Virus record (IMG/VR): IMGVR_UViG_3300023236_000004 | Length of the DNA: 64,000 nucleotides | Reading direction: 5' to 3' (one strand) | DNA from: an uncultured virus (IMG/VR IMGVR_UViG_3300023236_000004) | Lineage: Duplodnaviria; Heunggongvirae; Uroviricota; Caudoviricetes | Shown here: positions 1 to 64,000 of the stretch, one piece after another | How the letters are laid out: the number at the start of each line of letters is the position of its first letter | How positions within the stretch are numbered: the stretch's first letter is position 1 | Program-made: the position numbers and the translations under genes | The notes under the pieces: generated by a model | Database searches by the model: none | Told to the model about the DNA's origin: nothing | Seen by the model: only the letters and a program-made list of their open reading frames with translations

Positions 1-25
1 GTCCTTTAAACTCCCTTAGACGCAT
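1..25 (-). CDS. 5' start of a gene running off the left edge (MRLREFKG...), possible internal head protein
   Basis: ATG 9 nt after the stop of the 35..913 gene. The MRxxEF N-terminus resembles that of the 10750..11103 gene. Only 8 codons are visible. Confidence 0.4.
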
Positions 26-34
26 TCGACTAGC

Positions 35-913
35 CTACTTGTTTTCTTTTGCTTTTTTGTCTTTGGCGGCTTTCTTCATTGGCTCTTTTTTGTCACCGTC
101 ACCATCTAAATCTAAATAATCTGGCTTGTAATCACGTGTGTGCTTTACACCTTTGGCAGTCTTTTCTAGTGTACCGTGCTTGGTTTTTTTCTTAGAACCA
201 ACTGGTGCACCTGCGTCAAAGTCTTCGTTAACATCATACTCTTTGCCGCCAACCTTGAATTTGTCTTTGCCATCTTTTTTGGCCTGTGCTAACGCACCCG
301 AAAATTCGTTGCCTTCATTTGGCTCTTCTTCAAGCTCTTGCTTTGCTTCTGCAAATTCAGCAAACTCTTTAAGTAGTCTTTGTTCGATCTGTGCAACACC
401 TTCAGCAATGGCACTTTCGTTCGTGCGTTTCTTTTTTGTACCGCAACTAGACTCGTCCATCTCTTCCTCAGAGTCTTTCATTTCTTCCTTGCAATCATCA
501 ATCATAGCTTTTAGCTTGCCTTGATCGCAGTCAGGATGCATATCGCAGATTTCTTTCTTAGTCATTCCATCTTTGCACATGTCCATAACATGCTTCTTTG
601 ATGGCATTTTGCCTTCAGCACCTTCGTTAACTTCTTCATCTCCAAAGTTGAACTTTGCTTTTGCTTCTGCTTTGGACATGCTGTACTTGTCACTGAACTC
701 GTCGCTAGTTAGTTCGTCAATATCGCCGAGCAGTTCTTTCATCTTACCTTCGGTAACTGGCTGTGCGCTTTCGTTTAATTGTTGTAACTTTCCTAAGATA
801 TCAGCCATTGCTGTATCTGCGGTTACTGTGCGCTTGCCTTCTGTAAGTGGCTTTGATTCGTCTGTTGCTTGCGAAAAAGTTGATAGTATATCTAGCATTT
901 GTCTGTCAGTCAT
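35..913 (-). CDS. Acidic/charged putative internal head (prohead core-type) protein
   Basis: 292 aa with repeated (L/V/I)-x-E-(G/S) motifs resembling gp21 protease sites, and a C-terminal DLDGDGD motif. SD AAGGA upstream. Confidence 0.55.
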   Translation of the reverse strand: MTDRQMLDILSTFSQATDESKPLTEGKRTVTADTAMADILGKLQQLNESAQPVTEGKMKELLGDIDELTSDEFSDKYSMSKAEAKAKFNFGDEEVNEGAEGKMPSKKHVMDMCKDGMTKKEICDMHPDCDQGKLKAMIDDCKEEMKDSEEEMDESSCGTKKKRTNESAIAEGVAQIEQRLLKEFAEFAEAKQELEEEPNEGNEFSGALAQAKKDGKDKFKVGGKEYDVNEDFDAGAPVGSKKKTKHGTLEKTAKGVKHTRDYKPDYLDLDGDGDKKEPMKKAAKDKKAKENK

Positions 914-934
914 TGTATTATCCTTAATATCTTT

Positions 935-1480
935 TTAACTGCCCATTGGGCTTGTTGTTCCTTGTGGTACATCATTGGTTGTTTTGCCTGCGGCTGTTTT
1001 TTCAGCTACTGGCACTGAGTGCTTCTGTAGATCTTTTAACATACTGTCGATGCGCTCTTGGCCCACTAATTCTTGCGAACCTGGAGCATCTTTAAGTGTA
1101 TCGTCTGTTAATAAAGCACCTTCATGGTCTTTTCCAGCTTCTTCTGCGGCTTGGGTCAACTCAGCAGTATCTTTGGTTTGTACACAAACATAGTCTGGGC
1201 TCATACCAGCACGTTCTCGTAGCATCTGTTCAATCTGCACAGTGGTTGTTGGGTAAGCAACTTCTACATCAAACTGCCAGCACTCACATGCACCCCATCT
1301 TGGAAATTCCTGATGCTCCATTACAGGCATGCTCTTTGGCTTGCTAACACTTACTAACTCGTAGGTGTCAAGAGCACTTTTAATCTGCTCCATCATTTTG
1401 CTTGGATCTTGTTTTGCCATCTTAACACGGAAAGTATATGTTGTGTTAAGAGAGGCTATATATTCGTTTAGACTTTTCAT
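935..1480 (-). CDS. Hypothetical late protein
   Basis: 181-aa ORF with SD AGGA and ATAAATA late promoter at 1504..1510. N-terminus MKSLNEYI. Confidence 0.7.
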   Translation of the reverse strand: MKSLNEYIASLNTTYTFRVKMAKQDPSKMMEQIKSALDTYELVSVSKPKSMPVMEHQEFPRWGACECWQFDVEVAYPTTTVQIEQMLRERAGMSPDYVCVQTKDTAELTQAAEEAGKDHEGALLTDDTLKDAPGSQELVGQERIDSMLKDLQKHSVPVAEKTAAGKTTNDVPQGTTSPMGS

Positions 1481-1509
1481 TGGTATTCGTCCTGTTTATA
1501 GTATATTTA

Positions 1510-2034
1510 TTACTTCTTGCTGTTTTGCAAAATCTGATCTAGCAGTGCATTACGATCTAACACAACGCCTTGGCCGTCTACTGCTGTGTCTTCTGGTGCA
1601 TCTTTGCTGGTCCGATGATCCAGCTTTGCTTTTTGCAACTGCAACTGCACCATGCGCAACTTCTTATCCATCTTTGCAGTTTTAGCAGTGATAGCATGAC
1701 CTAATAATGTGCCTGCTGTTTGAAACACTTGTCCACCAAAACGGGGATCCATGTTCATACCCAGTTCCATCAAATCCTCAAACTTGTCTTTGGCCAATGT
1801 AGCAAGATCGTCCATTTCTTGATCGCTGGCTTCTAGGTCTCTGACTGTGGGCAGTGCAATGTCAATCTTGTCTATTGCATCATCTACTTGTGCAATAATG
1901 TTTCTCTGCTCTTGTATTTCTTGTTTGGCCTGCAGGCTTACTTCAGTGTCGTGCAGTATTTTAAAACTGCTGTCGCTGGATCCTGGTCCCAGGTCAGTGG
2001 GTAAATCAAATAGGTTTTCTAGTTTCTTAGTCAT
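1510..2034 (-). CDS. Putative terminase small subunit (gp16-like)
   Basis: 174 aa, helical. The segment MDPRFGGQVFQTAGTLL...KKLRMVQLQL resembles the PR..EV...L helix of T4-like gp16. Late promoter upstream. Confidence 0.45.
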   Translation of the reverse strand: MTKKLENLFDLPTDLGPGSSDSSFKILHDTEVSLQAKQEIQEQRNIIAQVDDAIDKIDIALPTVRDLEASDQEMDDLATLAKDKFEDLMELGMNMDPRFGGQVFQTAGTLLGHAITAKTAKMDKKLRMVQLQLQKAKLDHRTSKDAPEDTAVDGQGVVLDRNALLDQILQNSKK

Positions 2035-2042
2035 GCACGTAT

Positions 2043-2480
2043 TTACCGTGCTTTGCCCTGGTGGAAGATATCATGTTCAGTTACTATACGGAACTTTAGG
2101 CCGTGTTGATCACACCATGCTTGAGCCGCTTGCCACTTGTGCATGTTTAGCACTGCCGCGGCTTGATCCCTTGGACTTTTTGCTTCATCCAACGAAGTTT
2201 CTTTGTTTGGCTTGACTTCAATTAGTTCTGCATGTTTCTCGCCATTCTTCTTTACATACACAACCATGAAGTCAGGAACGTATACTGTGTTTTTGTTAGT
2301 AAAAGGATTTCTATAAGGAATACGTATCGATTCGCTTGCCCACTGTAGTATAGCAGGATTCTCATCACAGAAGCGCATGAACACATGTTCCCATCCGCTT
2401 CTAAACTGTGGTGTTTTGTTTCCTACATATTTTGATGTATTCTTTACTTGATAAAATCCATTATGGTACTTGGAGCTCAT
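2043..2480 (-). CDS. gp4: Head completion nuclease, T4 gp4-like (TnsA/PD-(D/E)xK fold)
   Basis: KYVG...RSGWE..FM.FCD.NP.IL.WASE...IPY...YVPDF...IEVKP signature. Confidence 0.9.
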   Translation of the reverse strand: MSSKYHNGFYQVKNTSKYVGNKTPQFRSGWEHVFMRFCDENPAILQWASESIRIPYRNPFTNKNTVYVPDFMVVYVKKNGEKHAELIEVKPNKETSLDEAKSPRDQAAAVLNMHKWQAAQAWCDQHGLKFRIVTEHDIFHQGKAR

Positions 2481-2875
2481 GGCAATATTGATCGTTGTAC
2501 GTATTTGTTAATGGTTGGTGCATTTTTTATTCCCAAGAAACTGGTTCCTACACGGTCGAAGTTTAAAAACATTGCAGTGTAGGCATCTAAGTCACCTATA
2601 GGGATTTTTTGGAATTCCTGCAATGTCTCCATTGGATTCAAACCTTGCTTTACACTTGTATAAATTACAGCACTGGCTAAAGCCCTAGCAGATTGTTTGT
2701 CAGCAGTAACAGTTTCAAAGAAACCAACTATAGCAGAATCAACGTTACTGCTTACTTCTACAGGAATTTCTGTAAAATTATTAAAATACTTTTGTATGTC
2801 TTTTTGGACAATAGCATTCAGATTAACTGATCCTAGGTTTGTGGGATTATTTTTTGTCTTAACCAAATTTGGCAT
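2477..2875 (-). CDS. Hypothetical virion protein
   Basis: 132-aa ORF, coupled by overlap to both neighbours in the tail operon. Confidence 0.7.
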   Translation of the reverse strand: MPNLVKTKNNPTNLGSVNLNAIVQKDIQKYFNNFTEIPVEVSSNVDSAIVGFFETVTADKQSARALASAVIYTSVKQGLNPMETLQEFQKIPIGDLDAYTAMFLNFDRVGTSFLGIKNAPTINKYVQRSILP

Positions 2876-3063
2876 TAATTATCCTTTGCAACACGCTGAT
2901 TACTCGGTACTGATGGAAGTTTGCTTTCAATCTTATAAGCAGTGCCTTGTGCAAAATAGTTCTCTTGCGTAGTTGTGTCTATAGAAGTTAACTCAGACGC
3001 AGTATTACTAGTACTTTCTCCAAAAATTGAAGAAGAAAATATGGCACTATTGGATATTGTCAT
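2875..3063 (-). CDS. Hypothetical protein, 62 aa
   Basis: Fills the gap between neighbours with ATGA and TAATG overlaps. Confidence 0.55.
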   Translation of the reverse strand: MTISNSAIFSSSIFGESTSNTASELTSIDTTTQENYFAQGTAYKIESKLPSVPSNQRVAKDN

Positions 3064-4817
3064 TGTGTGGTTTTTCCTGGGTTGGTGTTTCTACCAAATC
3101 TAATTTCAGGTGGAACTAGATCATCAATATTACCTGTTTCAACAAATTTTTGTCCTTGCTCTCCTGCTAGTTCTATCATTGACTGCAAATCTCGTGTGGT
3201 GTTAGGTCCTGTTGATGCAATTAGTCTATCTCCAAAAGGAGTACGCTTGAGTGCATTAATGCCATTTGTTACAGTGTTTGTGCCTGTAGTAAACGTTGTA
3301 TCGTTTAGACTTTGGGGTCCTATCTTGGTCGTGCCGCTGGCGGCTCTACTTTGTTGGCTAAACAGTGCTTGCGCATCACTAGCTAAATTCTGTCCTATAG
3401 ATGCTATTCTACCAAAGAATCCACTGTTAACTGGTGTAGTTGATTGGTCAGTTGCAGATACTGTGGATCCGCCTGCATCTTTTGCTAAATCTAAAACGTT
3501 ATTAAGATTAGTTGTACCAGCAATGTCACCATTCAATGAAGAAAGACTTTCTATGAAGGGGAAACTAGCACCAAATCCTGGAGTTCCTGTTATCGGTGAA
3601 GTCACTGACTGGAATATATCTGGAATTGCACCTAATGATATGCCGTTGCTTATTAAATTGTTAGATCCAGGGTTGCTCTGTTTTGCCGTTGGATTGTCTA
3701 GTTTAATTTGTGTTTGTGCATCATTAAATTCTACAGAACTATTGTTTGGTACAAACACAGTATTCCTTGGGTCTTGACCACTTAATATGCTTTTAATTTG
3801 TTGTGTTAGCTCTGTTTCAGCAAGTCCTTTAAGATCTGTATTATTAGTTTCTAGATTTTGAAAAGTTCTAAACGCGGTAAACAATGCACTACCTACGCCA
3901 GCGGCATTTGTTCCCCTGGCCCCACCTGTGCCACTTTCGGATAGTATTGTGTCAATTGCATTAACGAAACCTCCTGGGCCCAATATACTTTCTACCCCGC
4001 CGCCTTGCGGTGTGAGTGGACTTGGCGACTTGTCATAATGTAACTCACCAAAGCCAATTACTGTTGAGGGATTGACGTCTCCTGTTGCGTACAAGACTGT
4101 TGTGAAGTCAACTGTCATCCTATGACTTAATGTAGCATTTTGACTAGCATCATGATTACCGTGTTCAAATTTTGTAATTATAGGGTTAATTAACGTGTAT
4201 TCACTGAATCTTTTTTGATGTAAGCTATACACTCTGATGGCATTTAAGTATTGTGGTGTACCAAATGACGTGCCTCTCGGGGCATAACCAAAGTCATTTA
4301 ACCCTGTTGAGCCTTCTGATAAACCAGGCACAAAAACTTCTCCGCCCTCTACCCTCGGTCTATACTTGGAGTTTCTATAATAGGTACTGTTTACTTCGCC
4401 CGATTCAGATCCCGAAGATGACTTGTAACCTAAATCTGTGTCGCGATAGTAATGTGTTAAGTAGTCAAACCAAAAGTGTCTAACTACATCTGCTGAATCG
4501 TCATGAAATTCAATATCAATTGAAGGATAACGTAATTTTGTTTGAACAATGTCTTTTCTATTGTAACTATTTAATTCTGTATTATCAACTGTGTATCGTG
4601 GCAAAGTAACTGCTTTAACCAACATCCCAGTTTCTAGTTGCTTGGTCCTAGCGTACGATGCTGTACTAGCAAAGTCAAAAAATACATGATATAGCCATGT
4701 ATACTTAGGAGACAACCTATAGTTGTCAGTGACCATTAGTCTACTGGCGTGTTTGTAGTCTTTTACTGTATCGCCAGTACCTAGTTGTCTTAAAAATCCG
4801 TCAAAAATGTTTGCCAT
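3060..4817 (-). CDS. Tail-tube-fold protein (gp19/gp54-like N-terminal domain) with long low-complexity C-terminus
   Basis: LVKAVTLPRY...NSYNRK..VQTKL.Y..I.IEFHDD parallels the adjacent tube protein. GATAAATA promoter core at 4836..4842. Confidence 0.65.
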   Translation of the reverse strand: MANIFDGFLRQLGTGDTVKDYKHASRLMVTDNYRLSPKYTWLYHVFFDFASTASYARTKQLETGMLVKAVTLPRYTVDNTELNSYNRKDIVQTKLRYPSIDIEFHDDSADVVRHFWFDYLTHYYRDTDLGYKSSSGSESGEVNSTYYRNSKYRPRVEGGEVFVPGLSEGSTGLNDFGYAPRGTSFGTPQYLNAIRVYSLHQKRFSEYTLINPIITKFEHGNHDASQNATLSHRMTVDFTTVLYATGDVNPSTVIGFGELHYDKSPSPLTPQGGGVESILGPGGFVNAIDTILSESGTGGARGTNAAGVGSALFTAFRTFQNLETNNTDLKGLAETELTQQIKSILSGQDPRNTVFVPNNSSVEFNDAQTQIKLDNPTAKQSNPGSNNLISNGISLGAIPDIFQSVTSPITGTPGFGASFPFIESLSSLNGDIAGTTNLNNVLDLAKDAGGSTVSATDQSTTPVNSGFFGRIASIGQNLASDAQALFSQQSRAASGTTKIGPQSLNDTTFTTGTNTVTNGINALKRTPFGDRLIASTGPNTTRDLQSMIELAGEQGQKFVETGNIDDLVPPEIRFGRNTNPGKTTQ

Positions 4818-4845
4818 ATATAGAGCCTTATATGGTATTTATCCC

Positions 4846-4877
4846 AAAAAAATACCCGGATTTTTTGTCCGGGTATT
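4846..4877 (-). terminator. Rho-independent terminator after the tail tube gene
   Basis: AATACCCGGA/TCCGGGTATT inverted repeat followed by a T-run on the minus strand. Confidence 0.75.
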
Positions 4878-4899
4878 GTCTTAGTGCCTAATTTAAATA

Positions 4900-5523
4900 T
4901 TAACCACCACCTGTAACTAGTGTACCTAAAGTTCTTCCTACTGCTGATCCTACGCCTGTACCAGTTGGTGTCTGGACTGCGTTATCATACATAATTGTTA
5001 AATCAATTTGTGCAGGATCATTTGAACTGTAGTCCATGTCACCATAGTTTACTTGGCTTACCAATGCACCATATAGTTCCCACGTTTCCAAAACATTAGC
5101 TTCATTGGCTCCGTTACCACCATCCAGCATTTCGAACTTAAGAACAAATTTGTAATCAATACCTGAACTTGCTGATGCTTGTTCTGCAAAGTCGAATTGT
5201 TTCTGAATTTGTTCTCCAACAAGTTTGCTAACATTCCCGCCAGCATCATCACGCAATGCAACTGTGATGTCCTGCCAGTTTGGTTTACCTATTAACTTAA
5301 CTTTACTGTTATACACATCAAGTGTAATTGGGTCAAAGTTAAGATTTGGTCTGGCAATACTTACTACTTGTTTTGTGAGCTCTACTTTTTCGCTACTAAC
5401 ACCAAAGTTTTCAAATATCGCCCGGAAGCGGTATTTCATCTTTGGCATTAACAAACCTTGAGTACTTGCACTCTGGTCTGTACTCAAAGGTACTGTAAAT
5501 CTGTTTAATGACGATATTGCCAT
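4900..5523 (-). CDS. gp19: Tail tube protein
   Basis: Directly downstream of the sheath gene. PK.KYRFR...LTKQV..IARP...GKPNWQDITV.LRDD...W.LYGA...V.YG..DY...YDNA pattern. Confidence 0.9.
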   Translation of the reverse strand: MAISSLNRFTVPLSTDQSASTQGLLMPKMKYRFRAIFENFGVSSEKVELTKQVVSIARPNLNFDPITLDVYNSKVKLIGKPNWQDITVALRDDAGGNVSKLVGEQIQKQFDFAEQASASSGIDYKFVLKFEMLDGGNGANEANVLETWELYGALVSQVNYGDMDYSSNDPAQIDLTIMYDNAVQTPTGTGVGSAVGRTLGTLVTGGG

Positions 5524-5603
5524 ATTATGTTCTCCTGTTATAAGTATTTATCGAAAATACCCATTGTGTTAACGGAGCCCGGAGGCTCTATTAAGTACTA
5601 CTA

Positions 5604-8600
5604 TTATAAAGTTCCTGCGGCTATATCACCTGGATTTTTTAGTCTAATTGGAATGAAGATAAATTCAACTGCCTTCATTGGTTCAATAGCAATATCAACA
5701 TACAACTCGTTACGTGCAATACGTGTCGGAGTATTGTTTGAATTATCGCAAACTACCAAGTAGTCAAAAAGACCACGTTTAGAAACTAAATCATTTAGTG
5801 AGCCACTAATAATATTTGAGATTTGATCTCTTGTTATTTTATCGTTTGGTTCAAACAAGAATCCATCTCCAACTCTTGCAAGTGATGTTCGTATAAAGTT
5901 AACTAAACGTGCTACGTTAATACGATCCAAACTACTTGCGGTTGGATTACGAGTCTTCTGTCCAAATACAACTAAGCCAATGCCTGGCAAATTAGTAATT
6001 GGGTTGATCTTGTTTTCGTACAGTGTATCGCGTAGTCCTACTCTAATACTGTTAGTTTCAAACTCTCCTGTTGTTGAGTTAATATAACCAACACTAGAAG
6101 CATTGTCTACTAGACCTCGTCTTGTACCTGCTGGTGCAAACCACTGATACGCAACATTATCGTTAAAGATCATTGTGCGCAGTGCCATATGACTTGATGG
6201 GACAACAATAGCGTTGCCTTGTAAGTCTGAAGTCAGACCTGCTGGATAATACACACCTAAGTACGGATCACTAGTTGATAGTCCGTCTCCGTTAGTATTA
6301 TTACTCCAGGCAGCAATGTCAGTAGCAGTTGGTGCTAGGCGTAACGGGGTATCACCAATAACAAACGCTGTATTCTTGCGATCGTTATTAAGAGCTACCA
6401 TTTCATCAATTACTTCTTCATACCCTGGTGCGGCAATAATATTAAAACTATATTGATCTTCACGCACTTCAGTATTTGCTGTTACTGCACTTTGCATTGC
6501 GGCTACAATTGATTGTCTTTGTGCTTTACGTCCTGCATTCATAGCACCACTAGTTTGTACTCCACTTTGTGTTTGCCATGTGTTCTTTACAGTTGGTAAA
6601 CTGCTACCCGCGCCTGGAACTGCTGGCAAAGTTGGGAATGCAGTTGCGTTAAACTTATCATTTACGTACTGTTTAATGTTGTATCCACCTCTACGCATGT
6701 TCCACAAAAGTGTACCACGTGGGAAAAGTCTATAGTCCGGTGCGTCTTGGTCAATATAATCACTTGCTAACAAACTTGTAATTGATGGTAGAGCTCCTGT
6801 GATAATGTCTGTAGTACCATCTGTATCCCAACGTGCATCTGCAAACACGATACCATTCTGACTTGTTTGGTCTGTGTTGTCAATTAATACAAAAGCAGTA
6901 CCACTGTAGCGATAAAGTTTTGGATAGTTTTCTAAATCACTGCTGTCTAACCACAAATCACCTGCTTTGAGTGAAGTTACACCATCGCTTTGGAATGTTG
7001 GCTCGGTTGCACTAACTTGCACACCGTTTGCATCTGTCAGACTTAAATTAAAACCACGTGCATCTGTTGTTGACCCGTCATAGTAACTGCTCTTGTAGCC
7101 TTTCCAGCCACCGATATCAGCAATCATAATATCAACTGCGGCAGCGTCACTATAGTACCAAAGTGTGCCGTCTGCTGGTGCTTGGTATGGAGCAGTAGTG
7201 CTGTATGTGTATGTTAGTGCTTCCCAGTTAGTCAATGCAAGAACACTGCCAGCGTACAATATAGTACCTGTTGTGCTACTTGAAAAACCTGCATCTGCTG
7301 TTGGTGTACCCGAAACATCTGTTAGGTAAATATCACCACCATAGATATGAGTGAAAGTAATAACATTTGTACTACTTACACTAATGTCTAACTCTGGAAT
7401 GTTAAGTGCTAGTATGTCGCTTACAAAAAGTGCTGGTGATGTACCTGACAATACTACTGTGTACTCTGTAATCACTGCTGAGCCAATACTGGTAACACCA
7501 ATCTTTAGTTGCTCAGTGGCAGTAAATGGATTAGCGGCTGTTGCAGTACCACTAACTACTGTTTGTCCTGCTACTCTACGACTAAATGGCTTGTAACCAC
7601 CTGTGCTTGTACGTAATGGATCATAAGCAACCCAAAGTGTACCAGCGGCAATACCATTACCGCCACCAGCTGGATCTAAACCATAAAGTGCATTTTCTGC
7701 TCTGTTGTAGAAAGGAGCAGCCTGTGTAGTGAATATATCTGTGGTTGTGCTGTACTTTTTAATAGTCAAATCAGCACCTGAACCAGTTGCACCAAGTTTA
7801 GCAAATACTGAACCTGTCGGACGTGGTGTTGTGTCTGTGCTTCTCCAACTTGGATATGCGGCAAAGCTACCGTAAAGCAATAGTGGGTTAGCGTATGTTC
7901 CTGCTGTAATGCCCAATGTTGTTAATGGAGTTCCTGATCCGTTAGCAATTGCAATCTTTCCGTCTGCTGTTGCTCCGTCGCTTTCTGCTAGGCTTGAAGC
8001 ATACAAGTACAACTTGTTGCCTACATTAGCGGCTGTAACACCAGTAACTGCGGCAGTGTTGATTGAGCTAACAACTTGGTCTAGTGTCCTACCAGCGCCA
8101 GTATTACCAATAGTAACGGTATCGCCGTTAATTGTAACTGTAGCGGCTGGAGTGCTTGCAGGAATACTTGGTGAACTTGCTGTACCTTGGATTGTAGCAA
8201 TACTAGTTGCCCAATCATCTGTTCCTATACGTACCCATGTGTTGTACTTTGCATCACCTGTTGGTAAATCTCCACCAGCTTTAAGGAACAAGTTAGCACT
8301 GCTTCCTGTGCCAAATGATACAGCATACTGACCAATTTGTCCAATGCTTGCTTTAGGTACATAGATGCTACTAACTAGTGTTTGATCAGCTGTGCTTGTG
8401 ATCAGCAACGGAGTATTATTTGTAAATGTATTTGTACTAGCATTCCATGAATAAATGCCCCATGCACTTACACTCAAATCTAACCAATGTGTGTTGTTTG
8501 CTACTGCGCCTGTTGGGCGAACTGCTGTTGGTGCTAGTTGATCTAAGTCAACATTTGCTCTAATAGCAAAAATTTTGTTTACATTACCCAATGCGCTATA

Positions 8601-8888
8601 AGCTGCCATTAAGCCATATTCATTTCTCTCGTCACCATGCAATGGTGTGCCTGCGGCGCTTTGCTTAAAGCTGGGATATCCCATTGCGGCAATAAGTTCT
8701 CTTTGGCTATTATAAGTCAATAACTTATTTGCTCTAGCGGCTGTTGTGTCTGCGGCTGTTGTGCCTGAGGGATTTGTTTTGTCCTGGGCTGTGGCCATTA
8801 TAATAAGTGGTACAGTTCCGACTGCACCTGGAACGTATTGACTTTCGTCTGTTACGGTAATTTCTACTCCTGGGGATACTAATGCCAT
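5604..8888 (-). CDS. gp18: Contractile tail sheath protein, 1094 aa (start corrected to MALVSPGVEI)
   Basis: N-terminal SPGVEI..TDES. C-terminal WFAPAGTRRG...LY..KINPI...GQKT...LDRINVARL...FEPND..TR. SD AAGGA and TATAAATA at 8918..8925. Confidence 0.95.
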   Translation of the reverse strand: MALVSPGVEITVTDESQYVPGAVGTVPLIIMATAQDKTNPSGTTAADTTAARANKLLTYNSQRELIAAMGYPSFKQSAAGTPLHGDERNEYGLMAAYSALGNVNKIFAIRANVDLDQLAPTAVRPTGAVANNTHWLDLSVSAWGIYSWNASTNTFTNNTPLLITSTADQTLVSSIYVPKASIGQIGQYAVSFGTGSSANLFLKAGGDLPTGDAKYNTWVRIGTDDWATSIATIQGTASSPSIPASTPAATVTINGDTVTIGNTGAGRTLDQVVSSINTAAVTGVTAANVGNKLYLYASSLAESDGATADGKIAIANGSGTPLTTLGITAGTYANPLLLYGSFAAYPSWRSTDTTPRPTGSVFAKLGATGSGADLTIKKYSTTTDIFTTQAAPFYNRAENALYGLDPAGGGNGIAAGTLWVAYDPLRTSTGGYKPFSRRVAGQTVVSGTATAANPFTATEQLKIGVTSIGSAVITEYTVVLSGTSPALFVSDILALNIPELDISVSSTNVITFTHIYGGDIYLTDVSGTPTADAGFSSSTTGTILYAGSVLALTNWEALTYTYSTTAPYQAPADGTLWYYSDAAAVDIMIADIGGWKGYKSSYYDGSTTDARGFNLSLTDANGVQVSATEPTFQSDGVTSLKAGDLWLDSSDLENYPKLYRYSGTAFVLIDNTDQTSQNGIVFADARWDTDGTTDIITGALPSITSLLASDYIDQDAPDYRLFPRGTLLWNMRRGGYNIKQYVNDKFNATAFPTLPAVPGAGSSLPTVKNTWQTQSGVQTSGAMNAGRKAQRQSIVAAMQSAVTANTEVREDQYSFNIIAAPGYEEVIDEMVALNNDRKNTAFVIGDTPLRLAPTATDIAAWSNNTNGDGLSTSDPYLGVYYPAGLTSDLQGNAIVVPSSHMALRTMIFNDNVAYQWFAPAGTRRGLVDNASSVGYINSTTGEFETNSIRVGLRDTLYENKINPITNLPGIGLVVFGQKTRNPTASSLDRINVARLVNFIRTSLARVGDGFLFEPNDKITRDQISNIISGSLNDLVSKRGLFDYLVVCDNSNNTPTRIARNELYVDIAIEPMKAVEFIFIPIRLKNPGDIAAGTL

Positions 8889-8917
8889 GTTCTTTTCCTT
8901 TTTAAGAAACTTTGTTA

Positions 8918-8982
8918 TATTTATAATAACACTATAGATTTTAGGTCGTTTAGATGCCTTTCGAAAGGTTTGCTTATAAATA
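8918..8982. promoter_or_regulatory. Back-to-back T4-type late promoters TATAAATA (minus 8918..8925, plus 8975..8982)
   Basis: Exact gp55-type consensus upstream of the sheath gene and of the 8988 gene. Confidence 0.8.
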
Positions 8983-8987
8983 CTAGC

Positions 8988-9332
8988 ATGCAACGTCCTT
9001 TATGTCCCACATGTCACGGTAATCCAGTGGCAATAAACTACTATTCTAAAGGCAAAGTCCGTTATAGAAAACAGTGTTCCGGTTGTGCTCGACAGGGTAA
9101 AAGGGGAAAACAGGTTGCCGCCTGGCTACGTGCTGGCTATAAGAAAAAATTAACTTGCGAACGATGCGGATTCAAAGCTAAACACAAACAACAGATGTTT
9201 GTTTTTTATGTAGATGGTAATTTAAAAAATAACAATTGGGTTAATCTAAGAAGCGTATGTGCTAACTGTAGGATAGAACTACAACAGACTACAAACTCCT
9301 GGGTCGAAAGTTCCATCAAAGACGATATATGA
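8988..9332 (+). CDS. Zn-ribbon/HNH-like protein with degenerate active site (start probably ATG 8988)
   Basis: Four CxxC pairs. VDGNLKNNNWVNLRSVCANC is HNH-like, but the histidines are replaced. Confidence 0.7.
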   Translation: MQRPLCPTCHGNPVAINYYSKGKVRYRKQCSGCARQGKRGKQVAAWLRAGYKKKLTCERCGFKAKHKQQMFVFYVDGNLKNNNWVNLRSVCANCRIELQQTTNSWVESSIKDDI

Positions 9333-10111
9333 AATTCTTAATAAAATTTAAAAACTTCAACCAGCTGATCTGTAACATTGATGACAGCGATGTTGGTGCA
9401 AGGTATTACAGTTTAGTTAAGTCAAATTATCAACAGTCATTTCCTGTATATCGAGATCGACCTAAATTTACAAGACAGTACCTAAGTAGTTTGGCAGAAC
9501 AAGCAAACAATCACTTCCGTTGGAACTGGGATGTTAACGAGCTTACCCTTGAAAACACAACACAATTACACAAAGATATAGAACAACTGCTAGTAGATGG
9601 ATTTGACAGTATCCCTGCAGATCTGGATCATGTTATACACGATTTGCATTACGGTTTACATATATTACAGGATAATGTTACGCCTAGTAGGATAGGTTGG
9701 ATGCAGATAGAATGGTACAACGACAGCGGCTTTGCACTAGAAGACTACAAGTTTAAGTCCAAATTGGATATTGGAGATCTTAGACTACAAAACCCTTACG
9801 TTGGACATGGTCCTTTACAAGTATACACCGAGAAGGATTTTACCAACATAAGCCAGACTTGTAAGTTTCATGATGTTGCTAAACCTGGTATTAACTTAAT
9901 TACAGTGTCTACTGATAAGTTCAATGAAGAAGATCAACTAATAGAAAAGTTTCAGCAACATGATCCTAAATTTGTAGATCAACATGGTATTGAAAAAATT
10001 AAATCGTATATAGGATTCCCGGTTGTAGGGAAAGTTGAGAATATAGACTTGTTAGAACAAATAATAAGTTACGATTCGATCTTAGAATTAGAAAGTATTA
10101 AGTTTGATTAA
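9329..10111 (+). CDS. Hypothetical protein
   Basis: 260-aa ORF with ATGA overlap to the upstream gene. No recognised motif. Confidence 0.7.
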   Translation: MKFLIKFKNFNQLICNIDDSDVGARYYSLVKSNYQQSFPVYRDRPKFTRQYLSSLAEQANNHFRWNWDVNELTLENTTQLHKDIEQLLVDGFDSIPADLDHVIHDLHYGLHILQDNVTPSRIGWMQIEWYNDSGFALEDYKFKSKLDIGDLRLQNPYVGHGPLQVYTEKDFTNISQTCKFHDVAKPGINLITVSTDKFNEEDQLIEKFQQHDPKFVDQHGIEKIKSYIGFPVVGKVENIDLLEQIISYDSILELESIKFD

Positions 10112-10719
10112 AGTCGGCTACTGATCTTAGAGTAGAGATGATTTACAGTGCTGTTGTTGTTAAGCACTAGGTCAAACACAGTTTGTAGCCAAGCCCATTC
10201 ACTTATGTGTACGTTTTGTTCTTCTAATTGTTTAACTGCATCCTCGTAGCCGTTACTGGCTAACATACCTTGCGGATACCATTCTGGCAGTGCTCCACGC
10301 TGGACCCACCACACTTTTCCGCCTGCTTTCTTTATCACTTCAACTTCGTTTGGGAAACGTACATCGCTAATGACTATGTCGCTATCTTGCTGTAACAGCC
10401 TATGTTCTAAACTAGCAATCCATATATCATTGTGGAAACTTTTACGACAAACTTCTGTACCCCAGTATTGCAGTACCCAACGTGGAGTAAGTTCGGGCAT
10501 GTTTAGTCTTTCTGCCCACCAAGCGTCTACTTGTTCTCGCCATTCACGTGCTTCAGGGGTTGCACCTTCGAGCAGTTGTCTATCCCAACCAAAGATAGAT
10601 GCTACAGCGTCGTTAAGTGCGCCAGCAAAACTGTCACGTTGATAATTGTGTTCATCTACTAGGTAGTTTGCTACTGTGTCTTTGCCGGATCCAATGAATC
10701 CACATATTCCTATAATCAT
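10108..10719 (-). CDS. gp1: Deoxynucleoside monophosphate kinase (T4 gp1-like)
   Basis: MIIGICGFIGSGKDT P-loop, TPRWVLQYWGTEVCR, VISDVRFPNE. Confidence 0.92.
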   Translation of the reverse strand: MIIGICGFIGSGKDTVANYLVDEHNYQRDSFAGALNDAVASIFGWDRQLLEGATPEAREWREQVDAWWAERLNMPELTPRWVLQYWGTEVCRKSFHNDIWIASLEHRLLQQDSDIVISDVRFPNEVEVIKKAGGKVWWVQRGALPEWYPQGMLASNGYEDAVKQLEEQNVHISEWAWLQTVFDLVLNNNSTVNHLYSKISSRL

Positions 10720-10749
10720 AGATAGATTATAACACAATTAAGTTAAGAA

Positions 10750-11103
10750 TCAAACGCCGTATTTGTTCTTTTTAGGTTTAGCTACAGGACTAAGTTTATT
10801 AACAATCGGATGCTCTCTACTGCCTTTAGGAACCATAGTCTTGCCTTTAATACCTTGCTGTTTCATAGCAGTTTTGGCAATTAGTTCGTCTGCGTCAGAA
10901 TACATCCATATATGTGCATTGTCTTTCGTGGGGCCAGCTTTGGGTGTTTTAATATCCGGGGCACCAGCCATTGCTAATCCAATCCTATAATGATCGTAAT
11001 AGTGTTCATTGCCAAGTTCGACTGCGTGTACTCCAGAGTATTTCAAGTTACTAGACACGTGCCCTTTATAATGATCTTCTTTAATAAATTCTTTTGCTCT
11101 CAT
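10750..11103 (-). CDS. Hypothetical protein, possible internal head protein (start MRAKEFIKE)
   Basis: TAATG overlap with the gp13 stop. N-terminus resembles the T4 capsid-targeting sequence. Confidence 0.65.
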   Translation of the reverse strand: MRAKEFIKEDHYKGHVSSNLKYSGVHAVELGNEHYYDHYRIGLAMAGAPDIKTPKAGPTKDNAHIWMYSDADELIAKTAMKQQGIKGKTMVPKGSREHPIVNKLSPVAKPKKNKYGV

Positions 11104-12029
11104 TACCCAATTACCCAAGTTATCGGAATACTACCATCAATATAATCTCTAAGTTGTTGCTCTAAAGATGCCATTTCTTCATTTGCTTCTGCTTTAAGAC
11201 TAGCACCGTTCAGAACGGTTCCGCCTTGTGGTCCTGCGATAGTAGCAAATTTTTCACGTGCTTCGCCGAGTATGCGTTTAGCAAAACTATATGCATACTC
11301 TTGTAACCACGGAAAAGCCTGGTAGTCATTTAACAACATGCTGTCTGGCTTATAGTTATATATGTGAAGTAAACAATCCTCCATGTCTTCTTCTCTAGGG
11401 ATAGTACCTTGAAAAGGTATCTTACGAATAAGGGTTAACTTACGTGTAGTCCTGTTGTAAGTAAAATTCAGATACCCTCCAAACATTTTCATTGCTTGCT
11501 TTTGGTAGTCAACAAACAGTTCATAACTTAATAATCCCCCCACACGACCTGCTACTAGCATATACGTGTTAAGATAACCACTAGCAAACGGTTCGAACTG
11601 ACTTGCTGTTGTACCTGTAACACTACCTATACCTCGTCTGTATGCGGCTCGTACATCCATAACAGTACTAGGCAAAATATATTCTTGTGTTTCTGGCTTT
11701 AGTTTTAAGAACGCATACGATTCTTCTTGACTGTTGCCAGCTCGCTGGCGATATTTAATTACGGCTTGGTCAATAGCCAAATTGTAGTGTTCTGTATCAA
11801 GTTCGACATCAACAATACCATCTGCTAAACGCAATCTAATGTAATCTGTGATTTCACCACGTTTTAATTGTACTGTTCCGTCTACTGGTACTGTGGTTAC
11901 ATCACCGAAGTTCCCATCTGGGTCATACTTAACATGCCCGTGCCCGGTGCCCGTAGCAGGCACATAGAGGCTATCGGTCCTTAGGTTTCCGTTAGCAAAA
12001 AATGTTGGTGATAGATCTTGTTCAGCCAT
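11103..12029 (-). CDS. gp13: Neck protein / head-tail adaptor
   Basis: YIRLRL...VDVEL...WLQEYAY...K.ILGEAREKF..IAGPQGG..LNG..LK.EA pattern. Confidence 0.85.
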   Translation of the reverse strand: MAEQDLSPTFFANGNLRTDSLYVPATGTGHGHVKYDPDGNFGDVTTVPVDGTVQLKRGEITDYIRLRLADGIVDVELDTEHYNLAIDQAVIKYRQRAGNSQEESYAFLKLKPETQEYILPSTVMDVRAAYRRGIGSVTGTTASQFEPFASGYLNTYMLVAGRVGGLLSYELFVDYQKQAMKMFGGYLNFTYNRTTRKLTLIRKIPFQGTIPREEDMEDCLLHIYNYKPDSMLLNDYQAFPWLQEYAYSFAKRILGEAREKFATIAGPQGGTVLNGASLKAEANEEMASLEQQLRDYIDGSIPITWVIG

Positions 12030-12074
12030 ATTAGTATTATCCTTATAATGTATTTATCAGGTTACTAATATTGG

Positions 12075-13229
12075 CTACAAAGCCTTTAGCAGGAGTATGT
12101 CTTTGTTAATGCGACCATTGGCAGGTATACTCACAGCTTTTATCTCATCTAAAAACTTACGTAACTGTACTTTACCCGCTTTCATAAACTCTAGTAACTT
12201 TTGTTCAGGTTTGCGGACCGTTTTACCCTGACTTTTGACAGTATCGTAGCCTAAAATGCTGGTTCCTTTAACGCTTAGGGGTCCAAAGGTATCGTCTGCT
12301 ACATACTTAAACATCTTACGTGTTTTAACATTATACACCCAAAGTTCTTGTGCGCCTATAATATCAACAGGATTAATAGACACTAGTTTAAGTACGTTGT
12401 CCTCTTTTAGGTACTTCATCTTGCTAACTGATTTTTCCTTATTGGGGGCTCGTTTGACCTTTGCTTTTTTGGTTTGCTTCTTAACTTGTCTATACTGTTC
12501 TATTGCATCTTGGAACTTGTCAAAGAATCCAAATATGCGTCTGAAGTCTGCGGCCCTGTAATGACTATATGCTTCTGTTAAATCTTCGTCAGTACCTAGT
12601 TGTGCTTCTTTAAGTTCGCCAACATACTGCTCGGCCCATTCTGTATACCGGCTCAATTGTGCTTGTGGTACATTGCTGGCTTTGAAATATTCAAATGCTT
12701 TGGGATCAATCTTCTTGCCTACAATCAAGTCGTCGACCAGCCCATCAAAGTGTGCAAGGTGCTCGTTAGTCTTTTCCTGCAACCTGTCTTGGATGGTTTT
12801 TACTTGGCTTGGTGCAGTTACCTTCTTACTGCCTTCTTCCTGAATTTCGATAGGGTCAACAAGTTTGGTCACGTGTTCGATAGTTTCCCTAAGATATTTA
12901 ACATGTGGCTCTTTCAGCGGCATGCCTTGTTTGTGTGCCTTAACCAAACTGCATGCTGTCAATGACAAGCTACGGTCTGAACTTCGTACAAAGTTGCTTA
13001 CATCTTCTTTTTTGTAACCACTGTCCTGCATCCATGATACCAAATACTTTTTAAGATCCTTTGGCGAATAATGATAGTTGTAGTAATTAAAACTTTGTCG
13101 CATGTGGTGGTCAAATTCAGCTTCGTCCATTTTTAATGCACGTTCGGTATCCCACACTGGCTCGGGCCCAGTACCTTTTTCGTCTGCTAGTTTTTGCATT
13201 TTAGCTTTCGCTTTAGTATTAATTGCCAT
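12075..13229 (-). CDS. Hypothetical protein under a consensus sigma70 (early) promoter
   Basis: 384 aa, basic C-terminus (LWVYNVKTRK...VKGTSI...KTVRKPE...NGRIN). SD AAGGAG. Confidence 0.8.
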   Translation of the reverse strand: MAINTKAKAKMQKLADEKGTGPEPVWDTERALKMDEAEFDHHMRQSFNYYNYHYSPKDLKKYLVSWMQDSGYKKEDVSNFVRSSDRSLSLTACSLVKAHKQGMPLKEPHVKYLRETIEHVTKLVDPIEIQEEGSKKVTAPSQVKTIQDRLQEKTNEHLAHFDGLVDDLIVGKKIDPKAFEYFKASNVPQAQLSRYTEWAEQYVGELKEAQLGTDEDLTEAYSHYRAADFRRIFGFFDKFQDAIEQYRQVKKQTKKAKVKRAPNKEKSVSKMKYLKEDNVLKLVSINPVDIIGAQELWVYNVKTRKMFKYVADDTFGPLSVKGTSILGYDTVKSQGKTVRKPEQKLLEFMKAGKVQLRKFLDEIKAVSIPANGRINKDILLLKAL

Positions 13230-13262
13230 ATTATACGCTCCTTAATTATCTAACAAAGTACT

Positions 13263-13291
13263 ATTATACGCTCATTGAGTATATATGTCAA
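13263..13291 (-). promoter_or_regulatory. Perfect sigma70 promoter TTGACA-17-TATAAT
   Basis: -35 at 13286..13291, -10 at 13263..13268, 17-bp spacer. Confidence 0.85.
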
Positions 13292-13302
13292 GCACCTATT
13301 AG

Positions 13303-13315
13303 AATCAACAACTTA
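13303..13315. promoter_or_regulatory. Putative IHF site (WATCAANNNNTTR)
   Basis: AATCAACAACTTA matches the consensus, 11 bp upstream of the -35 box. Confidence 0.5.
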
Positions 13316-13363
13316 CACCAGGTTCTAAATACCGCTAAATACTAGATATTATAGGATTTTATT

Positions 13364-14749
13364 GTGCCACGGTTATCACTCTGGAAAGACGGAAGACACT
13401 CAAACGATTACAAGTTTATGGATCGTGTTATCGGCGAAGAATTCACTGTCGGTGGCACTGGGGTAAACGTACACAAATACCTTGGTACTCAGGAACAGAA
13501 CACAGTAAAAGTAACTAATGCGACACAAGGTTCTGCAGGTGTTGTTCTTTCTTTTGCTAGTACATCAAATATCGAATTAAATTATTATGTGTCTGGGACA
13601 GGCATTCCTGCAGATACCAAAGTTATTGCTAAAAATGCAACAACTGTTACACTAAACAACAGCACAACTATAGCACTGCTTAGTGGCAGTACTATTAAAT
13701 TTTACGACAACCCGAGCGAGCCGAGTTATACAACTCAAAGTGAAAAAAATATTCAGGACTTGTTCTTCTTAGAGAACAGAGACCGTAAGTACGACACTGA
13801 CATTTATCCAATGCGTGGAATTTACACAGTACAGGATACTACGTTTGATCTGAGCCAATTTGGCATGTTCTTACAAACAGGCACACTGTTTATGACGTTC
13901 CACATTAACGACATGGTACAATCACTAGGTCGTAAAATGATGAACGGTGATGTGCTAGAGCTACAACATCTATTAGATTATTATCCACTAGATGACACAC
14001 TGCCTGTTGCACTTAAAAGATTCTACGTAGTAAGTGATTGTCAAAATGCCGCTGACGGGTTTAGTCAAACTTGGTGGCCTCACTTATGGCGTGTGAAACT
14101 TAATCCGCTGACAGACAGTCAAGAATACAAAGACATACTTGATAATATTAAAGTTGATGCTCCTGATTGGGATCCAACCAATGGCAATGTTAGTCTCGGC
14201 AGTGTACAGAGTACTATTGAAACTTATCAGAATATAAACAATGCTATTATCAAAGAAGCAGAAAAAGAAGTTCCACTAAGTGGCTACGATATTAGTCATC
14301 TTTACATTAAGTCAACAACGCCAGACGGCAAGTATCCAGGTGACCCAGTTGGTGTAACTGCTGACGGTAATGTTACTGCTGATAGCGATAGTGTAAGCAC
14401 AGACTATGCTATCTTGAGTCCACAAGCAGTACCAGAAGGATATTTAACAGGGACAGGGCTAGGACCAAATGGTATGCCAGTAACAGTTGGCATTGCTTTC
14501 CCGAATGGGCCATCAGTAGGTGACTATGCACTTAGATCAGACTACTTGCCAAACAGGCTGTTTAGATATGACGGGAGACGTTGGGTGAAAATTGAAGATA
14601 ACGTAAGAACAACACTTACACCAGGATCAGAGAACACCACACAACGTAGTGGCTTTGTAAACAACACAGAAACATACACAAACAATTCAGGCAATGTAAC
14701 AGTAAGACAAAGTCTTAGTGATGCATTAAAGGCTAAGGCAGATAATTAA
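13364..14749 (+). CDS. gp14: Neck/head-closure protein, gp14-like, with extra domains
   Basis: Lies between gp13 and gp15. IQDLFFLENRDRKY...DLSQFG.FL....LF.TFH pattern. GTG start, CTAAATA promoter upstream. Confidence 0.65.
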   Translation: MPRLSLWKDGRHSNDYKFMDRVIGEEFTVGGTGVNVHKYLGTQEQNTVKVTNATQGSAGVVLSFASTSNIELNYYVSGTGIPADTKVIAKNATTVTLNNSTTIALLSGSTIKFYDNPSEPSYTTQSEKNIQDLFFLENRDRKYDTDIYPMRGIYTVQDTTFDLSQFGMFLQTGTLFMTFHINDMVQSLGRKMMNGDVLELQHLLDYYPLDDTLPVALKRFYVVSDCQNAADGFSQTWWPHLWRVKLNPLTDSQEYKDILDNIKVDAPDWDPTNGNVSLGSVQSTIETYQNINNAIIKEAEKEVPLSGYDISHLYIKSTTPDGKYPGDPVGVTADGNVTADSDSVSTDYAILSPQAVPEGYLTGTGLGPNGMPVTVGIAFPNGPSVGDYALRSDYLPNRLFRYDGRRWVKIEDNVRTTLTPGSENTTQRSGFVNNTETYTNNSGNVTVRQSLSDALKAKADN

Positions 14750-16107
14750 TGGCTCAACAATTTTTTTACGATGGACAAATACGCAGATTCCTAGTTCAAT
14801 TTATGCGAATACTCAGCGGATTCCAAGTTGAATTTGGTAAAAACGCTGACGGTGTAAAAACGCTACAGACTGTTCCCATATACTACGGGGACCAAAGCAG
14901 ACAAGCCGCTACTATCCTACGCAATAATAGTGAGAATGCACTCAATGGCGTGCCTGCTATGAGTGCATATATTTCAGCACTGCAATATGATCAGTCCCGC
15001 ATGCAGGATCCTACACATGTAGGAAAGATTAACTTACGTCAACGTCAGTACGATCCCGAGACTGGAACATATACTGATCAACAGGGAGATAGTTATACTG
15101 TTGAAAGACTAATGCCTGTTCCTTATAAGTTAACAATTATCTTGGATATTTGGTCGAGCAACACTGAACAAAAAATGCAAATAGTAGAGCAAATTGCTAC
15201 GTTATTCAATCCAAGTTTTGAAATTCAGTCAACAGATAATTATGTTGATTGGGCTAGTTTAACTTTTGTACAATTAACTGATATGTCATGGAGTTCAAGG
15301 ACTGTGCCGATGGGAGCAGATGAAAGTATAGACATTGCTAGTCTTACTTTTGAAATGCCAATTTGGATCGCAAGTCCTGCTAAGGTTAAGCGTCTTGGTG
15401 TGATACAAAAGTTTATTGGTAGTGTTTATGACGAGCAGGGTGAATTCAATGAGGATACTGTATTAAGCAATCTTGTTGCCCGTGTAAAAGTCACACCGTT
15501 AGAGTATGGCATTTACTATACTGGAAATCAAATGAAGTTGGTTAAGCCAGAAGAAGTTGTTAGCGAGGCTGGTGTTATAACCAAAGTTGCTCCAACAAAA
15601 GAAACTTGGGAAGCACTGATTGGGGTATATGGCACACTGGTTACAGGTACCACAGAGATAAGATTAGAGTTAGCAACTGGTAACGAACTGATAGGGCAAA
15701 TTGCGTATCACCCAACAGATCCAACTATACTATTGTTTACCCCAACCGAAGATACAATGCCTCTCAACACACTAGAGGCAGTAGCTAAAATTATAAATCC
15801 AATCAACATTACTGTAGACAGTAGTTTAACAAGCCCTACTACAGGAACACGCTACTTGCTTACAGATCACATTGGTGCTGAAGATAACGAAAACTACAGT
15901 GTCTGGGGTGATATAGTTGCTAGTGGGAACGACATAATAGAATATAACGGATCAAGATGGATCGTTGTGTTCGATAGCGGTGAAATTACAGATACAGAAT
16001 ATGTAACCAATACAAATACTGGTGTTCAATATCGCTGGACCGGGTTAGAATGGGTCAAAAGCGTTGAAGGTTTATATCGAGGTGGTGAGTGGAGTCTGGC
16101 TATATAG
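14749..16107 (+). CDS. gp15: Tail terminator / sheath stabiliser
   Basis: FFYDGQIRRFL.QF...VPI.YG...MPVPY.L...LDIW....EQK.QI.EQI..LFNP. Confidence 0.85.
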   Translation: MAQQFFYDGQIRRFLVQFMRILSGFQVEFGKNADGVKTLQTVPIYYGDQSRQAATILRNNSENALNGVPAMSAYISALQYDQSRMQDPTHVGKINLRQRQYDPETGTYTDQQGDSYTVERLMPVPYKLTIILDIWSSNTEQKMQIVEQIATLFNPSFEIQSTDNYVDWASLTFVQLTDMSWSSRTVPMGADESIDIASLTFEMPIWIASPAKVKRLGVIQKFIGSVYDEQGEFNEDTVLSNLVARVKVTPLEYGIYYTGNQMKLVKPEEVVSEAGVITKVAPTKETWEALIGVYGTLVTGTTEIRLELATGNELIGQIAYHPTDPTILLFTPTEDTMPLNTLEAVAKIINPINITVDSSLTSPTTGTRYLLTDHIGAEDNENYSVWGDIVASGNDIIEYNGSRWIVVFDSGEITDTEYVTNTNTGVQYRWTGLEWVKSVEGLYRGGEWSLAI

Positions 16108-16547
16108 GCTGTGGTGCATTAGTTTACAGCAAATCAACACACAGATACTTATTTTTGTTGCGCAACCGCAAGCGACATGCAGGCACATGGGGTTTAGTTG
16201 GTGGCCGTGTTGAAGATGGGGAATCGCCATTACAAGCACTTGAGAGAGAACTAGTAGAAGAAATTGGTACGGTAGTATCTTATAACAAAATAATCCCAAT
16301 GGAAAAGTTTACAAACGAATCCAATAATTTCGAATATCACACATACTTAATACCAGTAGAAGAAGAGTTTGTGCCAATACTGAACGACGAACATAGAGGA
16401 TATGCATGGACCAGCATAGCCGATCACCCGAAGCCTCTGCACCCGGGTGTTTGGCGTACTTTTAGTTTTAAGGTAATACTGGAAAAATTAAAGATAATGG
16501 AGGCAATCTTTACAGATCACACTCTGTTACCAATTGATGAAAACTGA
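16089..16547 (+). CDS. Nudix hydrolase
   Basis: Nudix box GGRVEDGESPLQALERELVEEIG, plus LNDEH.GYAW. Confidence 0.9.
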   Translation: MESGYIGCGALVYSKSTHRYLFLLRNRKRHAGTWGLVGGRVEDGESPLQALERELVEEIGTVVSYNKIIPMEKFTNESNNFEYHTYLIPVEEEFVPILNDEHRGYAWTSIADHPKPLHPGVWRTFSFKVILEKLKIMEAIFTDHTLLPIDEN

Positions 16548-17235
16548 TCCTGCGGAAGTTAGAGCACTCTTTCCAAGCGCCAGGTATGTTGCCTTTACCA
16601 GTTTTGTTTACATGAATAAACTCTACTAACGGGTACGCTTGCATTAGTGTTTTAAGTGCAAGACCATAGAAATCATCAGTAACCACTGTGTCTTCAATTT
16701 GATATGCATTAGTTCCTGTGTAGACATTATTATTGTTACCGTGTGTGTCTTGTCCATCAAACCCTACTAGATAGATTTTGCTGTGTCCATCAAATGCAGC
16801 CATGTAAGCTGCCATGGCACCTGCATTCCACTGCGGATCCTGTGGCATCATATAAAATACCCCTGGGTGATCAAAGATTTGATCCGAGTTTGCGTAAACA
16901 ATTTTTCTCGTTGCTCCACCAGTTTCGACTAGTTCTTGTGCAATCTTATCGTTGTTAATTACCAAAAAGTCTACGTCATAGTGTGCATCTCGGTGTATGG
17001 CATTGCAACCATATGTTTGTAATTTTGGTTGCTTGAAGATATAGTTAATATCAAAATCACCGCGACTCAGGCCGTTGCCAAGCACCACAGCTTGTTGTCC
17101 AGTTCTGTTGTTATCTAGTATTGATGGTTCAATTGTCTCTGTTTCGTATGTCCAGGAGCCGTTTTCGTATGTGGCTGTGGCGTTAATTTCTTCGCCAGTG
17201 TATGTGGTTCGCAGACGTTGGTAAAAGTTTTGCAT
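16510..17235 (-). CDS. Putative glycosyltransferase (Maf/DUF115/sialyltransferase-like fold)
   Basis: AVVLGNGLSR...YGCNAI...DFLV...AGAMAAY.A...G.SKIYLVGFD motif set. Confidence 0.55.
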   Translation of the reverse strand: MQNFYQRLRTTYTGEEINATATYENGSWTYETETIEPSILDNNRTGQQAVVLGNGLSRGDFDINYIFKQPKLQTYGCNAIHRDAHYDVDFLVINNDKIAQELVETGGATRKIVYANSDQIFDHPGVFYMMPQDPQWNAGAMAAYMAAFDGHSKIYLVGFDGQDTHGNNNNVYTGTNAYQIEDTVVTDDFYGLALKTLMQAYPLVEFIHVNKTGKGNIPGAWKECSNFRRISFHQLVTECDL

Positions 17236-17274
17236 TTGTTAGCTCCATGTAGTTGTTATTGTTAGCTAGTATAT

Positions 17275-17466
17275 TTATTTTGGATTGTTATCTTTCACTG
17301 TCTTAATCGCATTATAAAAGTCTGCAAACTTTACTTTTAGATCTTCGTCTGCATCAATAGCATGCCACAACAGATCTAACTGTTCTGTGATAGATGGATA
17401 CGAAAACGCACGATTTTTATCTACTTCTTTTTCTGCGTCTGTCATGTTTTCTATAAGTTTTGCCAT
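17275..17466 (-). CDS. Small tail-fibre assembly/chaperone-like protein
   Basis: R...YPSI.EQLD.LWH...AIK.VKD.NPK motif, commonly found downstream of fibre genes in aquatic phages. Confidence 0.6.
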   Translation of the reverse strand: MAKLIENMTDAEKEVDKNRAFSYPSITEQLDLLWHAIDADEDLKVKFADFYNAIKTVKDNNPK

Positions 17467-18863
17467 TATGCTATTGCCTGTATCAGTAACATTGGTTTAA
17501 TTGGAGCTAGGCGAGTGCCCGAAGCAGTAGTACCATCCCACCAGACATTTTGATGAAGCGTGTGAGAATAACCGCCACCATAATGCCGATGCAATCCTCT
17601 AATTGTTTTTGCACTTGTCCAACTGGTAAACTTTCCGTTTGCGGCGTCATCGCTTGCGGCGGCGCAATCAAAAACCCACTCTACACCAAGTTCTAAGTTC
17701 GCATGATGCCAGTTTGTTGATGCATAGTTGGATGAATAGTTTCTAGATGACGGGATAACATCTGTTCCATCTATTTGAACTTTAAAATGTGAAATGCCAG
17801 AATAGCCGGTACAATCCCACTTGAAATTGTATCTATATATGACTCTTTTTGTTCCTGCTGGTGGGGTATACGCTACAGAACTACCTGTCATTACTACATG
17901 TGAGGCTGTTGATGCCTGTCCGGCAGTAACATTTGTAATAGTATATGACCCAGATAGAACTGATACAGTTGAACCATCACACATACAAGCAATTGTTTCA
18001 ATAATTTCGCCTGGCCTATATGTGCCTGGAGTAATTTTACCGCTGGTTGTGATATCACCACTAGGGTCAATTGTCATTGCGGAATTAGTTATACCACTAC
18101 CATAACTGTTGCTAGTACCAAAAATCAGTTTAGAACCACCACCTGTGTACTGTGCTCCAATTCTTACATGCGGAGCGGCTTGACTTGCTAGATATTTTCC
18201 TTCAATTAAAGAAACGTAATTATCAGCAGTATAACTAGTTTGCGAAACTTCAACGCCCTCACCAGCAGTTGTTCCTGTAAATGTAGACCCTAATGTATTT
18301 GCGGCATTTATTTCTAAACTTGTAGTAGGACTAGTCGTACCAATACCGACTTTGCCAGCGCTGTTGATACGCATACGTTCTGTACCGTCAACACTAAAAT
18401 TAAGTATTGAACCAGCACCTGCATTAGTTGGATCAGACGTTATACCTATAGATCTACTTGAATTACTAAGATTAATTATTCCACCAGAATAACTAGTATC
18501 AGCAACACTTCCAACAAAGGCTTGACTAGTAGCCATTGATGTACCAACGGTTACTAAATTAGTAGTTGGACTAGTAGTACCGATACCGACTTTACCAGCA
18601 CTGTCAATTGCCAATGAATCGTCTGGTGCTGATCCGTTAACATCAATAGCGGCAGGTAAGGATTCAATGCCTGTTAATGCACTGCCGTCACCTGCAAATG
18701 CCGTAGCAGTTACAGTACCAGCTACATGCAGTTTTGAGCTTGGCTCAGCAACCCCAACACCAATGTTACCGTTGCTTTTAACTCTTAATGAATTGGCAGG
18801 GGCACTTTTATCAGCTTTGATTGATGTCCCAGAAGTTGCTACTCTATTTCCAATATATGCCAT
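17466..18863 (-). CDS. Tail fibre / receptor-binding protein
   Basis: Three G(N/K)(I/V)G(V/I)G...P repeats followed by a distinct C-terminal globular domain. Confidence 0.75.
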   Translation of the reverse strand: MAYIGNRVATSGTSIKADKSAPANSLRVKSNGNIGVGVAEPSSKLHVAGTVTATAFAGDGSALTGIESLPAAIDVNGSAPDDSLAIDSAGKVGIGTTSPTTNLVTVGTSMATSQAFVGSVADTSYSGGIINLSNSSRSIGITSDPTNAGAGSILNFSVDGTERMRINSAGKVGIGTTSPTTSLEINAANTLGSTFTGTTAGEGVEVSQTSYTADNYVSLIEGKYLASQAAPHVRIGAQYTGGGSKLIFGTSNSYGSGITNSAMTIDPSGDITTSGKITPGTYRPGEIIETIACMCDGSTVSVLSGSYTITNVTAGQASTASHVVMTGSSVAYTPPAGTKRVIYRYNFKWDCTGYSGISHFKVQIDGTDVIPSSRNYSSNYASTNWHHANLELGVEWVFDCAAASDDAANGKFTSWTSAKTIRGLHRHYGGGYSHTLHQNVWWDGTTASGTRLAPIKPMLLIQAIA

Positions 18864-19541
18864 TTATAATCTTCCCGCAATCACTTCAATAGTGCCAACC
18901 GTTTCGGAGTCATAAGATTCAAGTGCTTTGCCTACCACTGTTCCAAAATTTGGTGCTGTGCAGGAAGTGCCTGCTCCTGCTATATTACCAGAAACAATCA
19001 TGTCTCCACGTTGTATTTTTCCATGCACCTTACAAGGAACACGACCTGTTAGTGCCAGGTCAACAACATTTTCTGCCACTAGGTCTTTGTTCATTAAAAA
19101 TGCAGGATTGGTACTGACTATGCCCGCCACTGTGGGATCCATGTAACTGTTGCTGGATGTAACTTCTTTTGGACCGCCTATTGTCATAACAGTTCCTGGG
19201 TCATATTGGCTATCCGCTACGTATTTTTCAGCCAAGTCAGCATACAATGCTTGTGTTGCTGTACCTGTAAAATATGTTGCTGTAACATTACCACTAAAGT
19301 TTCCGTGTACTGCTTGTACTGTTCCTGTTGCGTTAACATGTGAAGCACCTACGTTACCGGATGTAGTTAGCAAGTCAGTACTTGGGTTGTATGTTAAATT
19401 AGCATCAGTTTCTAACGCGGTTGTAGCCCCTTGTGTATCGCTGAATACCAAGAAAACAGTTTCGTTATTGCCATCATTAGCTGTATTAATAACTGTTTCA
19501 GCTGTTGTTATAACGTCGGGTTCGTTGCCTAAATATGCCAT
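18864..19541 (-). CDS. Short fibre protein with C-terminal intramolecular chaperone/autocleavage-type domain
   Basis: YADLAEKY..D..Y.PGTV..IGG.KEVT...VAGIVSTNPAFLMN...LTGRVPCKV.G....GD...GKAL. Confidence 0.7.
   Translation of the reverse strand: MAYLGNEPDVITTAETVINTANDGNNETVFLVFSDTQGATTALETDANLTYNPSTDLLTTSGNVGASHVNATGTVQAVHGNFSGNVTATYFTGTATQALYADLAEKYVADSQYDPGTVMTIGGPKEVTSSNSYMDPTVAGIVSTNPAFLMNKDLVAENVVDLALTGRVPCKVHGKIQRGDMIVSGNIAGAGTSCTAPNFGTVVGKALESYDSETVGTIEVIAGRL
19276..19336. repeat. 61-bp exact direct repeat, copy 1 (copy 2 at 21109..21169)
   Basis: gttgctgtaacattaccactaaagtttccgtgtactgcttgtactgttcctgttgcgttaa occurs identically in two different fibre genes. Confidence 0.9.
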
Positions 19542-19549
19542 TGATTATC

Positions 19550-19879
19550 CTAGGTCGACGATGACAAGTAACTCATGATAGAATCTGTACTGGTGGTTGT
19601 GTCAGAAGAAACACTTATTGTGTCGCCCTGTTCAAGAACTACTTTTTGATCGCCACCAACGATTACTATTGCACCACCACTTGCTATTGTTGCGCCTTTG
19701 ATCATGTTTACTGTTGCCCCACCACTTTTGCTTAGTGTTGCTGTTACAGCTATATTATTTGCGTGTATATTTGATAAACTAAAACCAATAATGGTGTGTG
19801 TTGTACTTGACGAGACTGTGTCAGACACCTGTGCAGGGCTAGTCCCTATGTTCCCGGTTACTACGCTTTTAAATGCCAT
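19550..19879 (-). CDS. Small virion structural protein
   Basis: 109 aa, beta-rich (GGDQKVVLEQGDTI). Paralogue-like to 31276..31593. Confidence 0.7.
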   Translation of the reverse strand: MAFKSVVTGNIGTSPAQVSDTVSSSTTHTIIGFSLSNIHANNIAVTATLSKSGGATVNMIKGATIASGGAIVIVGGDQKVVLEQGDTISVSSDTTTSTDSIMSYLSSST

Positions 19880-19902
19880 TTCTAATTCCTATCATACTGT
19901 AT

Positions 19903-20610
19903 TTAACCTAATGCTATTGCATACTCAATTGCTGTTGCTTCAGTAAGACCACCACCACTTGCGGTAGCAAAACTTAGTGTACCACTGCCGTTTGTAGTCA
20001 ACACTTGATCGGCAGTACCGTCACTTGTAGGGAAAGTGTACGCACTGTTGATTGTAATACTGCCAGCGTGTAAACCTACTTGTGATACGGTCAAGTCACC
20101 TGTGCTTGCACCTGTTGCTGTGGTGGTACCTAGTACAAAAACATCTGCGCTTTCGTCCCATATGATCGCGGCATTGTCGCCTGTGCTACCACGCTCAAAT
20201 ATAAATCCTAAATCGTTCGCATTACTACCGGCACCACTGTTTAATTCTATTAAACTATCTGATATGGTACTGTTTGTTGTGTTTATTGTTGTGGTGAGTC
20301 CACTTACTGTTAAGTTACCTGTAACTACTGCATTGTTGGCATTTAGTGTGCCCACCGTTATTGGTGCGTAGCTTGTTGGTACTAGGTTGGCATCTCCCGC
20401 ACCGCCTGAGTTAGTGAATGCTGTATAGAACGAGTTGTCTGTTTCGCTCCAGTATACAGCGACGTTTGAAACCAAACCGTTTGCTCTGTTGAAAACAAAT
20501 CCAACATCACTGTCGTTGGATGTTGACCCTTGATGCAGGACCAACAGTGGGTCATTAAACACTGTGCTGTCTGAGTTTAAGAATGATAATGGCGGTCTAG
20601 TTAATGGCAT
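19903..20610 (-). CDS. Tail-fibre-related structural protein
   Basis: Repeated D.L..L...D.G..F.R....A..W.E units, plus FPTSDGTADQVLTTNGSGTLSF. Confidence 0.75.
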   Translation of the reverse strand: MPLTRPPLSFLNSDSTVFNDPLLVLHQGSTSNDSDVGFVFNRANGLVSNVAVYWSETDNSFYTAFTNSGGAGDANLVPTSYAPITVGTLNANNAVVTGNLTVSGLTTTINTTNSTISDSLIELNSGAGSNANDLGFIFERGSTGDNAAIIWDESADVFVLGTTTATGASTGDLTVSQVGLHAGSITINSAYTFPTSDGTADQVLTTNGSGTLSFATASGGGLTEATAIEYAIALG

Positions 20611-20647
20611 AATATAAGTCTATAAAAATATGTGTATATATTTATTC

Positions 20648-20680
20648 AAAAATAAAGGGACACCTAAATGTCCCTTTATT
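20648..20680 (-). terminator. Rho-independent terminator after the long fibre gene
   Basis: AATAAAGGGACA/TGTCCCTTTATT inverted repeat ending in a T-run. Confidence 0.7.
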
Positions 20681-20702
20681 GTGTTGCTTAAGATATTGCA
20701 GG

Positions 20703-23700
20703 TTATACTTTACCTACAACTACCTCAATGGTTGCTTTTACACCATCTTCTAGTGTTTCTAGTGCTTTACCAATCACAGTACCTGTTGCTGGGTTGGCGT
20801 GTGCTTTCGCATAACCAAATCCTGCTGATACCATCATGTCACCTTTGACTACTGGACCAATTGCTAAACATGGAACACGGCCCATAAGTGCCAGTGCTAC
20901 AACATTAGAACCTGTTAGTCCACCATTCATCAAGTGAGCTGGGTTGGTTGAAACAATACCTGCTACACGTCTTGAATCTTCTGTAGCAGTTGTTACTTCT
21001 TGTGCTCCACCAAACTCAAGTACTGTGGCTGCTGAATAGTTAGCATCTGCTTGATAGTTCTCAGCCAAGTCAGCGTAAAGTGATTCAGTAGCAGTACCAA
21101 CAAAGTAAGTTGCTGTAACATTACCACTAAAGTTTCCGTGTACTGCTTGTACTGTTCCTGTTGCGTTAAGACTTGCAACACGAACATTACCAGCTGAGCT
21201 GTAAATTACAGCCTTACTGTTAACCACTGTATCAGCAACTGAAGTATCAACTAAGTTTAGTTCAGCGGCTGTTGAACTAACAGCAGTACCGTTGATTAAC
21301 AATGATGAAACATCGGTTGCTTTGTTAAGCACCCACTTGTCGCCTGAGTTGGCGTAAGTAATTGTAGCACTTGCGCCATCGACTGTAATACCAGCACCGT
21401 CTGCAGTTGCGGCATCTGCGGCACCTGAAGCAAGAACAATGTTTTTATCATCAACTGTTAACGTTGTTGAATTGATTGTTGTTGTAGTACCGTTAACAGT
21501 GAAGTCACCGCTAACAATCAAGTTGTCGTCAACTGTAACTGTTCCGCCTGCTGAATCAATTGTTAATCCACCGCTTGTTGTATCAATCTCGTTCGCACCT
21601 GTAACACCAACTTGGATGTTTTGTGCTGTGAGTTGACCAGTTACATCACCAGTTACAGCACCAGTTACAGCACCAGCAAATGCGGCTGATGTTACTGTAC
21701 CTGTGCTTGGATTGTAATGTACACCGGTGTCATAGTTGACTGCTGTTAATGCACCACTAGTAGCTGAAGCAAAATACAAGTTAAAGTTTGTATTTGTTGC
21801 TTCGTCTTGAGCAATAGTAGCACCAGCGGCTGCCCAACTTAGTGTGCCTGAGGCATCACTAACAAGAGCGTAACCGCTTACACTTGCATCTTCTGCTGGC
21901 AGTGTCCAAGTAATGTTTGAACCCACTGTGGCTGGAGCTTGGAATGCAACAAAGTTACTGCTGTCTGCATCATTAAAGCGTAAATCACCTTGGTTACCTG
22001 TTACGAGATCAGTTACATATAATGTACCAAGCCTGTTGCTTGAGCTACCAATGTTTTGGGTAGAATTGGCTGCCGGTACTAAGTGTCCATCTGTGTCAAT
22101 TGTCCAACGTAGTGTTGCGGCACCTGCTCCTGCGTAGATCTTAGCACCATTGTCTGCGGCTTCAAACTGTACATAACCATTTGGTGACTCTAGTGCAGCC
22201 ACTGTTGAAGTTGTAATAATTCTACGTACTTCAATCTTGTCGCCTGTTGCTGGAGCCTCAGTAAATGTTAGTGTAGTTCCGCTAACACTGTATGCTGTGG
22301 TTGGAAGCTGTACAACACCGTTAATACTTGCAATTACGCCTGCTGTTGTAGCTGCCGCACCAAGTGTAAAGCCTGTTGTACTATCATCACCGTCAAATGT
22401 ATCACTAGCAAGTACAGTAAATTCACTACCTGCTGCGGTCCATTCACTGCCATTGTAAAACTCTAAATTAGCAATACTGGTGTTAAAACGTATCATACCA
22501 GCAGTGTTGGTACCACCAACACTGCCTGGACGTTGTGCTGTTGTACCACTTGGTATCAAGATACTGTCTGTGGTGTTGATTTGCAGTTTAGCACCAGTAA
22601 CCAAAGTACTTACTGAGGCACTATTACCAATCAACACCTGATCGTAACCACTTGCACTACGTGCCCAAAGCAATGATGTGTCATTTGCACCATAAACTTT
22701 AACATCGTAGTTAGCAGTTTGATCAGTATTGAGTAGCGCACCGCCACCAACATTGATGTTACCACCAATACCAGCACCACCAGTACCTGTAATTACCAAT
22801 GCACCTGTGATATCGCTTGTGCTTGCTGTACCTGATGTGCCAACAATGTTGCCTGCTAGTGTCGAAACACCACTTGCATCAAGTGAAGTAAATGCACCAG
22901 TACTAGCACTTGCGGCACCAATTGGTGTTCCGTCAACTGCACCACCGTTAATGTCAACGTTACCACTACTAAAGTTAGTAGCAACCAATGTTGTAACGTT
23001 ACCGTTGGTTGCGTTTACACCAGTTGATGTAGTATTTTGTGCATTAACTGTTGTGCCTGTTAGTGTTGTAATGTTGCCGCTGGTACTGTTTATTGTGGTA
23101 CTTGTTGTTGTCTGTCCGTGTATTGTAGGAGCAGTAAGTGTTGTAATATTACCAGTAGTAGCATTAACTGTAGTACTTGTTGTGGTTTGTGCATCAATGG
23201 TTGGTGATGTCAATGTTGTAATATTACCAGCTGTTGCATTAACTGTAGCACTATTGAGTATTGTTGCATCTACTTGTGCTACAGTTGAAGTACCTGAAGC
23301 ACTTAGTGTTGTAAATGCACCAGTACTAGCACTTGCGGCACCAATTGGTGTTCCGTCAACTGCACCACCACCAACATCAACATTACTTGAGCTAAAGTTT
23401 GTTGCAACCAGGGTTGTATTGATAACATCAGTTGCTGTTAGTGTAGTAATATTACCTGTTGTAGCGTTAACAGTTGTACTTGTTGTGGTTTGTGCATCAA
23501 TTGTTGGTGATGTCAACGTTGTAATATTACCAGCTGTTGCGTTAAGCGTAGTAGTTGTTGTGGTTTGTGCATCAATTGTTGGTGATGTCAACGTTGTAAT
23601 ATTACCAGCTGTGGTATTAAGTGAAGCACTGTTTAATACAGTAGCATCAACTTGAGCAACTGTTGATGTACCACTTGCACTTATTGTTGTAAATGCACCA

Positions 23701-25724
23701 GAGCCTTGTGACGAAACACCAATGTTAGTACCGTCAATTGTACCGCCATTAATATCAACGTTACCTGAGCTAAAGTTTGTTGCAACCAATGTGGTGTTAA
23801 TTACATTTGTGGATGTTAGTGTTGTAATGGAACCAGTTGTGGCTTTTACTAGTTTGTTAAAGTTCCAACTGTCATCTGCACTTGCGTATGTAATGGTTGC
23901 GGAGGCACCGTCAACTGTAATACCAGCACCGTTAGCGGATGCGGCATCTGCGGCACCGTCAGCAATAGTAATGTTCAAATCCTCAACATTAAGTGTTGCT
24001 GTGTTAATAGTTGTTGTATCACCTTCAACTGTCAAGTCACCAGTGATAATAACATCACCACCAACGTTTAAGTTTTCACCAATACCAACGCCGCCTGTAA
24101 CAACTACCGCACCAGAACTTGCATTGCCGCTGCCTTGTGAACTTGTAACAGTTGTATTACCACTTGCTGTTAATGTAGTAAATGCACCAGTACTAGCACT
24201 TGCGGCACCAATTGTGGCTCCGTCTATTGCTCCGCCATTAACATCAACATTACTTGAGCTAAAGTTTGTAGCAACCAATGTGGTGTTAATTACATTTGTT
24301 GCGGTTAGTGTGGTTACATTACCTGTCGTGGCATTGAGTGTGGTAGTTGTGGTTGTTTGTGCATCAATGGTTGGTGATGTGAGTGTAGTAATGTTACCAG
24401 CGGTAGCATTTAGTGTAGCACCGTTCAGTATGGTTGCGTCTACTTGCGCTACTGTTGAAGTACCCGAAGCACTTAGTGTTGTAATATTACCAGTTGTAGC
24501 ATTAAGTGTGGTAGTTGTGGTAGTTTGTGCATCAATTGTTGGTGATGTAAGTGTTGTGATGTTACCAGTTGTAGCGTTAAGTGTAGTACTTGTAGTAGTT
24601 TGTGCATCAATTGTTGGGCTAGTAAGCGTAGTGATGTTACCTGCTGTACTGTTTAATGCTGGAATAGTAGCAGTTGCGGCATTTAATGTTGTAACTAAGC
24701 CTGCGCTTATAACAACTTCACCAGTACCATTTGGTGTTAGTGTAATGTCACCATCAGTGTTAGTTGATGTGATTGCGTTTAAATTGATAGCAATATTGTC
24801 AACTGCTAAATCACCAGTAACATTCAACCCACCAGTAAGATTTAAATCTGTGCCATCAAACGTAAAGTTAGCATCATCTTCCAATGCACCACTTGTTCCA
24901 GCAATAACTACGCGGTTGTTTGTTAGATCACTTACAGTGGCACTGCCTGCTGTTAGTCCTGTTACATTACCAGTTGTAGCATTTATTGTTGTAGTTGTTG
25001 TAGCAATTGCACCAATTGTTGGTGCAGTAAGTGTTGTGATATTACCTGCTGTACTGTTTAGCGTGGTTGCATACCATGTAGCGGCGTTGCCTGTTGTTGC
25101 TGTAATTCCGTCGGCATCAATGGTTGTGAATATACCAGTAGTTGCACTAGTTGCACCAATTGTGGCTCCGTCTATTGCTCCGCCATTAACATCAACATTA
25201 CTTGAGCTAAAGTTTGTAGCAACTAATGTGGTAGTCAGTGAGTTGGTTACGTATTCAAGAGTTGTGTTAAGTTCAGCGGCCGTTACCTTACCAGTAACCT
25301 CTTGATATCCCACTTTAACATTGGCATACCCACTGTTGTTAATATTTGTAATACCTGAACCAGTGTCAGTTGTTGCTATTGCAACAAAAGCACCTTGTGC
25401 TTCGTCCCAGGCCCATGCTACGTTTACACTGCCCAATGCGGCAAGTGAAGCAAGGTTTCTGTTTACCAACAAGCCAATGCTGTAGTTTGATAAATCACCT
25501 GTGTAGCCGTTGTTATAAACAACCAACGGATCGTTAATAAATGTGTTTGTACTGCTTACTGTTGAAGTAGTTCCTGTAACCGATAAGTTACCTACGATGC
25601 TGACTTCAGAGTTAAGAGTTAATGAGGTAGCAAATAGGCCACCTGTGAGTGTAGTGTTTGCAATTTTGGCACCTGTAATGGTGCTATCAGTTATCTGATT
25701 ATTTTTTATTCTGGTGACGGCCAT
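20703..25724 (-). CDS. Long tail fibre, 1673 aa, with Thr-rich repeats and C-terminal chaperone-type domain
   Basis: Many TTLNAT(A/T)GNITTLTSPTIDAQTTT and TLVATNFSS.NVD..GG repeats. C-terminal YADLAENY...GRVPC...GKAL domain. Confidence 0.85.
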   Translation of the reverse strand: MAVTRIKNNQITDSTITGAKIANTTLTGGLFATSLTLNSEVSIVGNLSVTGTTSTVSSTNTFINDPLVVYNNGYTGDLSNYSIGLLVNRNLASLAALGSVNVAWAWDEAQGAFVAIATTDTGSGITNINNSGYANVKVGYQEVTGKVTAAELNTTLEYVTNSLTTTLVATNFSSSNVDVNGGAIDGATIGATSATTGIFTTIDADGITATTGNAATWYATTLNSTAGNITTLTAPTIGAIATTTTTINATTGNVTGLTAGSATVSDLTNNRVVIAGTSGALEDDANFTFDGTDLNLTGGLNVTGDLAVDNIAINLNAITSTNTDGDITLTPNGTGEVVISAGLVTTLNAATATIPALNSTAGNITTLTSPTIDAQTTTSTTLNATTGNITTLTSPTIDAQTTTTTTLNATTGNITTLSASGTSTVAQVDATILNGATLNATAGNITTLTSPTIDAQTTTTTTLNATTGNVTTLTATNVINTTLVATNFSSSNVDVNGGAIDGATIGAASASTGAFTTLTASGNTTVTSSQGSGNASSGAVVVTGGVGIGENLNVGGDVIITGDLTVEGDTTTINTATLNVEDLNITIADGAADAASANGAGITVDGASATITYASADDSWNFNKLVKATTGSITTLTSTNVINTTLVATNFSSGNVDINGGTIDGTNIGVSSQGSGAFTTISASGTSTVAQVDATVLNSASLNTTAGNITTLTSPTIDAQTTTTTTLNATAGNITTLTSPTIDAQTTTSTTVNATTGNITTLTATDVINTTLVATNFSSSNVDVGGGAVDGTPIGAASASTGAFTTLSASGTSTVAQVDATILNSATVNATAGNITTLTSPTIDAQTTTSTTVNATTGNITTLTAPTIHGQTTTSTTINSTSGNITTLTGTTVNAQNTTSTGVNATNGNVTTLVATNFSSGNVDINGGAVDGTPIGAASASTGAFTSLDASGVSTLAGNIVGTSGTASTSDITGALVITGTGGAGIGGNINVGGGALLNTDQTANYDVKVYGANDTSLLWARSASGYDQVLIGNSASVSTLVTGAKLQINTTDSILIPSGTTAQRPGSVGGTNTAGMIRFNTSIANLEFYNGSEWTAAGSEFTVLASDTFDGDDSTTGFTLGAAATTAGVIASINGVVQLPTTAYSVSGTTLTFTEAPATGDKIEVRRIITTSTVAALESPNGYVQFEAADNGAKIYAGAGAATLRWTIDTDGHLVPAANSTQNIGSSSNRLGTLYVTDLVTGNQGDLRFNDADSSNFVAFQAPATVGSNITWTLPAEDASVSGYALVSDASGTLSWAAAGATIAQDEATNTNFNLYFASATSGALTAVNYDTGVHYNPSTGTVTSAAFAGAVTGAVTGDVTGQLTAQNIQVGVTGANEIDTTSGGLTIDSAGGTVTVDDNLIVSGDFTVNGTTTTINSTTLTVDDKNIVLASGAADAATADGAGITVDGASATITYANSGDKWVLNKATDVSSLLINGTAVSSTAAELNLVDTSVADTVVNSKAVIYSSAGNVRVASLNATGTVQAVHGNFSGNVTATYFVGTATESLYADLAENYQADANYSAATVLEFGGAQEVTTATEDSRRVAGIVSTNPAHLMNGGLTGSNVVALALMGRVPCLAIGPVVKGDMMVSAGFGYAKAHANPATGTVIGKALETLEDGVKATIEVVVGKV
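21109..21169. repeat. 61-bp exact direct repeat, copy 2
   Basis: Identical to 19276..19336. Confidence 0.9.
24205..25223. repeat. Internal coding repeats of the long fibre, e.g. a 71-bp exact repeat at 24205..24275 and 25153..25223
   Basis: gcaccaattgtggctccgtctattgctccgccattaacatcaacattacttgagctaaagtttgtagcaac is duplicated. Further degenerate copies lie in about 22880..24640. Confidence 0.85.
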
Positions 25725-25946
25725 TCTAGCTTCCTTTTTTATGTTATACTAGCAGTTAACGAGACAGATAGGCCTTACCACAAAGTAACACCATCAGGTT
25801 TTTAACTAAATGTATTTATTGCAATCGCAAGGAAACACCTTTGTCCGTTTTAATTTTGAATCAGTTTGGGAAAAGGAAGGAAGGGGTGTTATGAAGAAGT
25901 GTTGTTGTGTTTATTTAGCTTATTTTATAAAATTATTCTGCTTGTT

Positions 25947-27419
25947 TTACTGGTGTAAAGGAAGGAAATACTCTGTTCCGCCGACGTAAACTTTGAGCCA
26001 GGCTGCTGGGTCTGTGGTATCGCTAGGTGTGCCAGATGTGGCACTGACTTCTAAGTTTCCTGTTAGGCTAATCACGTTACCTTGTAGCGTAACCTCGCCT
26101 GTTCCGTCTGCTTTGATTGGTATATTGCCATTACTTGCACTGGTAATAAACTTGCTGTTGACTTCTAAGTTGCCGCCCAACTGTGGACTGGTATCTTGAA
26201 TTAAACTGTTGAGACCTGAGCTTGCAACTGCTACAGCTAGGAAACGTACATCAATAATGTCAGATGACAGCGGAACTTCTGTAAATGTTATGTCTGTACC
26301 GCTGACGCTATACGCTGTATCTGGGTTTTGGCTAGTACCGTTGATGCTAACCAAAACACCATCTGCTGTAGACTCTTGGTCTAATGTAAATGTACTTGCG
26401 CTACCATCTGGATTAATTGTCTGTTGTGTAATTCCGCTAGAACCTGACGCCCATGTGGATCCTGTATACCATTCTAACGTTGAGGTAGATGTGTTAAATC
26501 TAATATAACCTGCATCTGCTATTGCTGGTCGCTGTGCTGTGTTTCCTGTTGGTACATCCAGTGCAGTTACTCCGCCAATTTTTACTACATTGTTGGCGCC
26601 GGATATATTTGGACTTATAACCACATGCTCGTTTGTACTGGTAATTGTTTCACCGTTAATAGTTAAGTACTGTATAGTAGCACTACTATCATTAAATGAA
26701 CTATTACTGCTTACTGTGAGCTGTTCGGCGTACAAACTGGTATCAAACGTACCAATATCTGAATCAATGTTTCCAACAAACCAAGGAGCGGTAACATTGC
26801 TAGTAAAACGACCAAACGTTCCTAAAATGTTACCACTGATATTTGCTGTAACATTGCCGCCAGTGATGGTTGCTTCTGCGATTGTCCCTGTACCAAACGT
26901 GCCTGTGTATCGGCCGCCGCTGATATAAACACTCTTGCCTGTAAAACTTATTCCATTAGGTAAGTTGTCACCAATAAAGTGCAATACACCAGACTGGTAA
27001 TCAAAGAACCATTCGTCGTTGTTTCCGGAACCAGTTGCGAATACTTGATCGCCGCCGCTTGCTCCTGCGGCATCACTTGACGTATGAATATAAACTTTTA
27101 CTTGGTAAGTTGAGCCAAACTCAGGACTGATCCAGTCTGTTGTTCCTGTTTTCCATGTTCTGTTTGCTGTAGAAGTTCCGTCTAGTGTAGTTTCAATTGG
27201 ATTGCTAGTTGGGTAAACTGTTACAGGTGATGCACTGCTACCTGGAAGTGTTGCTGGTATAGTCGAACTCTGTGACCATATTGTATCGGCACGCATCAAT
27301 AGCGGACTTGCTATTGCTTCGTTTGGTGCTTTTTTGTTAGCGTTGGTGTCTGTTTTAGTTGCTGAGTAACCTAGTTTCTTCCACAAGTAGTCAACTTTTT
27401 GTGTATCTGATATAGCCAT
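25947..27419 (-). CDS. Virion structural/fibre-associated protein
   Basis: 490 aa. WFFDYQSGVLHF; VPTGNTAQRP...IRFNTS...LEWY module shared with the long fibre; DTSPQLGGNL. Confidence 0.75.
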   Translation of the reverse strand: MAISDTQKVDYLWKKLGYSATKTDTNANKKAPNEAIASPLLMRADTIWSQSSTIPATLPGSSASPVTVYPTSNPIETTLDGTSTANRTWKTGTTDWISPEFGSTYQVKVYIHTSSDAAGASGGDQVFATGSGNNDEWFFDYQSGVLHFIGDNLPNGISFTGKSVYISGGRYTGTFGTGTIAEATITGGNVTANISGNILGTFGRFTSNVTAPWFVGNIDSDIGTFDTSLYAEQLTVSSNSSFNDSSATIQYLTINGETITSTNEHVVISPNISGANNVVKIGGVTALDVPTGNTAQRPAIADAGYIRFNTSTSTLEWYTGSTWASGSSGITQQTINPDGSASTFTLDQESTADGVLVSINGTSQNPDTAYSVSGTDITFTEVPLSSDIIDVRFLAVAVASSGLNSLIQDTSPQLGGNLEVNSKFITSASNGNIPIKADGTGEVTLQGNVISLTGNLEVSATSGTPSDTTDPAAWLKVYVGGTEYFLPLHQ

Positions 27420-30400
27420 TAGCTTGCCACTCCTACGCTAAGTGCTGATACACTCTGTCCACTTGTTAATGCTATTCTTACCAACACAACATTGCCTGTT
27501 GCATTTGTTCCGTTTTCACTTCCCAGTGTCATTGTGTAACCACCACTAAGTGATGTACTACTGGCAATCCTATCACCTGAAGTAAATGCACATCCGTTAC
27601 TACCGTTACCACCGTTGCCAGTGTCCGATCCAGGAACGCCTGAACCACCATATGTTATACTAGCATCAACCCAACCGTTCAATCCTGAAGCGTCATCGAT
27701 ACCAGTACCTGGTGCCGCTATCCATAACCCTGCAATGCTTGCACTTGTTATGTTAATGTCAAAGTTTGCCATTGTGGTACGTCTAAATGCAAATGTAAAG
27801 TATTGTGTGCCTGTGTCACTGCTTCTGTCTGGGCCTACTGGAAGATATCCTGAACTATAATCTGTAACATCATACTTCAAAACACCCAATCTAATAGTTG
27901 CTTCTTTTGTGCCTTCAACACCCGGGTCACTTGCTTCTGTGTAAAGACTATTTGTGTAAAAGTTTGTTGACCCTGTATAACTTGGATTGTCTGTTGTAGC
28001 GGCACTAAAATCGAATATACGCACACCATCATCGTCAAATCCTGCTCCCAGACTATCCGATACTGCAATAGCAATTTCACTGATACCACTTTGTGCTGAC
28101 TTGTGTACTTGTACGTTGGTTGTGTTCTCACTGTAACTACCTACACCATTACAGTTTCTAGCACGTACTTGGACTCTGTCTATTGTTCTTACTGAACTGG
28201 CTGTAACTGGAACAGTAAGTGCTCCAATGGTGTATGCACTGCTAACACCTATATCTATTTTAGGTATGCCACCTGACAACATGGTTACTGATCCATCAAT
28301 GTTGCTGTAAGTGTAATCTGTATTTGTTGTACCTGCAGAACTTGTGCCTTCTTGATTGGTAGCATTATCTATTTCAACAATGTTTGATTGATCTGTATAT
28401 GCTTGACCTGTTAAGTTGCTGATTTGCACTCCACTCAGCGAAACTGTTGGTGATCCTGAATTGTAATAAGGAATACCAGATATATAGCGTTTAGTGCCGC
28501 CAGTGCCTTCAGCTAGTGCACCGCTTGAAATAATGCTTGGTACACTTGTAACATCATCGTATACAACACTAACATAGTTTGTATTGCCAGTAGAGCTGTG
28601 TTCTAATCTTTCATCATTAACACCTACACTATAACTTGAAAGTGCCTGTGTAATTTTAGCGTCAAATGTTTGGTAGAATCCTGTTGGGTACGTGCTTGCG
28701 CTAATGCTATCGTGTGCATCAAGTTGTCCGCTAACAACAAGGCTTGTGAACGTTCCGTTCTCCCCTGTTGTAGTACTGAATACTTTATTGCCTTTGCTTA
28801 TGCCATTTACTACAGCAACCAAGTTGCCACTAACACCGTTATATGCGTTATCTACTGTGCTGGTGTCAATTGTACCGCTGGTATATCGTCTTGCTGTGGT
28901 GGTGTTTAGGCTTGCACCTGCGCTCAGAGGGTTTGTTGCACTGTTGTCAGTAAAACCGTGTGCTAACTTTGGACTTGTTCCTTGCGCACTATCGCTAAGT
29001 GTTATGCTTTTAGCACTCAAACTAGCTGGTGCTGACGGTACGGCATTTAGTGAAAGCGTAATGCCTGTGTCTGTATCTGTTTGTGCAGTAATATCAGGTG
29101 TGCCGTTTGCTGTAAATGATAAATTATAGTTTCCTGTGCTTGCACTTATATAACTATGGTCAATCGTTGCGGCTATACTACCAGCCGAAGAGCCGTCTTC
29201 AGTCACAGAGTCATCTACAGAATCTCCCCAGTCGTACAAATAATTATCAGCATTTTGTGATGTATTAGTTACCCTAACTAACGCACGATTGTTTCCGTTA
29301 TAATCAGTAAAGGCATACAAATCGTATTGATTATCGCCTGATCTATCACTTGTTGTTACTGCTGTGCCACTTACAGTAGCACGTACATCTGGTTCAACGT
29401 GTACAGTAAAGGCACTGCTGATAAACGGTGAATTACTGTGGGCACTGAGTACTCTCAAGTTTCCAGTAAAGTCTCTTGCTGTACCATTTGCTTGTTCGCT
29501 ACCGGACAGCACATAAGTGTGTGCAATGGTTGTACCTGTGTCACCTGCGTTGGTTGTGCCTGTGTTGACTACATGTGTATTACCGTCACCAAACTGGTAT
29601 TGATATTGTATACCGTAAGTTGCATAATTACCAATTGTGATTTCTGTTGCATTAGTGAATGTAACAGGCAATCCAGTTGTAGCTTCTTGATTAATACCAG
29701 TTATGGTACTCAGTGTAACTGATGGTGTATGATCGTCATAAATTTTAAACGCACTAGAATCATTGGTTGGTATCACTGCTGGGGTTGCTGTTGTATGACT
29801 ATCCAGTGTAAGAGATACTGTTCTTGTTTGTTCTTGCTCTGTACTTGCACTAAATGTATGTGCTAGTCTGCTGCCGCCTACCCCGCCTGCAGATGCGTCG
29901 CTGGATATTACATTATTACTGCTTCCATCACCCCAAGTCCAAGTATACTGGACTGTAGCACCACTTGTATTGGTTGTGGTATTTTCAAAGTAAACTGTGT
30001 CGCCATCGTCCCACTGCGTAATTGGACTCCCGCCTGAACTTGCTGTGTAAGCCGCAAAAGTTACAACAGGATCAGCTGTGTAAATTATGATATAATCATC
30101 ACGTTCGTAATACATTTCACTACACGTACCAATACCACCATTATTGTATGCTCTTACATTCACAGTAAATGGTGATCCACTGTTTGTGCTGTATGTGTGT
30201 GTCGGGGTTGAATCTGTTTGATTACTATCAGTTGTGCCGTCGCCCCAATTAATGTCGTACCTATTAGGATTACCTAGTGAGGCAATGGTTAATGTAACTG
30301 CTGTACCAGCACCACCTGATGTTGTATCAGCAGTAAATGCTACATTAGCAACTGCTGTTGAATTCATTATGTTGAACATGCACTCGTTTACATCGTCAAC

Positions 30401-30823
30401 AGCATCGCCAAGCAGTGTTGTTCCTGTCCAACTGCTTACCATGCCTGTGGGCCAAAGCGATCCATCGCCAACTGTGCCTAGTGCTAGATTTGCGGCAGTA
30501 TCAATCGGTGCACTCCAACTTAAATTTCCACTACCATCTGTAGTTAAAAATTGGCCATCTATTCCACCTGTGATGCTAACATTGGCATTGCTTCCAAAAG
30601 ACACAACGCCAGTGTTAGAACTAAGGGTGCTTCCTTCTACTATTATATTTGCTATTTTTACATTGCCACTGCTGTCTAATGCATAGGCAGGGGAGGAGTT
30701 GACTATGCCAACTCTGTGATTGCTTACATCTAAGTAAAGTAAGTTTGATTCAAATGCTAAATCTATACCTTGGCGGTCAAGGTTTGCATAAAGCATTGCA
30801 CCGGAAATTTTCCCAATTGCCAT
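27419..30823 (-). CDS. Large virion protein with multiple PKD/Ig-like domains
   Basis: Four PKD-like motifs (INWGDG, WTWGDG, YQFGDG, YDWGD), each followed by H(T/S)(Y/F). Confidence 0.75.
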   Translation of the reverse strand: MAIGKISGAMLYANLDRQGIDLAFESNLLYLDVSNHRVGIVNSSPAYALDSSGNVKIANIIVEGSTLSSNTGVVSFGSNANVSITGGIDGQFLTTDGSGNLSWSAPIDTAANLALGTVGDGSLWPTGMVSSWTGTTLLGDAVDDVNECMFNIMNSTAVANVAFTADTTSGGAGTAVTLTIASLGNPNRYDINWGDGTTDSNQTDSTPTHTYSTNSGSPFTVNVRAYNNGGIGTCSEMYYERDDYIIIYTADPVVTFAAYTASSGGSPITQWDDGDTVYFENTTTNTSGATVQYTWTWGDGSSNNVISSDASAGGVGGSRLAHTFSASTEQEQTRTVSLTLDSHTTATPAVIPTNDSSAFKIYDDHTPSVTLSTITGINQEATTGLPVTFTNATEITIGNYATYGIQYQYQFGDGNTHVVNTGTTNAGDTGTTIAHTYVLSGSEQANGTARDFTGNLRVLSAHSNSPFISSAFTVHVEPDVRATVSGTAVTTSDRSGDNQYDLYAFTDYNGNNRALVRVTNTSQNADNYLYDWGDSVDDSVTEDGSSAGSIAATIDHSYISASTGNYNLSFTANGTPDITAQTDTDTGITLSLNAVPSAPASLSAKSITLSDSAQGTSPKLAHGFTDNSATNPLSAGASLNTTTARRYTSGTIDTSTVDNAYNGVSGNLVAVVNGISKGNKVFSTTTGENGTFTSLVVSGQLDAHDSISASTYPTGFYQTFDAKITQALSSYSVGVNDERLEHSSTGNTNYVSVVYDDVTSVPSIISSGALAEGTGGTKRYISGIPYYNSGSPTVSLSGVQISNLTGQAYTDQSNIVEIDNATNQEGTSSAGTTNTDYTYSNIDGSVTMLSGGIPKIDIGVSSAYTIGALTVPVTASSVRTIDRVQVRARNCNGVGSYSENTTNVQVHKSAQSGISEIAIAVSDSLGAGFDDDGVRIFDFSAATTDNPSYTGSTNFYTNSLYTEASDPGVEGTKEATIRLGVLKYDVTDYSSGYLPVGPDRSSDTGTQYFTFAFRRTTMANFDINITSASIAGLWIAAPGTGIDDASGLNGWVDASITYGGSGVPGSDTGNGGNGSNGCAFTSGDRIASSTSLSGGYTMTLGSENGTNATGNVVLVRIALTSGQSVSALSVGVAS

Positions 30824-30833
30824 TTAACGTTTC

Positions 30834-31271
30834 CTACTCATAAACAGAGTCAGTGCTGTTTATATTATGCACAACAACTATTTTATTTGGGTTCACTCCC
30901 GGAGCAGGTGGTGCGCTGGTAAACGTAATTGTGGTACTACCGTTCATTGTGTAGTTAACATTTGGTTGTTGATATACTCCTCCAATTTGTACAATAACTG
31001 CGTTTGCATCTGATTCTGCTTGGCCCATGGTAAATGTTGTGCCCACTGCGTCGCCTGTGAATTCGTCTGTGGCAATTTGCACAGTGCCTACTTTGGCAAT
31101 GGTTTGCCATGCATTCTCGTACCAGAACTCAACACGCCTGTTGTCTGTGTTCCATCTAAGCAAACCATTTTCAAGTACTTCAGGTCCAATACTGTTTGAA
31201 CTGGTTGGAATTTGCAATGCAAGGGCGCTACTTCCACCCATTACTTCAATTTTTTTAACATAACGTCCCAT
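30834..31271 (-). CDS. Virion structural protein
   Basis: FTGD....TF...IVQIGGVYQQP..NY.....ITFTSAPP module also found in the fibre genes. Confidence 0.75.
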   Translation of the reverse strand: MGRYVKKIEVMGGSSALALQIPTSSNSIGPEVLENGLLRWNTDNRRVEFWYENAWQTIAKVGTVQIATDEFTGDAVGTTFTMGQAESDANAVIVQIGGVYQQPNVNYTMNGSTTITFTSAPPAPGVNPNKIVVVHNINSTDSVYE

Positions 31272-31275
31272 AGCG

Positions 31276-31593
31276 TTATAATCCTATTGTGCTTACTGTT
31301 GCTACAATTTTACTTGCTATATTTGCATTTGCTTGCAATGTGTCGTGAAAGCCCAATACAAGTTTTTCCCAATCAACTACATAAGTATCGCCTGGCGCAA
31401 TAACTTTATCCGAATACACTACGTTATTGCCATTTGCTGAAAAACCTGCTGGGCACACATGTAGGTTAAATGTAACTGGGACGGTATGTGTATTACAAAA
31501 ATACATTGTGGTAACTGCATCACCATTGGTAGCATCTGATACAGTAATATTACCTGCTACCCCACTCCCTAATAAATTGCTATGAATCGCCAT
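31276..31593 (-). CDS. Small virion structural protein
   Basis: 105 aa, beta-rich (EKLVL...D.L.A). SD AAGGA. Confidence 0.7.
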   Translation of the reverse strand: MAIHSNLLGSGVAGNITVSDATNGDAVTTMYFCNTHTVPVTFNLHVCPAGFSANGNNVVYSDKVIAPGDTYVVDWEKLVLGFHDTLQANANIASKIVATVSTIGL

Positions 31594-31605
31594 TCTTGTT
31601 TATCC

Positions 31606-32205
31606 TTACAATACTAATGAATATACTACTGAATTTCTTACTGTGCTGACCTGTCTATCAGCATCGCTTGTACTTGTTATGTAAACTCCACTTTGTCCGT
31701 TACTTGGTGTTTGTGTATAAATTACACTATGATCTGCAACTGCGACAGGGACTACACTTGTATATCTAACTGCTAAATTACTATCAAACTTAACATAGTC
31801 AGTTGATTCGCTTGAAATAGTAAATGCGGCAACGTCTAAGTTAGAACCCAATGTTGGATTTTCGTCAGCAGCCAAGGTATGTATATTTGCATAGGTTGCG
31901 CCGTCGTTTGTAATCTGCCACTTGTCGACAGTTTCGTTAAATCGAAGGGCAACTGTACTAGAACTACCTCTGTCAACTTCGATCCCGGCACTACCTAATG
32001 TAATTCCTGCACCTGATTCACCCTTATTCAATGTAATCAGATTATCAGTAACTTCCAAATCTACTTTAGAAATAGCCGTGCTGTTTCCGCCAACCTGCAA
32101 GTCACCATCTATATAAACAGTGGAACTCTGCAATGTGATATTCGCAGAAGGATTTACTTTTGTGGTTATTAAGAAATCTGTGTTTAAATTGTTGACTACG
32201 GCCAT
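31606..32205 (-). CDS. Virion/fibre-related structural protein
   Basis: DNLITLNKGESG...AGIEVDRG...LRFNE..DKW module. CATAAATA late promoter upstream. Confidence 0.75.
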   Translation of the reverse strand: MAVVNNLNTDFLITTKVNPSANITLQSSTVYIDGDLQVGGNSTAISKVDLEVTDNLITLNKGESGAGITLGSAGIEVDRGSSSTVALRFNETVDKWQITNDGATYANIHTLAADENPTLGSNLDVAAFTISSESTDYVKFDSNLAVRYTSVVPVAVADHSVIYTQTPSNGQSGVYITSTSDADRQVSTVRNSVVYSLVL

Positions 32206-32259
32206 TATCAAAGTCCTTATTCATTATATTTATGCAGATTGAAATGTTGGTGGATAAAG

Positions 32260-32280
32260 AAAAACCCGCCGAAGCGGGTT
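32260..32280 (-). terminator. Rho-independent terminator
   Basis: AACCCGC-UUCG-GCGGGUUUUU on the minus strand. Confidence 0.85.
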
Positions 32281-32323
32281 AATCAGTTAACACATAAAAC
32301 TTTACTTTATGTTTCTTTTGATA

Positions 32324-32944
32324 TTAAGACTGTTGTGTATCTATTATCACATCGTCTGCACCTGCTGCCGCAACAGTTACATCACCACCTGATGTGTAAG
32401 TAGTAAATCCACTACCGTCAACTCCAGATAATGCAAAAGTGTTAGTTGCAGTACTTGCCACTGTATAGCCGGTTTCAGTGTTAAGCTCAACCATACCAAC
32501 TACTTTACGGATTGAAATTTTAGTTCCATTTGCAAGTCCGTGACCGGCAGATGTAATAACAACTGGGTTGGCCGCTGTTGCACCTGTGATTGTTTTTTGA
32601 ACTGCACCCGATGCTGAGCCGTCGGCATCTTTTGTCCACTGTTTCCAAGTAGTACCTTCAGTGTAAACTTTTCTGTTGGTCATCTTGGTAACTTGCTGTT
32701 GGTCGCCATCGTTGTCGGTAACGTTGATGGTAAATTCACTAGCACCCAAGGCACCAATTGACTTGTTAACCAGTGTACATGTTTCTGTTTTAGCTCCGTC
32801 AGATACAACGAAACTTTTAGCTGTTCTTTGTCTTTGAATATCTGCACCGCTAAGAACTTCGCTGCCGCTTGCAAACTTAACTGCTGTAATTGCAATCTTG
32901 CCAACGCCATCGCCAATAAACTTTTTTGCTATAGGTCTTCCCAT
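32324..32944 (-). CDS. Virion protein with C-terminal E1-FCCH-like beta domain, possible head decoration (start MGRPIAK)
   Basis: ITGATAANPVVITSAGHGL.NG....I..V.GM.ELN...Y...F.L.G.D...F..YTSGG. SD AAGGAG. Confidence 0.7.
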   Translation of the reverse strand: MGRPIAKKFIGDGVGKIAITAVKFASGSEVLSGADIQRQRTAKSFVVSDGAKTETCTLVNKSIGALGASEFTINVTDNDGDQQQVTKMTNRKVYTEGTTWKQWTKDADGSASGAVQKTITGATAANPVVITSAGHGLANGTKISIRKVVGMVELNTETGYTVASTATNTFALSGVDGSGFTTYTSGGDVTVAAAGADDVIIDTQQS

Positions 32945-33067
32945 TTTGTTTCTCCTTAAATTAAGTGGCGTTCTAGGCCTACGCGGTTTGGTTCCGCATA
33001 AGAACATATAAAGATTTATATGAACAGTAGTATTTATGTAATAGTAGTCATAAAAAAGCAGCCAACT

Positions 33068-33352
33068 TCATTCACGCTCCCAGGGAGCAGGCGTGAGCAT
33101 AGTTTTGCGTAAACGGTCATTAGGCTTAGGTAGCATATCCAAGCGAGCCTGAAACTGCGCAAAGGCGTCTGGGCTGGTCGCCATGATCACCTGGTCGAGC
33201 AGAGTGTCTTCTGCAGCGAGACGAGCAGACTCCAGTATGAAGTCCGTGAGATTTTTGCCGCGTGACTTCGCCGCACGATCAATTAGATCTCGAACTTTGG
33301 GTTCTATGCGGATATTGAGCGTTTCGCACTTTACTTCTGTAGCTGTATTCAT
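33068..33352 (-). CDS. DUF1778 (TacA/AtaR-type RHH) antitoxin, orphan
   Basis: TLNIRI....RDLIDRAA...GK.LTDFILESAR.AAEDTLLDQ.......F..F...LD..P.PN.RLRK.M..PAPW. SD AAGGAGG. About 52% GC by manual count. Confidence 0.88.
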   Translation of the reverse strand: MNTATEVKCETLNIRIEPKVRDLIDRAAKSRGKNLTDFILESARLAAEDTLLDQVIMATSPDAFAQFQARLDMLPKPNDRLRKTMLTPAPWERE

Positions 33353-33389
33353 CCAAGATCCTCCTTAAATAATATGTAATAGCAGTTAT

Positions 33390-33413
33390 AAAAAAAGGGG
33401 CAGTTACACCCCT
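33390..33413 (-). terminator. Rho-independent terminator after the riboswitch-controlled peptide
   Basis: AGGGGUG-UAAC-UGCCCCU followed by a U-run. Confidence 0.75.
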
Positions 33414-33419
33414 CGAAGT

Positions 33420-33527
33420 TCACTTGTATGTGTTGTGTAATGTACGCAACAACAAAAGTTTCAACATGCATAACTTGCGATAGTCATCAAGTGCATGTAG
33501 TCTACAATATTGAGTCCACATTGTCAT
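33420..33527 (-). CDS. Unannotated 35-aa peptide MTMWTQYCRLHALDDYRKLCMLKLLLLRTLHNTYK
   Basis: Strong SD AAGGAGG upstream of the ATG. Sits between the riboswitch and a terminator. Shorter than anything in the ORF track. Confidence 0.7.
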   Translation of the reverse strand: MTMWTQYCRLHALDDYRKLCMLKLLLLRTLHNTYK

Positions 33528-33554
33528 TTTAACACCCTCCTTTTTAAAGTTAGG

Positions 33555-33606
33555 TGCGTTCCTTCGGTAACCATTACCTACTTCCGTCTCTTTCGAGATG
33601 AACGAT
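33555..33606 (-). ncRNA. glnA-type (glutamine-I) riboswitch aptamer 2
   Basis: AUCGUUCA-UCUC(GAAA)GAGA-CGGAAGUA-GGUAA(UGG)UUACC-GAAGGAACGCA: P1 CGUUC/GAACG, P2, GGAAGUA junction, P3, GAAG. Confidence 0.88.
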
Positions 33607-33611
33607 GATAA

Positions 33612-33664
33612 TGCGTTCCTTCGACTAATAATGAAGTCTACTTCCGGCCTCTCAGCTGAACGTA
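33612..33664 (-). ncRNA. glnA-type (glutamine-I) riboswitch aptamer 1
   Basis: UACGUUCA-GCU(GAGA)GGC-CGGAAGUA-GACU(8 nt)AGUC-GAAGGAACGCA. Same core as aptamer 2, with different but paired P2/P3. Confidence 0.88.
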
Positions 33665-33668
33665 TATA

Positions 33669-33699
33669 TATTTATACACTAACCGTCATATTAAGTCAA
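33669..33699 (-). promoter_or_regulatory. Composite promoter for the riboswitch unit: TTGACT-17-TATAAA (sigma70) overlapping TATAAATA (late)
   Basis: -35 at 33694..33699 and TATAAATA at 33669..33676, placing the start site at the 5' end of aptamer 1. Confidence 0.7.
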
Positions 33700-33756
33700 G
33701 TTATTTTGTTTTATATTGACAGAAAAGGTGTTGAATCAAATAGAGTTTTAAGTCAC

Positions 33757-33782
33757 AAAAAAAGGGTCTTGCGACCCCTTTT
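33757..33782 (-). terminator. Terminator after the major capsid gene
   Basis: GGGUC-GCAA-GACCC followed by a U-run on the minus strand. Confidence 0.85.
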
Positions 33783-33801
33783 CTGTTTTTGCTTGTTACT
33801 A

Positions 33802-34986
33802 TTACTGGAAAGACAAGTTAGAAACTGCGATTTCCCCGAGATAGTCGGCTGCATTACCAAACGATGATGCTGTATTGGTGAGCTCTACGTACCCGTAGCG
33901 GGTCATAAAGCCAACTACTGGCTCAAGTGTTGATGGATCCAACACAACACCACTGCTCATTAATGGAACATATGGGCAATAGAATGCGGCTGCATCTGCT
34001 TCGCTTGAACCTTTGTAACCAACTAGAACTGCCTGTGCATCGCCAGCATAGCTGTCTACATAAACTTTCATTGCGCCATTCAATGTACCAACAAACTTGG
34101 TGTTTGTAGGTGCTTCAAATGTGCCTTCAGTTGTACGTGCAAAAGCACTTGTTGTTGCGCTTTGGAGAACTGTTAAAGCGGCTGGTGAAACAACTGCCCA
34201 GTTACCTGCGCCACGACGTGTGCGTGATGCAATCAAGTTAGCTGTTCTGTTGATAAGAACTGCCAATGCGGCATGCTCATCACCAACGTAAGTAGCTGTA
34301 CCAGATACTGCTGCCTGGTTATATGTGAACTCAGTACCAGCAAGACTACGAAGTGAACCAAGAACTTCTTGATCAATTTCAACTGTAATCTCTTGTGCAA
34401 GAGCTGCCATAACTTCTGCTTCAATATCTAAGCCGTGCATTGCTTGCGCATCTTGAGCGGCTTCGAATGTCCAACGTGCTGATAGCTTACGTGTCTTAGC
34501 TTCAACAACTTGCTTTAAGATCTGGACGTTGATCTTGTTACCTGGTGTACCTTCAAGTGTACTTGTGCTGTCAGCACGACCGGTAGCAGTACTACCTGAA
34601 TATACTGTAGCAATCTTAAATGGTGATAGTGCTTCGTCACCAGCAGTAACGCTTGTATCAAATGGCGCACCTGCTGTTGATGTAGCGTTATCAGCATAAC
34701 GTACACGTAGTGTGTGAATCTGTGCAACTGGACCTGTCATAGGCTGTACACCAACAATTTCGTTAGCAATAACGGTTGGCATTACTCGTCTAATGACTGG
34801 TAAAATTACACGGTTCAATGTAGCAACGTTACCAGCGGCTGTTGAGCCAGCAGTAGCGGTCTCTTGCAAACTCTTGCGGGTGTTTTCAAGAATAACTCCC
34901 ATTGTAGTACGCTTGGAGCCATTTAGTCCTTCTAACAGGGCATCTTTTGTTTCGCCCCAACGGCTTTCTAATAGTGCTTGTGTCAT
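33802..34986 (-). CDS. gp23: Major capsid protein
   Basis: LPVIRRVMPTVIANEIVGVQPMTGP...VEAKTRKL.ARWT.EAAQD...HG.D.E.E...EID...FYCPYVPL...TRYG. Confidence 0.97.
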   Translation of the reverse strand: MTQALLESRWGETKDALLEGLNGSKRTTMGVILENTRKSLQETATAGSTAAGNVATLNRVILPVIRRVMPTVIANEIVGVQPMTGPVAQIHTLRVRYADNATSTAGAPFDTSVTAGDEALSPFKIATVYSGSTATGRADSTSTLEGTPGNKINVQILKQVVEAKTRKLSARWTFEAAQDAQAMHGLDIEAEVMAALAQEITVEIDQEVLGSLRSLAGTEFTYNQAAVSGTATYVGDEHAALAVLINRTANLIASRTRRGAGNWAVVSPAALTVLQSATTSAFARTTEGTFEAPTNTKFVGTLNGAMKVYVDSYAGDAQAVLVGYKGSSEADAAAFYCPYVPLMSSGVVLDPSTLEPVVGFMTRYGYVELTNTASSFGNAADYLGEIAVSNLSFQ

Positions 34987-35013
34987 TTCTTTTCCTTTTT
35001 CCTTTTAGGGTTA

Positions 35014-36120
35014 TTAAAGCCCTGCTAAACGCTTGATCTCAACAACATTATTATTGTCGTCTTGTGTTCTTGCGTTGGTTTGTTTAGCAGATTTATCACC
35101 AGTAACTTCAACACGGCTTTCTGTTAACACTGCTTTCGCTTCGTTAACTGTCCTGCCGTTTGCGTTTAAAACTGCCGGTAGATACTTGTCGTATGATTTC
35201 TGCAACTTAGCAGTCTGCACACTTTCGAGAAGTTCGCTCATCACTGCGGCTTTCTCTTTATTAAGTGGTTTCAACAGGTCAGCAAGTGTATCCTTGCGTT
35301 CCGCCGATTCCTTAATCATTTTAATTTCTTTATCTTTCGACTCAGCAATTGTTGCTTTTTCTTCTGCTTGTGATTTAGCTTCTGCGAGAGCTTCCTCTTT
35401 AGCAACAACAACAGCCTGCAACTTCTGGATTTCTTTGTTCTCATTTAAGTGAGTAACAGCGAATTCTGAAGCAAAGGCTTCAAAGATTTGACGACCAAAC
35501 ATGTTTTCACGTGCTTGATGGATGTCTTCTTTGAGTTGAGTCATTTCTGACTCTAGGTTTTTAGCAACTGACTCTTTAACAAGTGCCGAACTACGTGATA
35601 CGAAGTTCTGCTGTAATTCTGCTAATTTGTCTTTTGCTCCAGCAATCAAGCGGACTTTTGTTTCTACTACTGCCTGCTTGTCTTGCTCAAACTCTTGAAT
35701 CTCTTCTGCAAGTTGCTTGATAACAAACTGTTCGAGTTTAGATACACTATTCTCGTACTGCTTGCGATCTGTTCTAAGTTCTTTGATTTCTTCTGCTAAT
35801 TTTGTTACCATGAAATCATTAAATTTAGTACTGCTTTCGTTCATGTGTGTTTTAAACTTCACACGATCTTCAGCAAGTGCTTGCTTTTCTGAAGCAAATT
35901 CTTCAAGTTCTGACTGGAGACTTTCAGTTACCATTTTGTCTAGAGCTTCAACCATTACTTGTTTGTCATGTTGATAGCGGTGTGCGAATTCTTCACGAAG
36001 TTCTGCACGGGCAATTTCTTTAGCTTCGGAAAGTTTTGCTTCCCATGCTTCAGTGATTGCTTCTTGCGTATCTTCGTTAATGATACCGCTATCTATCAAT
36101 GGCTTGATAGCATCTAACAT
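35014..36120 (-). CDS. gp22: Prohead scaffold/core protein
   Basis: Coiled-coil, E/K-rich, located between the protease and capsid genes. Confidence 0.85.
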   Translation of the reverse strand: MLDAIKPLIDSGIINEDTQEAITEAWEAKLSEAKEIARAELREEFAHRYQHDKQVMVEALDKMVTESLQSELEEFASEKQALAEDRVKFKTHMNESSTKFNDFMVTKLAEEIKELRTDRKQYENSVSKLEQFVIKQLAEEIQEFEQDKQAVVETKVRLIAGAKDKLAELQQNFVSRSSALVKESVAKNLESEMTQLKEDIHQARENMFGRQIFEAFASEFAVTHLNENKEIQKLQAVVVAKEEALAEAKSQAEEKATIAESKDKEIKMIKESAERKDTLADLLKPLNKEKAAVMSELLESVQTAKLQKSYDKYLPAVLNANGRTVNEAKAVLTESRVEVTGDKSAKQTNARTQDDNNNVVEIKRLAGL

Positions 36121-36129
36121 CTAGTTCTC

Positions 36130-36771
36130 CTATTTTAACTTAAGGTCCTTGATTAAGCGTAAAACGCCTTCTTTCAGGTACTTTTGTACTCTTTGATCTT
36201 GAGTAGCTTCTTTCGCTACTTCAAATATGTTGTGTCCACCACGCATGTTCATTAACCCCTCATAAATTGGGGTTGGATAAGCATGTGGAGCACTTGGTTG
36301 TGCGACAACGTCAACAGTAATAATTTCAAAATTGTTAACGTGTCCCGAACTCTCATTAACTTCGCCGCTACCACGTGAACTAACACCCAACTTAACACCG
36401 CTAGTAATCATAGATTCAACTAGTTTTCCCATTGGTGTTGGAAGGATTTTAAGTTTACCGTGGCCGCATGGTCCGTCCATCCACATACTTTCAATCATAT
36501 GTGATACACGATCCAAGTTAATTTTTAAATCATCTGGGTGATCTACTTCGCCTAGGACGCTGTGTCCTTCTTTGATTTGTTCATTAATACTCGAAACGGC
36601 TTTTTCAATTTCGTGAAGCGGATAAACACGTTCGTTAGCGTTTTTGACGCCTCCCTCAATGAATATCCCTTTCATATAAAGATTCTTACCTTGACCAGTA
36701 TTGCTGTCTTCTGAGATGACCTCAATCTTGGCCCGGTCAAAAGTAAGATTCTCTTTTAGGTACAAAGCCAT
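36130..36771 (-). CDS. gp21: Prohead maturation protease
   Basis: GIFI....KNAN.RVYP...LGEVDHP...INLDRVSH...LGVSSRGSG...D.V..PSAP.A. Confidence 0.95.
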   Translation of the reverse strand: MALYLKENLTFDRAKIEVISEDSNTGQGKNLYMKGIFIEGGVKNANERVYPLHEIEKAVSSINEQIKEGHSVLGEVDHPDDLKINLDRVSHMIESMWMDGPCGHGKLKILPTPMGKLVESMITSGVKLGVSSRGSGEVNESSGHVNNFEIITVDVVAQPSAPHAYPTPIYEGLMNMRGGHNIFEVAKEATQDQRVQKYLKEGVLRLIKDLKLK

Positions 36772-36785
36772 ATTATTGTCCTAGT

Positions 36786-37709
36786 TTACTTGTCACCTTC
36801 GACAGCCTTGGTGTTAACGCCTGCCTCTTCGGTATTTTTAGCACCTGTTGCTTTGCTAAGATTTGCTTTGGCGCCTGGAACGTTTTGGTAGTTACCAGCA
36901 TGTGGCATTTTATCTACTTTACCTTCCTTAGGTGCGCTTGTTCCGTCTGGGTTACTGTCTCCGCCTGCGTCAAAGTCAACTGCCGTACCACCCATGTCAT
37001 TTGATCCTGCAACTGGTGATACTGCTTTGTTATCTTCGCCTGCTGGCATTGCAACTTTTTCAACGTACTCACGCATAAGATCAACTGCTGACTTAGAGTA
37101 TTTTGCTTTTGGCTTTGTTGATTCTGCAACTTCCTCTGCATCCTCAACTACTTCTTCGTCTTCTTCCATTTTCTTTTTTCTGTGTGCAGGCGTGCAATGT
37201 GCTTCGTCGACTTCGTCTTCTTCCATTTTCTTGTATTTCTTATCGCCTTCATACATTTCTAACTCGTCAGCTTCGGAATCACTAGCGCCCATGTCCATGT
37301 CCATGTCCATTTCCATATCGCTATGTGCTGGCTCGTCCATCTCATCTGCCATCAATGCATCAAATTCTGCTTTGAGCTCGTCTAACTCTTTTTCAAGATC
37401 CATAACTTTATCTTCAAGATCTTCTTCACCGCCTTCTTCAGCGTCGACTTCGTCGTCACCGCTCATCATTTCCTCTTCAGCGTCCATGTCCATGTCGCCT
37501 TCAGGAATGCCGTCGGTTTCGTCGGCTTGTATTTCGTCTACCAAGTCTTCGACTTCGTTTCCACCAATTGTTTCATCAACGGTTTCTTCGTCCATCAAAG
37601 TCTCATAAATGTCTCGTGATTTTTCAACAACGATATCATGAAATAAAGCCTTGGCTTTGTCTTCATCTTCGTTGATGATATATTCTATAAGCTGTTCATA
37701 TTTGTTCAT
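36786..37709 (-). CDS. Acidic prohead core protein (gp67/68-like position)
   Basis: Very D/E-rich 307-aa ORF upstream of gp21. TTAAATA promoter and SD AAGGAG. Confidence 0.7.
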   Translation of the reverse strand: MNKYEQLIEYIINEDEDKAKALFHDIVVEKSRDIYETLMDEETVDETIGGNEVEDLVDEIQADETDGIPEGDMDMDAEEEMMSGDDEVDAEEGGEEDLEDKVMDLEKELDELKAEFDALMADEMDEPAHSDMEMDMDMDMGASDSEADELEMYEGDKKYKKMEEDEVDEAHCTPAHRKKKMEEDEEVVEDAEEVAESTKPKAKYSKSAVDLMREYVEKVAMPAGEDNKAVSPVAGSNDMGGTAVDFDAGGDSNPDGTSAPKEGKVDKMPHAGNYQNVPGAKANLSKATGAKNTEEAGVNTKAVEGDK

Positions 37710-37800
37710 AGTGACTCCTTAATTTAATATGGCTGTTGAGTATTTAACAAATATAGGTATATTACTAGTTAAATAGGTGTTTTTTGAAGTGATTTGTGGG

Positions 37801-38031
37801 CTATAAGCCGATACCACCAGCTTCTACAGGTGGTTTGTACTGTGTTGACACACGAGTCAGTTTCTTTTCGTGTTCAATTTTACGCACATCGTTACTCATG
37901 CGTAGTCTATTTAGATCGCTGAGGGAAAGGCGTGAACCTTTGCGCATGTCACTCAAATGCATAGTAGAGTTGTCATCGCCTGGCGAATAGTAACCTTTTT
38001 CGGTCTTTTGGTATAGTTCAGCTAAAAACAT
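37801..38031 (-). CDS. Small head-module protein
   Basis: 76 aa (R..RL.L.DLNRLR). TATAAATA 5 nt upstream of the ATG. Confidence 0.7.
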   Translation of the reverse strand: MFLAELYQKTEKGYYSPGDDNSTMHLSDMRKGSRLSLSDLNRLRMSNDVRKIEHEKKLTRVSTQYKPPVEAGGIGL

Positions 38032-38044
38032 ATTATTATTTATA

Positions 38045-39793
38045 CTATCCTGCAGTTTGAGCTGACGGTTGAGCTCCTGCGGCTCCTGGTCCAGGACCTT
38101 GCGCCGAACCTGGGCCTACTGTATCCGGAACACCTGTTGGTGCACCACCAGCTTGACTTTCAGCTCCGGGTGGAACTTCACTAGCAGTTTCTACATTTTC
38201 TAAGTCACCTGCAATAGTACCTGGACTTATACCAACGTTACGCAATGATGCATCGTCTGCTGGTGCTGTTTCTATGTCGCCCTGTTCTTGTGACCACATT
38301 TCTTCGTTTTCGGTCATCTCTTGTTCTGTCATACCTAAATAACGCTTCATCAAGAAACGTTTGCTCATGTAAGGAAATGCTTCTAACTGTGCGAATGTTG
38401 CAATACGAGCTGAGTCAACATCTGCTTGGCGATACTGTGCAAAGTTTTGTGGCTCTGCTAACTTAAGATCAAACAGTTGACTATCAATATTAATACCACG
38501 CCATCGCATGAATGTTTTAAACTCTTGATCTAGTTTGTCAACAATCATATTTTGCAGACGCTTACAATATTGATTAAAGCGCCATTCTTGTATTAGTGCT
38601 GTGCCAACACGCCCATCATTAAAACTTTGTGTTCCGTCTTCCAACCCTGTTGGCAAATAACTACTAGGAATACGCAGTCCACGGAACAGTTTGTTTGTAA
38701 AGAAACGCAAGTCTGTAATTTCGCCTAGGTTCTGTCCTCCAGGGAAAACATCAACGCTTGATCCACGTTGATCTGCTGTTACGGGGAAGAAGTAATCTTC
38801 CATCATTGCTAATGGATTATACGTAGCATCCATCATGTTAGCGCCGCCACCAGTTTGTGACGGGATACGACGCTGGTGTATTTCGTTTTTAATACGTTCT
38901 ACATAAGCCATTGCCATGTGAGATGGCATGTTACCTACGTCAATTTTGAATACTCTACGCTCTGGTGCTCGCTGTATTCTGTATATAATAATAGCGTCTT
39001 CAAGCAGTTCTTTTTGCTTGTAAACTTTAAAAACGTTTTCTAATACACTGTTTCCGAATGGCCAAAAAGCGTCCAATCCCTCTGTCAAACTCATGTGTAT
39101 TACGTGTTGTGCATCAATAGCAGTTTCATTTTGCGCATGGCTAAATCTGCTACCACCTGAATATGGAGTGTTTGGCTGTGTGTAAGCACCGCCACCACCT
39201 CCGCCAATTTGTGGATGATTAATGTAAGTGTCTGTTGCGGCTACTGATGTAACTGTGAGATTTTGAAAGTTAGGATTAATATCTTTAATTAGGTACTGTT
39301 CAGGTTTTTTACCGTCTGCTTCGTTAACAATAACCTTTGTAACTTTACTCATTTCTACCCAAAATAACTTGAAGTTCTCTGGGTCACGCACAAATACTTG
39401 ATCTCCATACTTGATAGTATTTCGTATGATCTTAAACGTGCGTTTGTTTAATTCATTAAGTGATACCCACTGTTGTAACTGTTCTTTGATTATGTTTACT
39501 TCGTTGTCTGTAGGACTATCTTTAAAGTGTATGTCAAAATTTGTGCCGTTTGATTCGTTAGTTTGTGTCATAAACTCGGCAAGGATATCCAGTGCGGCAT
39601 TGATCTCTGAATCCATGTCCATCTGCTCGTACTGATTATAACGTTCAGTACGATTTGGGTGACCAATGTATACGTCAGGCAAGTTGCTCTCAAAGTTGCG
39701 ATAGTCAGGGTTTGCACCACTGCTACGGCCACTGCCTATAGGACTTACGTTGCTAGGTATGTTGCTACTTTTAAAATATTTTCGCCAGGTCAT
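38045..39793 (-). CDS. gp20: Portal protein
   Basis: LLEDAIIIYRIQRAPERRVFKIDVGNMP...EDYFFP...LPGG-like FPGGQNLGEI.DL.FF..KL.RGLRIP.S.L. Confidence 0.96.
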   Translation of the reverse strand: MTWRKYFKSSNIPSNVSPIGSGRSSGANPDYRNFESNLPDVYIGHPNRTERYNQYEQMDMDSEINAALDILAEFMTQTNESNGTNFDIHFKDSPTDNEVNIIKEQLQQWVSLNELNKRTFKIIRNTIKYGDQVFVRDPENFKLFWVEMSKVTKVIVNEADGKKPEQYLIKDINPNFQNLTVTSVAATDTYINHPQIGGGGGGAYTQPNTPYSGGSRFSHAQNETAIDAQHVIHMSLTEGLDAFWPFGNSVLENVFKVYKQKELLEDAIIIYRIQRAPERRVFKIDVGNMPSHMAMAYVERIKNEIHQRRIPSQTGGGANMMDATYNPLAMMEDYFFPVTADQRGSSVDVFPGGQNLGEITDLRFFTNKLFRGLRIPSSYLPTGLEDGTQSFNDGRVGTALIQEWRFNQYCKRLQNMIVDKLDQEFKTFMRWRGINIDSQLFDLKLAEPQNFAQYRQADVDSARIATFAQLEAFPYMSKRFLMKRYLGMTEQEMTENEEMWSQEQGDIETAPADDASLRNVGISPGTIAGDLENVETASEVPPGAESQAGGAPTGVPDTVGPGSAQGPGPGAAGAQPSAQTAG

Positions 39794-39827
39794 TTAGTGA
39801 TTCCGAAGTTGTGTTATATTTATCGCA

Positions 39828-42035
39828 TCACTGGCCGAAGGCATTATATCTAAACGATGAATCTGCTTGGTTTTGATTTGCGCGAGCAGTAGTTTGGGCA
39901 ACACTAGTGTTGTTGTCTACTGCTTGTATTAGTTGCCCCAAGAGTCCTTTAACTTCTTTAAGTTCTGCTAAACTTTCTTTGTCTGCGTTTGATCCTGGCG
40001 CGGCAGCAATTACTTGAGCCGTTACATTTTTAGTTTCCGCTACTTGTTGTTTCATAACAGCAAGTACATCACCGCCATTTAGCCCAGCAATTGCAACATT
40101 ACTGCCACCGGATAATTCAGCTCCTTGAGACGGAAACTCACCGGTACCTTGGCCACCTCTAAGGTTATTTCTATCAGGGTCGACGGGATTGTATCGGTAA
40201 GGATTATCTGTAGTTGTATTATTTTTCCCTCCGAAAGAGTCAATAACAGTGTCAACAATACCCTTCCCTGACAGGATTGCGTTCAATGTACTCGTAGGCA
40301 AATTTGCAATTCCTTCAACAAAGACTCTTACTCCGTTGTTAACTCTTTCTAAAAAGCTAGAGTATGTTGTTAATACATTGCCTGTAGTGAGCCTTTCAAT
40401 TCCGGCGCCAATCTCTAACATAGTCTCGGCGGACTTATTCAAACTTTGAGTAAGTTTATCTGGTGCGTTAGACGCTACCTCTATAGCAAGTCTAGTAGCT
40501 TCTACAGCTTTTCCATCTATTGTAAAATTATTAATACTATTAAGGAGACTAATGGTGTCTCTTACAATCGAGCCGCCTGCGCCAAACGCACCGGCAGTAA
40601 TTATTTCTCGGAAAGCGCCCTGATTTTGCTTAACGATTTCACCTATATCACCCATGTCTGTTGCTGTGGCCAGGGCTGCCTCCTCGGCAGTCATTGACCC
40701 GTCAACAATATTACTGTAAATTCTACGTATGGCTCGATCAAATTCCGGAATAGTATTAGTTAGTTGTATTAAAGCAGGGTCAATGTAATTGCCGCCTTGG
40801 CTAGCAATTAACTGTTCTATTGCGTTTTGAACTTCAGGCATTTGTGTTAATGCCGTTGACACTCCGCCAAATATCTTCCTTTGTTCCCCATCAAGATTAG
40901 CTAAAGCTACCGCAGACAGCTGTTTGTCTCTTGCTTCTTTGGCTAATTCTGACGCATTTACTCCAGTAAGATTGGCTATAAGTCTTAGATTTTTTGCATA
41001 GTCTAATGTATCTTTGGCAACTGTTTGGTCTATACCCCTGCGTGTATACTCCCTAAATTGCTCCGAAGTCATTGACGCACGTTGGATAGCCAAGAAGTCT
41101 GCTGACAATGCTATCTGATCTTCAATTTCGTATCCCAATCTTCTAAGAGATTCTCTATATGTACTTTGTGTTTGCGTAACTGCTACGAGGTTTCCTTGAT
41201 CATCAAGTTGTCTTACTACAATATCATGCGTTGATTTTGCCAACTGCTCCATAACTCTTGCAACTGACATAGTCGCTGATTCTGTACCTATACCTAGATT
41301 TCTAACACTGTCAATCGACGATCTAATACCTAGTGTAAACTGTTGCAGTAATATTCCAGCACTGCCGGTTGCGGCTCTGATGGTACTCATACCATCAGCA
41401 AACGTAGTCCCCATACGATTAAATTCTCGGAAACTGTCTAACGTAATTTGTAATTGTTTGCCAAGAAACTCATTTACATACTTGGCGGCCGAAGCTATGC
41501 CATCAATAGCTCCAGATAAAAATTTAGTAATGCTGAAGCCTTTTTCTATCGATAGTAGTTTACTACCAAAGCTGGTGAAAGAACCCAATAGGCCGCTTAG
41601 TGCGCCCGCAAACAAATCAATTAAAGTATTAACTGTTTTAACTGAACTGCCTACCGGGTCAGTAGCCAAACTTTCATAATTTGAGACAAATCGATCAGTA
41701 AGTGCGGCTGCCGCATGACTTAGATCTATTAGATACTGGCGAAATCTGTAAGTCCGTTCATTTACGCCAGCAAGACCACTTGATACGTCATCTGCAAATC
41801 TGCTAATATCTGTTCCTGCTCGCCTTGTATTAGATCCAATCGAGGTCATATGCGCATTAGTTGCTTGCGCTGATCGTTCTTGGAGTGCCTGTTGGTACGC
41901 TATAGTAGACTCGTTGGACCGTATAATCGTGTTAGCGCCTTGTGTGGCGGCTAAAAGTGCTCGTAACGTTGATTCAGTAGCCGCATCAGAAGCACTGACA
42001 GTGCCGATTCCAGGAATATTAATATTAACAGCCAT
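39828..42035 (-). CDS. Tape-measure-like / hub protein
   Basis: 735 aa, helical, A/G/S-rich, N-terminal ATESTLRALL. Divergent from the gp26-like gene. Confidence 0.6.
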   Translation of the reverse strand: MAVNINIPGIGTVSASDAATESTLRALLAATQGANTIIRSNESTIAYQQALQERSAQATNAHMTSIGSNTRRAGTDISRFADDVSSGLAGVNERTYRFRQYLIDLSHAAAALTDRFVSNYESLATDPVGSSVKTVNTLIDLFAGALSGLLGSFTSFGSKLLSIEKGFSITKFLSGAIDGIASAAKYVNEFLGKQLQITLDSFREFNRMGTTFADGMSTIRAATGSAGILLQQFTLGIRSSIDSVRNLGIGTESATMSVARVMEQLAKSTHDIVVRQLDDQGNLVAVTQTQSTYRESLRRLGYEIEDQIALSADFLAIQRASMTSEQFREYTRRGIDQTVAKDTLDYAKNLRLIANLTGVNASELAKEARDKQLSAVALANLDGEQRKIFGGVSTALTQMPEVQNAIEQLIASQGGNYIDPALIQLTNTIPEFDRAIRRIYSNIVDGSMTAEEAALATATDMGDIGEIVKQNQGAFREIITAGAFGAGGSIVRDTISLLNSINNFTIDGKAVEATRLAIEVASNAPDKLTQSLNKSAETMLEIGAGIERLTTGNVLTTYSSFLERVNNGVRVFVEGIANLPTSTLNAILSGKGIVDTVIDSFGGKNNTTTDNPYRYNPVDPDRNNLRGGQGTGEFPSQGAELSGGSNVAIAGLNGGDVLAVMKQQVAETKNVTAQVIAAAPGSNADKESLAELKEVKGLLGQLIQAVDNNTSVAQTTARANQNQADSSFRYNAFGQ

Positions 42036-42046
42036 ATGTTTTCACT

Positions 42047-42079
42047 TATAAATAATTGTATCTAGTAATACTATTTATA
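42047..42079. promoter_or_regulatory. Face-to-face late promoters TATAAATA (plus 42047..42054, minus 42072..42079)
   Basis: Exact consensus on both strands within the 56-bp divergent intergenic gap. Confidence 0.75.
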
Positions 42080-42091
42080 GGATTCAAAACC

Positions 42092-42925
42092 ATGGTAAAT
42101 GAACCAAATAACCCGTTAGCAAAACACTTTAGACAACCTGCAATTTATTTAGAACTCCCTAGCAAAGGCAAGCATTGGCCTGCAGGATCTATAGATCTTC
42201 CTGAGTCAGGACAGATTCCAGTATACCCGATGACAGTCAAGGATGAGATCACAATCAAAACTCCGGACGCACTGCTTAACGGAGAAGGCACTGTTAATGT
42301 AATTACCAGCTGTTTACCCAACATTAAAAATGCATGGAAGATTCCTGCATGTGACCTTGACGCTATTCTTGTAGCATTAAGAATAGCCAGTTACGGTGAT
42401 GAACTTACTATCACATCACAATGCAAGCATTGCAACGAAACTAACGAACACGCTATAGACTTGCGAGTGTTAATGGATACCATGACAGAACCTGTGTTTG
42501 ACAGCATAGCGTCAGACGATCTAATCATACAATTTAAACCTCAACTATTCGAAACTGTTAACAACAGTAACCTAGCAAACTTCAAGACACAGAGTTTACT
42601 GCAAACAATCATGGCAAGTGACCTAAGTGACGAAGAAAAAACCAAAAGATTCAATGAGTTACTACCACAAGTAACGGATCTGAATGTAAGTGTTATAGTA
42701 GATAGCATTGAGAGTATCACGATCGACGAAACTAATGTTACCAACAAAAAGCACATACTGGACTTCTTAAACAACTGTGATAGGAAAGTTTACGAAACAA
42801 TCAAGACCCATGTAGAACACTTGGCAACGCAAAACAAAATTAAACCGTTTGATGTTGGTTGCCCTGAATGCGAGAAGCAGTACGAAGCTTCAATGAGTTT
42901 TGAGTTCAGTAATTTTTTCGGCTAA
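42092..42925 (+). CDS. gp26: Baseplate hub assembly protein, gp26-like (tail-chaperone-like), ending ...SNFFG
   Basis: LPS.G...PMT.KDE...TPDALLNG...D.D.IL...RIASYG...C.HC...CPEC...NFF. ATG at 42092 with SD AGGA. Confidence 0.8.
   Translation: MVNEPNNPLAKHFRQPAIYLELPSKGKHWPAGSIDLPESGQIPVYPMTVKDEITIKTPDALLNGEGTVNVITSCLPNIKNAWKIPACDLDAILVALRIASYGDELTITSQCKHCNETNEHAIDLRVLMDTMTEPVFDSIASDDLIIQFKPQLFETVNNSNLANFKTQSLLQTIMASDLSDEEKTKRFNELLPQVTDLNVSVIVDSIESITIDETNVTNKKHILDFLNNCDRKVYETIKTHVEHLATQNKIKPFDVGCPECEKQYEASMSFEFSNFFG
42913..42919 (+). other. Putative -1 programmed ribosomal frameshift site T TTT TTC
   Basis: XXXYYYZ heptamer in the correct phase, two codons before the gp26 stop. The -1 frame is open into the 42937..43149 ORF. 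Confidence 0.65.
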
Positions 42926-42936
42926 GGCTTTTGGCC

Positions 42937-43149
42937 ATGTCTGAATCAGACATGCTTGATTACTTTGACACATTAGATAAACAGTCAAAAGCCTTAAAAG
43001 AAGAAATCCTTAAATTGTGTTGGTATATGCGGGGTAGTCTTTCCTATGATGAAGGTATGTCTTTGTCACAAGAAGATAGATCACTTATGTCCAAACTAAT
43101 CAAAGATAATCTAGAAACAACTAAAAAGTCAGGAATGCCATTCTTTTAA
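42937..43149 (+). CDS. gp51-like small baseplate assembly protein (probably the frameshift extension of gp26)
   Basis: LCWYMRG.LSY.E...LS.EDR..M..LIK pattern. No SD before the ATG. Confidence 0.65.
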   Translation: MSESDMLDYFDTLDKQSKALKEEILKLCWYMRGSLSYDEGMSLSQEDRSLMSKLIKDNLETTKKSGMPFF

Positions 43150-43571
43150 GACTAACTTCGTTAGTCTGTTGATTTCGTTATCACTCATCAACTTGTTTTT
43201 TAATGATATGTTTTTAGACGTTTCATCTAGATCACATGGTCACTCTTTGCCCAGGGCGGGCAAAAAAGTAAACTGCTTCATCTGAGTATAACAGTCACTT
43301 AGCATTAGAGCATTACAGAGGCGGTTGTCCGGTACCTCGAGCTCCGTCTTTATAACAACGGCGATTTATATAACATACGCTAACATATTACATAAACGTG
43401 TAGTATCGCTACTACGTCTTTTTAGCTTTATTGAATCCTGTTCAAACAATCAAACTCTAGCATTGAGAGTCTTCATCCATATGGGTAGTGATTGAGTGCT
43501 TGCTGTAGCGGCAAGTCTTACGTCCCTGCACACGTTACTGTCAGGTTTGGTACACACGAGATTAGCCTGTG
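43150..43571 (-). ncRNA. Candidate ~420-nt structured ncRNA directly 3' of a GIY-YIG gene
   Basis: No ORF listed in the track. At least 10 consecutive or nested helices; G-U pairs and a GCGA tetraloop favour the minus strand. Confidence 0.6.
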
Positions 43572-43994
43572 TTAGCTGTTACTACTTAATTTGTTTATAA
43601 TGTGGGAGCCATGGACACGGACTTGTATATGTCCGTTATAGTATTGTGGTGTTTCTAAGACTTTGTGTCTGAATTGTTCTCGTGCCTCGATATAACTGCA
43701 TTCTGCCTTGCTTTTACAATAGTAGAGTATTTCTCTTTGAAAGTTTTCTGTGCCTAGTTGTTCTATGTCTTTGTTGAGTTCGTCGTTTGAGCCATAATAT
43801 TCACGCCAGTTACTTTCTTTTGTTCCACGGCGTTTGTTCTTCCTGCCTTTAAGTGGGGGCTTGGTGGTTTTAAACCGTGCAAGCTTCTTCCCGATGTATT
43901 TACGGTTATTTGTTAAATTCGTTATCAAATAAACGAATCCAACACAATCTTCTGGTAGTACTTCTATTTCTTTAGATTCAAATAACCATGACAT
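43572..43994 (-). CDS. Stand-alone GIY-YIG nuclease-family protein
   Basis: GFVYLITN..N.RKYIGKK...Y.GS...G.ENF.REIL...E......YYN. 140 aa, with no appended DNA-binding domain. Confidence 0.85.
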   Translation of the reverse strand: MSWLFESKEIEVLPEDCVGFVYLITNLTNNRKYIGKKLARFKTTKPPLKGRKNKRRGTKESNWREYYGSNDELNKDIEQLGTENFQREILYYCKSKAECSYIEAREQFRHKVLETPQYYNGHIQVRVHGSHIINKLSSNS

Positions 43995-44022
43995 TACATA
44001 TAATTATCAAGACCAATTGATC

Positions 44023-45792
44023 TTAAGATATTTCTACATCGTTGTTATATGTAGTGAACCCATTTTCTTTCACTACACTTAATACATTGTTAACACGCCC
44101 TGCTAGTTCATCCTTGTGTGATACTAGCCAAACACTACGGTTACCTTCACGTGCCATCTTTTTAAGTATTGCTAAACTGTTTTCAACACCACTAGCATCC
44201 ATGCCAGTGTCAATCACTTCGTCAATAAACATCAAATTAATCTGTTGATACAAACTTTCCCACACGTCACGGAACGCCCAACTCATACTAAGTATCAGTC
44301 TGTTGCGTTCACCCCTGCTCAAGTTGTCAAAGTCTAGTTCTCTACCTAGTTCTTCAATACTTACTGTAAGATCGTTATTAAACTGTACAGTATGCGGAAG
44401 TCCAATCCTATCCAAGTACTGTATTAGTCTTGTGTTTAGATAACTCAAATTTTGATCTATAATGCGTTTACGTATAAAACTATCCTTGTTTGTTAATAGT
44501 TTCAATAAAAAGTCTTGATGTTCTTTTATGTTAGTAAGTGAGTTTATCTTGTCGTAATCAACTTCTTGTACCGCCTGTGTTTCCATTTCAGTAATCTGTT
44601 CTTCATACGGATCAGATTCTGCTAATTTTGTTTCAAGCTGGTTAGTTAAGTTTTCGATTGTGTTTTTGTGATTGATCGCGTCTTCTTTTGAGTCGTAGAA
44701 CACATTGGGTATTGGCCCTGGATCTCCCAGTTTCTCGAGTTGATCAACTTGAGCTTGTACTTTTTCTTTACTTTCATTGAGTTGCTGTTCCGTTTCTTCT
44801 AGTGTTGCCTTCTTCTTCTCTAGTACTTCTAAGTGTTTTTCATCATGTATTTCTTGACCACATGCATAGCACTCATGCTTTTCTAACTTTGCTACTTCCG
44901 AAGTTAAACTTGTGATGTGCTTCTCTAAACGTGTGCATTCCTGGTTACCTGACACTTTCCAGCGATTTACTTCGCTTACTTCTTTAGATATTACACTGTG
45001 CTTATCTAATGCGTCGTGTGCATTTAACTCTGCTTCGATATCTATACCGTCTAAGTTTTCTAGTGCCCCTGCCAACTTATCAACTTCTTCTTGTTTTTTG
45101 TTTTGCCACAAGGTTTGTCTGCGTTTTGTAGCTTCGATCTGCCCTTGCACACGCTCATTAGCGTCCTGTACTGCTTTGATACGATACTCTTCTTCTGTAA
45201 TATCGCCCTTGGTTTGCTTGTTTTGTTCCTTGAGCACATCTGCTTTTTCGCTGAGCATAGTAATGCCTAGTAACTGCTCAATAATTGTACGTTGATCATT
45301 TGCACGTAAACTCAAAAACGGCTCTGTGTATGTGTTTAGTGCCACAATATGTTTAAACATGTCGTGGCTCATATTTAACATGCGTTCTATCTCTGCTTGT
45401 GTCTCTCTTGAATCACCCTGTGACTCATCTGTAATTTCTTGTTCTTGCCCGCCTACGTAAAATGCCACAGTGTTAGGCTTGCGCCCGCGCTCTATCTTAT
45501 AACCAACACCGCTGTTCTCAAACTCAATAGTAACCAACATGTTTTTACCATTGGTTTTGTTTATCAAGTTATCTTTGCGAATCTTTGTTAGTGCTTCACC
45601 GTACAGCGCATAACTTAGCGCATTAATTATAGTTGTCTTGCCTGTACCATTACGTGCGCCAGTATCGTCACCACCTAAGTCCAAATTTTGACCCAACACA
45701 AGAGTTAAATCCTTGCGACCAAAATTAACAGCCTGGGTAGCATTGCCCACGCTCATGAAGTTTTTTACTGTTAGATTATTTACTTTAAACAT
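44023..45792 (-). CDS. gp46: Recombination ATPase, Rad50/SbcC-like
   Basis: KNFMSVGN, NGTGKTT Walker A, CYAC Zn-hook, LSRGE signature, LMFIDE Walker B, VSH. Confidence 0.95.
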   Translation of the reverse strand: MFKVNNLTVKNFMSVGNATQAVNFGRKDLTLVLGQNLDLGGDDTGARNGTGKTTIINALSYALYGEALTKIRKDNLINKTNGKNMLVTIEFENSGVGYKIERGRKPNTVAFYVGGQEQEITDESQGDSRETQAEIERMLNMSHDMFKHIVALNTYTEPFLSLRANDQRTIIEQLLGITMLSEKADVLKEQNKQTKGDITEEEYRIKAVQDANERVQGQIEATKRRQTLWQNKKQEEVDKLAGALENLDGIDIEAELNAHDALDKHSVISKEVSEVNRWKVSGNQECTRLEKHITSLTSEVAKLEKHECYACGQEIHDEKHLEVLEKKKATLEETEQQLNESKEKVQAQVDQLEKLGDPGPIPNVFYDSKEDAINHKNTIENLTNQLETKLAESDPYEEQITEMETQAVQEVDYDKINSLTNIKEHQDFLLKLLTNKDSFIRKRIIDQNLSYLNTRLIQYLDRIGLPHTVQFNNDLTVSIEELGRELDFDNLSRGERNRLILSMSWAFRDVWESLYQQINLMFIDEVIDTGMDASGVENSLAILKKMAREGNRSVWLVSHKDELAGRVNNVLSVVKENGFTTYNNDVEIS

Positions 45793-46643
45793 AAGTGCTT
45801 GATTATCTCAGTGGTGTTTGTGAAATATTTTTCCTGATTAAAAGGCATCTCAATGTTATACTGTTTTTCCAGTACACCGTTGATATAACTTTCTTGCAAT
45901 AAATCTAAATTAGGAATAGCTAGGCTTTCTTTGTTTGCAATACAATTAATTATTTTGTTGCAATGCGACTTGTAATTTCTAAAAATCTGTTTACTGTAAA
46001 ACGTATCCCAGATAGTGTCGTTAATATCTAAACTGCAGGTCCTGCCAACCCAATCAGCAATTTTGTCAAGGTTTTTGTAAAACAACTGTTTATTATAAAA
46101 ACTTTTGTATGAAAAGTCAAAACATTTTATGTCAGACGGGTAAGATAGTTTGTTGTACTCTAAAATCAAACCATTTTGTTCTGGATGCGTAAATCCAAAT
46201 TTAAAAAACTCCCTAAGTATGTGTCTTGGGCAGTTGGGGTTGTCTGCTGACATTTTCAAGTTGGGATACGATTTGTTTAGTGAATCCACTAACCATGAAA
46301 AGTATTTGCTGTTTGCCAGTGTGTTGTATGTGTTGTGCTGTAGATCGTTTAAGTTAATGTTAGAATCGCCTGCACGTAAAAATGTTACTGCGGTTAACAT
46401 CAACAAATCATCGTGATCGACTGTAATACGTAATACACTATCAGATCTATCTATGTTCTCTATAGAATAATGTAATGCACGGAAGTGCTTGTTTTTATTA
46501 TAGTTTTCGTTATCAAACTTGGCATGACTTGCACCTATGCTGTTGAAAGGATTAAAGTCTATGCTTTGCCCCATGATGTATTTGTTACACACATACTCTA
46601 AAAAGTGCCCGTGTGAGCCTGGAACAAAATCAATTGAGATCAT
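45780..46643 (-). CDS. Hypothetical protein
   Basis: 287 aa, AT-rich, N-terminal IDFVPGSHGHFL. Inserted between gp47 and gp46. Confidence 0.7.
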   Translation of the reverse strand: MISIDFVPGSHGHFLEYVCNKYIMGQSIDFNPFNSIGASHAKFDNENYNKNKHFRALHYSIENIDRSDSVLRITVDHDDLLMLTAVTFLRAGDSNINLNDLQHNTYNTLANSKYFSWLVDSLNKSYPNLKMSADNPNCPRHILREFFKFGFTHPEQNGLILEYNKLSYPSDIKCFDFSYKSFYNKQLFYKNLDKIADWVGRTCSLDINDTIWDTFYSKQIFRNYKSHCNKIINCIANKESLAIPNLDLLQESYINGVLEKQYNIEMPFNQEKYFTNTTEIIKHLCLK

Positions 46644-47178
46644 AGGTCTTTTTAATTTTCATTTCCATGTACACGTTGTCTATATTATAGACAAACTTGG
46701 TAAAGTAGAAGTTGTCTGGGATAATGTTTAGAAAACTTTGTATCCTGTTTTCGAAGCGTGAATCATTCAAAGTTGTAGTTACCATGCGTAACACAATAAC
46801 TGATGGTTGTATTCGTTCACTTAGGTACGCTACTGACTGCTTTATTTGTTGTGCAGTTTTGTATTTTAAATAAGTGCCATTGTCGTATACCAGGGTTCCT
46901 TCATTTAGCATTAGTGCAGGAATCTTAGCGTCTGTATAAATGTAATCAAACTGTTGTCTCTCTAGTTTGTAAGAACTACAAGAGTCTAAGTGTTCTAGTT
47001 TGATAATCTTTTGATTTGTAAACAGTTGTTCGTAGTGCCATCCTGCGCTATCAAACAGCACCTTTTTGCCAGGTAACTTATCTAAATCTATAAGTTCATG
47101 TTTGGCCATGCTGATAGTAGGATACACAGTCCTGTAAAAATCGTCACGATTCTCTGCTGTGATCTTAGTTTGTTGCAT
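46630..47178 (-). CDS. Hypothetical protein
   Basis: 182-aa ORF overlapping both neighbours. Confidence 0.65.
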   Translation of the reverse strand: MQQTKITAENRDDFYRTVYPTISMAKHELIDLDKLPGKKVLFDSAGWHYEQLFTNQKIIKLEHLDSCSSYKLERQQFDYIYTDAKIPALMLNEGTLVYDNGTYLKYKTAQQIKQSVAYLSERIQPSVIVLRMVTTTLNDSRFENRIQSFLNIIPDNFYFTKFVYNIDNVYMEMKIKKTYDLN

Positions 47179-47599
47179 ACATCCAAGTCAACGGTTGCAC
47201 AAAATTAAAGTAGCGTCCTTGATCGTTGTCATACGTTCCTGACTGCACTATATTGCAATTTAACACCTGCTGTACTGTAAAAAAGAGGTTTTTACTGTCT
47301 GTGTTACTAGCAGTGTCGTATGTTATTGTAGTATCATTGCCTAATATAAAATAGCGATTAATGCCCAAATAAAATGTTTTGTATTCAGCTAACTGCTGTA
47401 CAAAATCAATAAAATCCGACAACAATCCGGGCTGATTAAACACTGCCACAGCATGTTCACTGTCGGTATCTAAAGTTAATTTCCTAGCAAAATCAGGGTC
47501 GTTCCCTATGTAATTTACAGCAGTATCCTTGTATAAGTCTAAGATAATTTGGTCTTGGTCACAGTTGCTATCGCCTAATTGTATAGTGCGCCAACTCAT
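47165..47599 (-). CDS. Hypothetical protein
   Basis: 144-aa ORF with ATGA overlap to gp47. Confidence 0.65.
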   Translation of the reverse strand: MSWRTIQLGDSNCDQDQIILDLYKDTAVNYIGNDPDFARKLTLDTDSEHAVAVFNQPGLLSDFIDFVQQLAEYKTFYLGINRYFILGNDTTITYDTASNTDSKNLFFTVQQVLNCNIVQSGTYDNDQGRYFNFVQPLTWMYATN

Positions 47600-48615
47600 A
47601 AATTTCTATAGATGTCTAACAGCATGTTCGGACTATACTGTTCACTATTGATATTTGTTAGTTGATCAGTAACAATAGTATCTACACTTTCGAATTTAAT
47701 ATTACCCTGTGTGTCAAATGAGATATCGTCGCCTATGTGCTTTTGTGGTATAAGAGTAATCTCTCTTAGTTTGTATGTGTTTACAAACGTTTCTTTGATA
47801 AAGGTAGCTTCTTCGTAACTGATATCCACATCCAAATCAACACGTACATGCATGCCTGGCTGTAGCCTCGCTTCTGTGTTCTGCAATAAATCACTTAGTT
47901 GGTATACACGATAACGTGGCTGTTCGTCCCAACTAAAGTATTCTGGATCCTCTCCCCACTCTAACACCATCATGCCACGTTGATCATCTGCGGCGTCAGC
48001 ATAGTTGTGTGGGAAACAGTTGCCAATGTAGTGTATGTTGCGTTGCACTTGGCGTTTGTGAAAGTGCCCAGTGAACACAGTCTCAATACCGCCAAATGCT
48101 TCTGCTTTGATTTCACCATGATCTGGCATCTGCACCATAGCATTCATAAAGAAGTTGGGCAACTCAAAGTGCCCAAACATGTACTTGCCTGAATACTTGG
48201 GCACACGTTTGTAGTCTTCGCCTACCATCCATGGTGCAAAGATAACATCGCCTTCTTGTTGCCAATCGTTCATGATATGCACATTGGACAAGTGTCTAGC
48301 CCACTCTACACTCTGCACATCACGCTTGTCTCTGTAGTACAAGTCGTGGTTGCCTGGGATAAAGAACACATGATCAAAATTGTTGTTTAGATGCTCTAGT
48401 GCACGTAAACTGTAGTTAAGAGTAACAATGTTGATACTGGCACGATTATTATGCCAGTCACCTGTAAAAATACAAGTTTCACAACCTTCTTGTTTAGCCT
48501 TTGCAGTAAACCACTTGATAAAGTTTAAACAGTCCTCGTTGTGTTGAGTGCTATTGCTTTTTAATCCGAAGTGGATATCTGTGCATACAGCGGCTTTTTT
48601 AAATAGATTAGTCAT
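47596..48615 (-). CDS. gp47: Recombination nuclease, Mre11/SbcD-like
   Basis: DIHFG, GDWH, GNHD, GHFE and GHFH metallophosphoesterase motifs. Confidence 0.95.
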   Translation of the reverse strand: MTNLFKKAAVCTDIHFGLKSNSTQHNEDCLNFIKWFTAKAKQEGCETCIFTGDWHNNRASINIVTLNYSLRALEHLNNNFDHVFFIPGNHDLYYRDKRDVQSVEWARHLSNVHIMNDWQQEGDVIFAPWMVGEDYKRVPKYSGKYMFGHFELPNFFMNAMVQMPDHGEIKAEAFGGIETVFTGHFHKRQVQRNIHYIGNCFPHNYADAADDQRGMMVLEWGEDPEYFSWDEQPRYRVYQLSDLLQNTEARLQPGMHVRVDLDVDISYEEATFIKETFVNTYKLREITLIPQKHIGDDISFDTQGNIKFESVDTIVTDQLTNINSEQYSPNMLLDIYRNL

Positions 48616-48621
48616 CTAATA

Positions 48622-48650
48622 ATTATAACACATAAAGTTGTATATGCCAA
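48622..48650 (-). promoter_or_regulatory. sigma70 promoter TTGGCA-17-TATAAT (with TG extension) for gp47
   Basis: -10 at 48622..48627, only 6 nt from the ATG. Confidence 0.65.
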
Positions 48651-48660
48651 AGTCTTTGGC

Positions 48661-49521
48661 TTATTTGCCTGAGTTCTGTCTGGTATGGCTAGGAGTTAGA
48701 TTATTCATCTCCAATATATCATCACGCAAATTTTGGTTACGCTTTTCCATATTTAACACTCTAGTAAAACTATTTGTAATCGCGGCAGTGTAGTATGCAA
48801 ACGGGTTTTGACTTTTTGACTCATCAAATTGCAATCCAATTTGGCTTAACTGCACAAGTGCAGTGCTACGCATTTCGTCGTTGTATGTGTAACCACGCCA
48901 GTTTGACCGAGTAGCATAGCGTTCGCATAACTTAATAAACATGTGAGCTAGCTTGTTTGTCATAGTGCCATGATCTTTTGAAAACTCGCCCGTTTCTAAA
49001 TCACCAATCCAATGACTCTTACATACTAGGTATGGCTCACCTTCTTGGGTAATTCTGTAGTGGAAGAAAGGTGGGAAGTTACATCTAACATGTTTTTTCG
49101 CTACAGGGATATCATCTGGTATTTCGTTCTCTTGATCAACATGATCATCATTGTCAATGAATAATTTTTTTATCTCTTTCTTTTTCCTCTTGCCACCATT
49201 TGGGTCAAGTGGTATGTGTTCGAAAGTCATAATTCTAAACACAACGTCTGTAGCAGGCACATCACGAGTGTTTACCTTAAACTCGTCTAATTTAAGTTTT
49301 ACTGTTGACTCTAGTTGTGCGGCATCAAAAGCGGCCCTGCCTAAACGTTCAGCACGTAGTTTGCGCCCTTCTGCTATGTTTGTTTTGTTGATTCGCTCAA
49401 CACCAGGGAGAATAATATCAAAGTCACCGTTTTCTGATGTTGTGGATTTGCAGTATGTTTTCTTGCTTTTGTGTATCTCTTTCAGTATATCTCTGTTGTT
49501 GAGATAGTTTTGTTTTCTCAT
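48661..49521 (-). CDS. gp55: Late-transcription sigma factor with a large insertion
   Basis: NYLNN.D.L.EI...L...YA.R.NW.GYTY.DEM...FD..KS.NPFAYYT....NSF.R.L..EK. Confidence 0.88.
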   Translation of the reverse strand: MRKQNYLNNRDILKEIHKSKKTYCKSTTSENGDFDIILPGVERINKTNIAEGRKLRAERLGRAAFDAAQLESTVKLKLDEFKVNTRDVPATDVVFRIMTFEHIPLDPNGGKRKKKEIKKLFIDNDDHVDQENEIPDDIPVAKKHVRCNFPPFFHYRITQEGEPYLVCKSHWIGDLETGEFSKDHGTMTNKLAHMFIKLCERYATRSNWRGYTYNDEMRSTALVQLSQIGLQFDESKSQNPFAYYTAAITNSFTRVLNMEKRNQNLRDDILEMNNLTPSHTRQNSGK

Positions 49522-49592
49522 GGAATGCATTCCTTTATATAAGCATATAATTTAACAGATAAATATCTAAAGAGCAAGAGGAATCTAAAAAA

Positions 49593-50534
49593 ATGGCAGT
49601 CGTTAAATCTGGAATATTTTCCAATCCTGGTACAGGGTTCGGTACTACTAATAGAAAAACTAATCAGAGTCCTAACGGACCTCGCGGCGGAATCAGCGAC
49701 GCTGATTTTGCGTTTCTAAACGGTAAATCAAATAATAGGACAGCCGCTATTCCACCAAACCCTAACCCGCAACAGACCAGACTAGCTGGAGCAAAATTAG
49801 CCCCCGGGGGCGGCCAGAAATTTGATGGCAAACTAGTGTCGGGCCTCTTACCACCAGGCGCTGAAACGCGAGAAGTTGGTATTGATGGCGTGGTTACTTT
49901 TGCCGATGGCGGAAGTCAGGTGCCTGACGCAAATAGCGGAAACAATGGTGATTGGCGTGTGAGAGTCAGCGTTTCCCCGAACGCAAACATACTATACAGA
50001 GCTGGCGGAGATATTATGTTTCCGTTGCTGAATACTGACGGGGTAATATTTCCTTATGCTCCTACTCTGACAATACAGCAGACAGCAAAATACAACTCCA
50101 CTAATCTAACACACAGTAACTACACAAATTACTTTTATCAAAGCAGTGAAGTGCAAGCTATTTCTATTGCAGGAGAATTCTCCGCACAAACATCTGTTGA
50201 TGCAGACTATGTGTTAGCAACACTACACTTTTTTAGATCAGCAACAAAAATGTTTTTTGGTAATTCAGGAGAATTCCAAGGATCACCGCCACCGATAGTA
50301 TACTTGGATGGATACGGTAAACACTATTTGCCACATGTTCCGTGCTTGATTACTAATTTTTCACATACAATGCCACCTGGCGTAGACTATATATCAGCGA
50401 GTAACGGACAACGTATTCCTACATTGAGTAACATAATGATTTCTCTACAACCAGTATACAGCCGTAAGCGACAATTGGAATTCTCCTTTGAACAATTTGC
50501 AGCCGGCCAACAGCTAGATAAAGGATTCATTTAA
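49593..50534 (+). CDS. Baseplate/tail-tube initiator-type protein (gp48/gp54-like)
   Basis: VIFPY.P.....A.Y......H.NY....Y..S....I.I.GEF...HF.RS.TKMF.G....G.PPP...L.GYG. GATAAATA at 49558..49565. Confidence 0.6.
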   Translation: MAVVKSGIFSNPGTGFGTTNRKTNQSPNGPRGGISDADFAFLNGKSNNRTAAIPPNPNPQQTRLAGAKLAPGGGQKFDGKLVSGLLPPGAETREVGIDGVVTFADGGSQVPDANSGNNGDWRVRVSVSPNANILYRAGGDIMFPLLNTDGVIFPYAPTLTIQQTAKYNSTNLTHSNYTNYFYQSSEVQAISIAGEFSAQTSVDADYVLATLHFFRSATKMFFGNSGEFQGSPPPIVYLDGYGKHYLPHVPCLITNFSHTMPPGVDYISASNGQRIPTLSNIMISLQPVYSRKRQLEFSFEQFAAGQQLDKGFI

Positions 50535-50839
50535 TGGCAAACGTAAAGTATTCAACATCGAGTCCGTATGCCAGCACTAATGTGTCTGGCAATTACCTTG
50601 ACGTTATGGTTAATAGACCAATAACCAAGAGAGCAGATGATGTGTTGTATGAAATAGACAAGGTTTACGATTTACGTCCGGACATATTAGCGTTCGACTT
50701 GTATGGCGACAGTAGACTATGGTGGGTATTTGCACAACGCAACCCTAACGTACTTAAAGATCCTTTGCGTGATTTCAGACCAGGCGCACAAATATATATC
50801 CCCAAGAAAACAACTCTCCAATCAGATTTGGGAGTCTAA
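50534..50839 (+). CDS. gp53: Baseplate wedge protein, gp53/LysM-like
   Basis: RPDILAFDLYGDSRLWWVFAQRN...DF..G..IYIP. Confidence 0.85.
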   Translation: MANVKYSTSSPYASTNVSGNYLDVMVNRPITKRADDVLYEIDKVYDLRPDILAFDLYGDSRLWWVFAQRNPNVLKDPLRDFRPGAQIYIPKKTTLQSDLGV

Positions 50840-50842
50840 TAG

Positions 50843-53581
50843 GTGGCATTCATACCAAACAGAATTGATGAGATAGAGCAACGACTCAATCGAATCGATG
50901 GAAGAAGAGAGAGCCTAGAACTTCAGATTGAAGGCAAAAATAAAATTGGAGCTGACCCTTTCTTTGATGTGAGAATCCTTAGAGATTTAAACAGGGAAGC
51001 AGAAGCTCTCAGCGCAGAACTTAATGCGTTAAAAAATCAACAAGGCGATCAAAACAGCGCCAAGGGACAAACTGCTGAATCTCAAGTAGAAAACACAGAA
51101 GCTCCTGCATTCAAAGGCGAAGGAGTACAAGCATTTACGTCCGAGCCAGAACCGTTAACTGACGAAGAAGAAAACAAAGCCGCAGGAGCGGTATTTAATC
51201 CAGACGGAGAAGCAGTTGCATTTGGTCAAGAGCGTCCTGCTGTAGTAAGCAATGAGGACGATGGGTTTGACGGTAGACTAGTTGGAGAAGGTGAACTACA
51301 ATTGGGTTCACAATCAGACAAAACCAGTGATGCCAACACAAAGCAGAATGAACTTTCACAACAAGCGGCAGTATCCCAAGATGATCTGAAACGCACAAAT
51401 GTCCTGCATGACTATGCAAGTAGCACATATAGAATTAGCCTATACCTTTTAACCAGGGATGATTATAACGACTTGACTGAGAATCCAGGTAGTTTTGTAC
51501 CTAAAAACTTGTTGGTACAAAGTGGAGGCGGAGAACTAAACAATAGACATCCTGATTTCAAAGTTAACTTTGGCATTGATAATTTTAAAATGTTTACGGT
51601 GGTTGGATTGAATGCCAGCTCACGTGCAAGTAATACACTTACGTTTGACTTTGACATCATAGAACCGTATGGCATGACTTTCCTGGACAGGTTAATAAGT
51701 GCGAATATTACAACAGGTGATGGAAACTACTTGGCGCAACCTTACATGTTGCAAATTGACTTTCTTGGAAATGCAAGTGATCCAGACGGTAACAATTTTA
51801 TTATTGACACCAAACGTATTCCCATAAAGTTTCTAAATATGAAAATTGCACCGGGTGAAGGAAATACCGAGTACAAGATTAATGCCATAGCATATAATCA
51901 CTCTCCGTTTCAACAGACAACAGCATCTATCCCTAAAATGCTTACAGTCAGAGCAGGAACTGTTGGGGAGTTCTTTGGTAATTCAGAAGAAGGCGACACA
52001 ACTTCTAGTTTCCCGGCCAGTATTAACGAATGGTATAGAAGCACCAGTGGCCCTGATACAAATTTTAAATTCCCCAGATTAACTGTTAAATTTAACGTCG
52101 ATCCGTTATTTGCTGACAGCAAGATAGTTAATCCTTTAACAGCAGAACTTAAAACAGTACCTATGGCGGCGAGTGTAATTCCTGGTCTTCAAGCGCAAGC
52201 GTCATTTGGTGACGGAAAAATACCAAAAGCCAGAACAGAGCAAACTTTCCCTATACAGCAAGGAACAAATATCAATAGCGTTATTGACATGGTAATGCAA
52301 AAGAGTAACTACATAACAGATCAAGTAAAAGAGTTTAACGGGCGTGCAGGTGCAGACGAAAGTCTTGATGAATTTAAATTCCTAAACTGGTATAAGATTA
52401 TACCAGAGGTTAAGTTAAATGAATATGATAACGGAGATGCGCAGGACTATGCAATGGAAGTTACATATAATATCGTGCCCTATATTACTGCAAATACAAA
52501 TCATCCCGACTTTGCTAAAACAAAGATAGCAAAAGACAATGTTGTTCGTACATACAATTATAGATACACAGGAAAAAATACCGATATTATTGATCTTGAC
52601 ATAACGTTCGACACTGCATTCTATACCGCAAAAACTCAATTCTTCAAGAACAGAGCAGGATCTAGTTTGTCCAAACGTAACGAGACAGATATAAAATCAA
52701 AAGAAAATAAATTTCCGTATATATCAACTGATAAATCCCCTAGAGATCTACCAAGTTCGCTCATTCCTGTGGGAGCAAACGCCCCAGGATCAGGGCAAGT
52801 AAATAGAACCGACGACTTTAAAAGCATTACAGTTACTGATATTGCAAGTAGCATTTACAGCAGGTCTGCTGGAGACATGCTTAGTATTCAAATGAAAATA
52901 ATTGGTGACCCGGCATTTATTAAACAGGATGACATGTACTATAATCCGTCCCGCGGAGGGTACGATGAATTTAAACAAGGCATAACCCCAGAGTTGCCCA
53001 TAAACAATAGTGGACAAATAGTTTTTGATACCAATCAAGTTTATGTGCAACTCCTAGTAAAAAGTGCAACAGATATAGATGATAATGTTGGGATAATGAA
53101 TCCCAATACTGCTGACACACTGTCGTCAGGTTATAAACTAGATTCTACATTTAGTGGAGTATTCAAAGTCCTAACAGTAGAAAGCACACTTTCGCAAGGA
53201 CAGTTTGAGCAAACTATACACATTATTAAAATGCCTAATACACTTACTGATTTTAGTCCCGAGTCAGACGCAGACAACTCTCTACCCGAAGTGCAAGAAA
53301 TTAACAACGTCCTGGGTATACAAGACGACCTAAACTTTGTGTCTGCACCCGAACCTGAAGTACAACAAGTTAACAATGTCTTTGGCATAGCCGGTAACGA
53401 TATCACCGCATTAGTAGAAGCAAGGAACAGTCCCGACCCAGGTGTGTTTCCTATAGTTAACGGAGAAGGTGTTCCGGAATCCGCACAACAGCAGACCCAA
53501 TCATCTAAGGCCAACATAAACAACACAACTGTAGAAATACAACAAAATCCACCTTTTAGTAATCCTGCAGGAATAGCATAA
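50843..53581 (+). CDS. Baseplate hub protein (gp27/VgrG-like)
   Basis: Lies between gp53 and gp5. F.IIEPYG, I.GDP..I, SGVFKVLTVES..SQGQFEQ. Confidence 0.6.
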   Translation: MAFIPNRIDEIEQRLNRIDGRRESLELQIEGKNKIGADPFFDVRILRDLNREAEALSAELNALKNQQGDQNSAKGQTAESQVENTEAPAFKGEGVQAFTSEPEPLTDEEENKAAGAVFNPDGEAVAFGQERPAVVSNEDDGFDGRLVGEGELQLGSQSDKTSDANTKQNELSQQAAVSQDDLKRTNVLHDYASSTYRISLYLLTRDDYNDLTENPGSFVPKNLLVQSGGGELNNRHPDFKVNFGIDNFKMFTVVGLNASSRASNTLTFDFDIIEPYGMTFLDRLISANITTGDGNYLAQPYMLQIDFLGNASDPDGNNFIIDTKRIPIKFLNMKIAPGEGNTEYKINAIAYNHSPFQQTTASIPKMLTVRAGTVGEFFGNSEEGDTTSSFPASINEWYRSTSGPDTNFKFPRLTVKFNVDPLFADSKIVNPLTAELKTVPMAASVIPGLQAQASFGDGKIPKARTEQTFPIQQGTNINSVIDMVMQKSNYITDQVKEFNGRAGADESLDEFKFLNWYKIIPEVKLNEYDNGDAQDYAMEVTYNIVPYITANTNHPDFAKTKIAKDNVVRTYNYRYTGKNTDIIDLDITFDTAFYTAKTQFFKNRAGSSLSKRNETDIKSKENKFPYISTDKSPRDLPSSLIPVGANAPGSGQVNRTDDFKSITVTDIASSIYSRSAGDMLSIQMKIIGDPAFIKQDDMYYNPSRGGYDEFKQGITPELPINNSGQIVFDTNQVYVQLLVKSATDIDDNVGIMNPNTADTLSSGYKLDSTFSGVFKVLTVESTLSQGQFEQTIHIIKMPNTLTDFSPESDADNSLPEVQEINNVLGIQDDLNFVSAPEPEVQQVNNVFGIAGNDITALVEARNSPDPGVFPIVNGEGVPESAQQQTQSSKANINNTTVEIQQNPPFSNPAGIA

Positions 53582-55065
53582 TGGCAAATTCAACAAATAG
53601 AAAACGTATTAATCCACTCTACGATAGAGTCAGTACTTCGGGTATTGTTGTAGACTCTGGGCCTTATATAGGAATTGTTAAAAATAATGTAGACCCTGCG
53701 AGACTAGGCAGACTTGAAGTTTACATTCCAGACCTGTCAGGCCATTTTGAAGGGTCAGACGTAGGCATTACAGTAACTTACGCAAGCCCATTCGGAGGAT
53801 CAACCAGAGGCACAACATCGGACGACAAATTCTTTTCATACGAACAGCAAACTTATGGATTCTGGGCTGTCCCTCCAGACATAGATAATCAAGTATTGGT
53901 TACATTTGTAGCAGGCGACATCAGTAGAGGATACTGGTTTGCGTGTGTTCCCAACGCTGATTCAAGACACATGTTACCGGGCATCAGTAGACTAAAAAAT
54001 GATAAAACAATATTCAAAGGCAGCGGTCTTGAAGGCAGGGGATTAACGGACGGAGACGTTTACTTGCCTGCCAGTGAAGTAAACTTAAACAATGATAAAA
54101 GAAATCAAGATGGCAACCTGTTGAATTTAAAAAGAGTAGCCCATCAGATACAAGCCGAAGTGGTATTACAGCAAGGCTTAGAAACAGATCCTGTCAGAGG
54201 AACAATTACAAGTAGCAGCCAGAGAGAATCACCCAGCAGGGTATTTGGTTTAAGCACACCAGGAAGACCATATCCTGACGTTACAAAAACCGCCGAGTCA
54301 AAGGAAGCAGTTAACGAGCTGTTAAGCAATCCAGACAACCGCACACAAATTAACAATCCGCAGGGACGTTCGGGTGGTCATACACTGGTTATGGATGACG
54401 GTGATATTTACGGTGACAACGATCTAGTAAGATTACGTACTGCTGGCGGCCATACCATATTGATGCATGACACAGAAAACATCATCTATATAACCAACAA
54501 AGACGGAACAGCGTATGTTGAACTAACTCCTAACGGTGCAGTAAATGTGTACAGTGCTAAAACACTAAGTGTACGTAGTGAGTTGGATATTAACCTGCAT
54601 GCAGACGCAAATGTTAACATACAAGCAGGAGACAGTATAAATTGTTTTGCAGAAAAGAACATAGAAGTACAAGCACAACAAAAGCGTGAACGTGTTGCTA
54701 ACGAGCATTTGATGGACGCTGGTAGATACGACTTAAGAGTAGGTGGACAATTGAAAATTAAGTCAGGCACAACCAGTGGGTGGCAAGTTGGCCAAGGAGA
54801 ACTATGGTTAACTGGTACACAAGTACATTTGAACACGTCAGGTAAGTCTGTTGATGTTCCTAACCGTGTAGCACCATTGGAACAATACAAACAAAATGAT
54901 GTAAAGTTTGACCCAACTACTAAACGCTGGGTAATTGATACAGCCAGTACACTTGATAGCATAGCAACGTTTACCCCTACGCACGAACCGTGGTCTAGAG
55001 AGACAGGTGAACTGCAAAGGAATAACGGAACACTGATACCTAGTAAGAAACAACAGGATATATAA
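53581..55065 (+). CDS. gp5: Baseplate central spike, gp5-like (OB fold + beta-helix, no lysozyme domain)
   Basis: G.VKNN.DP.RLGRL.VYIP...YGFW.VPPD....VLV.F..GD...GYW, GHTLVMDD, PTHEPW. Confidence 0.85.
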   Translation: MANSTNRKRINPLYDRVSTSGIVVDSGPYIGIVKNNVDPARLGRLEVYIPDLSGHFEGSDVGITVTYASPFGGSTRGTTSDDKFFSYEQQTYGFWAVPPDIDNQVLVTFVAGDISRGYWFACVPNADSRHMLPGISRLKNDKTIFKGSGLEGRGLTDGDVYLPASEVNLNNDKRNQDGNLLNLKRVAHQIQAEVVLQQGLETDPVRGTITSSSQRESPSRVFGLSTPGRPYPDVTKTAESKEAVNELLSNPDNRTQINNPQGRSGGHTLVMDDGDIYGDNDLVRLRTAGGHTILMHDTENIIYITNKDGTAYVELTPNGAVNVYSAKTLSVRSELDINLHADANVNIQAGDSINCFAEKNIEVQAQQKRERVANEHLMDAGRYDLRVGGQLKIKSGTTSGWQVGQGELWLTGTQVHLNTSGKSVDVPNRVAPLEQYKQNDVKFDPTTKRWVIDTASTLDSIATFTPTHEPWSRETGELQRNNGTLIPSKKQQDI

Positions 55066-56576
55066 TGGCTATTCCAAATCAAGGCATTATTGTAGCCAAG
55101 CAAGCACCAAGGACAAACCAATTGGCTCCGAGGAGCATATTAAACTTGCCCAGTGCGGCACTTGGTGTTTCGATAGATAGTATAAGTCCTGGTATTCCTG
55201 GTCTACGCCGGAATAGTATTAAAGGATTGATGACACAAATTGCTTATATGGAAACAGGTAATAACTTAGCCTACAGCCTAGGTCCAAGATTTGGTAGATA
55301 CGCTGTACATATAAAGACCCTAATTAATTATGGTTATCTGATAGAAAATGGCGAAGTATGGTCAGGCAAAGATGGCATTGACTCGATCGCAACTTTCCTA
55401 AGTAATCAAGCAGTGCAAGATAGCATAATGGAACGGTATCTAACTGAACAATACAAAGCATGCATAGACGCAAGAGTTATCACAGTCGGGGACACTGGTG
55501 ATATTATTTGTGGTATTCTTGCTGTGGCATACCAGTTCCAGGATCATATATCCACCTATCGCACCAGTTTTACTGTGCCTGACGAAGTATATATTACTGC
55601 TAATGTTTCTCGAGTGAGTAATGTTGCATTCATAAACACCTTCCCTGCTACGCACAGTTTTGGTTCAGGAAGAACTGTAACAGTGGATACAAATCTAGGT
55701 AAATCTAATCTAGCCGACGTACTACTCACTTCGCTTAACGGGGTTAAAACAGTCGGCAATGTAATAAACTTGTTTGAATTTGACTACAGTGATCCACACC
55801 AAGGCAACGCAAACATTGTTGTTACAGTTGACACAGGAACTGTCACCAGTTCAGCACAATACCCTGTTAGCAGTATCGGCAGTGCAAACGATTCGTTAAG
55901 TGACGTATCTCCAACAGGATTAAGAACACTGTTTGTGCAAGGATTACCTGTGCAGGTGTCGGGTGCTGGAACTTATAATGGTATATACGAAATACACACC
56001 ATGACAGACACTGTAAACAACAGTACATTCAGATTAGGAAAAGCAATTACCAGTAACATTGCGACAGGAACAGTGTCAAGGTTACGAAACACAGACTTGA
56101 GTTATGTTATTGCTCGCACATCAAATCTTGCTATCAACTTGGCAAACACGTTAAGTTATTTGGGCAGTGCAGATACAGCATACCAGCAATATGTTGACAG
56201 TGGCATAGCAGACATAGCAAGTAAGTTTACGCTAACTTCCGCAACTCCACTAAGCGAAAGAAAACTATACTCCACTGTTGAAGATTTGACTAACGTTGCA
56301 ATAAGAACAACACAAGTTGTACAAAGTGCGTTGTTTGCAAACGTAGAAGGACTAGCAAAGCTCAGGGCTATAAATTCAGCAGGAGCAAATATTGGTATTC
56401 TTGATTCAAGAATATCTAGTGTATACACAACAGTAATATCTTCCAAGGTTAAAGAATGGAAACAAAATGCAGATTTGGTAGTAGACAGCCAAGATAGACC
56501 TGGGTCATTGTTTTTTAATGCTGGCAGATATGCTTTTAATACATTAGGCGTCGGAGTTGTTCTTTCCGACAGTTAA
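55065..56576 (+). CDS. Baseplate-associated protein with possible lysozyme-like domain
   Basis: IAYMETG...GRY...L...GY...W.GKDG..S...FL.N...QD, plus C-terminal FNAGRYA. Located between gp5 and gp25. Confidence 0.45.
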   Translation: MAIPNQGIIVAKQAPRTNQLAPRSILNLPSAALGVSIDSISPGIPGLRRNSIKGLMTQIAYMETGNNLAYSLGPRFGRYAVHIKTLINYGYLIENGEVWSGKDGIDSIATFLSNQAVQDSIMERYLTEQYKACIDARVITVGDTGDIICGILAVAYQFQDHISTYRTSFTVPDEVYITANVSRVSNVAFINTFPATHSFGSGRTVTVDTNLGKSNLADVLLTSLNGVKTVGNVINLFEFDYSDPHQGNANIVVTVDTGTVTSSAQYPVSSIGSANDSLSDVSPTGLRTLFVQGLPVQVSGAGTYNGIYEIHTMTDTVNNSTFRLGKAITSNIATGTVSRLRNTDLSYVIARTSNLAINLANTLSYLGSADTAYQQYVDSGIADIASKFTLTSATPLSERKLYSTVEDLTNVAIRTTQVVQSALFANVEGLAKLRAINSAGANIGILDSRISSVYTTVISSKVKEWKQNADLVVDSQDRPGSLFFNAGRYAFNTLGVGVVLSDS

Positions 56577-56593
56577 ACGGAGTAAATATACAT

Positions 56594-56971
56594 ATGGCTA
56601 TACGATATAGAGGTTTCAGTACTGTTGGTAGAGTTAAAAAGTTCCATCTTAATGACTTTGAATTGGTCAGGCAGGACTTAATTAATCACTTCAACATAAA
56701 CAAAGGGCAAAAGTTAATGAATCCAAATTTTGGTACAATAATTTGGGGACTCCTTTACGAACCTATGACAGCGGATCTAAAATCAGTGCTAATTGACGAT
56801 ATTACTCGCATTGTTAAATACGACCCAAGATTACGTGCGGATAGGGTAATTATTAACGAATTTGAACAAGGTCTCAACGTAGATATTGAACTAACATTCC
56901 TACCCGGAAACTTTTCCTCCAGCCTAAAGTTAGAGTTTAATTCAAACAGTCAGGAAGTAGCAGTAGTATAA
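56594..56971 (+). CDS. gp25: Baseplate wedge subunit
   Basis: D..LV.QDL.NHF.I.KG.K.MNP.FGT.IW.LLYEP....I..IV.YDPR. Confidence 0.9.
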   Translation: MAIRYRGFSTVGRVKKFHLNDFELVRQDLINHFNINKGQKLMNPNFGTIIWGLLYEPMTADLKSVLIDDITRIVKYDPRLRADRVIINEFEQGLNVDIELTFLPGNFSSSLKLEFNSNSQEVAVV

Positions 56972-57025
56972 TAATAGCATATTTTAAACGCCATAAATAC
57001 TGAATACACAGGTATTAATGACAAT

Positions 57026-60000
57026 ATGGCCACTACTACAAGACAAACAAGTTTATTAGTTCAACAGGATTGGACTAAAATTTATCAAACATTTAAAGAC
57101 GCAAACTTTCAAAGTTTTGATTTTGAAACGATACGTAAGAGCATGATCGAGTACTTGCGTACTTACTATCCTGAAGACTTCAATGACTTTACTGAATCAA
57201 GTGAATACATTGCACTAATTGATTTAATTGCATTCTTAGGGCAAAGTTTAGCATTCAGAACTGATTTGAATGCTAGAGAAAACTTCTTAGACACAGCAGA
57301 GCGCAGAGACAGTATTCTCAAACTGGCTAAACTAATCAGTTACAACCCCAAGCGCAATATACCTGCCACTGGCTTTATTAAGTTTCAAAGTGTTTCTACT
57401 AGCGAAAGCGTCTTTGACAGCGAAGGTAACAATCTTGCAAACACGATTATCAACTGGAATGACAGTACTAACGAAAACTGGCTAGAACAATTTACGGCCG
57501 TGCTTAATGCTTCTTTGCTTACTACACAATCCATAGGTAAACCCGGAGCAACAAAAACACTCAATGGTATCAAAACTGATGAGTATACTGTAAAAATGTT
57601 AAACAACATTATTCCGGTCAATTCTTTTAACACCAGCATATCCGGAGTCACAACAAGATTCGAAGTAGTAAGCGCATCCACAGCAGAGTATGAATATGTA
57701 TACGAAAAAGATCCACAGCCCAACGGCCTGTTTAATTTTTTATACAGAAACGACAATCAAGGTAATGCATCAAATAATACTGGATATTTCTTCTACTTTA
57801 AGCAAGGTGAACTGCTTAATTTAAATTTTAACGTCAGTGAGAGTTTACCTAACCGTATAGTAAATGTTAATTTTAATAACATTAATAACAGCGACGTATG
57901 GCTGTATGGATTAGACTCCAACGGAACCATTGATACAGAATGGACTAAAGTCCCGGCTGTGAATGGTATTAATGTAATCTATAATAATACGTCAGAAAGA
58001 AATTTATACAGTGTCGGTACTCGGGCAAATGATCAAATTGATTTAGTGTTTGGTGACGGGTCGTTTACAAACATTCCCGACGGTAATTTTAGACTGTACT
58101 ACAGATTGTCAAATAATCAGACATATAAGATTACACCTGAGGAAATGAGTTCTATTACAATTAATATTCCGTATCGTAGCAAAACAGGACGTACTGAAAC
58201 TTTATCAGTTCGCGCCAGCTTACAGTATACAGTAACAAATGCAAGTAGTCGTGAGTCTCTTGACGAGATTAGAACAAAAGCACCACAACAATATTACACA
58301 CAGAATCGCATGGTATCGGGGGAAGATTACAATGTCTTGCCGTATACCACTTTCAGTACTATATTAAAAGCAAAAGCAGTTAATAGAAGTAGTTCAGGCA
58401 TAAGCAGATACTTAGATGTAATTGATGCAACAGGCAAGTATTCTAGTACAAACATTTTTTCTGAAGACGGAGAAATCTACAAAGAAGATGTTTCTACTGT
58501 AGCGTCAACATTCCAGTTTACAAGTAGGAGTGAAGTAAGTAATCTGGTACAAACTACCATACAAGATATTATTTCGCAGACTGATGTAAAACAGTTGTAC
58601 TACAGAACTGCCACACGACAAACACCAACAGCAACGTTTACACAAGTTTCTACAAGTAGTGGACGTAGTACAGGAACATTTAGTTCTGATAATTATATAT
58701 TCTTAACCCAAGGAGCTCTTATAAAGTTTAATGCTCCGTCGGGCAAGTACTTTAATGCACAAAATCAACTTATAACTGGCACTCCTACAACTGAGTTCCA
58801 ACGTACAAGTATATGGGCAAGCGTGATAAGTTATCCAACTCCTGGAGTTGGCAACGCTATAATGAGTGTGGTTGTTCCTAGTACAGCAATAGTAGGTGAG
58901 GTTATACCAGTATTTGAAAACTCATGGCCAGCAACACTTATAACTACAATTATTGATAATATCTTAAGTTTCAAAACATTCGCATTGCGATATGATATAA
59001 GTGAAATGGAGTGGAAAATTGTCAGCGAAGCCAACATTGGTACTGGGAATTTTAGTCTTACCAATGCAGGTAGCACTACAGGAACAAATTTAGATAACAG
59101 TTGGTTCTTGAGATTAAGCTACGACAATCAAGAATACAATGTGACCAGCAGGGGAACAAAATATTTCTTCGAAAGCGTCAGAGAAACACGATTTTATTTC
59201 GACCCAAACGCAAAGGTATACGACTCAAGGACTGCTACAACATTAATAGATGAGATTAAGATACTAAGGACCAACACAAAGCCTGACAGTTCGGATAGTA
59301 TTTTCTATCCTCAATCATGGGCTATCGACAATCGTGTTATCGCCGAAGATGGCACTGTTGATAATAGGAAAATATTAGTTACGTTCCCAGATGAAAATTT
59401 AGATGGTGTACCTGACGATCCTGACTTGTTTGTTACGTTTGTTGCCCCTACAGTTAATCCACAGAACAAGTATATATATTTTGTAGAGTCGCAAGATACC
59501 GTAAACTTCCTGCAATACGATCCTGTTGCAAAGACAGACATAGTTTCTAGTTATGCAACTGAAAGCGACGTTCTAAACAACATATCTTTGTACGCAATTG
59601 ATACAATCTTTTATGCGTACACTGACAATAAGTTTTTCCGATCCAGCGGCACTGCAATAACGTTACTTACAAATTACATTGCCAGAATTGGTAGAGAGCA
59701 GGTATCATTTCAATACAAGCATAATAGTCCAAACAATAATAGAATAGATCCTAGTCCAAACAACCTAATAGATCTGTATATATTAACCAAGGCATATGGT
59801 GACGACTACACTGCATACATTACAGATACAACAGCAACATTGCCAGAGCCGGTTGCACCAACCAGTGAAGACTTACAAACAGCATACAGCACTATCGAAA
59901 ATCTTAAAACTGTAAGTGACAGTTTAATATACAACGCGGCAACGTTCAAACCTTTGTTTGGTAGCAAAGCAGAGACAGAGTTGCGAGCAACATTTAAAGT

Positions 60001-60316
60001 GGTTAAGAATCCTAGTTCCAACGTAAGTGATAACGAAGTAAAGAGTTTAATAATTGAATCTATCAACACTTACTTTGATATCAACAACTGGGACTTCGGA
60101 GAATCATTTTACATGAGTGAACTAAGTGCATATTTGCATAGTGAATTAACACCAACAGTGAGTAGTATCATAATTGTACCTAATACGGGGTCAAACAGTT
60201 TTGGTAACTTATATCAGATTAACACAGAGCCAAACGAGATTCTTATAAGTGCGGCAACAGTTAATGATGTACAAATTATTTCTGCTATTACAGCAGGACA
60301 ACTTAATAGGGTATAG
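57026..60316 (+). CDS. gp6: Baseplate wedge subunit
   Basis: DFETIRK....YL......FNDF.ESS....LID..A...ENFLDTAERR.S..KLA....Y.P, FGDG, ES..EI...AP..Y.TQNRMV..EDY. Confidence 0.9.
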   Translation: MATTTRQTSLLVQQDWTKIYQTFKDANFQSFDFETIRKSMIEYLRTYYPEDFNDFTESSEYIALIDLIAFLGQSLAFRTDLNARENFLDTAERRDSILKLAKLISYNPKRNIPATGFIKFQSVSTSESVFDSEGNNLANTIINWNDSTNENWLEQFTAVLNASLLTTQSIGKPGATKTLNGIKTDEYTVKMLNNIIPVNSFNTSISGVTTRFEVVSASTAEYEYVYEKDPQPNGLFNFLYRNDNQGNASNNTGYFFYFKQGELLNLNFNVSESLPNRIVNVNFNNINNSDVWLYGLDSNGTIDTEWTKVPAVNGINVIYNNTSERNLYSVGTRANDQIDLVFGDGSFTNIPDGNFRLYYRLSNNQTYKITPEEMSSITINIPYRSKTGRTETLSVRASLQYTVTNASSRESLDEIRTKAPQQYYTQNRMVSGEDYNVLPYTTFSTILKAKAVNRSSSGISRYLDVIDATGKYSSTNIFSEDGEIYKEDVSTVASTFQFTSRSEVSNLVQTTIQDIISQTDVKQLYYRTATRQTPTATFTQVSTSSGRSTGTFSSDNYIFLTQGALIKFNAPSGKYFNAQNQLITGTPTTEFQRTSIWASVISYPTPGVGNAIMSVVVPSTAIVGEVIPVFENSWPATLITTIIDNILSFKTFALRYDISEMEWKIVSEANIGTGNFSLTNAGSTTGTNLDNSWFLRLSYDNQEYNVTSRGTKYFFESVRETRFYFDPNAKVYDSRTATTLIDEIKILRTNTKPDSSDSIFYPQSWAIDNRVIAEDGTVDNRKILVTFPDENLDGVPDDPDLFVTFVAPTVNPQNKYIYFVESQDTVNFLQYDPVAKTDIVSSYATESDVLNNISLYAIDTIFYAYTDNKFFRSSGTAITLLTNYIARIGREQVSFQYKHNSPNNNRIDPSPNNLIDLYILTKAYGDDYTAYITDTTATLPEPVAPTSEDLQTAYSTIENLKTVSDSLIYNAATFKPLFGSKAETELRATFKVVKNPSSNVSDNEVKSLIIESINTYFDINNWDFGESFYMSELSAYLHSELTPTVSSIIIVPNTGSNSFGNLYQINTEPNEILISAATVNDVQIISAITAGQLNRV

Positions 60317-60327
60317 GAAGATAAGCA

Positions 60328-63300
60328 ATGGCAGCATTCAAAACTCACCAGTTTTTACCTGACGTTTTTCAAACTGATACTAATAAAAAGTTTTTAAACG
60401 CTACAGTTGATCAGCTAGTTAATGAACCACAACTTAAACAAGTCAATGGTTACATTGGTAGAAAACTAGCACCTTCTTATAAAGCAACTGATAGCTATGT
60501 ATCTGAACCAACTGCATCGAGAGCAGACTATCAGCTAGAACCTGGCGTGATAATTAAAGATCAAATAACTAACAAAGTAGACTATGCAACAACTTATGTA
60601 GACATTGTTAATAAAATTGGATACGAAGGCGGCCTAACAAACAATCACAACAGATTGTTCGACAATGAGTTTTATACGTATGATCCTAAGTTAAGTTTTG
60701 ATAAATTTGTAAACTTCAGCCAGTACTATTGGTTAAGTTCAGGACCTAACCCAGTACAAATTACATCCAGTGGCATAAGCACACCCCAGACGTTTACTGT
60801 AACATATAATCCTGTAAACAACGCTTTTGAATTTACTGGCAGTGACAACGTGCCTAACCCAAGTATTGCACTAGCACGTGGCGGAGTATACGAGTTTGTA
60901 ATTAATAACCCAGGAAACAACTTCTGGATACAAGGCAAGCCAGGCAAGGACGGTATAGATCCTGATCTGAGTAACGTTGAAACTAGGGGAGTACTGGGAG
61001 TTTCGAATAATGGAACTGACTCGGGCACTGTAACTTTCACGGTACCTGGCGCAACAGCGCAAGATAGCTTTTTAGATCTCCCTACAGTAGAAGCAGTAAG
61101 TTATGCTACTGATTTGGCATTTAATCAAGTGCAAGGAGCCAAGCCACAGGAGTTAATTGACACATACGGCGGCATTGATGGTCCTGTTGCATATTTAGAT
61201 GGTGCTACAGTTGTATTCGTTAATAGAAATTACATTGATGATAGTTTCTGGATTGATGTTGCTAGAACTGAGGAAGGTGTCGTATACTTGGATCAGAGTG
61301 TACAAATTCCGTTATCCGAAAGGACTTCTGTTTACACTGTGTCAATACAGCCTGACGCTGCCGGCAATGATAGAATTTTCTTGGTACGTAAAATTGCTGT
61401 GCCTGAAAACAATAAAGTAAGAATTAAAGGTGGCGCTACATACGCAAGTAAACAGTGGTTTGTTAGAAACTCTGTTTATGAACTTGTACCATACATTACT
61501 GCCCCATTAACAAATTTATATTACCAAAATCAAGCTGATTCAGGTGCCAGTGGCATCATAAACATTGTTGATGCTGTAGTTGACACTATAGATCCTGACA
61601 GGGACATAGTAGGCGAAATAAATTACACAAGTCCTAACGGTGTGGTATTTACAAATGGTTTAAAAATTAGTTTTGACAGTACAGTTACAGCAAGTTATCG
61701 AAACAAAAACTATTATATCGAAGGTGTAGGCACAGGAATCAGACTAGTGCCTGAAGACGAGCTAATCAGTGTGGAAACTCTAAACGATAGTTTTGTTACA
61801 GCTGGAGGACTAAACTATCAAGTCAATGATAGAGTCACTATCCAAGGCGGAACTTTTACTACTGCGGCAATAGCAGTAGTTGATAGCATAACTAAAGATA
61901 CCGCGGTATTGTCAGCAACTATAGATCCTTCTTCAGGGGCAGTCACGGCGGTAACTATTGTAGATGGCGGTAGCGGTTACTTAGCAACGCCAACGTTAAC
62001 TTTTGCAAATCCATCAAGTGCATTTGGAAGTTTGGCTAGTGCCACAGCAACATTGACAAATGGTGTTGTTACAGCAGTTACACTAGCAAGTGGCGGCAGT
62101 GGATACGAGGCTAATCCTATAATTACAGTAACAGCCCCGGAGTCTGGATCAATAAAGACATTTAAGATTAAACAACGAGGAAACTACACAGTATTACCTA
62201 CTAATCCTGTTTCGGTAACAGGCGGGTCGGGCTCAGGCGCAAGTTTTGAAGTATATTTACAACCAGAGTACCAAGATTACATCACAGTAAACAGATCTAG
62301 CCTGGACAGAAATGCATGGAGCCGTGGCAATAGATGGGTACACATAGATGTTATAGAAAAGACAGCAGGGTATCTTGATCAAGAAGTATTATTAGATCAA
62401 GCACAACGTGCCAGCAGACCAATTATTGAATTTGACGCAGATTACCAATTATATAATAGCGGAGCAGTTGCTAAGTTACCTGTCGACATTTTAGACACTA
62501 CTATTACCAGAGCATTTCAACAAGTGCAAGGTGTGGTATCGGTCGACACAACAGTTTTTACTATAGGGACACTCACTCTTACAACCGGCGATAGAGTTAT
62601 ATTTGCAAGTGACTTAGATGACAACGTAAGAAACAAAATTTACAATTTTACTATTGAAAAAGCAATAGACGACCCGAGTGATGTTTACAAGGCATACTTA
62701 GTTGAAGCAGATGATGCAACAGTTGTAGACAACAATACTGTGCTGGTCCTGTCAGGAACCAATGGTGGTAAACAATGGTACTTCAATGGCTTCAGTTGGA
62801 CTATAGCGCAAGAGAAAACTGCAAATAACCAAGAACCGTTATTTGACGTAGTTGACAGTAAAGGCATAAGTTATTCCGACGCAAGTACATTCACTGGAAC
62901 AACGTTCACTGGATCTAAGATATTTTCTTATAAGCGAGGAACTGGCAGTAACGATACAGTATTGGGTTTCCCTCTCAGTTACAAAAACTTTACGAATCAA
63001 GGTGATATTGAATTTGAAAACACTTTTGATTCTCAAACATTCACTTACCTGGCAGGGACCAACAATGTTGTAACTCCACAAAAAGTGAATGCTGGTTATT
63101 TACAGAAGAACGTGTCAACTACAACATGTGCCAGAGACAACGTATGGGAAATTGCAACCAATTTTAGTAAACAATTTAAAATTTATGATTTTGTATACGA
63201 CGGCGTAACTAATTTATTCCCAATTGATAATTTGCCTGACGTTAGTACTAATTTCCCGCATATCAAAGTTTACGTCAACAACAAGATTGTAAGCGTGGGT

Positions 63301-64000
63301 AACTTTGCAACTACAAAAGTAGTAGATAAATTTGCAGTATTGGTTAATCCAGATCTGATTACAAAAAACGATGCAGTGTTTGTTGCTATCTTTAATAAAG
63401 ATATACCGGTCACTGCTAACGCACACTACGAAGTTCCTATTAACTTAGACATCAATACTTTGAATAAAAATCTGTCTACAGTTACACTAGGGCAAATGAG
63501 GAATCATCTAATAGAGCTGAAAAATAACAGTTTACGTGTTGTGGGTACTGTACCTGGAAGTAGTAACCTGAGAGACATTGTGTATAAAAACACATCAGGA
63601 AGTATACTTCAGCATAGTGCCCCTGCAGTGTATGCAGGACTGTTTTTAAATCACCCAACGATGGATTCGATTAACGCCATTAAATTAGCCAATAGAGAAT
63701 ACTCAAAATTCAGGAAGAATTTCTTAGAAGTTGCAGGAAAGATTGAGTTAGATTTAAACAACGTGCAGACTAGTTTTGATGCAGTGCTTCTGCAAATGCA
63801 CAGCGTTAAGAACAGTAGTTTCCCGTGGTTCCGTAGTGACATGATACCACATGGAGATGACAATAGATCATTGATTCCTACTTACACTGTTCTTGACCCA
63901 GAGATCACTGCATACGAAATCACAAGTATATTCAACGACACTATTCCGAGTAACAAATCTGTTTTAGTTTATGTGACTAGAACTGTAGATGATGTTACAA
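60328..64000 (+). CDS. Very large baseplate/virion protein (gp7-like position), truncated by the window end (>1220 aa); not in the ORF track
   Basis: ATG 60328 with SD AGGA. Reads MAAFKTHQFLPDVFQTDTNKKFLNATVDQL...DKFVNFSQYYWL. I saw no in-frame stop, and the ORF track lists no closed ORF in this frame. Confidence 0.85.
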   Translation, partial: MAAFKTHQFLPDVFQTDTNKKFLNATVDQLVNEPQLKQVNGYIGRKLAPSYKATDSYVSEPTASRADYQLEPGVIIKDQITNKVDYATTYVDIVNKIGYEGGLTNNHNRLFDNEFYTYDPKLSFDKFVNFSQYYWLSSGPNPVQITSSGISTPQTFTVTYNPVNNAFEFTGSDNVPNPSIALARGGVYEFVINNPGNNFWIQGKPGKDGIDPDLSNVETRGVLGVSNNGTDSGTVTFTVPGATAQDSFLDLPTVEAVSYATDLAFNQVQGAKPQELIDTYGGIDGPVAYLDGATVVFVNRNYIDDSFWIDVARTEEGVVYLDQSVQIPLSERTSVYTVSIQPDAAGNDRIFLVRKIAVPENNKVRIKGGATYASKQWFVRNSVYELVPYITAPLTNLYYQNQADSGASGIINIVDAVVDTIDPDRDIVGEINYTSPNGVVFTNGLKISFDSTVTASYRNKNYYIEGVGTGIRLVPEDELISVETLNDSFVTAGGLNYQVNDRVTIQGGTFTTAAIAVVDSITKDTAVLSATIDPSSGAVTAVTIVDGGSGYLATPTLTFANPSSAFGSLASATATLTNGVVTAVTLASGGSGYEANPIITVTAPESGSIKTFKIKQRGNYTVLPTNPVSVTGGSGSGASFEVYLQPEYQDYITVNRSSLDRNAWSRGNRWVHIDVIEKTAGYLDQEVLLDQAQRASRPIIEFDADYQLYNSGAVAKLPVDILDTTITRAFQQVQGVVSVDTTVFTIGTLTLTTGDRVIFASDLDDNVRNKIYNFTIEKAIDDPSDVYKAYLVEADDATVVDNNTVLVLSGTNGGKQWYFNGFSWTIAQEKTANNQEPLFDVVDSKGISYSDASTFTGTTFTGSKIFSYKRGTGSNDTVLGFPLSYKNFTNQGDIEFENTFDSQTFTYLAGTNNVVTPQKVNAGYLQKNVSTTTCARDNVWEIATNFSKQFKIYDFVYDGVTNLFPIDNLPDVSTNFPHIKVYVNNKIVSVGNFATTKVVDKFAVLVNPDLITKNDAVFVAIFNKDIPVTANAHYEVPINLDINTLNKNLSTVTLGQMRNHLIELKNNSLRVVGTVPGSSNLRDIVYKNTSGSILQHSAPAVYAGLFLNHPTMDSINAIKLANREYSKFRKNFLEVAGKIELDLNNVQTSFDAVLLQMHSVKNSSFPWFRSDMIPHGDDNRSLIPTYTVLDPEITAYEITSIFNDTIPSNKSVLVYVTRTVDDVT

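Follow-up and report, generated by a model that had tools for sequence, protein, structure and literature searches.

The locus described here lies on a 64,000-nucleotide stretch of viral DNA (the window), in the structural module of a T4-like jumbo myovirus of roughly 350 kb from salt-lake metagenomes. Its upstream neighbour is the major capsid protein (MCP) gene, which matches Pfam Gp23 (PF07068, E 3.5e-98) and the PHROG major head protein (E 6e-101). The closest named phages of this gene, with 66-69% nucleotide identity, are Rak2-like and other jumbo phages. The window also contains a gp55-like late sigma gene (48664-49530). A second record, G001, is 100% identical to the window over 2948 bases and carries the same two aptamer matches; hence, it adds no independent information. 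Neither psbA nor glutamine synthetase genes were found in G001 or in three near-complete relatives. Following the capsid gene, a compact cassette is organized in the order capsid-gene terminator, promoter, two aptamers 9 nt apart, Shine-Dalgarno (SD) sequence, 35-aa open reading frame and terminator. The next gene, with its own SD, is found 40 nt past this last terminator. The features are the following:

33802 to 34986, minus strand: major capsid protein gene
33757 to 33777, minus strand: intrinsic terminator 3' of the capsid gene (hairpin 33777-33764, then T-run 33763-33757)
33669 to 33699, minus strand: promoter (TTGACT 33699-33694, 17-nt spacer, TATAAA 33676-33671; alternatively TATAAATA, 33676-33669)
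33610 to 33664, minus strand: glutamine aptamer 1 (distal)
33607 to 33613, minus strand: aptamer 1 tail and linker, CAUUAUC, with 33578-33572 as its proposed partner
33553 to 33606, minus strand: glutamine aptamer 2 (proximal)
33572 to 33578, minus strand: GGUAAUG, 5' strand and loop of aptamer 2 P3, with two alternative partners, UUACC (33570-33566, native P3) or the aptamer 1 tail
33533 to 33556, minus strand: expression platform (CACCU 33556-33552 with GGGUG 33537-33533, covarying)
33420 to 33527, minus strand: 35-aa ORF (MTMWTQYCR...), from the ORF listing and in frame in relatives, encoding a basic micropeptide predicted as a single helix
33388 to 33414, minus strand: intrinsic terminator closing the cassette (program-listed, 8-bp stem then T-run)

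The transcription signals delimit the unit on both sides. The capsid-gene terminator has a GGGTC/GACCC stem (33764-33777) followed by seven T on the minus strand; the program listing gave this hairpin on the plus strand, and the minus-strand T-run was read from the sequence. The preliminary description of this DNA, made from the letters alone, had stated that the unit is separated from gp23 by a terminator, and this is borne out, gp23 being the Gp23-family capsid gene. The sigma70-type promoter that it proposed, TTGACT-17-TATAAA, is also present, and both hexamers are unchanged in four related cassettes, with a variable spacer between them. A consensus promoter scan of the window did not list this promoter because its TATAAA element lacks the final T demanded by the scan. 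Concerning the alternative reading, the late-promoter-like TATAAATA and the gp55-like gene are both present in the window, where the motif occurs at chance frequency (6 found versus 5.1 expected, that is, no enrichment). The closing terminator is found in every relative, with hairpin and T-run kept and stem sequences that differ. The regulated gene is the 35-aa ORF with its own terminator at 33414-33395, not a longer operon.

A scan with 4227 Rfam families covered the entire window and included the glnA model with which the preliminary description had proposed to verify its tandem riboswitch. Two matches to RF01739 (Glutamine) exceed the gathering score of 35 bits, one of 46.7 bits (E 4.5e-07) at aptamer 1 and one of 61.1 bits (E 4.9e-11) at aptamer 2, and both are full length (model positions 1-53). 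This phage DNA does therefore carry a tandem of the glnA type. The blocks CGUUCA, CGGAAGUAG and GAAGGAACGCA of the P1/P2/P3 three-way junction are complete in both copies, and the shared blocks first pointed out (CGUUCA, CGGAAGUA and GAAGGAACGCA) can all be read in the sequence. As had also been noticed, P2 and P3 differ between the copies yet stay paired: P2 is GCU/GGC with loop GAGA in one and UCUC/GAGA with loop GAAA in the other, and P3 is GACU/AGUC versus GGUAA/UUACC. In addition, P2 of aptamer 1 is compensated among relatives (GCU/GGC, GCC/GGC, GGC/GCC). In the bound glutamine aptamer, a long-range G23-C60 pair is formed (Ren et al., as quoted in the available part of PMC6212724). A C directly follows P1 on the 3' side in both aptamers (33613 and 33556), its equivalence with C60 being a mapping from the Rfam consensus. 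By their model scores, their complete junction blocks and the compensated P2, the two aptamers truly belong to the glnA/glutamine-I class.

One may nevertheless imagine that the Rfam matches reflect ancestry only, the aptamers being decayed or repurposed and giving no response to glutamine. The lower score of aptamer 1 and its long P3 loop would agree with such a decay. Against it, all conserved blocks of the model are intact in both copies and stem changes are always compensated. Moreover, aptamer 2 is identical in the window, in the three cassette-bearing phage relatives, which diverge by 13-16% in the alignable part around it, and in one proteobacterial chromosome. Decay thus appears very improbable.

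The SD sequence AAGGAGG (33542-33536) is separated by 8 nt from the ATG (33527). It had been proposed at the outset that the 3' strand of the second P1, AACGCACC, pairs with GGGUGUU. This pairing has to be revised, since covariation instead backs CACCU:GGGUG and leaves the P1 3' strand outside the conserved helix. When 70 distinct viral leaders were aligned with MAFFT, without selection, 72.2% of the cells were found to pair at CACCU:GGGUG; the covariation score is reached by none of 500 shuffles, and slid controls pair in 31-54%. At pair 22-52, for instance, the viral leaders show U-A 29 times, C-G 26 times and U-G three times. The 28% of cells that are unpaired are explained by the inclusion, among the 70 leaders, of a second platform class of the GUAAAGGAG type. 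RNAalifold predicts the same five pairs on 46 leaders, a result that is not independent since these leaders were picked for having the helix. In cyanobacterial leaders, CGCCUC...GAGGCG occupies the same position, and a tail:RBS pairing of this type was postulated by Klahn et al. (available part of PMC6212724). The window's SD hairpin has a minimum free energy of -10.1 kcal/mol, which is not significant alone (z -1.49; 16/200 shuffles fold as well). Most of the SD is contained in the loop of the platform and GGGUG takes in its last two G only, so that the hairpin covers two SD G unless weaker inner CUU/AAG pairs form.

These comparisons of leader sequences indicate that the riboswitch most likely controls translation. 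In the absence of glutamine, CACCU of aptamer 2 would pair with GGGUG and the RBS would be held in an imperfect hairpin. Binding of glutamine would capture the aptamer 2 tail and thereby expose the SD, in the manner put forward for the gifB leader, and the 35-aa peptide would be made at high glutamine. In this scheme, the ON polarity is carried over by analogy from Synechocystis. We consider it quite probable that the 35-aa ORF is governed by a true translational switch gated by glutamine and borne by a mobile cassette.

What, then, would be the role of aptamer 1? The 9-nt linker CAUUAUCAU contains no SD, start codon or terminator; aptamer 1 is therefore without a separate platform. Its tail can form seven consecutive pairs with aptamer 2, namely with the 5' P3 strand and the P3 loop. 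Across 42 distinct tandems, 86.1% of the cells of this inter-aptamer helix pair, and 19 cells are changed on both sides. No shuffle out of 500 reaches the score of the helix, slid controls pairing in 28-71%. Two pairs show the exchanges A-U/G-C and U-A/C-G, and a third pair shows C-G/U-A. Column 58 of alignment A7 covaries with both of its partners, namely the native P3 strand and the aptamer 1 tail. In the minimum free energy fold of the window leader (-39.0 kcal/mol), the inter-aptamer helix and the SD hairpin are both formed, a result of little weight because nearest-neighbour energies leave out aptamer tertiary structure.

Because the first tail complements P3 of aptamer 2 and covaries with it, a relay is suggested rather than two independent switches. 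In such a relay, CAUUAUC of aptamer 1 would pair with GGUAAUG of aptamer 2, a pairing incompatible with folded aptamer 2. Once aptamer 1 had bound glutamine, aptamer 2 would be set free, and a second glutamine, bound by aptamer 2 itself, would then be required for the SD to open. The requirement for two ligands would make the response steeper. From the covariation, we slightly favour the view that the two aptamers are wired in this manner.

A second possibility is that the aptamers are independent sensors, pseudo-cooperative or redundant. In that case only aptamer 2 would touch the SD, the linker/P3 complementarity being inherited and functionless. Glutamine doublets are indeed listed as pseudo-cooperative in the available part of PMC9481103. 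Furthermore, the inter-aptamer signal comes from 18 distinct tail/P3 combinations, which represent few independent lineages, the observed mean was reached in 16/2000 cases of a permutation, and tandems of the CCGAAAU linker class (three combinations) show no inter-aptamer pairing at all. In the CAUC/GGUGAU class, the pairing register is weaker or shifted. However, the short spacing and the missing platform of aptamer 1 are not those expected of two complete switches. In addition, P3, otherwise variable, is fixed only in the second aptamers of short-linker tandems: the motif GG[UC]AAUG/GGUGAU is found in 54/66 of them, in 0/66 first aptamers and, among single aptamers, in 2/64 viral and 0/62 genomic ones. 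Finally, P3 of aptamer 2 changes together with the linker. Independence of the two sensors is thus possible, though rather unlikely. SAR11-type tandems, which have 17-18-nt linkers, do not carry the P3 motif; in these, the first tail complements the start-codon sequence GCAUG instead.

The product of the ORF is a predicted single-helix micropeptide of an unannotated family encoded behind glutamine riboswitches, both in aquatic phages and on at least one proteobacterial chromosome. Its AlphaFold2 model is one helix spanning residues 3-34 (pLDDT 91.6). A look-alike ORF occurs at 22 of the 80 viral riboswitch loci (grouped by eye), and a profile search of 1.84 billion proteins gave 18 matches, all of 29-72 aa. 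Pfam searched up to E = 10 gave no family for the window ORF and three orthologues, and when 14 family members were searched together with the peptide, no match rose above chance level. Comparison with hhalign showed no similarity between the peptide family and the 64-aa family, and neither tblastn with the peptide nor blastn with the aptamers gave a match in 50,697 named phage records. The best score of an ESM Atlas search with the peptide was 0.78, an uninformative level. The articles consulted contain no description of the micropeptide family.

The identity of the product with DUF4278/IF17 (PF14105, 'YRG') was considered and rejected: besides the absence of a Pfam match, hhalign of peptide alignment A3 against YRG alignment A4 gave a probability of 0.2%. 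Five of the six ORFs of this kind scanned behind phage glutamine riboswitches do match DUF4278, three of them above the cut-off. The likening of the locus to gifB in the preliminary description thus holds for the RNA, where the platform occupies the same position, but not for the ORF.

It could be argued that the peptide itself is functionless and that the unit yields a regulatory RNA, or else a leader translated for its effect in cis only, for example to tune read-through into the TacA antitoxin gene and the structural gene downstream. The peptide is tiny and has no known family, and comparison of the window's copy with that of L004 (pN 0.23, pS 0.31) indicates weak constraint on that copy. 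The gene with its own SD located 40 nt past the terminator is also in line with this reading. However, a pattern of amino acids (aromatic-x2-aromatic-Cys-basic, then His/Tyr-basic, then a Leu-rich part) is kept despite very different DNA (alignments A3 and A8), and 13 distinct versions together give a pN/pS of 0.39. In every relative, as in the bacterial copy, the ORF is closed off by a terminator, and the neighbouring TacA gene is missing from all three cassette-bearing relatives. A role confined to the RNA or to translation in cis is therefore improbable.

The cassette has a patchy distribution. A survey of this position in related phages, an idea already put forward in the preliminary description, found RF01739 in 3/80 records whose MCP has at least 78% identity, and in 0/3 of the MCP-relative records that are at least 90% complete. 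The same site is occupied by other genes in the six relatives inspected. The unit is a moron-type accessory cassette, with its own signals, carried by few relatives at a variable site. The same cassette type is found on a proteobacterial chromosome (a cellular contig), where its neighbours are lrgAB on one side and a thioesterase gene on the other. There, the linker, aptamer 2 and the platform are identical to those of the window and the unit also ends with its own terminator. The Gp23 gene was not seen in five bacterial assemblies holding such cassettes, the controls being likewise silent. To judge from these identities, the cassette has plainly been exchanged between phage and proteobacterial chromosome, and most likely the module was taken by the phage from a host-like bacterium.

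In four RNA-library runs compared with positions 33000-34400, contigs align solely with 33530-33626 and with portions of the capsid gene, and the remainder of the interval has no cover. The contigs diverge from the window at both ends, and DNA carry-over is possible. Since they are unlike the window on both flanks, they come from other carriers of the aptamer-2 module and are no evidence that the window's own cassette is transcribed. At its loose end, one of them enters an ORF that begins MNLWTQYCR.

In the cell, glutamine reports on the supply of nitrogen. A glutamine-gated phage gene would thus be timed to host physiology without the need of a host protein. By analogy with IF7/IF17, the peptide might act on a nitrogen-assimilation target, an idea to which we attach little probability. 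A broader view, which we find doubtful, would see a new glutamine-induced micropeptide family as the proteobacterial/phage counterpart of the cyanobacterial GS inactivating factors. The relay would be host-derived, and the peptide, made only in nitrogen-replete cells, would redirect host nitrogen assimilation. Whatever its target, the locus delineates a family of 28-38-aa peptides, invariably located behind the glutamine riboswitch and nearly invisible to gene callers, which offers a concrete way into the nitrogen control of streamlined aquatic bacteria and of their viruses. It also suggests a simple rule of wiring, open to testing, for one class of glutamine tandems, according to which the first tail blocks the second P3. 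If true, this rule would define true two-input relays, a point of interest for the engineering of riboswitches and for the 157 known doublets.

The switch class, its tandem arrangement and its carriage by phages are already published. Tandem glnA motifs were noted in 2010 (available part of PMC2864571), and 157 glutamine doublets were counted in 2022 (Sherlock et al., available part of PMC9481103). Glutamine riboswitches have been described in the OM43 phage Melnitz, in the Pelagibacter phage Mosig and in cyanophages including S-CREM1 (available parts of PMC9004378 and PMC9964418). In these accounts, the Melnitz aptamer adjoins a two-piece tmRNA gene and S-CREM1 has a single motif. As in these phages, the present cassette places a glnA-type aptamer in an aquatic myovirus, non-cyanobacterial hosts being included. 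The available parts of both articles describe no micropeptide cargo, no SD-pairing tail and no tandem relay. The window adds a jumbo phage as a carrier outside the cyanophage and pelagiphage groups.

The RNA finds its closest parallel in Synechocystis sp. PCC 6803, whose gifB (IF17) leader holds a type 1 glutamine riboswitch, an ON switch (Klahn et al., 2018, available part of PMC6212724). Like the cassette, the gifB leader has an RF01739 aptamer in the 5' UTR of a small protein gene, with bases just 3' of P1 proposed in that part of the article to pair with the RBS in a helix that melts upon glutamine binding. The cassette differs by its two aptamers, by CACCU:GGGUG in place of CGCCUC:GAGGCG, by a product that is not DUF4278/IF17, and by its carrier, a jumbo phage without psbA rather than Synechocystis. 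At the protein level, IF7/IF17 and the DUF4278 peptides are small, basic and glutamine-gated as the cassette product would be, and DUF4278 is also encoded behind phage glutamine riboswitches. In contrast, the cassette product has no sequence or profile similarity to them and is predicted as one continuous helix.

With respect to tandem organization, the review PMC9481103, in its available part, classes tandem glutamine riboswitches as independent and 'pseudo-cooperative'. The cassette resembles the doublets listed there in having one ligand, two aptamers and one ORF, from which a sharper dose-response is expected. It is unlike the complete independent riboswitches of that account, since the first aptamer lacks a platform and has a tail complementary to P3 of the second. 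This tandem does not provide each aptamer with its own platform, as a pseudo-cooperative arrangement would. The articles consulted do not describe such wiring between the two aptamers. The cassette also differs from the glycine type, where folded aptamers make tertiary contacts with each other, and from the TPP type, which relies on two terminators. As for the genomic context, the morons of lambdoid phages are promoter-gene-terminator units located between conserved late genes in some relatives only. To this scheme the cassette adds a metabolite sensor, and its nearest copy resides on a bacterial chromosome.

The Rfam 15 scan of the whole window returned four matches above curated cut-offs, and two of these belong to RF01739, the glutamine riboswitch aptamer (glnA leader). 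A tandem glnA-type riboswitch had been proposed at 33555-33699, a span running from the -35 hexamer through the end of the proximal aptamer. With the Rfam glnA covariance model, the check then suggested, the two full-length matches reach 61.1 and 46.7 bits against a gathering score of 35, with all conserved blocks in each copy, and the Rfam alignments confirm that P2 and P3 differ in sequence between the aptamers. The terminator separating the unit from the capsid gene is likewise found. The features are as follows.

34986-33802, minus strand: Gp23-family capsid gene (Pfam E 3.5e-98)
33777-33764, minus strand: terminator after the capsid gene, a hairpin followed by seven T
33699-33694 and 33676-33671, minus strand: promoter, TTGACT and TATAAA 17 nt apart, also readable as TATAAATA
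33664-33610, minus strand: aptamer 1 (distal), RF01739, full length, 46.7 bits, E 4.5e-07
between the aptamers, minus strand: linker of 9 nt
33606-33553, minus strand: aptamer 2 (proximal), RF01739, full length, 61.1 bits, E 4.9e-11
C33556-G33533 through U33552-G33537, minus strand: helix between the aptamer 2 tail and the SD
33542-33536, minus strand: SD AAGGAGG, 8 nt before the ATG (33527)
33527-33420, minus strand: 35-codon ORF
33414-33395, minus strand: terminator of the cassette, with T-run
33352-33068, minus strand: TacA1/DUF1778 antitoxin-like gene (Pfam E 8e-23), which has an SD of its own and immediately follows the cassette terminator
33022-32942, minus strand: freshwater-2 RNA (Rfam 63.7 bits, cut-off 49.9), leading a 206-aa structural-type gene

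Along the transcribed direction, the capsid gene and its terminator come first, followed by the promoter, aptamers, SD, ORF and second terminator, then by the TacA1 gene, freshwater-2 and the 206-aa gene. The RNA is a genuine, ordinary member of the glutamine-I class; it is the package around it that is interesting. It would probably control translation of the 35-aa ORF in response to glutamine.

The expression platform was studied on viral leaders. Searching IMG/VR for the aptamer with a regular expression gave at least 120 stretches, DNA was obtained for 80, and 70 distinct leaders with a recognisable SD were all aligned with MAFFT. In these leaders, the bases 3′ of P1 (the tail) tend to complement the 3′ end of the SD and the bases after it, in the combinations CACCU:GGGUG, CACUU:GAGUG, CACUUU:GAAGUG, CAUCUUU:GGAGAUG, CAAUCUU:GAGAUUG and CGCCU:AGGUG. 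Pairing is possible in 72.2% of cells versus 65.0% in shuffles, the covariation score was reached by 0/500 shuffles, and slid registers pair at 31-54%; one pair occurs as U-A in 29 leaders, C-G in 26 and U-G in 3. Cells without pairing come mostly from a second platform class (…GUAAAGGAGCA), seen with YRG (DUF4278) and other peptides. RNAalifold recovered the same five pairs on 46 leaders, which were picked for having the helix and are hence not independent. In the window's minimum free energy (MFE) fold, the helix is extended to an imperfect hairpin of -10.1 kcal/mol in which the AAG of the SD is also paired; this hairpin alone is not more stable than shuffles (z -1.49). The pairing of AACGCACC with GGGUGUU offered in the preliminary description was close but in the wrong register, because the helix supported in the window is C33556-G33533 through U33552-G33537.

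A second helix may connect the two aptamers. A further scan, for two aptamers 4-16 nt apart, gave 109 viral stretches and 73 distinct tandems. In most of these, the seven bases that follow P1 in aptamer 1 are complementary to the seven with which P3 begins in aptamer 2: CAUUAUC:GGUAAUG in 29/73, including the window (33613-33607 with 33578-33572), CAUUGUU:GGCAAUG in nine, CAUUACU:GGUAAUG in two and UAUUAUC:GGUAAUA in one. Pairing is weaker or shifted for CAUCUUC:GGUGAU (16/73), and CCGAAAU/CCGAACU linkers (4/73) do not pair with P3. When 42 distinct sequences of linker plus aptamer 2 are aligned with MAFFT, 86.1% of cells pair, against 28-71% in slid registers, and the score was reached by 0/500 shuffles. 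Both sides changed in 19 cells, at three pairs (U-A 30/C-G 8; A-U 21/G-C 10; C-G 25/U-A 1). The same column of P3 covaries, in addition, with the base it pairs with natively (U-A 31, C-G 10), as is typical of two helices that exclude one another. The P3 motif GG[UC]AAUG/GGUGAU marks 54/66 second versus 0/66 first aptamers of viral tandems and 2/64 single viral aptamers; among the genomic matches listed, it is found in 0/62 single aptamers and in 10/56 second aptamers of tandems. In the unconstrained MFE fold of the window's leader (-39.0 kcal/mol, z -2.15), the inter-aptamer helix is present together with the SD hairpin, and the best fold keeping both native aptamers lies at -30.3 kcal/mol, tertiary structure being ignored in both values.

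The proposed reading is a relay: unliganded aptamer 1 would lend its tail to aptamer 2, thereby blocking it; glutamine binding to aptamer 1 would free aptamer 2, and glutamine binding to the latter would in turn free the SD. Such a relay appears somewhat probable on balance. The signal is carried by few independent lineages, and a permutation over the 18 tail/P3 combinations gave values at least as high as observed in 16/2000 cases. Counter to the relay, glutamine doublets may be pseudo-cooperative, as they are classed in the portions available of a review (PMC9481103). In the available portions of the literature on glutamine riboswitch tandems or cooperativity, no description of the inter-aptamer helix was found.

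The 35-aa ORF has no Pfam family. By eye, a look-alike of 28-47 aa follows the aptamer in 22/80 viral loci among the matches listed, with the pattern M-[TD]-x-[WFY]-x-x-[YWF]-C-[RFY]-basic … [HY]-basic … Leu-rich (family A). Elsewhere the aptamer is followed by DUF4278 'YRG' peptides, as matched by Pfam, or by members of a 64-aa family, of two families of 45-50 aa or of one of 32 aa. When profiles are compared, family A shows no similarity to the YRG peptides or to the 64-aa ones. Searching 1.84 billion representative proteins with a profile gave 18 matches at E up to 0.001, all of 29-72 aa; those that a source names are called 'hypothetical protein'. The 72-aa match (P0001) fuses two family A peptides via an in-frame translated riboswitch tail and SD, which points to a contig where a partial riboswitch stands between two such peptides. 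The pN/pS ratio is 0.39 over 13 distinct 35-codon versions, and 0.23/0.31 between the window and its viral relative L004. AlphaFold2, from a 29-row alignment, predicts a single helix (residues 3-34, mean pLDDT 91.6). A target of the peptide in nitrogen assimilation is a conjecture of low probability.

The structural module of a T4-like myovirus is recognisable from PHROG matches across the window, among them tail sheath and tail tube, portal and prohead protease, baseplate proteins and a late sigma factor of the gp55 type. The sigma factor gene lies at 48664-49530 (minus strand, E 1e-78), in a phage whose capsid is nearest to those of Rak2-like phages; among named phages, the capsid DNA is closest to Rak2-like and other jumbo phages (66-69% identity). 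A near-identical viral record, G001, with a cassette 100% identical to the window's, measures 221 kb at an estimated completeness of 63%, hence a genome of about 350 kb. A search of G001 and of three relatives with estimated completeness of 91%, 99% and 100% revealed neither psbA nor glutamine synthetase genes. The window has a G+C content of 40.4% and no tRNA genes, and is present (at least 0.90 of words) in 18 coded DNA runs labelled as salt-lake metagenomes.

A survey of the site in related phages, also suggested earlier, covered 80 viral records with capsid proteins 78-97% identical to the window's, many of them short fragments. RF01739 is found in three, each time as a tandem at the same position, and is absent from 77, including three records at least 90% complete. 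Other, unrelated ORFs follow the capsid gene in 6/6 relatives inspected, and the TacA gene is missing in 3/3 cassette-bearing relatives. Therefore, the cassette behaves as a mobile accessory unit seated in a variable site. In a four-way cassette alignment, the promoter hexamers are invariant with a variable spacer, aptamer 2 and linker are identical, P2 of aptamer 1 shows compensated changes, the ORF stays in frame with 33 or 35 codons, and the terminator hairpin is kept with differing stem sequences.

Cargo at this site in L005, L007, L008, L009, L013 and L017 includes GDSW-motif (SGNH-like) ORFs, an HNH-like ORF and a histidine-rich membrane-like ORF. No GNAT toxin gene was seen beside the window's orphan TacA1/DUF1778 gene (33068-33352, minus strand), which may be an anti-defence moron. 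Freshwater-2 ends in the SD and ATG of the 206-aa gene (E1_FCCH-like domain; PHROG 'major tail protein'). Its leader has BLAST matches downstream of the capsid gene in 7/7 relatives with any match there (L003-L006, L008, L009, L017); therefore, the motif, an orphan from metagenomes, may serve as a leader of structural genes in jumbo phages. A Polynucleobacter-1 RNA (43444-43577, minus strand, Rfam 93.7 bits, cut-off 37) begins at the stop codon of a 140-aa ORF (43575-43994) matching PHROG families annotated NAD synthetase or homing endonuclease.

The aptamer also occurs in at least 122 genome stretches, forming two groups among the matches listed: cyanobacteria and Alpha-/Gammaproteobacteria, the latter MAGs and single-cell genomes labelled SAR11/Pelagibacteraceae, SAR86, SAR116, Rhodobacterales, Porticoccaceae and others. 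In an 'uncultured proteobacterium' assembly, a contig of 26 kb carries promoter-like hexamers, the tandem, a family A ORF (MNLWTQYCRHQ…) and a terminator; this unit is flanked by lrgAB and a thioesterase gene, with ordinary cellular genes further out. Up to the start codon, its linker, second aptamer and platform match those of the window exactly; differences lie in aptamer 1 and the ORF. This cassette is thus a cellular counterpart of that of the phage. On this contig (L441), the cassette is directed at the lrgA-lrgB pair (7072-7476 and 6345-7076, minus strand), about 190 nt on, past its own terminator. The same genome has a type I glutamine synthetase gene followed by an NtrB-like kinase gene.

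The RNA class is already known. In the parts available of the sources, tandems are on record since 2010 (PMC2864571) and were counted in 2022 (PMC9481103), and phage-borne glutamine riboswitches have been published (PMC9004378, PMC9964418); a jumbo-phage carrier, the family A peptide and the inter-aptamer helix were not found in those parts or in that available of PMC6212724. SAR11-type tandems (L320-L436, single-cell genomes and MAGs) have an architecture unlike the window's and offer a natural contrast to short-linker tandems: their linker of 17-18 nt starts with CAUGC, complementary to a GCAUG about 26-30 nt past aptamer 2, apparently at the start codon, and there is no GGAG-type SD. Where the window has its helix between tail and SD, cyanobacterial leaders from the genome scan have CGCCUC…GAGGCG instead, a helix whose melting by glutamine is postulated in the part available of Klahn et al. 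(PMC6212724).

What the first reader, a model, noticed from the sequence alone, without database searches (positions are those of the whole stretch)
43150..43994. GIY-YIG nuclease gene followed directly by a ~420-nt densely structured RNA: candidate nuclease-ncRNA (possibly RNA-guided) system
Seen: this is one of the largest gene-free gaps in the window, and it begins at the stop codon of a 140-aa GIY-YIG protein. On the minus strand it folds into a near-continuous series of helices: CCUG-ACA/UGU-CAGG (43525..43545); CUUGC/GCAAG (43499..43515); a multiloop closed by CAAUCA/UGAUUG containing ACUCU/AGAGU (43447..43494); UUGAA/UUCAA (43431..43445); GUAGUA-GCGA-UACUAC (43400..43415); a 13-bp AU/GU stem (43365..43396); CCGUU/GACGG (43344..43361); GAGC/GCUC enclosing GAGG..CGG-ACAA-CCG-CCUC (43308..43344); UUUGCCC/GGGCAAA (43243..43268); and three more to 43149. 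Several G-U pairs work only on this strand. Established: Seg/I-TevI-type GIY-YIG homing nucleases need an appended DNA-recognition domain. This protein is the bare catalytic domain plus a basic loop (KPPLKGRKNKRR). Compact nucleases with an adjacent structured RNA (IscB/HEARO, TnpB/omega RNA) proved to be RNA-guided. Inference: the RNA is co-transcribed with the nuclease (GATAATTA late-promoter variant 6 nt before the ATG) and may supply specificity or scaffold an RNP. I do not recognise the RNA family.
Basis: partly seen in the sequence, partly recalled or inferred. Interest (0 to 1): 0.88.

Follow-up and report, generated by a model that had tools for sequence, protein, structure and literature searches.

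The report
Large phage RNA behind small nuclease gene
A T4-like phage carries a real, intricately folded RNA of about 365 bases right behind a small DNA-cutting enzyme gene; only its first third is a catalogued motif, it almost always sits behind such a nuclease gene in related viruses, but nothing yet shows that it guides the enzyme.

Summary
Window 43572..43994(-) encodes a 140-aa SegE-type GIY-YIG nuclease, catalytic domain only. A conserved structured RNA follows at once on the same strand, about 43587..43222 (~366 nt).

Its 5' third is Rfam Polynucleobacter-1 (RF01718, 93.7 bits). The rest is in no Rfam family but is equally conserved: 69 pairs, 94% paired, 52 with compensatory changes, including a pseudoknot.

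43150..43205 is not part of it. That stretch holds terminators of the convergent gp26/gp51-like genes.

In four RNA-first samples of IMG/VR contigs the RNA nearly always follows a small nuclease gene. This is usually the GIY-YIG, in some phages an unrelated PDDEXK_15 nuclease. The two are single-copy and mutually exclusive in 10 large records.

A few RNAs lack any nuclease neighbour. Cultured relatives (Melnitz, Syn9) have the nuclease without the RNA. RNA class switches on the nuclease tree, and no internal guide-like segment exists.

Best reading: a resident, operon-terminal structured ncRNA gene of unknown function, co-expressed with a conserved phage nuclease (dN/dS ~0.1). Guide RNA and homing-endonuclease readings remain open rivals.

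The scan noted this RNA-nuclease pairing before on other DNA (e1-8002962).

The parts
43572..43994 (-). 140-aa SegE-type GIY-YIG nuclease gene (phrog_447), catalytic domain only
   Evidence: ORF. PF19835 E 9.6e-37. phrog_447 E 2.6e-40. 44-sequence alignment with invariant Y22, Y33-I34-G35, R87, E103, N120. AF2 model pLDDT 88.5. dN/dS median 0.10 over 383 pairs.
44001..44008 (-). GATAATTA, one instance of a conserved CATAAYTA-like motif 6-9 nt before the nuclease start codon (promoter-like, untested)
   Evidence: Seen by eye in many of 63 distinct upstream regions. The exact T4 late consensus TATAAATA is in 0 of 63.
43222..43587 (-). Whole conserved structured RNA, about 366 nt
   Evidence: Extended profile hit 43217..43578, E 3.3e-95. 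blastn coverage by 55-75 of 75 relatives across most of the RNA (about 25 over its first 55 nt), until ~43222. The short 5' motif AAGYAGU just before the Rfam start is kept even when an ORF is inserted. 69 pairs, 94.3% paired, 52 covarying.
43444..43577 (-). 5' domain = Rfam RF01718 Polynucleobacter-1
   Evidence: 93.7 bits against gathering 37, model 1-141. Helices 1-8.
43400..43415 (-). GNRA-capped hairpin GUAGUA-GCGA-UACUAC
   Evidence: 6 of 6 pairs with changes on both sides (helix 9). 5 of 6 on 112 sequences.
43364..43397 (-). 13-bp stem with UUAGCG loop
   Evidence: 12 of 13 pairs covary, 93-94% paired (helices 10-11).
43308..43359 (-). Pseudoknotted core: GUUGU (43355-43359) pairs with ACAAC (43324-43328) inside GAGG/CCUC, and all of it is closed by GAGC/GCUC
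   Evidence: Pseudoknot 99.5% paired, 3 of 5 pairs covary. GAGC/GCUC 4 of 4 covary (helices 12-14). More covariation in other RNA classes, by eye. Sub-threshold full-length alignment to Rfam cow-rumen-2, 21 bits.
43222..43298 (-). 3' module: GUGAC..ACUCAGAUGAAG, then hairpin UUUGCCC/GGGCAAA (43246-43264), then GUGACC..AUCUAGAUGAA
   Evidence: Nearly invariant motifs. Hairpin 98% paired (helices 15-16). The module is shared with the other RNA classes, by eye.
43149..43201 (+). Two hairpins and a T-run: terminators of the convergent gp26/gp51-like genes, not part of the RNA
   Evidence: The terminator scan finds 43149..43167(+). The second hairpin GTTGAT..ATCAAC plus its T-run is read from the sequence. 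It is conserved only in loci that share the 72-aa gene.
44023..45792 (-). gp46-like Rad50/SbcC-type ATPase gene, upstream gene of the same strand
   Evidence: PF13476 AAA_23 E 9e-12. Synteny gp46 .. nuclease - RNA .. gp51/gp26 in relatives.
42056..43149 (+). Convergent gp26-like (289 aa, T4_baseplate) and 72-aa gp51-like genes
Evidence: PF12322 E 6.7e-19.

Best explanation
A ~366-nt multi-domain non-coding RNA gene lies on the minus strand at about 43587..43222. It forms the 3' end of the gp46 -> GIY-YIG nuclease gene row.

Shown:
- It belongs to a large, diverse family of phage RNAs.
- Rfam knows only the 5' domain of one class, Polynucleobacter-1.
- Class 1 members have a pseudoknotted core and a 3' module with two GAUGA motifs around a hairpin. 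By eye, the other classes keep the 3' module and, except class 3, a variant of the core.
- The 5' and central domains differ between classes.

Inferred:
- It is made by read-through from the nuclease gene. No promoter-like site was found in front of it in the window, and its 5' motif overlaps the last codons.
- It persists as a stable folded RNA acting in trans.
- It is a resident RNA gene with its own evolutionary history.
- The small nuclease in front is a conserved, single-copy phage enzyme under purifying selection. It is GIY-YIG here and PDDEXK_15 in other phages. It may be a structure-specific or host-DNA nuclease of the gp46/gp47 recombination cluster.

On this reading the near-constant pairing reflects a shared transcription unit at a conserved locus, perhaps co-expression for a common task, and not RNA guidance. 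What the RNA binds or does is not known.
For: The RNA is real and its structure covaries.

The locus is conserved but plastic. The order gp46 .. nuclease - RNA .. gp51/gp26 holds in most relatives, with extra genes inserted on either side. In 10 of 77 and 7 of 75 RNA-first loci an ORF lies between nuclease and RNA.

The RNA tracks its downstream neighbour at least as well as it tracks the nuclease. Mantel r is 0.50 for RNA-p72, 0.42 for GIY-RNA and 0.28 for GIY-p72, on 58 loci.

RNA class needs 10 changes on the nuclease tree. Branches with strong support force at least 3 changes each for classes 1 and 2.

RNA occurs without a nuclease neighbour:
- L641, L706, L684 and L695 have neither nuclease within the 3 kb held upstream.
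- The complete 354-kb record G088 has one RNA behind its GIY-YIG and a second RNA ~130 kb away with none.

The nuclease occurs without the RNA. Melnitz is 63% identical and its whole genome has no RF01718 hit. Syn9 gp202 lies before a tRNA gene.

The nuclease behaves like a maintained housekeeping gene:
- one copy per record
- dN/dS median 0.10
- catalytic residues invariant
- mutually exclusive with a single PDDEXK_15 gene at the same place: 5 of 5 against 5 of 5 large records, with positive controls
Against: The pairing is tighter than plain synteny would predict.
- 38 of 43 RNAs start -15 to +24 nt from the stop codon.
- Where the GIY-YIG is missing, another nuclease takes exactly its place: 11 of 63 loci and 10 of 73. 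It is never a non-nuclease gene or nothing.
- Only 4 of 73, 1 of 75 and 0 of 77 informative RNA loci lack both nucleases.
- All 71 informative GIY-YIG loci of this clade have some RNA of the family downstream.

No transcript ends or levels could be read from the public RNA contigs, so read-through and stability are inferred. One class-3 locus, L032, shows by eye a TTGACA-17-TATAAT promoter between nuclease and RNA. Co-transcription is therefore not universal.
Confidence: 0.42

Rival explanations
1. Nuclease-RNA partnership. The RNA binds the small nuclease and regulates, scaffolds or targets it. In the boldest form it supplies a guide through its 3' tail, which reads out into the flank, as TnpB reRNA does.
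For: Near-constant adjacency on one strand, with the RNA 5' end inside the ORF end. RNA-first samples give 77 of 77, 74 of 75, 63 of 63 and 69 of 73 informative loci with a nuclease gene upstream. The nuclease lacks any DNA-binding domain and has a basic beta-hairpin. The conserved scaffold ends at one position (after AUCURGAUGAA) and is followed by variable sequence. The conserved 3' module with two like motifs could seat a dimer, which is inference only.
Against: Two unrelated folds, GIY-YIG and PDDEXK_15, would have to use the same RNA. The nuclease is 60-70% conserved while the RNA swaps whole domains, and RNA class is not monophyletic on its tree. GIY-RNA distance correlation is no higher than RNA-p72. 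The nuclease exists without the RNA in cultured phages, and the RNA exists without the nuclease. No internal guide-like segment was found. ORFs can sit between the two.
Confidence: 0.25
2. Homing-endonuclease landing site. The RNA gene is a highly conserved resident. The GIY-YIG and PDDEXK genes are free-standing homing endonucleases that insert just upstream of it and cut RNA-gene DNA of rival phages, as T4 SegB does in the tRNA cluster.
For: Two unrelated nuclease families occupy the identical slot. A full-length 355-aa Seg-like protein sits in the same slot in L417. Relatives of the GIY-YIG in other phages lie beside nrd and tRNA genes: Melnitz, and Syn9 gp202 177 nt before tRNA-Arg. The RNA DNA has invariant runs of 17 nt that would make good targets. 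The Pfam and PHROG relatives are annotated as homing endonucleases.
Against: There is almost no empty site: 0 of 77, 1 of 75, 0 of 63 and 4 of 73 RNA loci lack a nuclease. There is one copy per genome, and no decayed copies were seen among the 98 distinct full-length coding sequences kept for the test. Purifying selection is strong, dN/dS 0.10. Divergence parallels that of gp46: 61-69% against 66-68% identity in the same loci. No DNA-binding domain is present.
Confidence: 0.2
3. Purely cis-acting 3' element: a 3' UTR that stabilises, terminates or insulates the nuclease transcript at the boundary with the convergent late genes.
For: It lies at the end of a gene row facing convergent genes. No intrinsic terminator for the minus strand was found after it. 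It starts at the stop codon.
Against: 366 nt with a pseudoknot, a GNRA hairpin and many invariant unpaired bases is far more than such roles need. The RNA also occurs followed by same-strand genes and in other contexts. Weinberg 2010 rated the motif as probably cis-regulatory of downstream genes (Table 1 of PMC2864571, passage seen), but the window has no downstream gene on that strand.
Confidence: 0.1

Closest known systems
Rfam RF01718, Polynucleobacter-1 RNA motif (Weinberg et al. 2010, PMC2864571)
   Same: The first 134 nt of the RNA match the full model at 93.7 bits, and its helices covary in relatives.
   Different: The Rfam model covers only about a third of the conserved RNA. The paper's tables (passages seen) list 16 representatives and rate it 'RNA? 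y, cis-reg? y, switch? ?'. Here there is no downstream gene on the strand, and the constant neighbour is an upstream nuclease gene. The searches found no paper that mentions this link.
HEARO/IscB omega-RNA and TnpB reRNA (OMEGA systems)
   Same: A compact nuclease gene with a large structured RNA that abuts or overlaps the ORF end, found first as an orphan motif.
   Different: The nuclease folds differ (GIY-YIG or PD-(D/E)XK, not RuvC/HNH). No transposon ends and no guide segment were found. Co-occurrence is not obligate in either direction. This is a resemblance recalled from knowledge, not a tested membership.
T4 SegB and other free-standing Seg GIY-YIG homing endonucleases beside stable-RNA genes
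   Same: A SegE-type GIY-YIG catalytic domain placed next to a structured-RNA gene. A homolog in Syn9 sits before tRNA-Arg.
   Different: 140 aa without the C-terminal DNA-binding part. Single copy, near-universal at the site, and under strong purifying selection. SegB biology is recalled and was not read here.
Rfam RF02947, cow-rumen-2 RNA
   Same: The central domain aligns end to end with the model in two diverged members (43296..43397 and L172 2602..2707). It shares the UUAGC-loop hairpin, GCCGCC, and the GGAUGACC-type loop.
   Different: The score is only 21 bits against a gathering score of 66 (E 0.18-0.34). This is a lead to distant kinship, not membership.
Pfam PF24608 PDDEXK_15, 'phage putative PDDEXK endonuclease'
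   Same: It takes the place of the GIY-YIG gene directly upstream of the RNA in other phages.
   Different: An unrelated fold, and not present in this window or in its near-identical record G001.

Membership tests
Rfam RF01718 Polynucleobacter-1 | Covariance-model score at or above the curated gathering score (37 bits) over the whole model | tested here: met
   93.7 bits, model 1-141, window 43444..43577(-).
Rfam RF01718 Polynucleobacter-1 | Model helices kept by compensatory changes in relatives | tested here: met
   Helices 1-8: 22 of 30 pairs have changes on both sides, and 75-100% of cells are paired.
Rfam RF01718 Polynucleobacter-1 | Tentative class in the source paper: cis-regulatory leader of a downstream gene | tested here: not met
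   No same-strand gene follows in the window, and the next genes are convergent.
Pfam PF19835 SegE_GIY-YIG | Profile score above the curated cut-off (25 bits), with GIY and YIG motifs and the catalytic Glu and Asn | tested here: met
   126.4 bits, profile 1-123. Y22, Y33-I34-G35, E103 and N120 are invariant in 44 sequences. Assigning these residues to catalytic roles is from recall.
Free-standing Seg-type homing endonuclease | DNA-binding domain appended to the catalytic domain | tested here: not met
   140 aa, with the Pfam profile covering residues 3-123. The model shows one domain plus a short C-terminal helix. L417 carries a 355-aa form at the same site.
Free-standing Seg-type homing endonuclease | Sporadic presence or absence at the site, and decay after fixation | tested here: not met
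   Nuclease-free RNA sites number 0 of 77, 1 of 75, 0 of 63 and 4 of 73. dN/dS is 0.10.
Free-standing Seg-type homing endonuclease | Cuts the nuclease-free allele near its own insertion site and drives co-conversion | not testable with these tools
   This needs enzyme assays or phage crosses.
OMEGA-type RNA-guided nuclease (IscB/TnpB with omega-RNA or reRNA) | RNA scaffold adjoining or overlapping the nuclease ORF | tested here: met
   The RNA starts within the last codons. The gap is -15..+24 nt in 38 of 43 loci.
OMEGA-type RNA-guided nuclease (IscB/TnpB with omega-RNA or reRNA) | Variable guide segment of about 16-20 nt at one end of the RNA | tested here: inconclusive
   No variable unpaired stretch of 14 nt or more lies inside the RNA. 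The tail after 43222 is variable but differs at only 5 places between the window and its 94%-identical relative.
OMEGA-type RNA-guided nuclease (IscB/TnpB with omega-RNA or reRNA) | Obligate co-occurrence of nuclease and RNA | tested here: not met
   Melnitz and Syn9 have the nuclease without the RNA. L641, L684, L695, L706 and the second copy in G088 are RNAs without a nuclease neighbour.
OMEGA-type RNA-guided nuclease (IscB/TnpB with omega-RNA or reRNA) | RuvC and/or HNH nuclease fold | tested here: not met
   GIY-YIG, or PDDEXK_15 in other phages.
Rfam RF02947 cow-rumen-2 | Score at or above the gathering score (66 bits) | tested here: not met
   21.3 and 20.8 bits, both full-length alignments.
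Group I intron with intron-encoded GIY-YIG gene | Intron core recognisable and flanked by exons of one gene | tested here: not met
   No intron family up to E 10 in 42900..44100. gp46 ends with its own stop 28 nt before the nuclease ATG, and no same-strand ORF follows the RNA.

The most novel reading that the evidence does not exclude
The RNA is the specificity or control subunit of a new kind of ribonucleoprotein DNA nuclease. Interchangeable minimal nucleases (GIY-YIG or PD-(D/E)XK) dock on the conserved 3' module with its two GAUGA motifs. The variable 5' and central domains, or the read-out 3' tail, set what is cut. This would be a phage counterpart of OMEGA systems built on other nuclease folds.
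Probability: 0.12. Interest if true: 0.95.

Novelty: new variant of a known kind. Interest (0 to 1): 0.62.

Why it matters
An orphan Rfam motif of unknown function, listed since 2010 with 16 examples, turns out to be the front third of a much larger RNA. That RNA is pseudoknotted, about 366 nt long, and common in uncultured aquatic T4-like phages.

The RNA sits in a fixed relation to a small nuclease gene that can be swapped for an unrelated one. HEARO and TnpB RNAs looked much the same before they proved to be guide RNAs.

Even if the link proves to be only a shared operon, two things follow. The RNA joins the short list of large, ornate phage RNAs whose jobs are unknown. And the pair of mutually exclusive, single-copy nucleases beside gp46 points to an unassigned nuclease role in these phages, which is my inference. 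The work also gives concrete constructs and boundaries for a binding and cleavage test.

Tried and rejected
**Known RNA types**
- tRNA or tmRNA in the gap: ARAGORN finds none in the window.
- Group I intron: no Rfam hit and no exon logic.
- Other Rfam families in 20 relatives whose RNA lacks the Polynucleobacter-1 domain: none at gathering.

**Expression**
- Metatranscriptome contigs of 4 runs from 4 studies were laid on 42900..44300.
- They cover the region. One 744-nt contig spans 43086..43817.
- Depth is flat per contig and no ends are shown. DNA carry-over cannot be excluded. No verdict on a discrete RNA.

**Bacterial genomes**
- The scan with the core pattern gave 121 rows, nearly all chance matches in GC-rich genomes. 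Only two short MAG contigs (L298, L327) hold the RNA.
- The Polynucleobacter genome copy of the Rfam seed could not be reached, so its neighbours are unknown.

**Protein relatives**
- Kinship of the nuclease to solved structures by sequence: none.
- By fold, only a weak I-TevI match at E 0.2. T4 endonuclease II was not among the listed matches.

**Motifs and helices**
- The ATAGGCAWA motif, seen by eye before RNAs of other classes, has 0 matches in the window.
- A long-range helix between the 5' AAGYAGU motif and one of the two CUNRGAUGA motifs was suggested by eye and by RNAalifold. It was ambiguous between the two partners and I do not claim it.
- The k-turn reading of GUGA..GAUGA is a recalled resemblance and was not tested.
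I report these two helices only qualitatively.

**Supplements**
- Supplements of PMC2864571 were searched for the motif name. Only tables, alignments and figure text were found, with no discussion of neighbouring genes.
Full report
**What is in the window**

The minus strand carries a gp46-like ATPase gene at 44023..45792. After 28 nt comes a 140-aa ORF at 43572..43994, followed by a gene-free stretch down to 43150. From the other side, the convergent + strand genes end at 43149. These are a T4_baseplate (gp26-like) gene at 42056..42925 and a 72-aa gene at 42931..43149.

The 140-aa protein matches Pfam SegE_GIY-YIG over the whole profile (E 9.6e-37). It also matches PHROG 447, a family of ~148-aa proteins misnamed 'NAD synthetase'. 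An AlphaFold model built on 44 relatives (pLDDT 88.5) shows one GIY-YIG domain. The basic stretch folds as a beta-hairpin. The best fold match is only weak, to the I-TevI catalytic domain (E 0.2). The GIY and YIG tyrosines, E103 and N120 are invariant in the 44 sequences.

**The RNA**

Rfam places Polynucleobacter-1 (RF01718) at 43444..43577(-) with 93.7 bits against a gathering score of 37, over the full model and overlapping the stop codon. No tRNA is present. The rest of the gap has no significant Rfam match.

On its own the 431-nt gap folds only modestly better than shuffles: z is -2.25 on the minus strand and -1.23 on the plus strand. The evidence comes from relatives. blastn of the window RNA against 75 distinct relatives shows that 55-75 of them align across most of the RNA, until about 43222. 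The best-kept stretch is 43320..43362, outside the Rfam model.

On an alignment of 78 distinct sequences, RNAalifold predicts 62 pairs, 41 of them with compensatory changes. A curated structure of 69 pairs in 16 helices gave these counts:
- 94.3% of cells are paired, against 35-47% when the partner is slid by 1-3 columns.
- 52 pairs have changes on both sides.
- The covariation score is 0.429, against 0.055-0.096 for the slid controls.
- 0 of 500 shuffles reach the observed values.

Half of these helices lie beyond the Rfam model:
- a GNRA-capped hairpin (43400..43415)
- a 13-bp stem (43364..43397)
- GAGC/GCUC and GAGG/CCUC
- a pseudoknot GUUGU/ACAAC (43355-59 with 43324-28)
- the UUUGCCC hairpin (43246..43264)

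The 3' end is a module of two similar motifs, GUGAC..CUNRGAUGA, on either side of that hairpin. It ends at 43222. A short motif, AAGYAGU, just before the Rfam start is kept even where another ORF precedes the RNA. The RNA therefore begins near 43587.

Abundant G-U pairs fit only the minus strand.

43149..43201 holds two hairpins and a T-run on the + strand. These are terminators of the convergent genes, conserved only where the 72-aa gene is conserved. The structured RNA is thus ~366 nt, not ~420 nt.

Most are confirmed. The inner CGG-ACAA-CCG hairpin is replaced by the pseudoknot. CCGUU/GACGG and UUGAA/UUCAA are not supported.

**Link with the nuclease: protein-first sample**

The best 80 were kept.

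RF01718 is over its cut-off in 43 of the 80 records. It is always downstream on the same strand. The start lies -15 to +24 nt from the stop in 38 of 43 loci, 134-236 nt away in 4, and 1043 nt away in 1.

The other loci have a gap of the same size holding a diverged RNA. An iterated profile of the core hits 58 of the 71 loci that have at least 380 nt downstream. The remaining 13 break down as follows:
- nine carry a third class with the same 3' module
- three carry a further variant
- in one the RNA lies beyond the stretch searched

By these counts all 71 informative loci have some RNA of this family. The classes are 39, 20, 9 and 3 loci. Rfam names none of the non-class-1 forms in 20 loci tried.

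**Link with the nuclease: RNA-first samples**

There were four samples. Contigs overlap between samples, so they are not independent.

| Sample | Pattern taken from | RNAs found | GIY-YIG upstream | Other outcomes |
|---|---|---|---|---|
| a | 5' domain | 77 | 77 (67 within 400 nt, 10 with an ORF between) | none |
| b | core | 77 | 67 adjacent, 7 further upstream | 2 too short, 1 none |
| c | class-2 core | 66 | 52 | 11 PDDEXK_15 in the same slot, 3 too short; the other 14 pattern matches are chance |
| d | 3' module | 79 (one more match is chance, inside an ORF) | 59 | 10 PDDEXK_15, 6 too short, 4 real RNAs with neither nuclease |

In sample (c) the alternative upstream ORF is a ~170-aa protein that matches Pfam PF24608 PDDEXK_15 (E 2.8e-23).

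**What kind of link**

The two nucleases are single-copy and mutually exclusive. Five large GIY-YIG records each have one PF19835 hit and no PF24608 hit. Five PDDEXK records show the reverse. Each search served as the positive control for the other. The records are 27-85% complete.

The GIY-YIG gene is under strong purifying selection. Median dN/dS is 0.10 over 383 pairs drawn from 98 distinct coding sequences. It diverges about as fast as gp46 in the same loci.

In the phage collection it has one match per record in 815 records, including 339 Synechococcus phage records. The closest cultured relative is Melnitz at 63% identity. There the gene lies behind ribonucleotide reductase genes, and the whole Melnitz genome has no RF01718 hit. 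In Syn9 the homolog gp202 lies 177 nt before tRNA-Arg, with no RNA of this family.

The reverse also occurs:
- The complete 354-kb record G088 has one RNA right behind its GIY-YIG and a second RNA, of another class, ~130 kb away with no nuclease nearby.
- L641 has the RNA behind what looks by eye like a MazG-type gene.
- L706 has it among genes that look bacterial by eye.

Distance matrices on 58 distinct loci give r 0.42 for nuclease-RNA, 0.50 for RNA-72-aa gene and 0.28 for nuclease-72-aa gene.

On a maximum-likelihood tree of 58 nuclease sequences, the RNA classes need 10 changes. The minimum possible is 3 and the shuffled mean is 21.7. Well-supported branches force at least 3 changes each for classes 1 and 2.

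The region between gp46 and gp51 is plastic, with radical-SAM-like (judged by eye) and other genes inserted on both sides of the pair.

Inside the RNA, the variable unpaired stretches are at most ~13 nt long. Only the tail after 43222 is free to vary.

**Reading**

The RNA depends on a nuclease gene upstream far more than the nuclease depends on the RNA, and the nuclease can be exchanged for an unrelated one.

I rank the readings as follows:
1. A resident, operon-terminal ncRNA gene co-expressed with a conserved phage nuclease (0.42).
2. A true nuclease-RNA partnership (0.25, of which about 0.1 is for guidance).
3. Homing endonucleases that settle beside a conserved RNA gene (0.20).
4. A purely cis-acting 3' element (0.10).

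Each reading leaves something unexplained. The first does not explain why the slot is always filled by a nuclease. The second does not explain two unrelated folds and the free swapping of RNA domains. The third does not explain the near-total occupancy and the housekeeping-like evolution of the gene.

**Literature and earlier notes**

'Polynucleobacter-1' occurs in one paper of the library, Weinberg et al. 2010. I saw its Table 1 row, its supplementary table rows, and the head of the alignment file. It lists 16 representatives and rates the motif as a likely RNA, likely cis-regulatory.

Searches for GIY-YIG with 'RNA-guided', with 'RNA motif' and 'phage', and with 'cyanophage' returned 31, 4 and 37 papers (15, 4 and 15 listed). 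None of the listed titles or abstracts describes a natural nuclease-RNA pair of this kind. I read only passages of one of these, PMC9964418.

I tested the swap here and found it.

Public RNA-library contigs cover the locus but show neither ends nor levels.

Noticed in passing
window 32942..33022(-), 33553..33606(-), 33610..33664(-): Rfam freshwater-2 RNA (63.7 bits) and two tandem glutamine riboswitch aptamers (61.1 and 46.7 bits) lie about 10 kb from the finding.
   Followed up: no
window 43149..43201(+): Two back-to-back hairpins and a T-run end the gp26/gp51-like gene pair.
   Followed up: partly
window 44001..44008(-) and the upstream regions of L003-L082: A CATAAYTA-like motif lies 6-9 nt before the nuclease start codon in many of 63 distinct upstream regions, whatever gene lies upstream. 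The T4 late consensus TATAAATA occurs in none.
   Followed up: partly
G088:C1, RNA near 136.6 kb (locus L695) and nuclease at 6858..7238 (locus L748): A complete 354-kb phage record holds two RNAs of the family. A class-1 copy sits behind its GIY-YIG gene, and a copy of another class lies ~130 kb away with no nuclease nearby.
   Followed up: partly
L417, re-oriented copy, 1059..2126: A full-length 355-aa Seg-like GIY-YIG protein occupies the same slot before the 72-aa and gp26-like genes. It is followed only by the 3' half of the RNA (profile positions 218-346, E 1e-9).
   Followed up: no
L032/L043, between the nuclease stop and the RNA: By eye, a perfect TTGACA-17 nt-TATAAT promoter lies in front of a class-3 RNA. 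Some members may therefore be transcribed on their own.
   Followed up: no
L015, L020, L046, L076 downstream of the nuclease gene: A small ORF of about 82 aa lies between the GIY-YIG gene and a class-3 RNA. It was called as an ORF only in L046 and read by eye in the others. Its motif is ..YGTPIDQLP..YL.W...
   Followed up: no
window 45780..46643(-): The 287-aa ORF directly upstream of gp46 matches no Pfam or PHROG family. From recall, T4-like phages usually have gp47 at this position.
   Followed up: no
window 43296..43397(-) and L172 2602..2707: The central RNA domain aligns end to end with Rfam cow-rumen-2 at about 21 bits in two diverged members. This is well under the gathering score of 66 but hints at distant kinship.
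   Followed up: partly

What the first reader, a model, noticed from the sequence alone, without database searches (positions are those of the whole stretch)
43222..43299. Two 23-nt AGUGAC-N10-AGAUGAA units flanking a hairpin: dual-guide-like architecture inside the candidate RNA
Seen: on the minus strand, AGUGAC-UGUUAUACUC-AGAUGAA (43277..43299) and AGUGAC-CAUGUGAUCU-AGAUGAA (43222..43244) have identical 6- and 7-nt flanks and different 10-nt cores of equal length. They are 55 nt apart and separated by a GC-rich hairpin. A partial third copy (GGAUGAA) lies near 43472..43478. Established: fixed-length variable segments between UGA/GAUGA-containing boxes are the layout of box C/D guides and TIGR tigRNAs. 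Inference: these could be two protein-binding boxes, each presenting a 10-nt guide (e.g. one per strand for a nicking GIY-YIG dimer), or simply duplicated protein-binding sites. Only two copies exist, so chance cannot be excluded.
Basis: partly seen in the sequence, partly recalled or inferred. Interest (0 to 1): 0.72.

Follow-up and report, generated by a model that had tools for sequence, protein, structure and literature searches.

The report
Self-targeting guide loop in phage RNA
The two repeats are the conserved tail of a large non-coding RNA of giant phages, where the first copy most likely acts as an RNA guide that pairs with the DNA of the second copy to hold the DNA open, probably to start replication; this is inferred from sequence comparison and has not been tested.

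Summary
They end a ~400-nt RNA (5' part = Rfam Polynucleobacter-1) at a core locus of uncultured jumbo phages. The N10 cores are not free guides: they vary in length, end in conserved ACUC/AUCU, and unit 1's pairs into a hairpin. The 7-nt 'flank' box is what varies (24 sequences), yet it is identical in both units in 299 of 304 parsed elements from two RNA families. No partner was found in the RNA, the nuclease, flanking genes or the phage genome. Unit 1 has one extra base and differs from unit 2 mostly as G/A and U/C, so it pairs over ~25 nt with the strand complementary to unit 2. DNA-type mini-hairpins follow. Best reading (0.5): unit 1 RNA captures the template strand at unit 2 and seeds an R-loop, ColE1-like, probably an origin. 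The GIY-YIG is replaceable by a resolvase-like nuclease; not TIGR or box C/D. This scan noted the large RNA before on other DNA and proposed the ColE1 likeness; the notes I saw do not mention the twin-box covariation.

The parts
43572..43994 (-). Stand-alone 140-aa SegE-type GIY-YIG nuclease gene; occupies a slot that a PD-(D/E)XK resolvase-like gene fills in other phages
   Evidence: Pfam PF19835 E 9.6e-37; phrog_447; slot exchange
43444..43577 (-).
   Evidence: 93.7 bits against a gathering score of 37
43318..43338 (-). Most conserved hairpin of the RNA's middle domain (GAGG-U...CCG-CCUC)
   Evidence: Alignment A1 of 60 sequences, pairs at columns 155-174
43291..43298 (-). Unit 1 5' arm (GUGACUGU): pairs with the linker in the RNA; also complementary, with wobble, to the strand opposite unit 2
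   Evidence: Own -4.65 vs swapped -3.5+-0.1 kcal/mol
43284..43287 (-). Unit 1 ACUC: CU matches unit 2's CU after a one-base shift; last C is an extra (bulged) base
   Evidence: Shifted identity 213/213 at both positions, including 10 concerted U to G cases
43277..43283 (-). Box 1 (AGAUGAA): proposed seed of the RNA guide
   Evidence: Identical to box 2 in 208/212 and 91/92 elements
43268..43276 (-). Linker closing the unit 1 hairpin
43246..43264 (-). Central hairpin between the units
   Evidence: Compensatory changes at columns 265-287, 268-284, 269-283, 272-280
43222..43244 (-). Unit 2 (AGUGAC-core-AUCU-box 2): no covarying stem; proposed DNA target, read on its complementary (template) strand
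43168..43192 (-). Hairpin with tandem G-A pairs and a GATA loop, likely folding as single-stranded DNA
43149..43167 (-). 8-bp hairpin with c(GAA)g triloop on the non-template strand; only such hairpin (stem of 6 or more) in 221 kb of the nearest record; could also serve as terminator of the convergent gene
42931..43149 (+). Convergent 72-aa gene after the baseplate-hub gene; marks the conserved position of the element

Best explanation
Unit 1 is an RNA guide and unit 2 is its DNA target in cis. As RNA polymerase passes unit 2, the already folded transcript presents box 1 in a hairpin loop; it pairs with the template strand opposite box 2 (7 strict pairs, plus CU after a one-base bulge), then the unit 1 arm and core can leave the linker and extend the hybrid to about 25 nt using G-T and U-G wobble pairs. 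This pins the RNA to its own gene, keeps the duplex open and lets an R-loop persist into the downstream region, where mini-hairpins on single-stranded DNA serve as loading signals. Most likely purpose: a transcription-primed replication origin, working like ColE1 RNA II. Shown: concerted identity, asymmetry, wobble polarity, hairpin distribution, core single-copy position. Inferred: that the partner strand is DNA (about 0.6), that an R-loop forms, and that it is an origin (about 0.4). The upstream nuclease is probably a branch-cutting enzyme of the recombination operon, not the guide's effector.
For: Box identity 208/212 against a swap mean of 30.9, maximum 53 in 1000, and 91/92 in a second RNA family. 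It changes repeatedly: at least 30+9 box changes on unchanged core pairs; L019 and L027 differ at three sites in about 140 nt, two being the same A to G in both boxes. No third partner found. Unit 1 is in a covarying hairpin, unit 2 is not. At arm/core positions 3-8, unit1/unit2 differences are G/A 128 vs A/G 2 and U/C 156 vs C/U 22. Duplex unit 1:complement of unit 2 beats the reverse in 184/212 (-21.1 vs -17.1) and 91/92 (-22.0 vs -13.6); the gain survives shuffling and swapping within a box class and largely vanishes with DNA-DNA parameters. GCGNAGC/GCGNNAGC motifs lie within 150 nt after unit 2 on the non-template strand in 139/206 and 68/91 elements against about 0.03 per 150 nt genome-wide; such motifs occur at G4, St-1/alpha3 and ssiA priming sites (PMC13037366). 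ColE1 needs an rG stretch of the RNA to pair with a dC stretch of the template (PMC4412123).
Against: No experiment, and no read data showing an R-loop, RNA ends or strand. Energies use RNA-RNA parameters as a stand-in for RNA-DNA; so many wobble pairs fit an RNA partner equally well. Wobble polarity reverses at arm position 0 (A/G 24 vs G/A 5) and position 9 (C/U 71 vs U/C 26), and in family A/B the gain over shuffling is only slightly larger forward (-5.2) than reverse (-4.3). Rows are related, so counts are not independent, and the module moves by recombination, which inflates tree counts. The box is only partly free: position 5 is A in 304/304, position 0 always a purine. Mini-hairpins also lie on the template strand (89/206, 23/91). 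Base skew shows no origin signature at the locus. No RNase H gene in five records, one complete. Five mismatched pairs exist, only two in the wobble-friendly direction.
Confidence: 0.5

Rival explanations
1. Unit 1 pairs with an antisense RNA that carries the complement of unit 2 (read-through from the convergent late operon or its own promoter), as a regulatory RNA-RNA switch.
For: Same pairing data as the best explanation; frequent G-U-type pairs suit RNA-RNA; a convergent gene ends 73 nt from unit 2.
Against: No sigma-70-like promoter facing unit 2; a terminator-like hairpin lies between the convergent gene and unit 2. Other genes often lie between the element and that gene. An antisense RNA would pair better with unit 2 itself. 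The strict 7-nt identity is not expected of a wobble-tolerant RNA duplex (inference).
Confidence: 0.13
2. Both boxes are RNA guide loops that read two copies of an outside sequence (host or rival phage) for a nuclease dimer: the first reader's idea with the box, not N10, as guide.
For: Duplicated architecture, fast box turnover, nuclease gene upstream in 229 of 239 anchor-found loci. Host genomes were not searched.
Against: No consistent paired or orthologous site in 12 contigs including a complete genome. Units are asymmetric and unit 2 lacks a covarying stem. Two unrelated nucleases alternate with the same boxes. Wobble polarity outside the box is unexplained.
Confidence: 0.12
3. The boxes are kept equal by copying or DNA-level strand slippage (template switch across the hairpin), not by selection on an RNA-DNA pair.
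For: Very few intermediates (5 of 304); direct repeats flank a palindrome; the module is exchanged as a block.
Against: Identity stops sharply: unshifted positions -3 and -2 are never identical (0/213; partly by parse). DNA-DNA parameters remove most pairing outside the box. No reverse transcriptase in five records.
Confidence: 0.12
4. Two binding sites (RNA loops or DNA iterons) for one protein whose specificity co-evolves with the box.
For: Box positions 2, 3 and 5 are nearly or fully invariant; unit 2's UGAC and AUCU are conserved in both RNA families.
Against: No GIY-YIG column tracks the box (0.26-0.39 bits against about 1; 89 proteins); best normalised values in flanking genes are 0.49-0.75 on 20-33 loci, without an identity pattern. 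Spacing ranges 47-68 nt. A degenerate binding site would not force both copies to match. Proteins beyond about 10 kb were not tested.
Confidence: 0.1
5. One reading: N10 cores are fixed-length guides between box C/D-like motifs for a nicking GIY-YIG dimer.
For: Core 2 is 10 nt in 201/212; 77 and 62 distinct cores.
Against:: variable core 1 length, conserved core ends, pairing with the linker, no target, no Nop protein, box C-like 7-mer in 6/212 and 0/212 units.
Confidence: 0.03

Closest known systems
ColE1 RNA II preprimer (Masukata and Tomizawa 1990, as summarised in PMC4412123 and PMC5043065)
   Same: Large structured transcript; an RNA stretch pairs with the template strand to form a persistent hybrid; single-strand signals downstream.
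   Different: Mixed-sequence 7-nt seed plus about 25-nt wobble-extended guide instead of a G/C tract; naturally re-coded many times; phage core locus; no RNA I-like antisense or RNase H gene found; no sequence family match.
T4 R-loop origins oriF/oriG (PMC4412123)
   Same: T4-related phage, transcript-dependent opening of an unwinding region (proposed here).
   Different: T4 origins are described as promoter plus unwinding element, with no large folded RNA or internal guide.
Rfam Polynucleobacter-1 RNA (RF01718; Weinberg 2010, PMC2864571)
   Same: The 5' 134 nt of this RNA is a member.
   Different: The model covers about a third of the element and not the twin units; sister families lack the motif but keep the units.
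TIGR-Tas / box C/D guides / IS110 bridge RNA (PMC12045711)
   Same: Short guide segment in a small RNA module, pairing with DNA (proposed).
   Different: No Nop-domain protein, no array, no box C/D motifs, two segments identical instead of different, target in cis.
Ssn GIY-YIG single-strand nucleases with NTS/SRM hairpins (PMC11893778, abstract and outline only)
   Same: Small stand-alone GIY-YIG gene near DNA hairpins.
   Different: Hairpin is single-copy here, protein is SegE-type and exchangeable for a resolvase-like enzyme; activity untested.

Membership tests
TIGR-Tas | Nop-domain protein encoded beside the guides | tested here: not met
   PF01798 absent from 5 records, one complete; P0001 and 24 relatives match SegE_GIY-YIG
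TIGR-Tas | Array of repeated dual-spacer units | tested here: not met
   Two units only
TIGR-Tas | Two different fixed-length spacers pairing with opposite target strands | tested here: not met
   Core 1 is 9-12 nt; no N10 pair target at 1 mismatch in G001; hosts not searched
Box C/D guide RNA | Box C (RUGAUGA) and box D (CUGA) flanking the guide (consensus recalled) | tested here: not met
   Box C-like in 6/212 and 0/212; CUGA in 14/212 and 45/212
Rfam Polynucleobacter-1 | Covariance-model score above 37 bits | tested here: met
   93.7 bits at 43444-43577, which excludes the twin units
ColE1-type RNA-primed origin | Transcript segment complementary to the downstream template strand | tested here: met
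   By sequence only
ColE1-type RNA-primed origin | rG stretch / dC stretch as the pairing element | tested here: not met
   Box is mixed purine-rich sequence
ColE1-type RNA-primed origin | Persistent hybrid, RNase H processing, priming of DNA synthesis | not testable with these tools
   Needs biochemistry; no phage RNase H gene in 5 records, host enzyme possible
ColE1-type RNA-primed origin | Single-strand loading signal downstream | tested here: inconclusive
   Mini-hairpin motifs enriched on both strands, more on the non-template strand; function unknown
Mobile homing endonuclease cassette | Patchy, mobile distribution with empty sites | tested here: not met
   Nuclease in 50 and twin unit in 44 of 55 loci found through the neighbouring gene, the twin searched over 1.5 kb only
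RT-associated template RNA (retron, DGR, DRT) | Reverse transcriptase gene | tested here: not met
   PF00078 absent from 5 records, one complete
Ssn nucleases | Site-specific cleavage of single-stranded DNA at its hairpin repeat | not testable with these tools
   No assay; no direct comparison with SsnA was run

The most novel reading that the evidence does not exclude
A new class of self-targeting RNA: a large phage RNA that uses a re-codable internal guide to invade its own gene, forming a programmable R-loop that licenses replication or a junction cut by whichever small nuclease sits upstream; moving unit 2 or re-coding the guide would retarget it, possibly also in trans.
Probability: 0.3. 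Interest if true: 0.9.

Novelty: new variant of a known kind. Interest (0 to 1): 0.74.

Why it matters
A 2026 review of jumbo phages has no occurrence of 'origin of replication' or 'R-loop' in its text, and the Rfam motif is listed without a function in what I saw. The covariation gives a precise, cheap test (single versus matched double box mutants) for how a widespread aquatic jumbo-phage clade may open its DNA. If right, it is a natural RNA-guided strand invasion with dozens of natural guide/target variants, and it suggests that a very common 'NAD synthetase'-labelled GIY-YIG family (phrog_447) does the job of a junction resolvase in these phages.

Tried and rejected
Partner for the box inside the RNA: none (best other column 0.22-0.38 bits; complement counts within -700/+500 nt no higher for own than for other boxes). 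Protein code in GIY-YIG: none. Flanking genes: none. Own-box enrichment in flanks: none. Paired own-box sites in 12 contigs: sporadic, like other boxes. Orthologous coding sites for 191 own-box occurrences: only the RNA itself recovered. N10 pair targets in G001: 0 at 1 mismatch, 16 at 2 mismatches, no control run. GC/AT skew follows gene direction, uninformative. Metatranscriptome contigs of 4 of 24 listed runs cover the region and its flanks (three runs broadly, one partly); they cannot show strand, ends or level. Weak Rfam hit to cow-rumen-2 (21 bits, cut-off 66) did not recur in 20 other loci. Structure search of the nuclease model gave nothing below E 0.001; I-TevI ranked second at E 0.68. 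blastn of the RNA against cultured phages: no match. A twin-domain profile did not hit the syntenic gaps of PA5oct, Phosso, SCTP-2, Atu_ph07 or RsoM2USA. The four PA5oct ncRNAs reported in PMC7318152 lie elsewhere. Bacterial genome scan: 4 of 39 matches were real elements, all in metagenome-assembled contigs. One search had a slicing bug, redone; one search had a mistyped pattern, redone. Literature searches found no description of this twin unit; the library lacks most subscription papers.

Full report
Observation. The window is from a large T4-related phage: portal, late sigma factor, SbcC-like nuclease and baseplate hub genes surround the site, and the nearest cultured portals are those of PA5oct-like and 121Q-like jumbo phages at 45-50% identity. 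The units lie at the 3' end of a roughly 400-nt non-coding stretch on the minus strand, between a 140-aa SegE-type GIY-YIG gene and a convergent 72-aa gene. Its first 134 nt match Rfam Polynucleobacter-1; the units lie outside that model.

Homologues. I collected loci by the protein (80), by RNA anchors and by the neighbouring gene (80). A first parse gave identical 7-nt boxes in 126 of 126 elements (128 candidates; one truncated, one false anchor), but one search pattern constrained unit 1. A structure-anchored parse that does not use box identity found 221 elements; 11 with two candidate positions were resolved to the 3'-most, 5 without a candidate were dropped, two were re-registered by 2 nt by hand, and duplicates collapsed to 213, then 212. 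Boxes are identical in 208 of 212; swapping partners gives 30.9 on average. Of 17 real elements in the unparsed list, 16 have identical boxes by eye and L419 does not. A second RNA family with different upstream sequence ends in the same module: 117 examined, 9 unparsed, 92 distinct, 91 identical. Together 24 box sequences. Parsimony needs 18/10/11 changes at box positions 0/4/6 on an 89-protein tree and 34/19/24 on a 194-row RNA tree, but these are inflated because the module is swapped as a block (L062 vs L387). A safer lower bound is 30+9 box changes on unchanged core pairs. The box is not fully free: position 5 is always A and position 0 always a purine.

What forces the two boxes to match? 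Not a third strand in the RNA, not the nuclease, not neighbouring genes, not paired or orthologous coding sites in 12 contigs including the complete 347-kb G002; hosts and distant phage proteins were not tested. The remaining complement of box 1 is the strand opposite box 2. Three asymmetries point that way. Unit 1 has one extra base between CU and the box (shifted identity 213 of 213, with 10 concerted U to G cases). Unit 1's arm pairs with the linker with covariation and folds better on the RNA strand (167 vs 41), while unit 2 has no covarying stem. Differences between units are mostly G/A and U/C in the unit 1/unit 2 order (128 vs 2 and 156 vs 22 at positions 3-8; reversed at positions 0 and 9), which lets unit 1 pair with the complement of unit 2 through wobble pairs. 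The duplex is better in that direction in 184 of 212 and 91 of 92 elements. Controls: shuffling the 5' part costs 5.2 and 5.8 kcal/mol forward against 4.3 and 1.0 in reverse; swapping within a box class costs 2.2 and 1.2; with DNA-DNA parameters the gain falls to 2.0 and 0.8. These use RNA-RNA energies as a proxy and related rows.

Downstream, the sequence changes character. Perfect hairpins with c(GNA)g or c(GNNA)g loops occur within 150 nt after unit 2 on the non-template strand in 148 of 206 elements and on the template strand in 48; shuffles give 1-4; the RNA body gives 9 and 1 of 153. A long GNA-triloop hairpin lies there on the non-template strand in 9 of 12 contigs, on the template strand only in 1, and is absent in 2; it is the only one in 221 kb of G001. 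GCGNAGC/GCGNNAGC motifs give 139 and 89 of 206, and 68 and 23 of 91. A review (PMC13037366, passages) reports these as unusually stable DNA hairpins, weaker as RNA, found at G4, St-1/alpha3 and ssiA priming sites and N4 promoters. The last hairpin could instead, or also, terminate the convergent gene.

The element is core, not mobile: among 55 loci reached through the neighbouring gene with 1.2 kb or more of flank, 50 have the nuclease and 44 the twin unit within the 1.5 kb searched. Among 239 anchor-found loci the upstream gene is the GIY-YIG in 214, an unrelated PD-(D/E)XK protein in 15 (many redundant) and neither in 10, never both. That protein is PF24608 / phrog_244, labelled RusA-like resolvase, and the two families exclude each other in the five records tested, only one of them complete. 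So the RNA does not need the GIY-YIG, which may itself be a branch-cutting enzyme (inference).

Mechanism. Most likely unit 1 RNA captures the template strand at unit 2 during transcription and seeds a persistent R-loop, with single-strand signals behind it: a ColE1-like origin. The review passages I read state that in ColE1 an rG stretch of the RNA must pair with a dC stretch of the template (PMC4412123) and that the trigger remains speculative (PMC5043065); I did not see the 1990 paper, and its compensatory-mutation rescue is recalled. Rivals: antisense RNA partner, twin guides for an outside target, copying/slippage, or protein sites. Nothing here shows an R-loop or replication; skew and metatranscriptome contigs were uninformative, and no RNase H or reverse transcriptase gene was found.

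Prior knowledge. For PMC2864571 I saw a search listing and supplement hits (table rows, alignment, diagram), not any commentary on the motif, which may exist in files I did not read. PMC12045711: passages. PMC11893778: abstract and outline. PMC7318152: passages and one supplement search. PMC13282480: passages. Ten searches found no account of the twin unit. Earlier notes of this scan described the large RNA in other genomes and gave the ColE1 lead; I adopted that lead after my own target searches failed, so it is not independent support.

Verdict. Real, widespread and under strong pairing-type constraint; works most plausibly like ColE1 RNA II but fails membership of TIGR, box C/D, homing-cassette and RT-template families. 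Interest 0.74; new variant of a known kind, with a 0.3 chance of being a new class of self-targeting guide RNA.

Noticed in passing
L568:4108-4614 (-), L141, L298, L315, L396: An unrelated PD-(D/E)XK resolvase-like gene replaces the GIY-YIG directly upstream of the RNA; suggests phrog_447 ('NAD synthetase') proteins of this clade act as junction resolvases.
   Followed up: partly
L013, L030, L044, L053, L074, L589-L708: A second large RNA family with no Rfam match (8 loci scanned) and different upstream sequence that ends in the same twin-unit module.
   Followed up: partly
L710:6760-7774 (Sinorhizobium phage Phosso): About 1 kb non-coding gap between the annotated resolvase and an RNase HI gene, with DNA-type hairpins at its end; homology to this RNA not shown.
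   Followed up: partly
L709:6670-8180 (PA5oct); L713:6624-7780 (RsoM2USA): Syntenic, largely non-coding gaps in cultured relatives; RsoM2USA has a wobble-compatible repeat pair 63 nt apart resembling the twin unit, not confirmed by the profile.
   Followed up: partly
L062 vs L387: The unit 1-hairpin-unit 2 block is exchanged as a cassette between otherwise identical flanks.
   Followed up: partly
window 33553-33664 (-) and 32942-33022 (-): Tandem glutamine (glnA) riboswitch aptamers and a freshwater-2 RNA.
   Followed up: no
window 45780-47599 (-): Three ORFs between the SbcD-like and SbcC-like genes have a match in only 1 related locus each: a variable insert in the recombination operon.
   Followed up: no
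L626, L635, L009, L032, L075: More divergent elements with longer or altered boxes (8-9 nt identical in L626, L032, L009; imperfect in L075).
   Followed up: no
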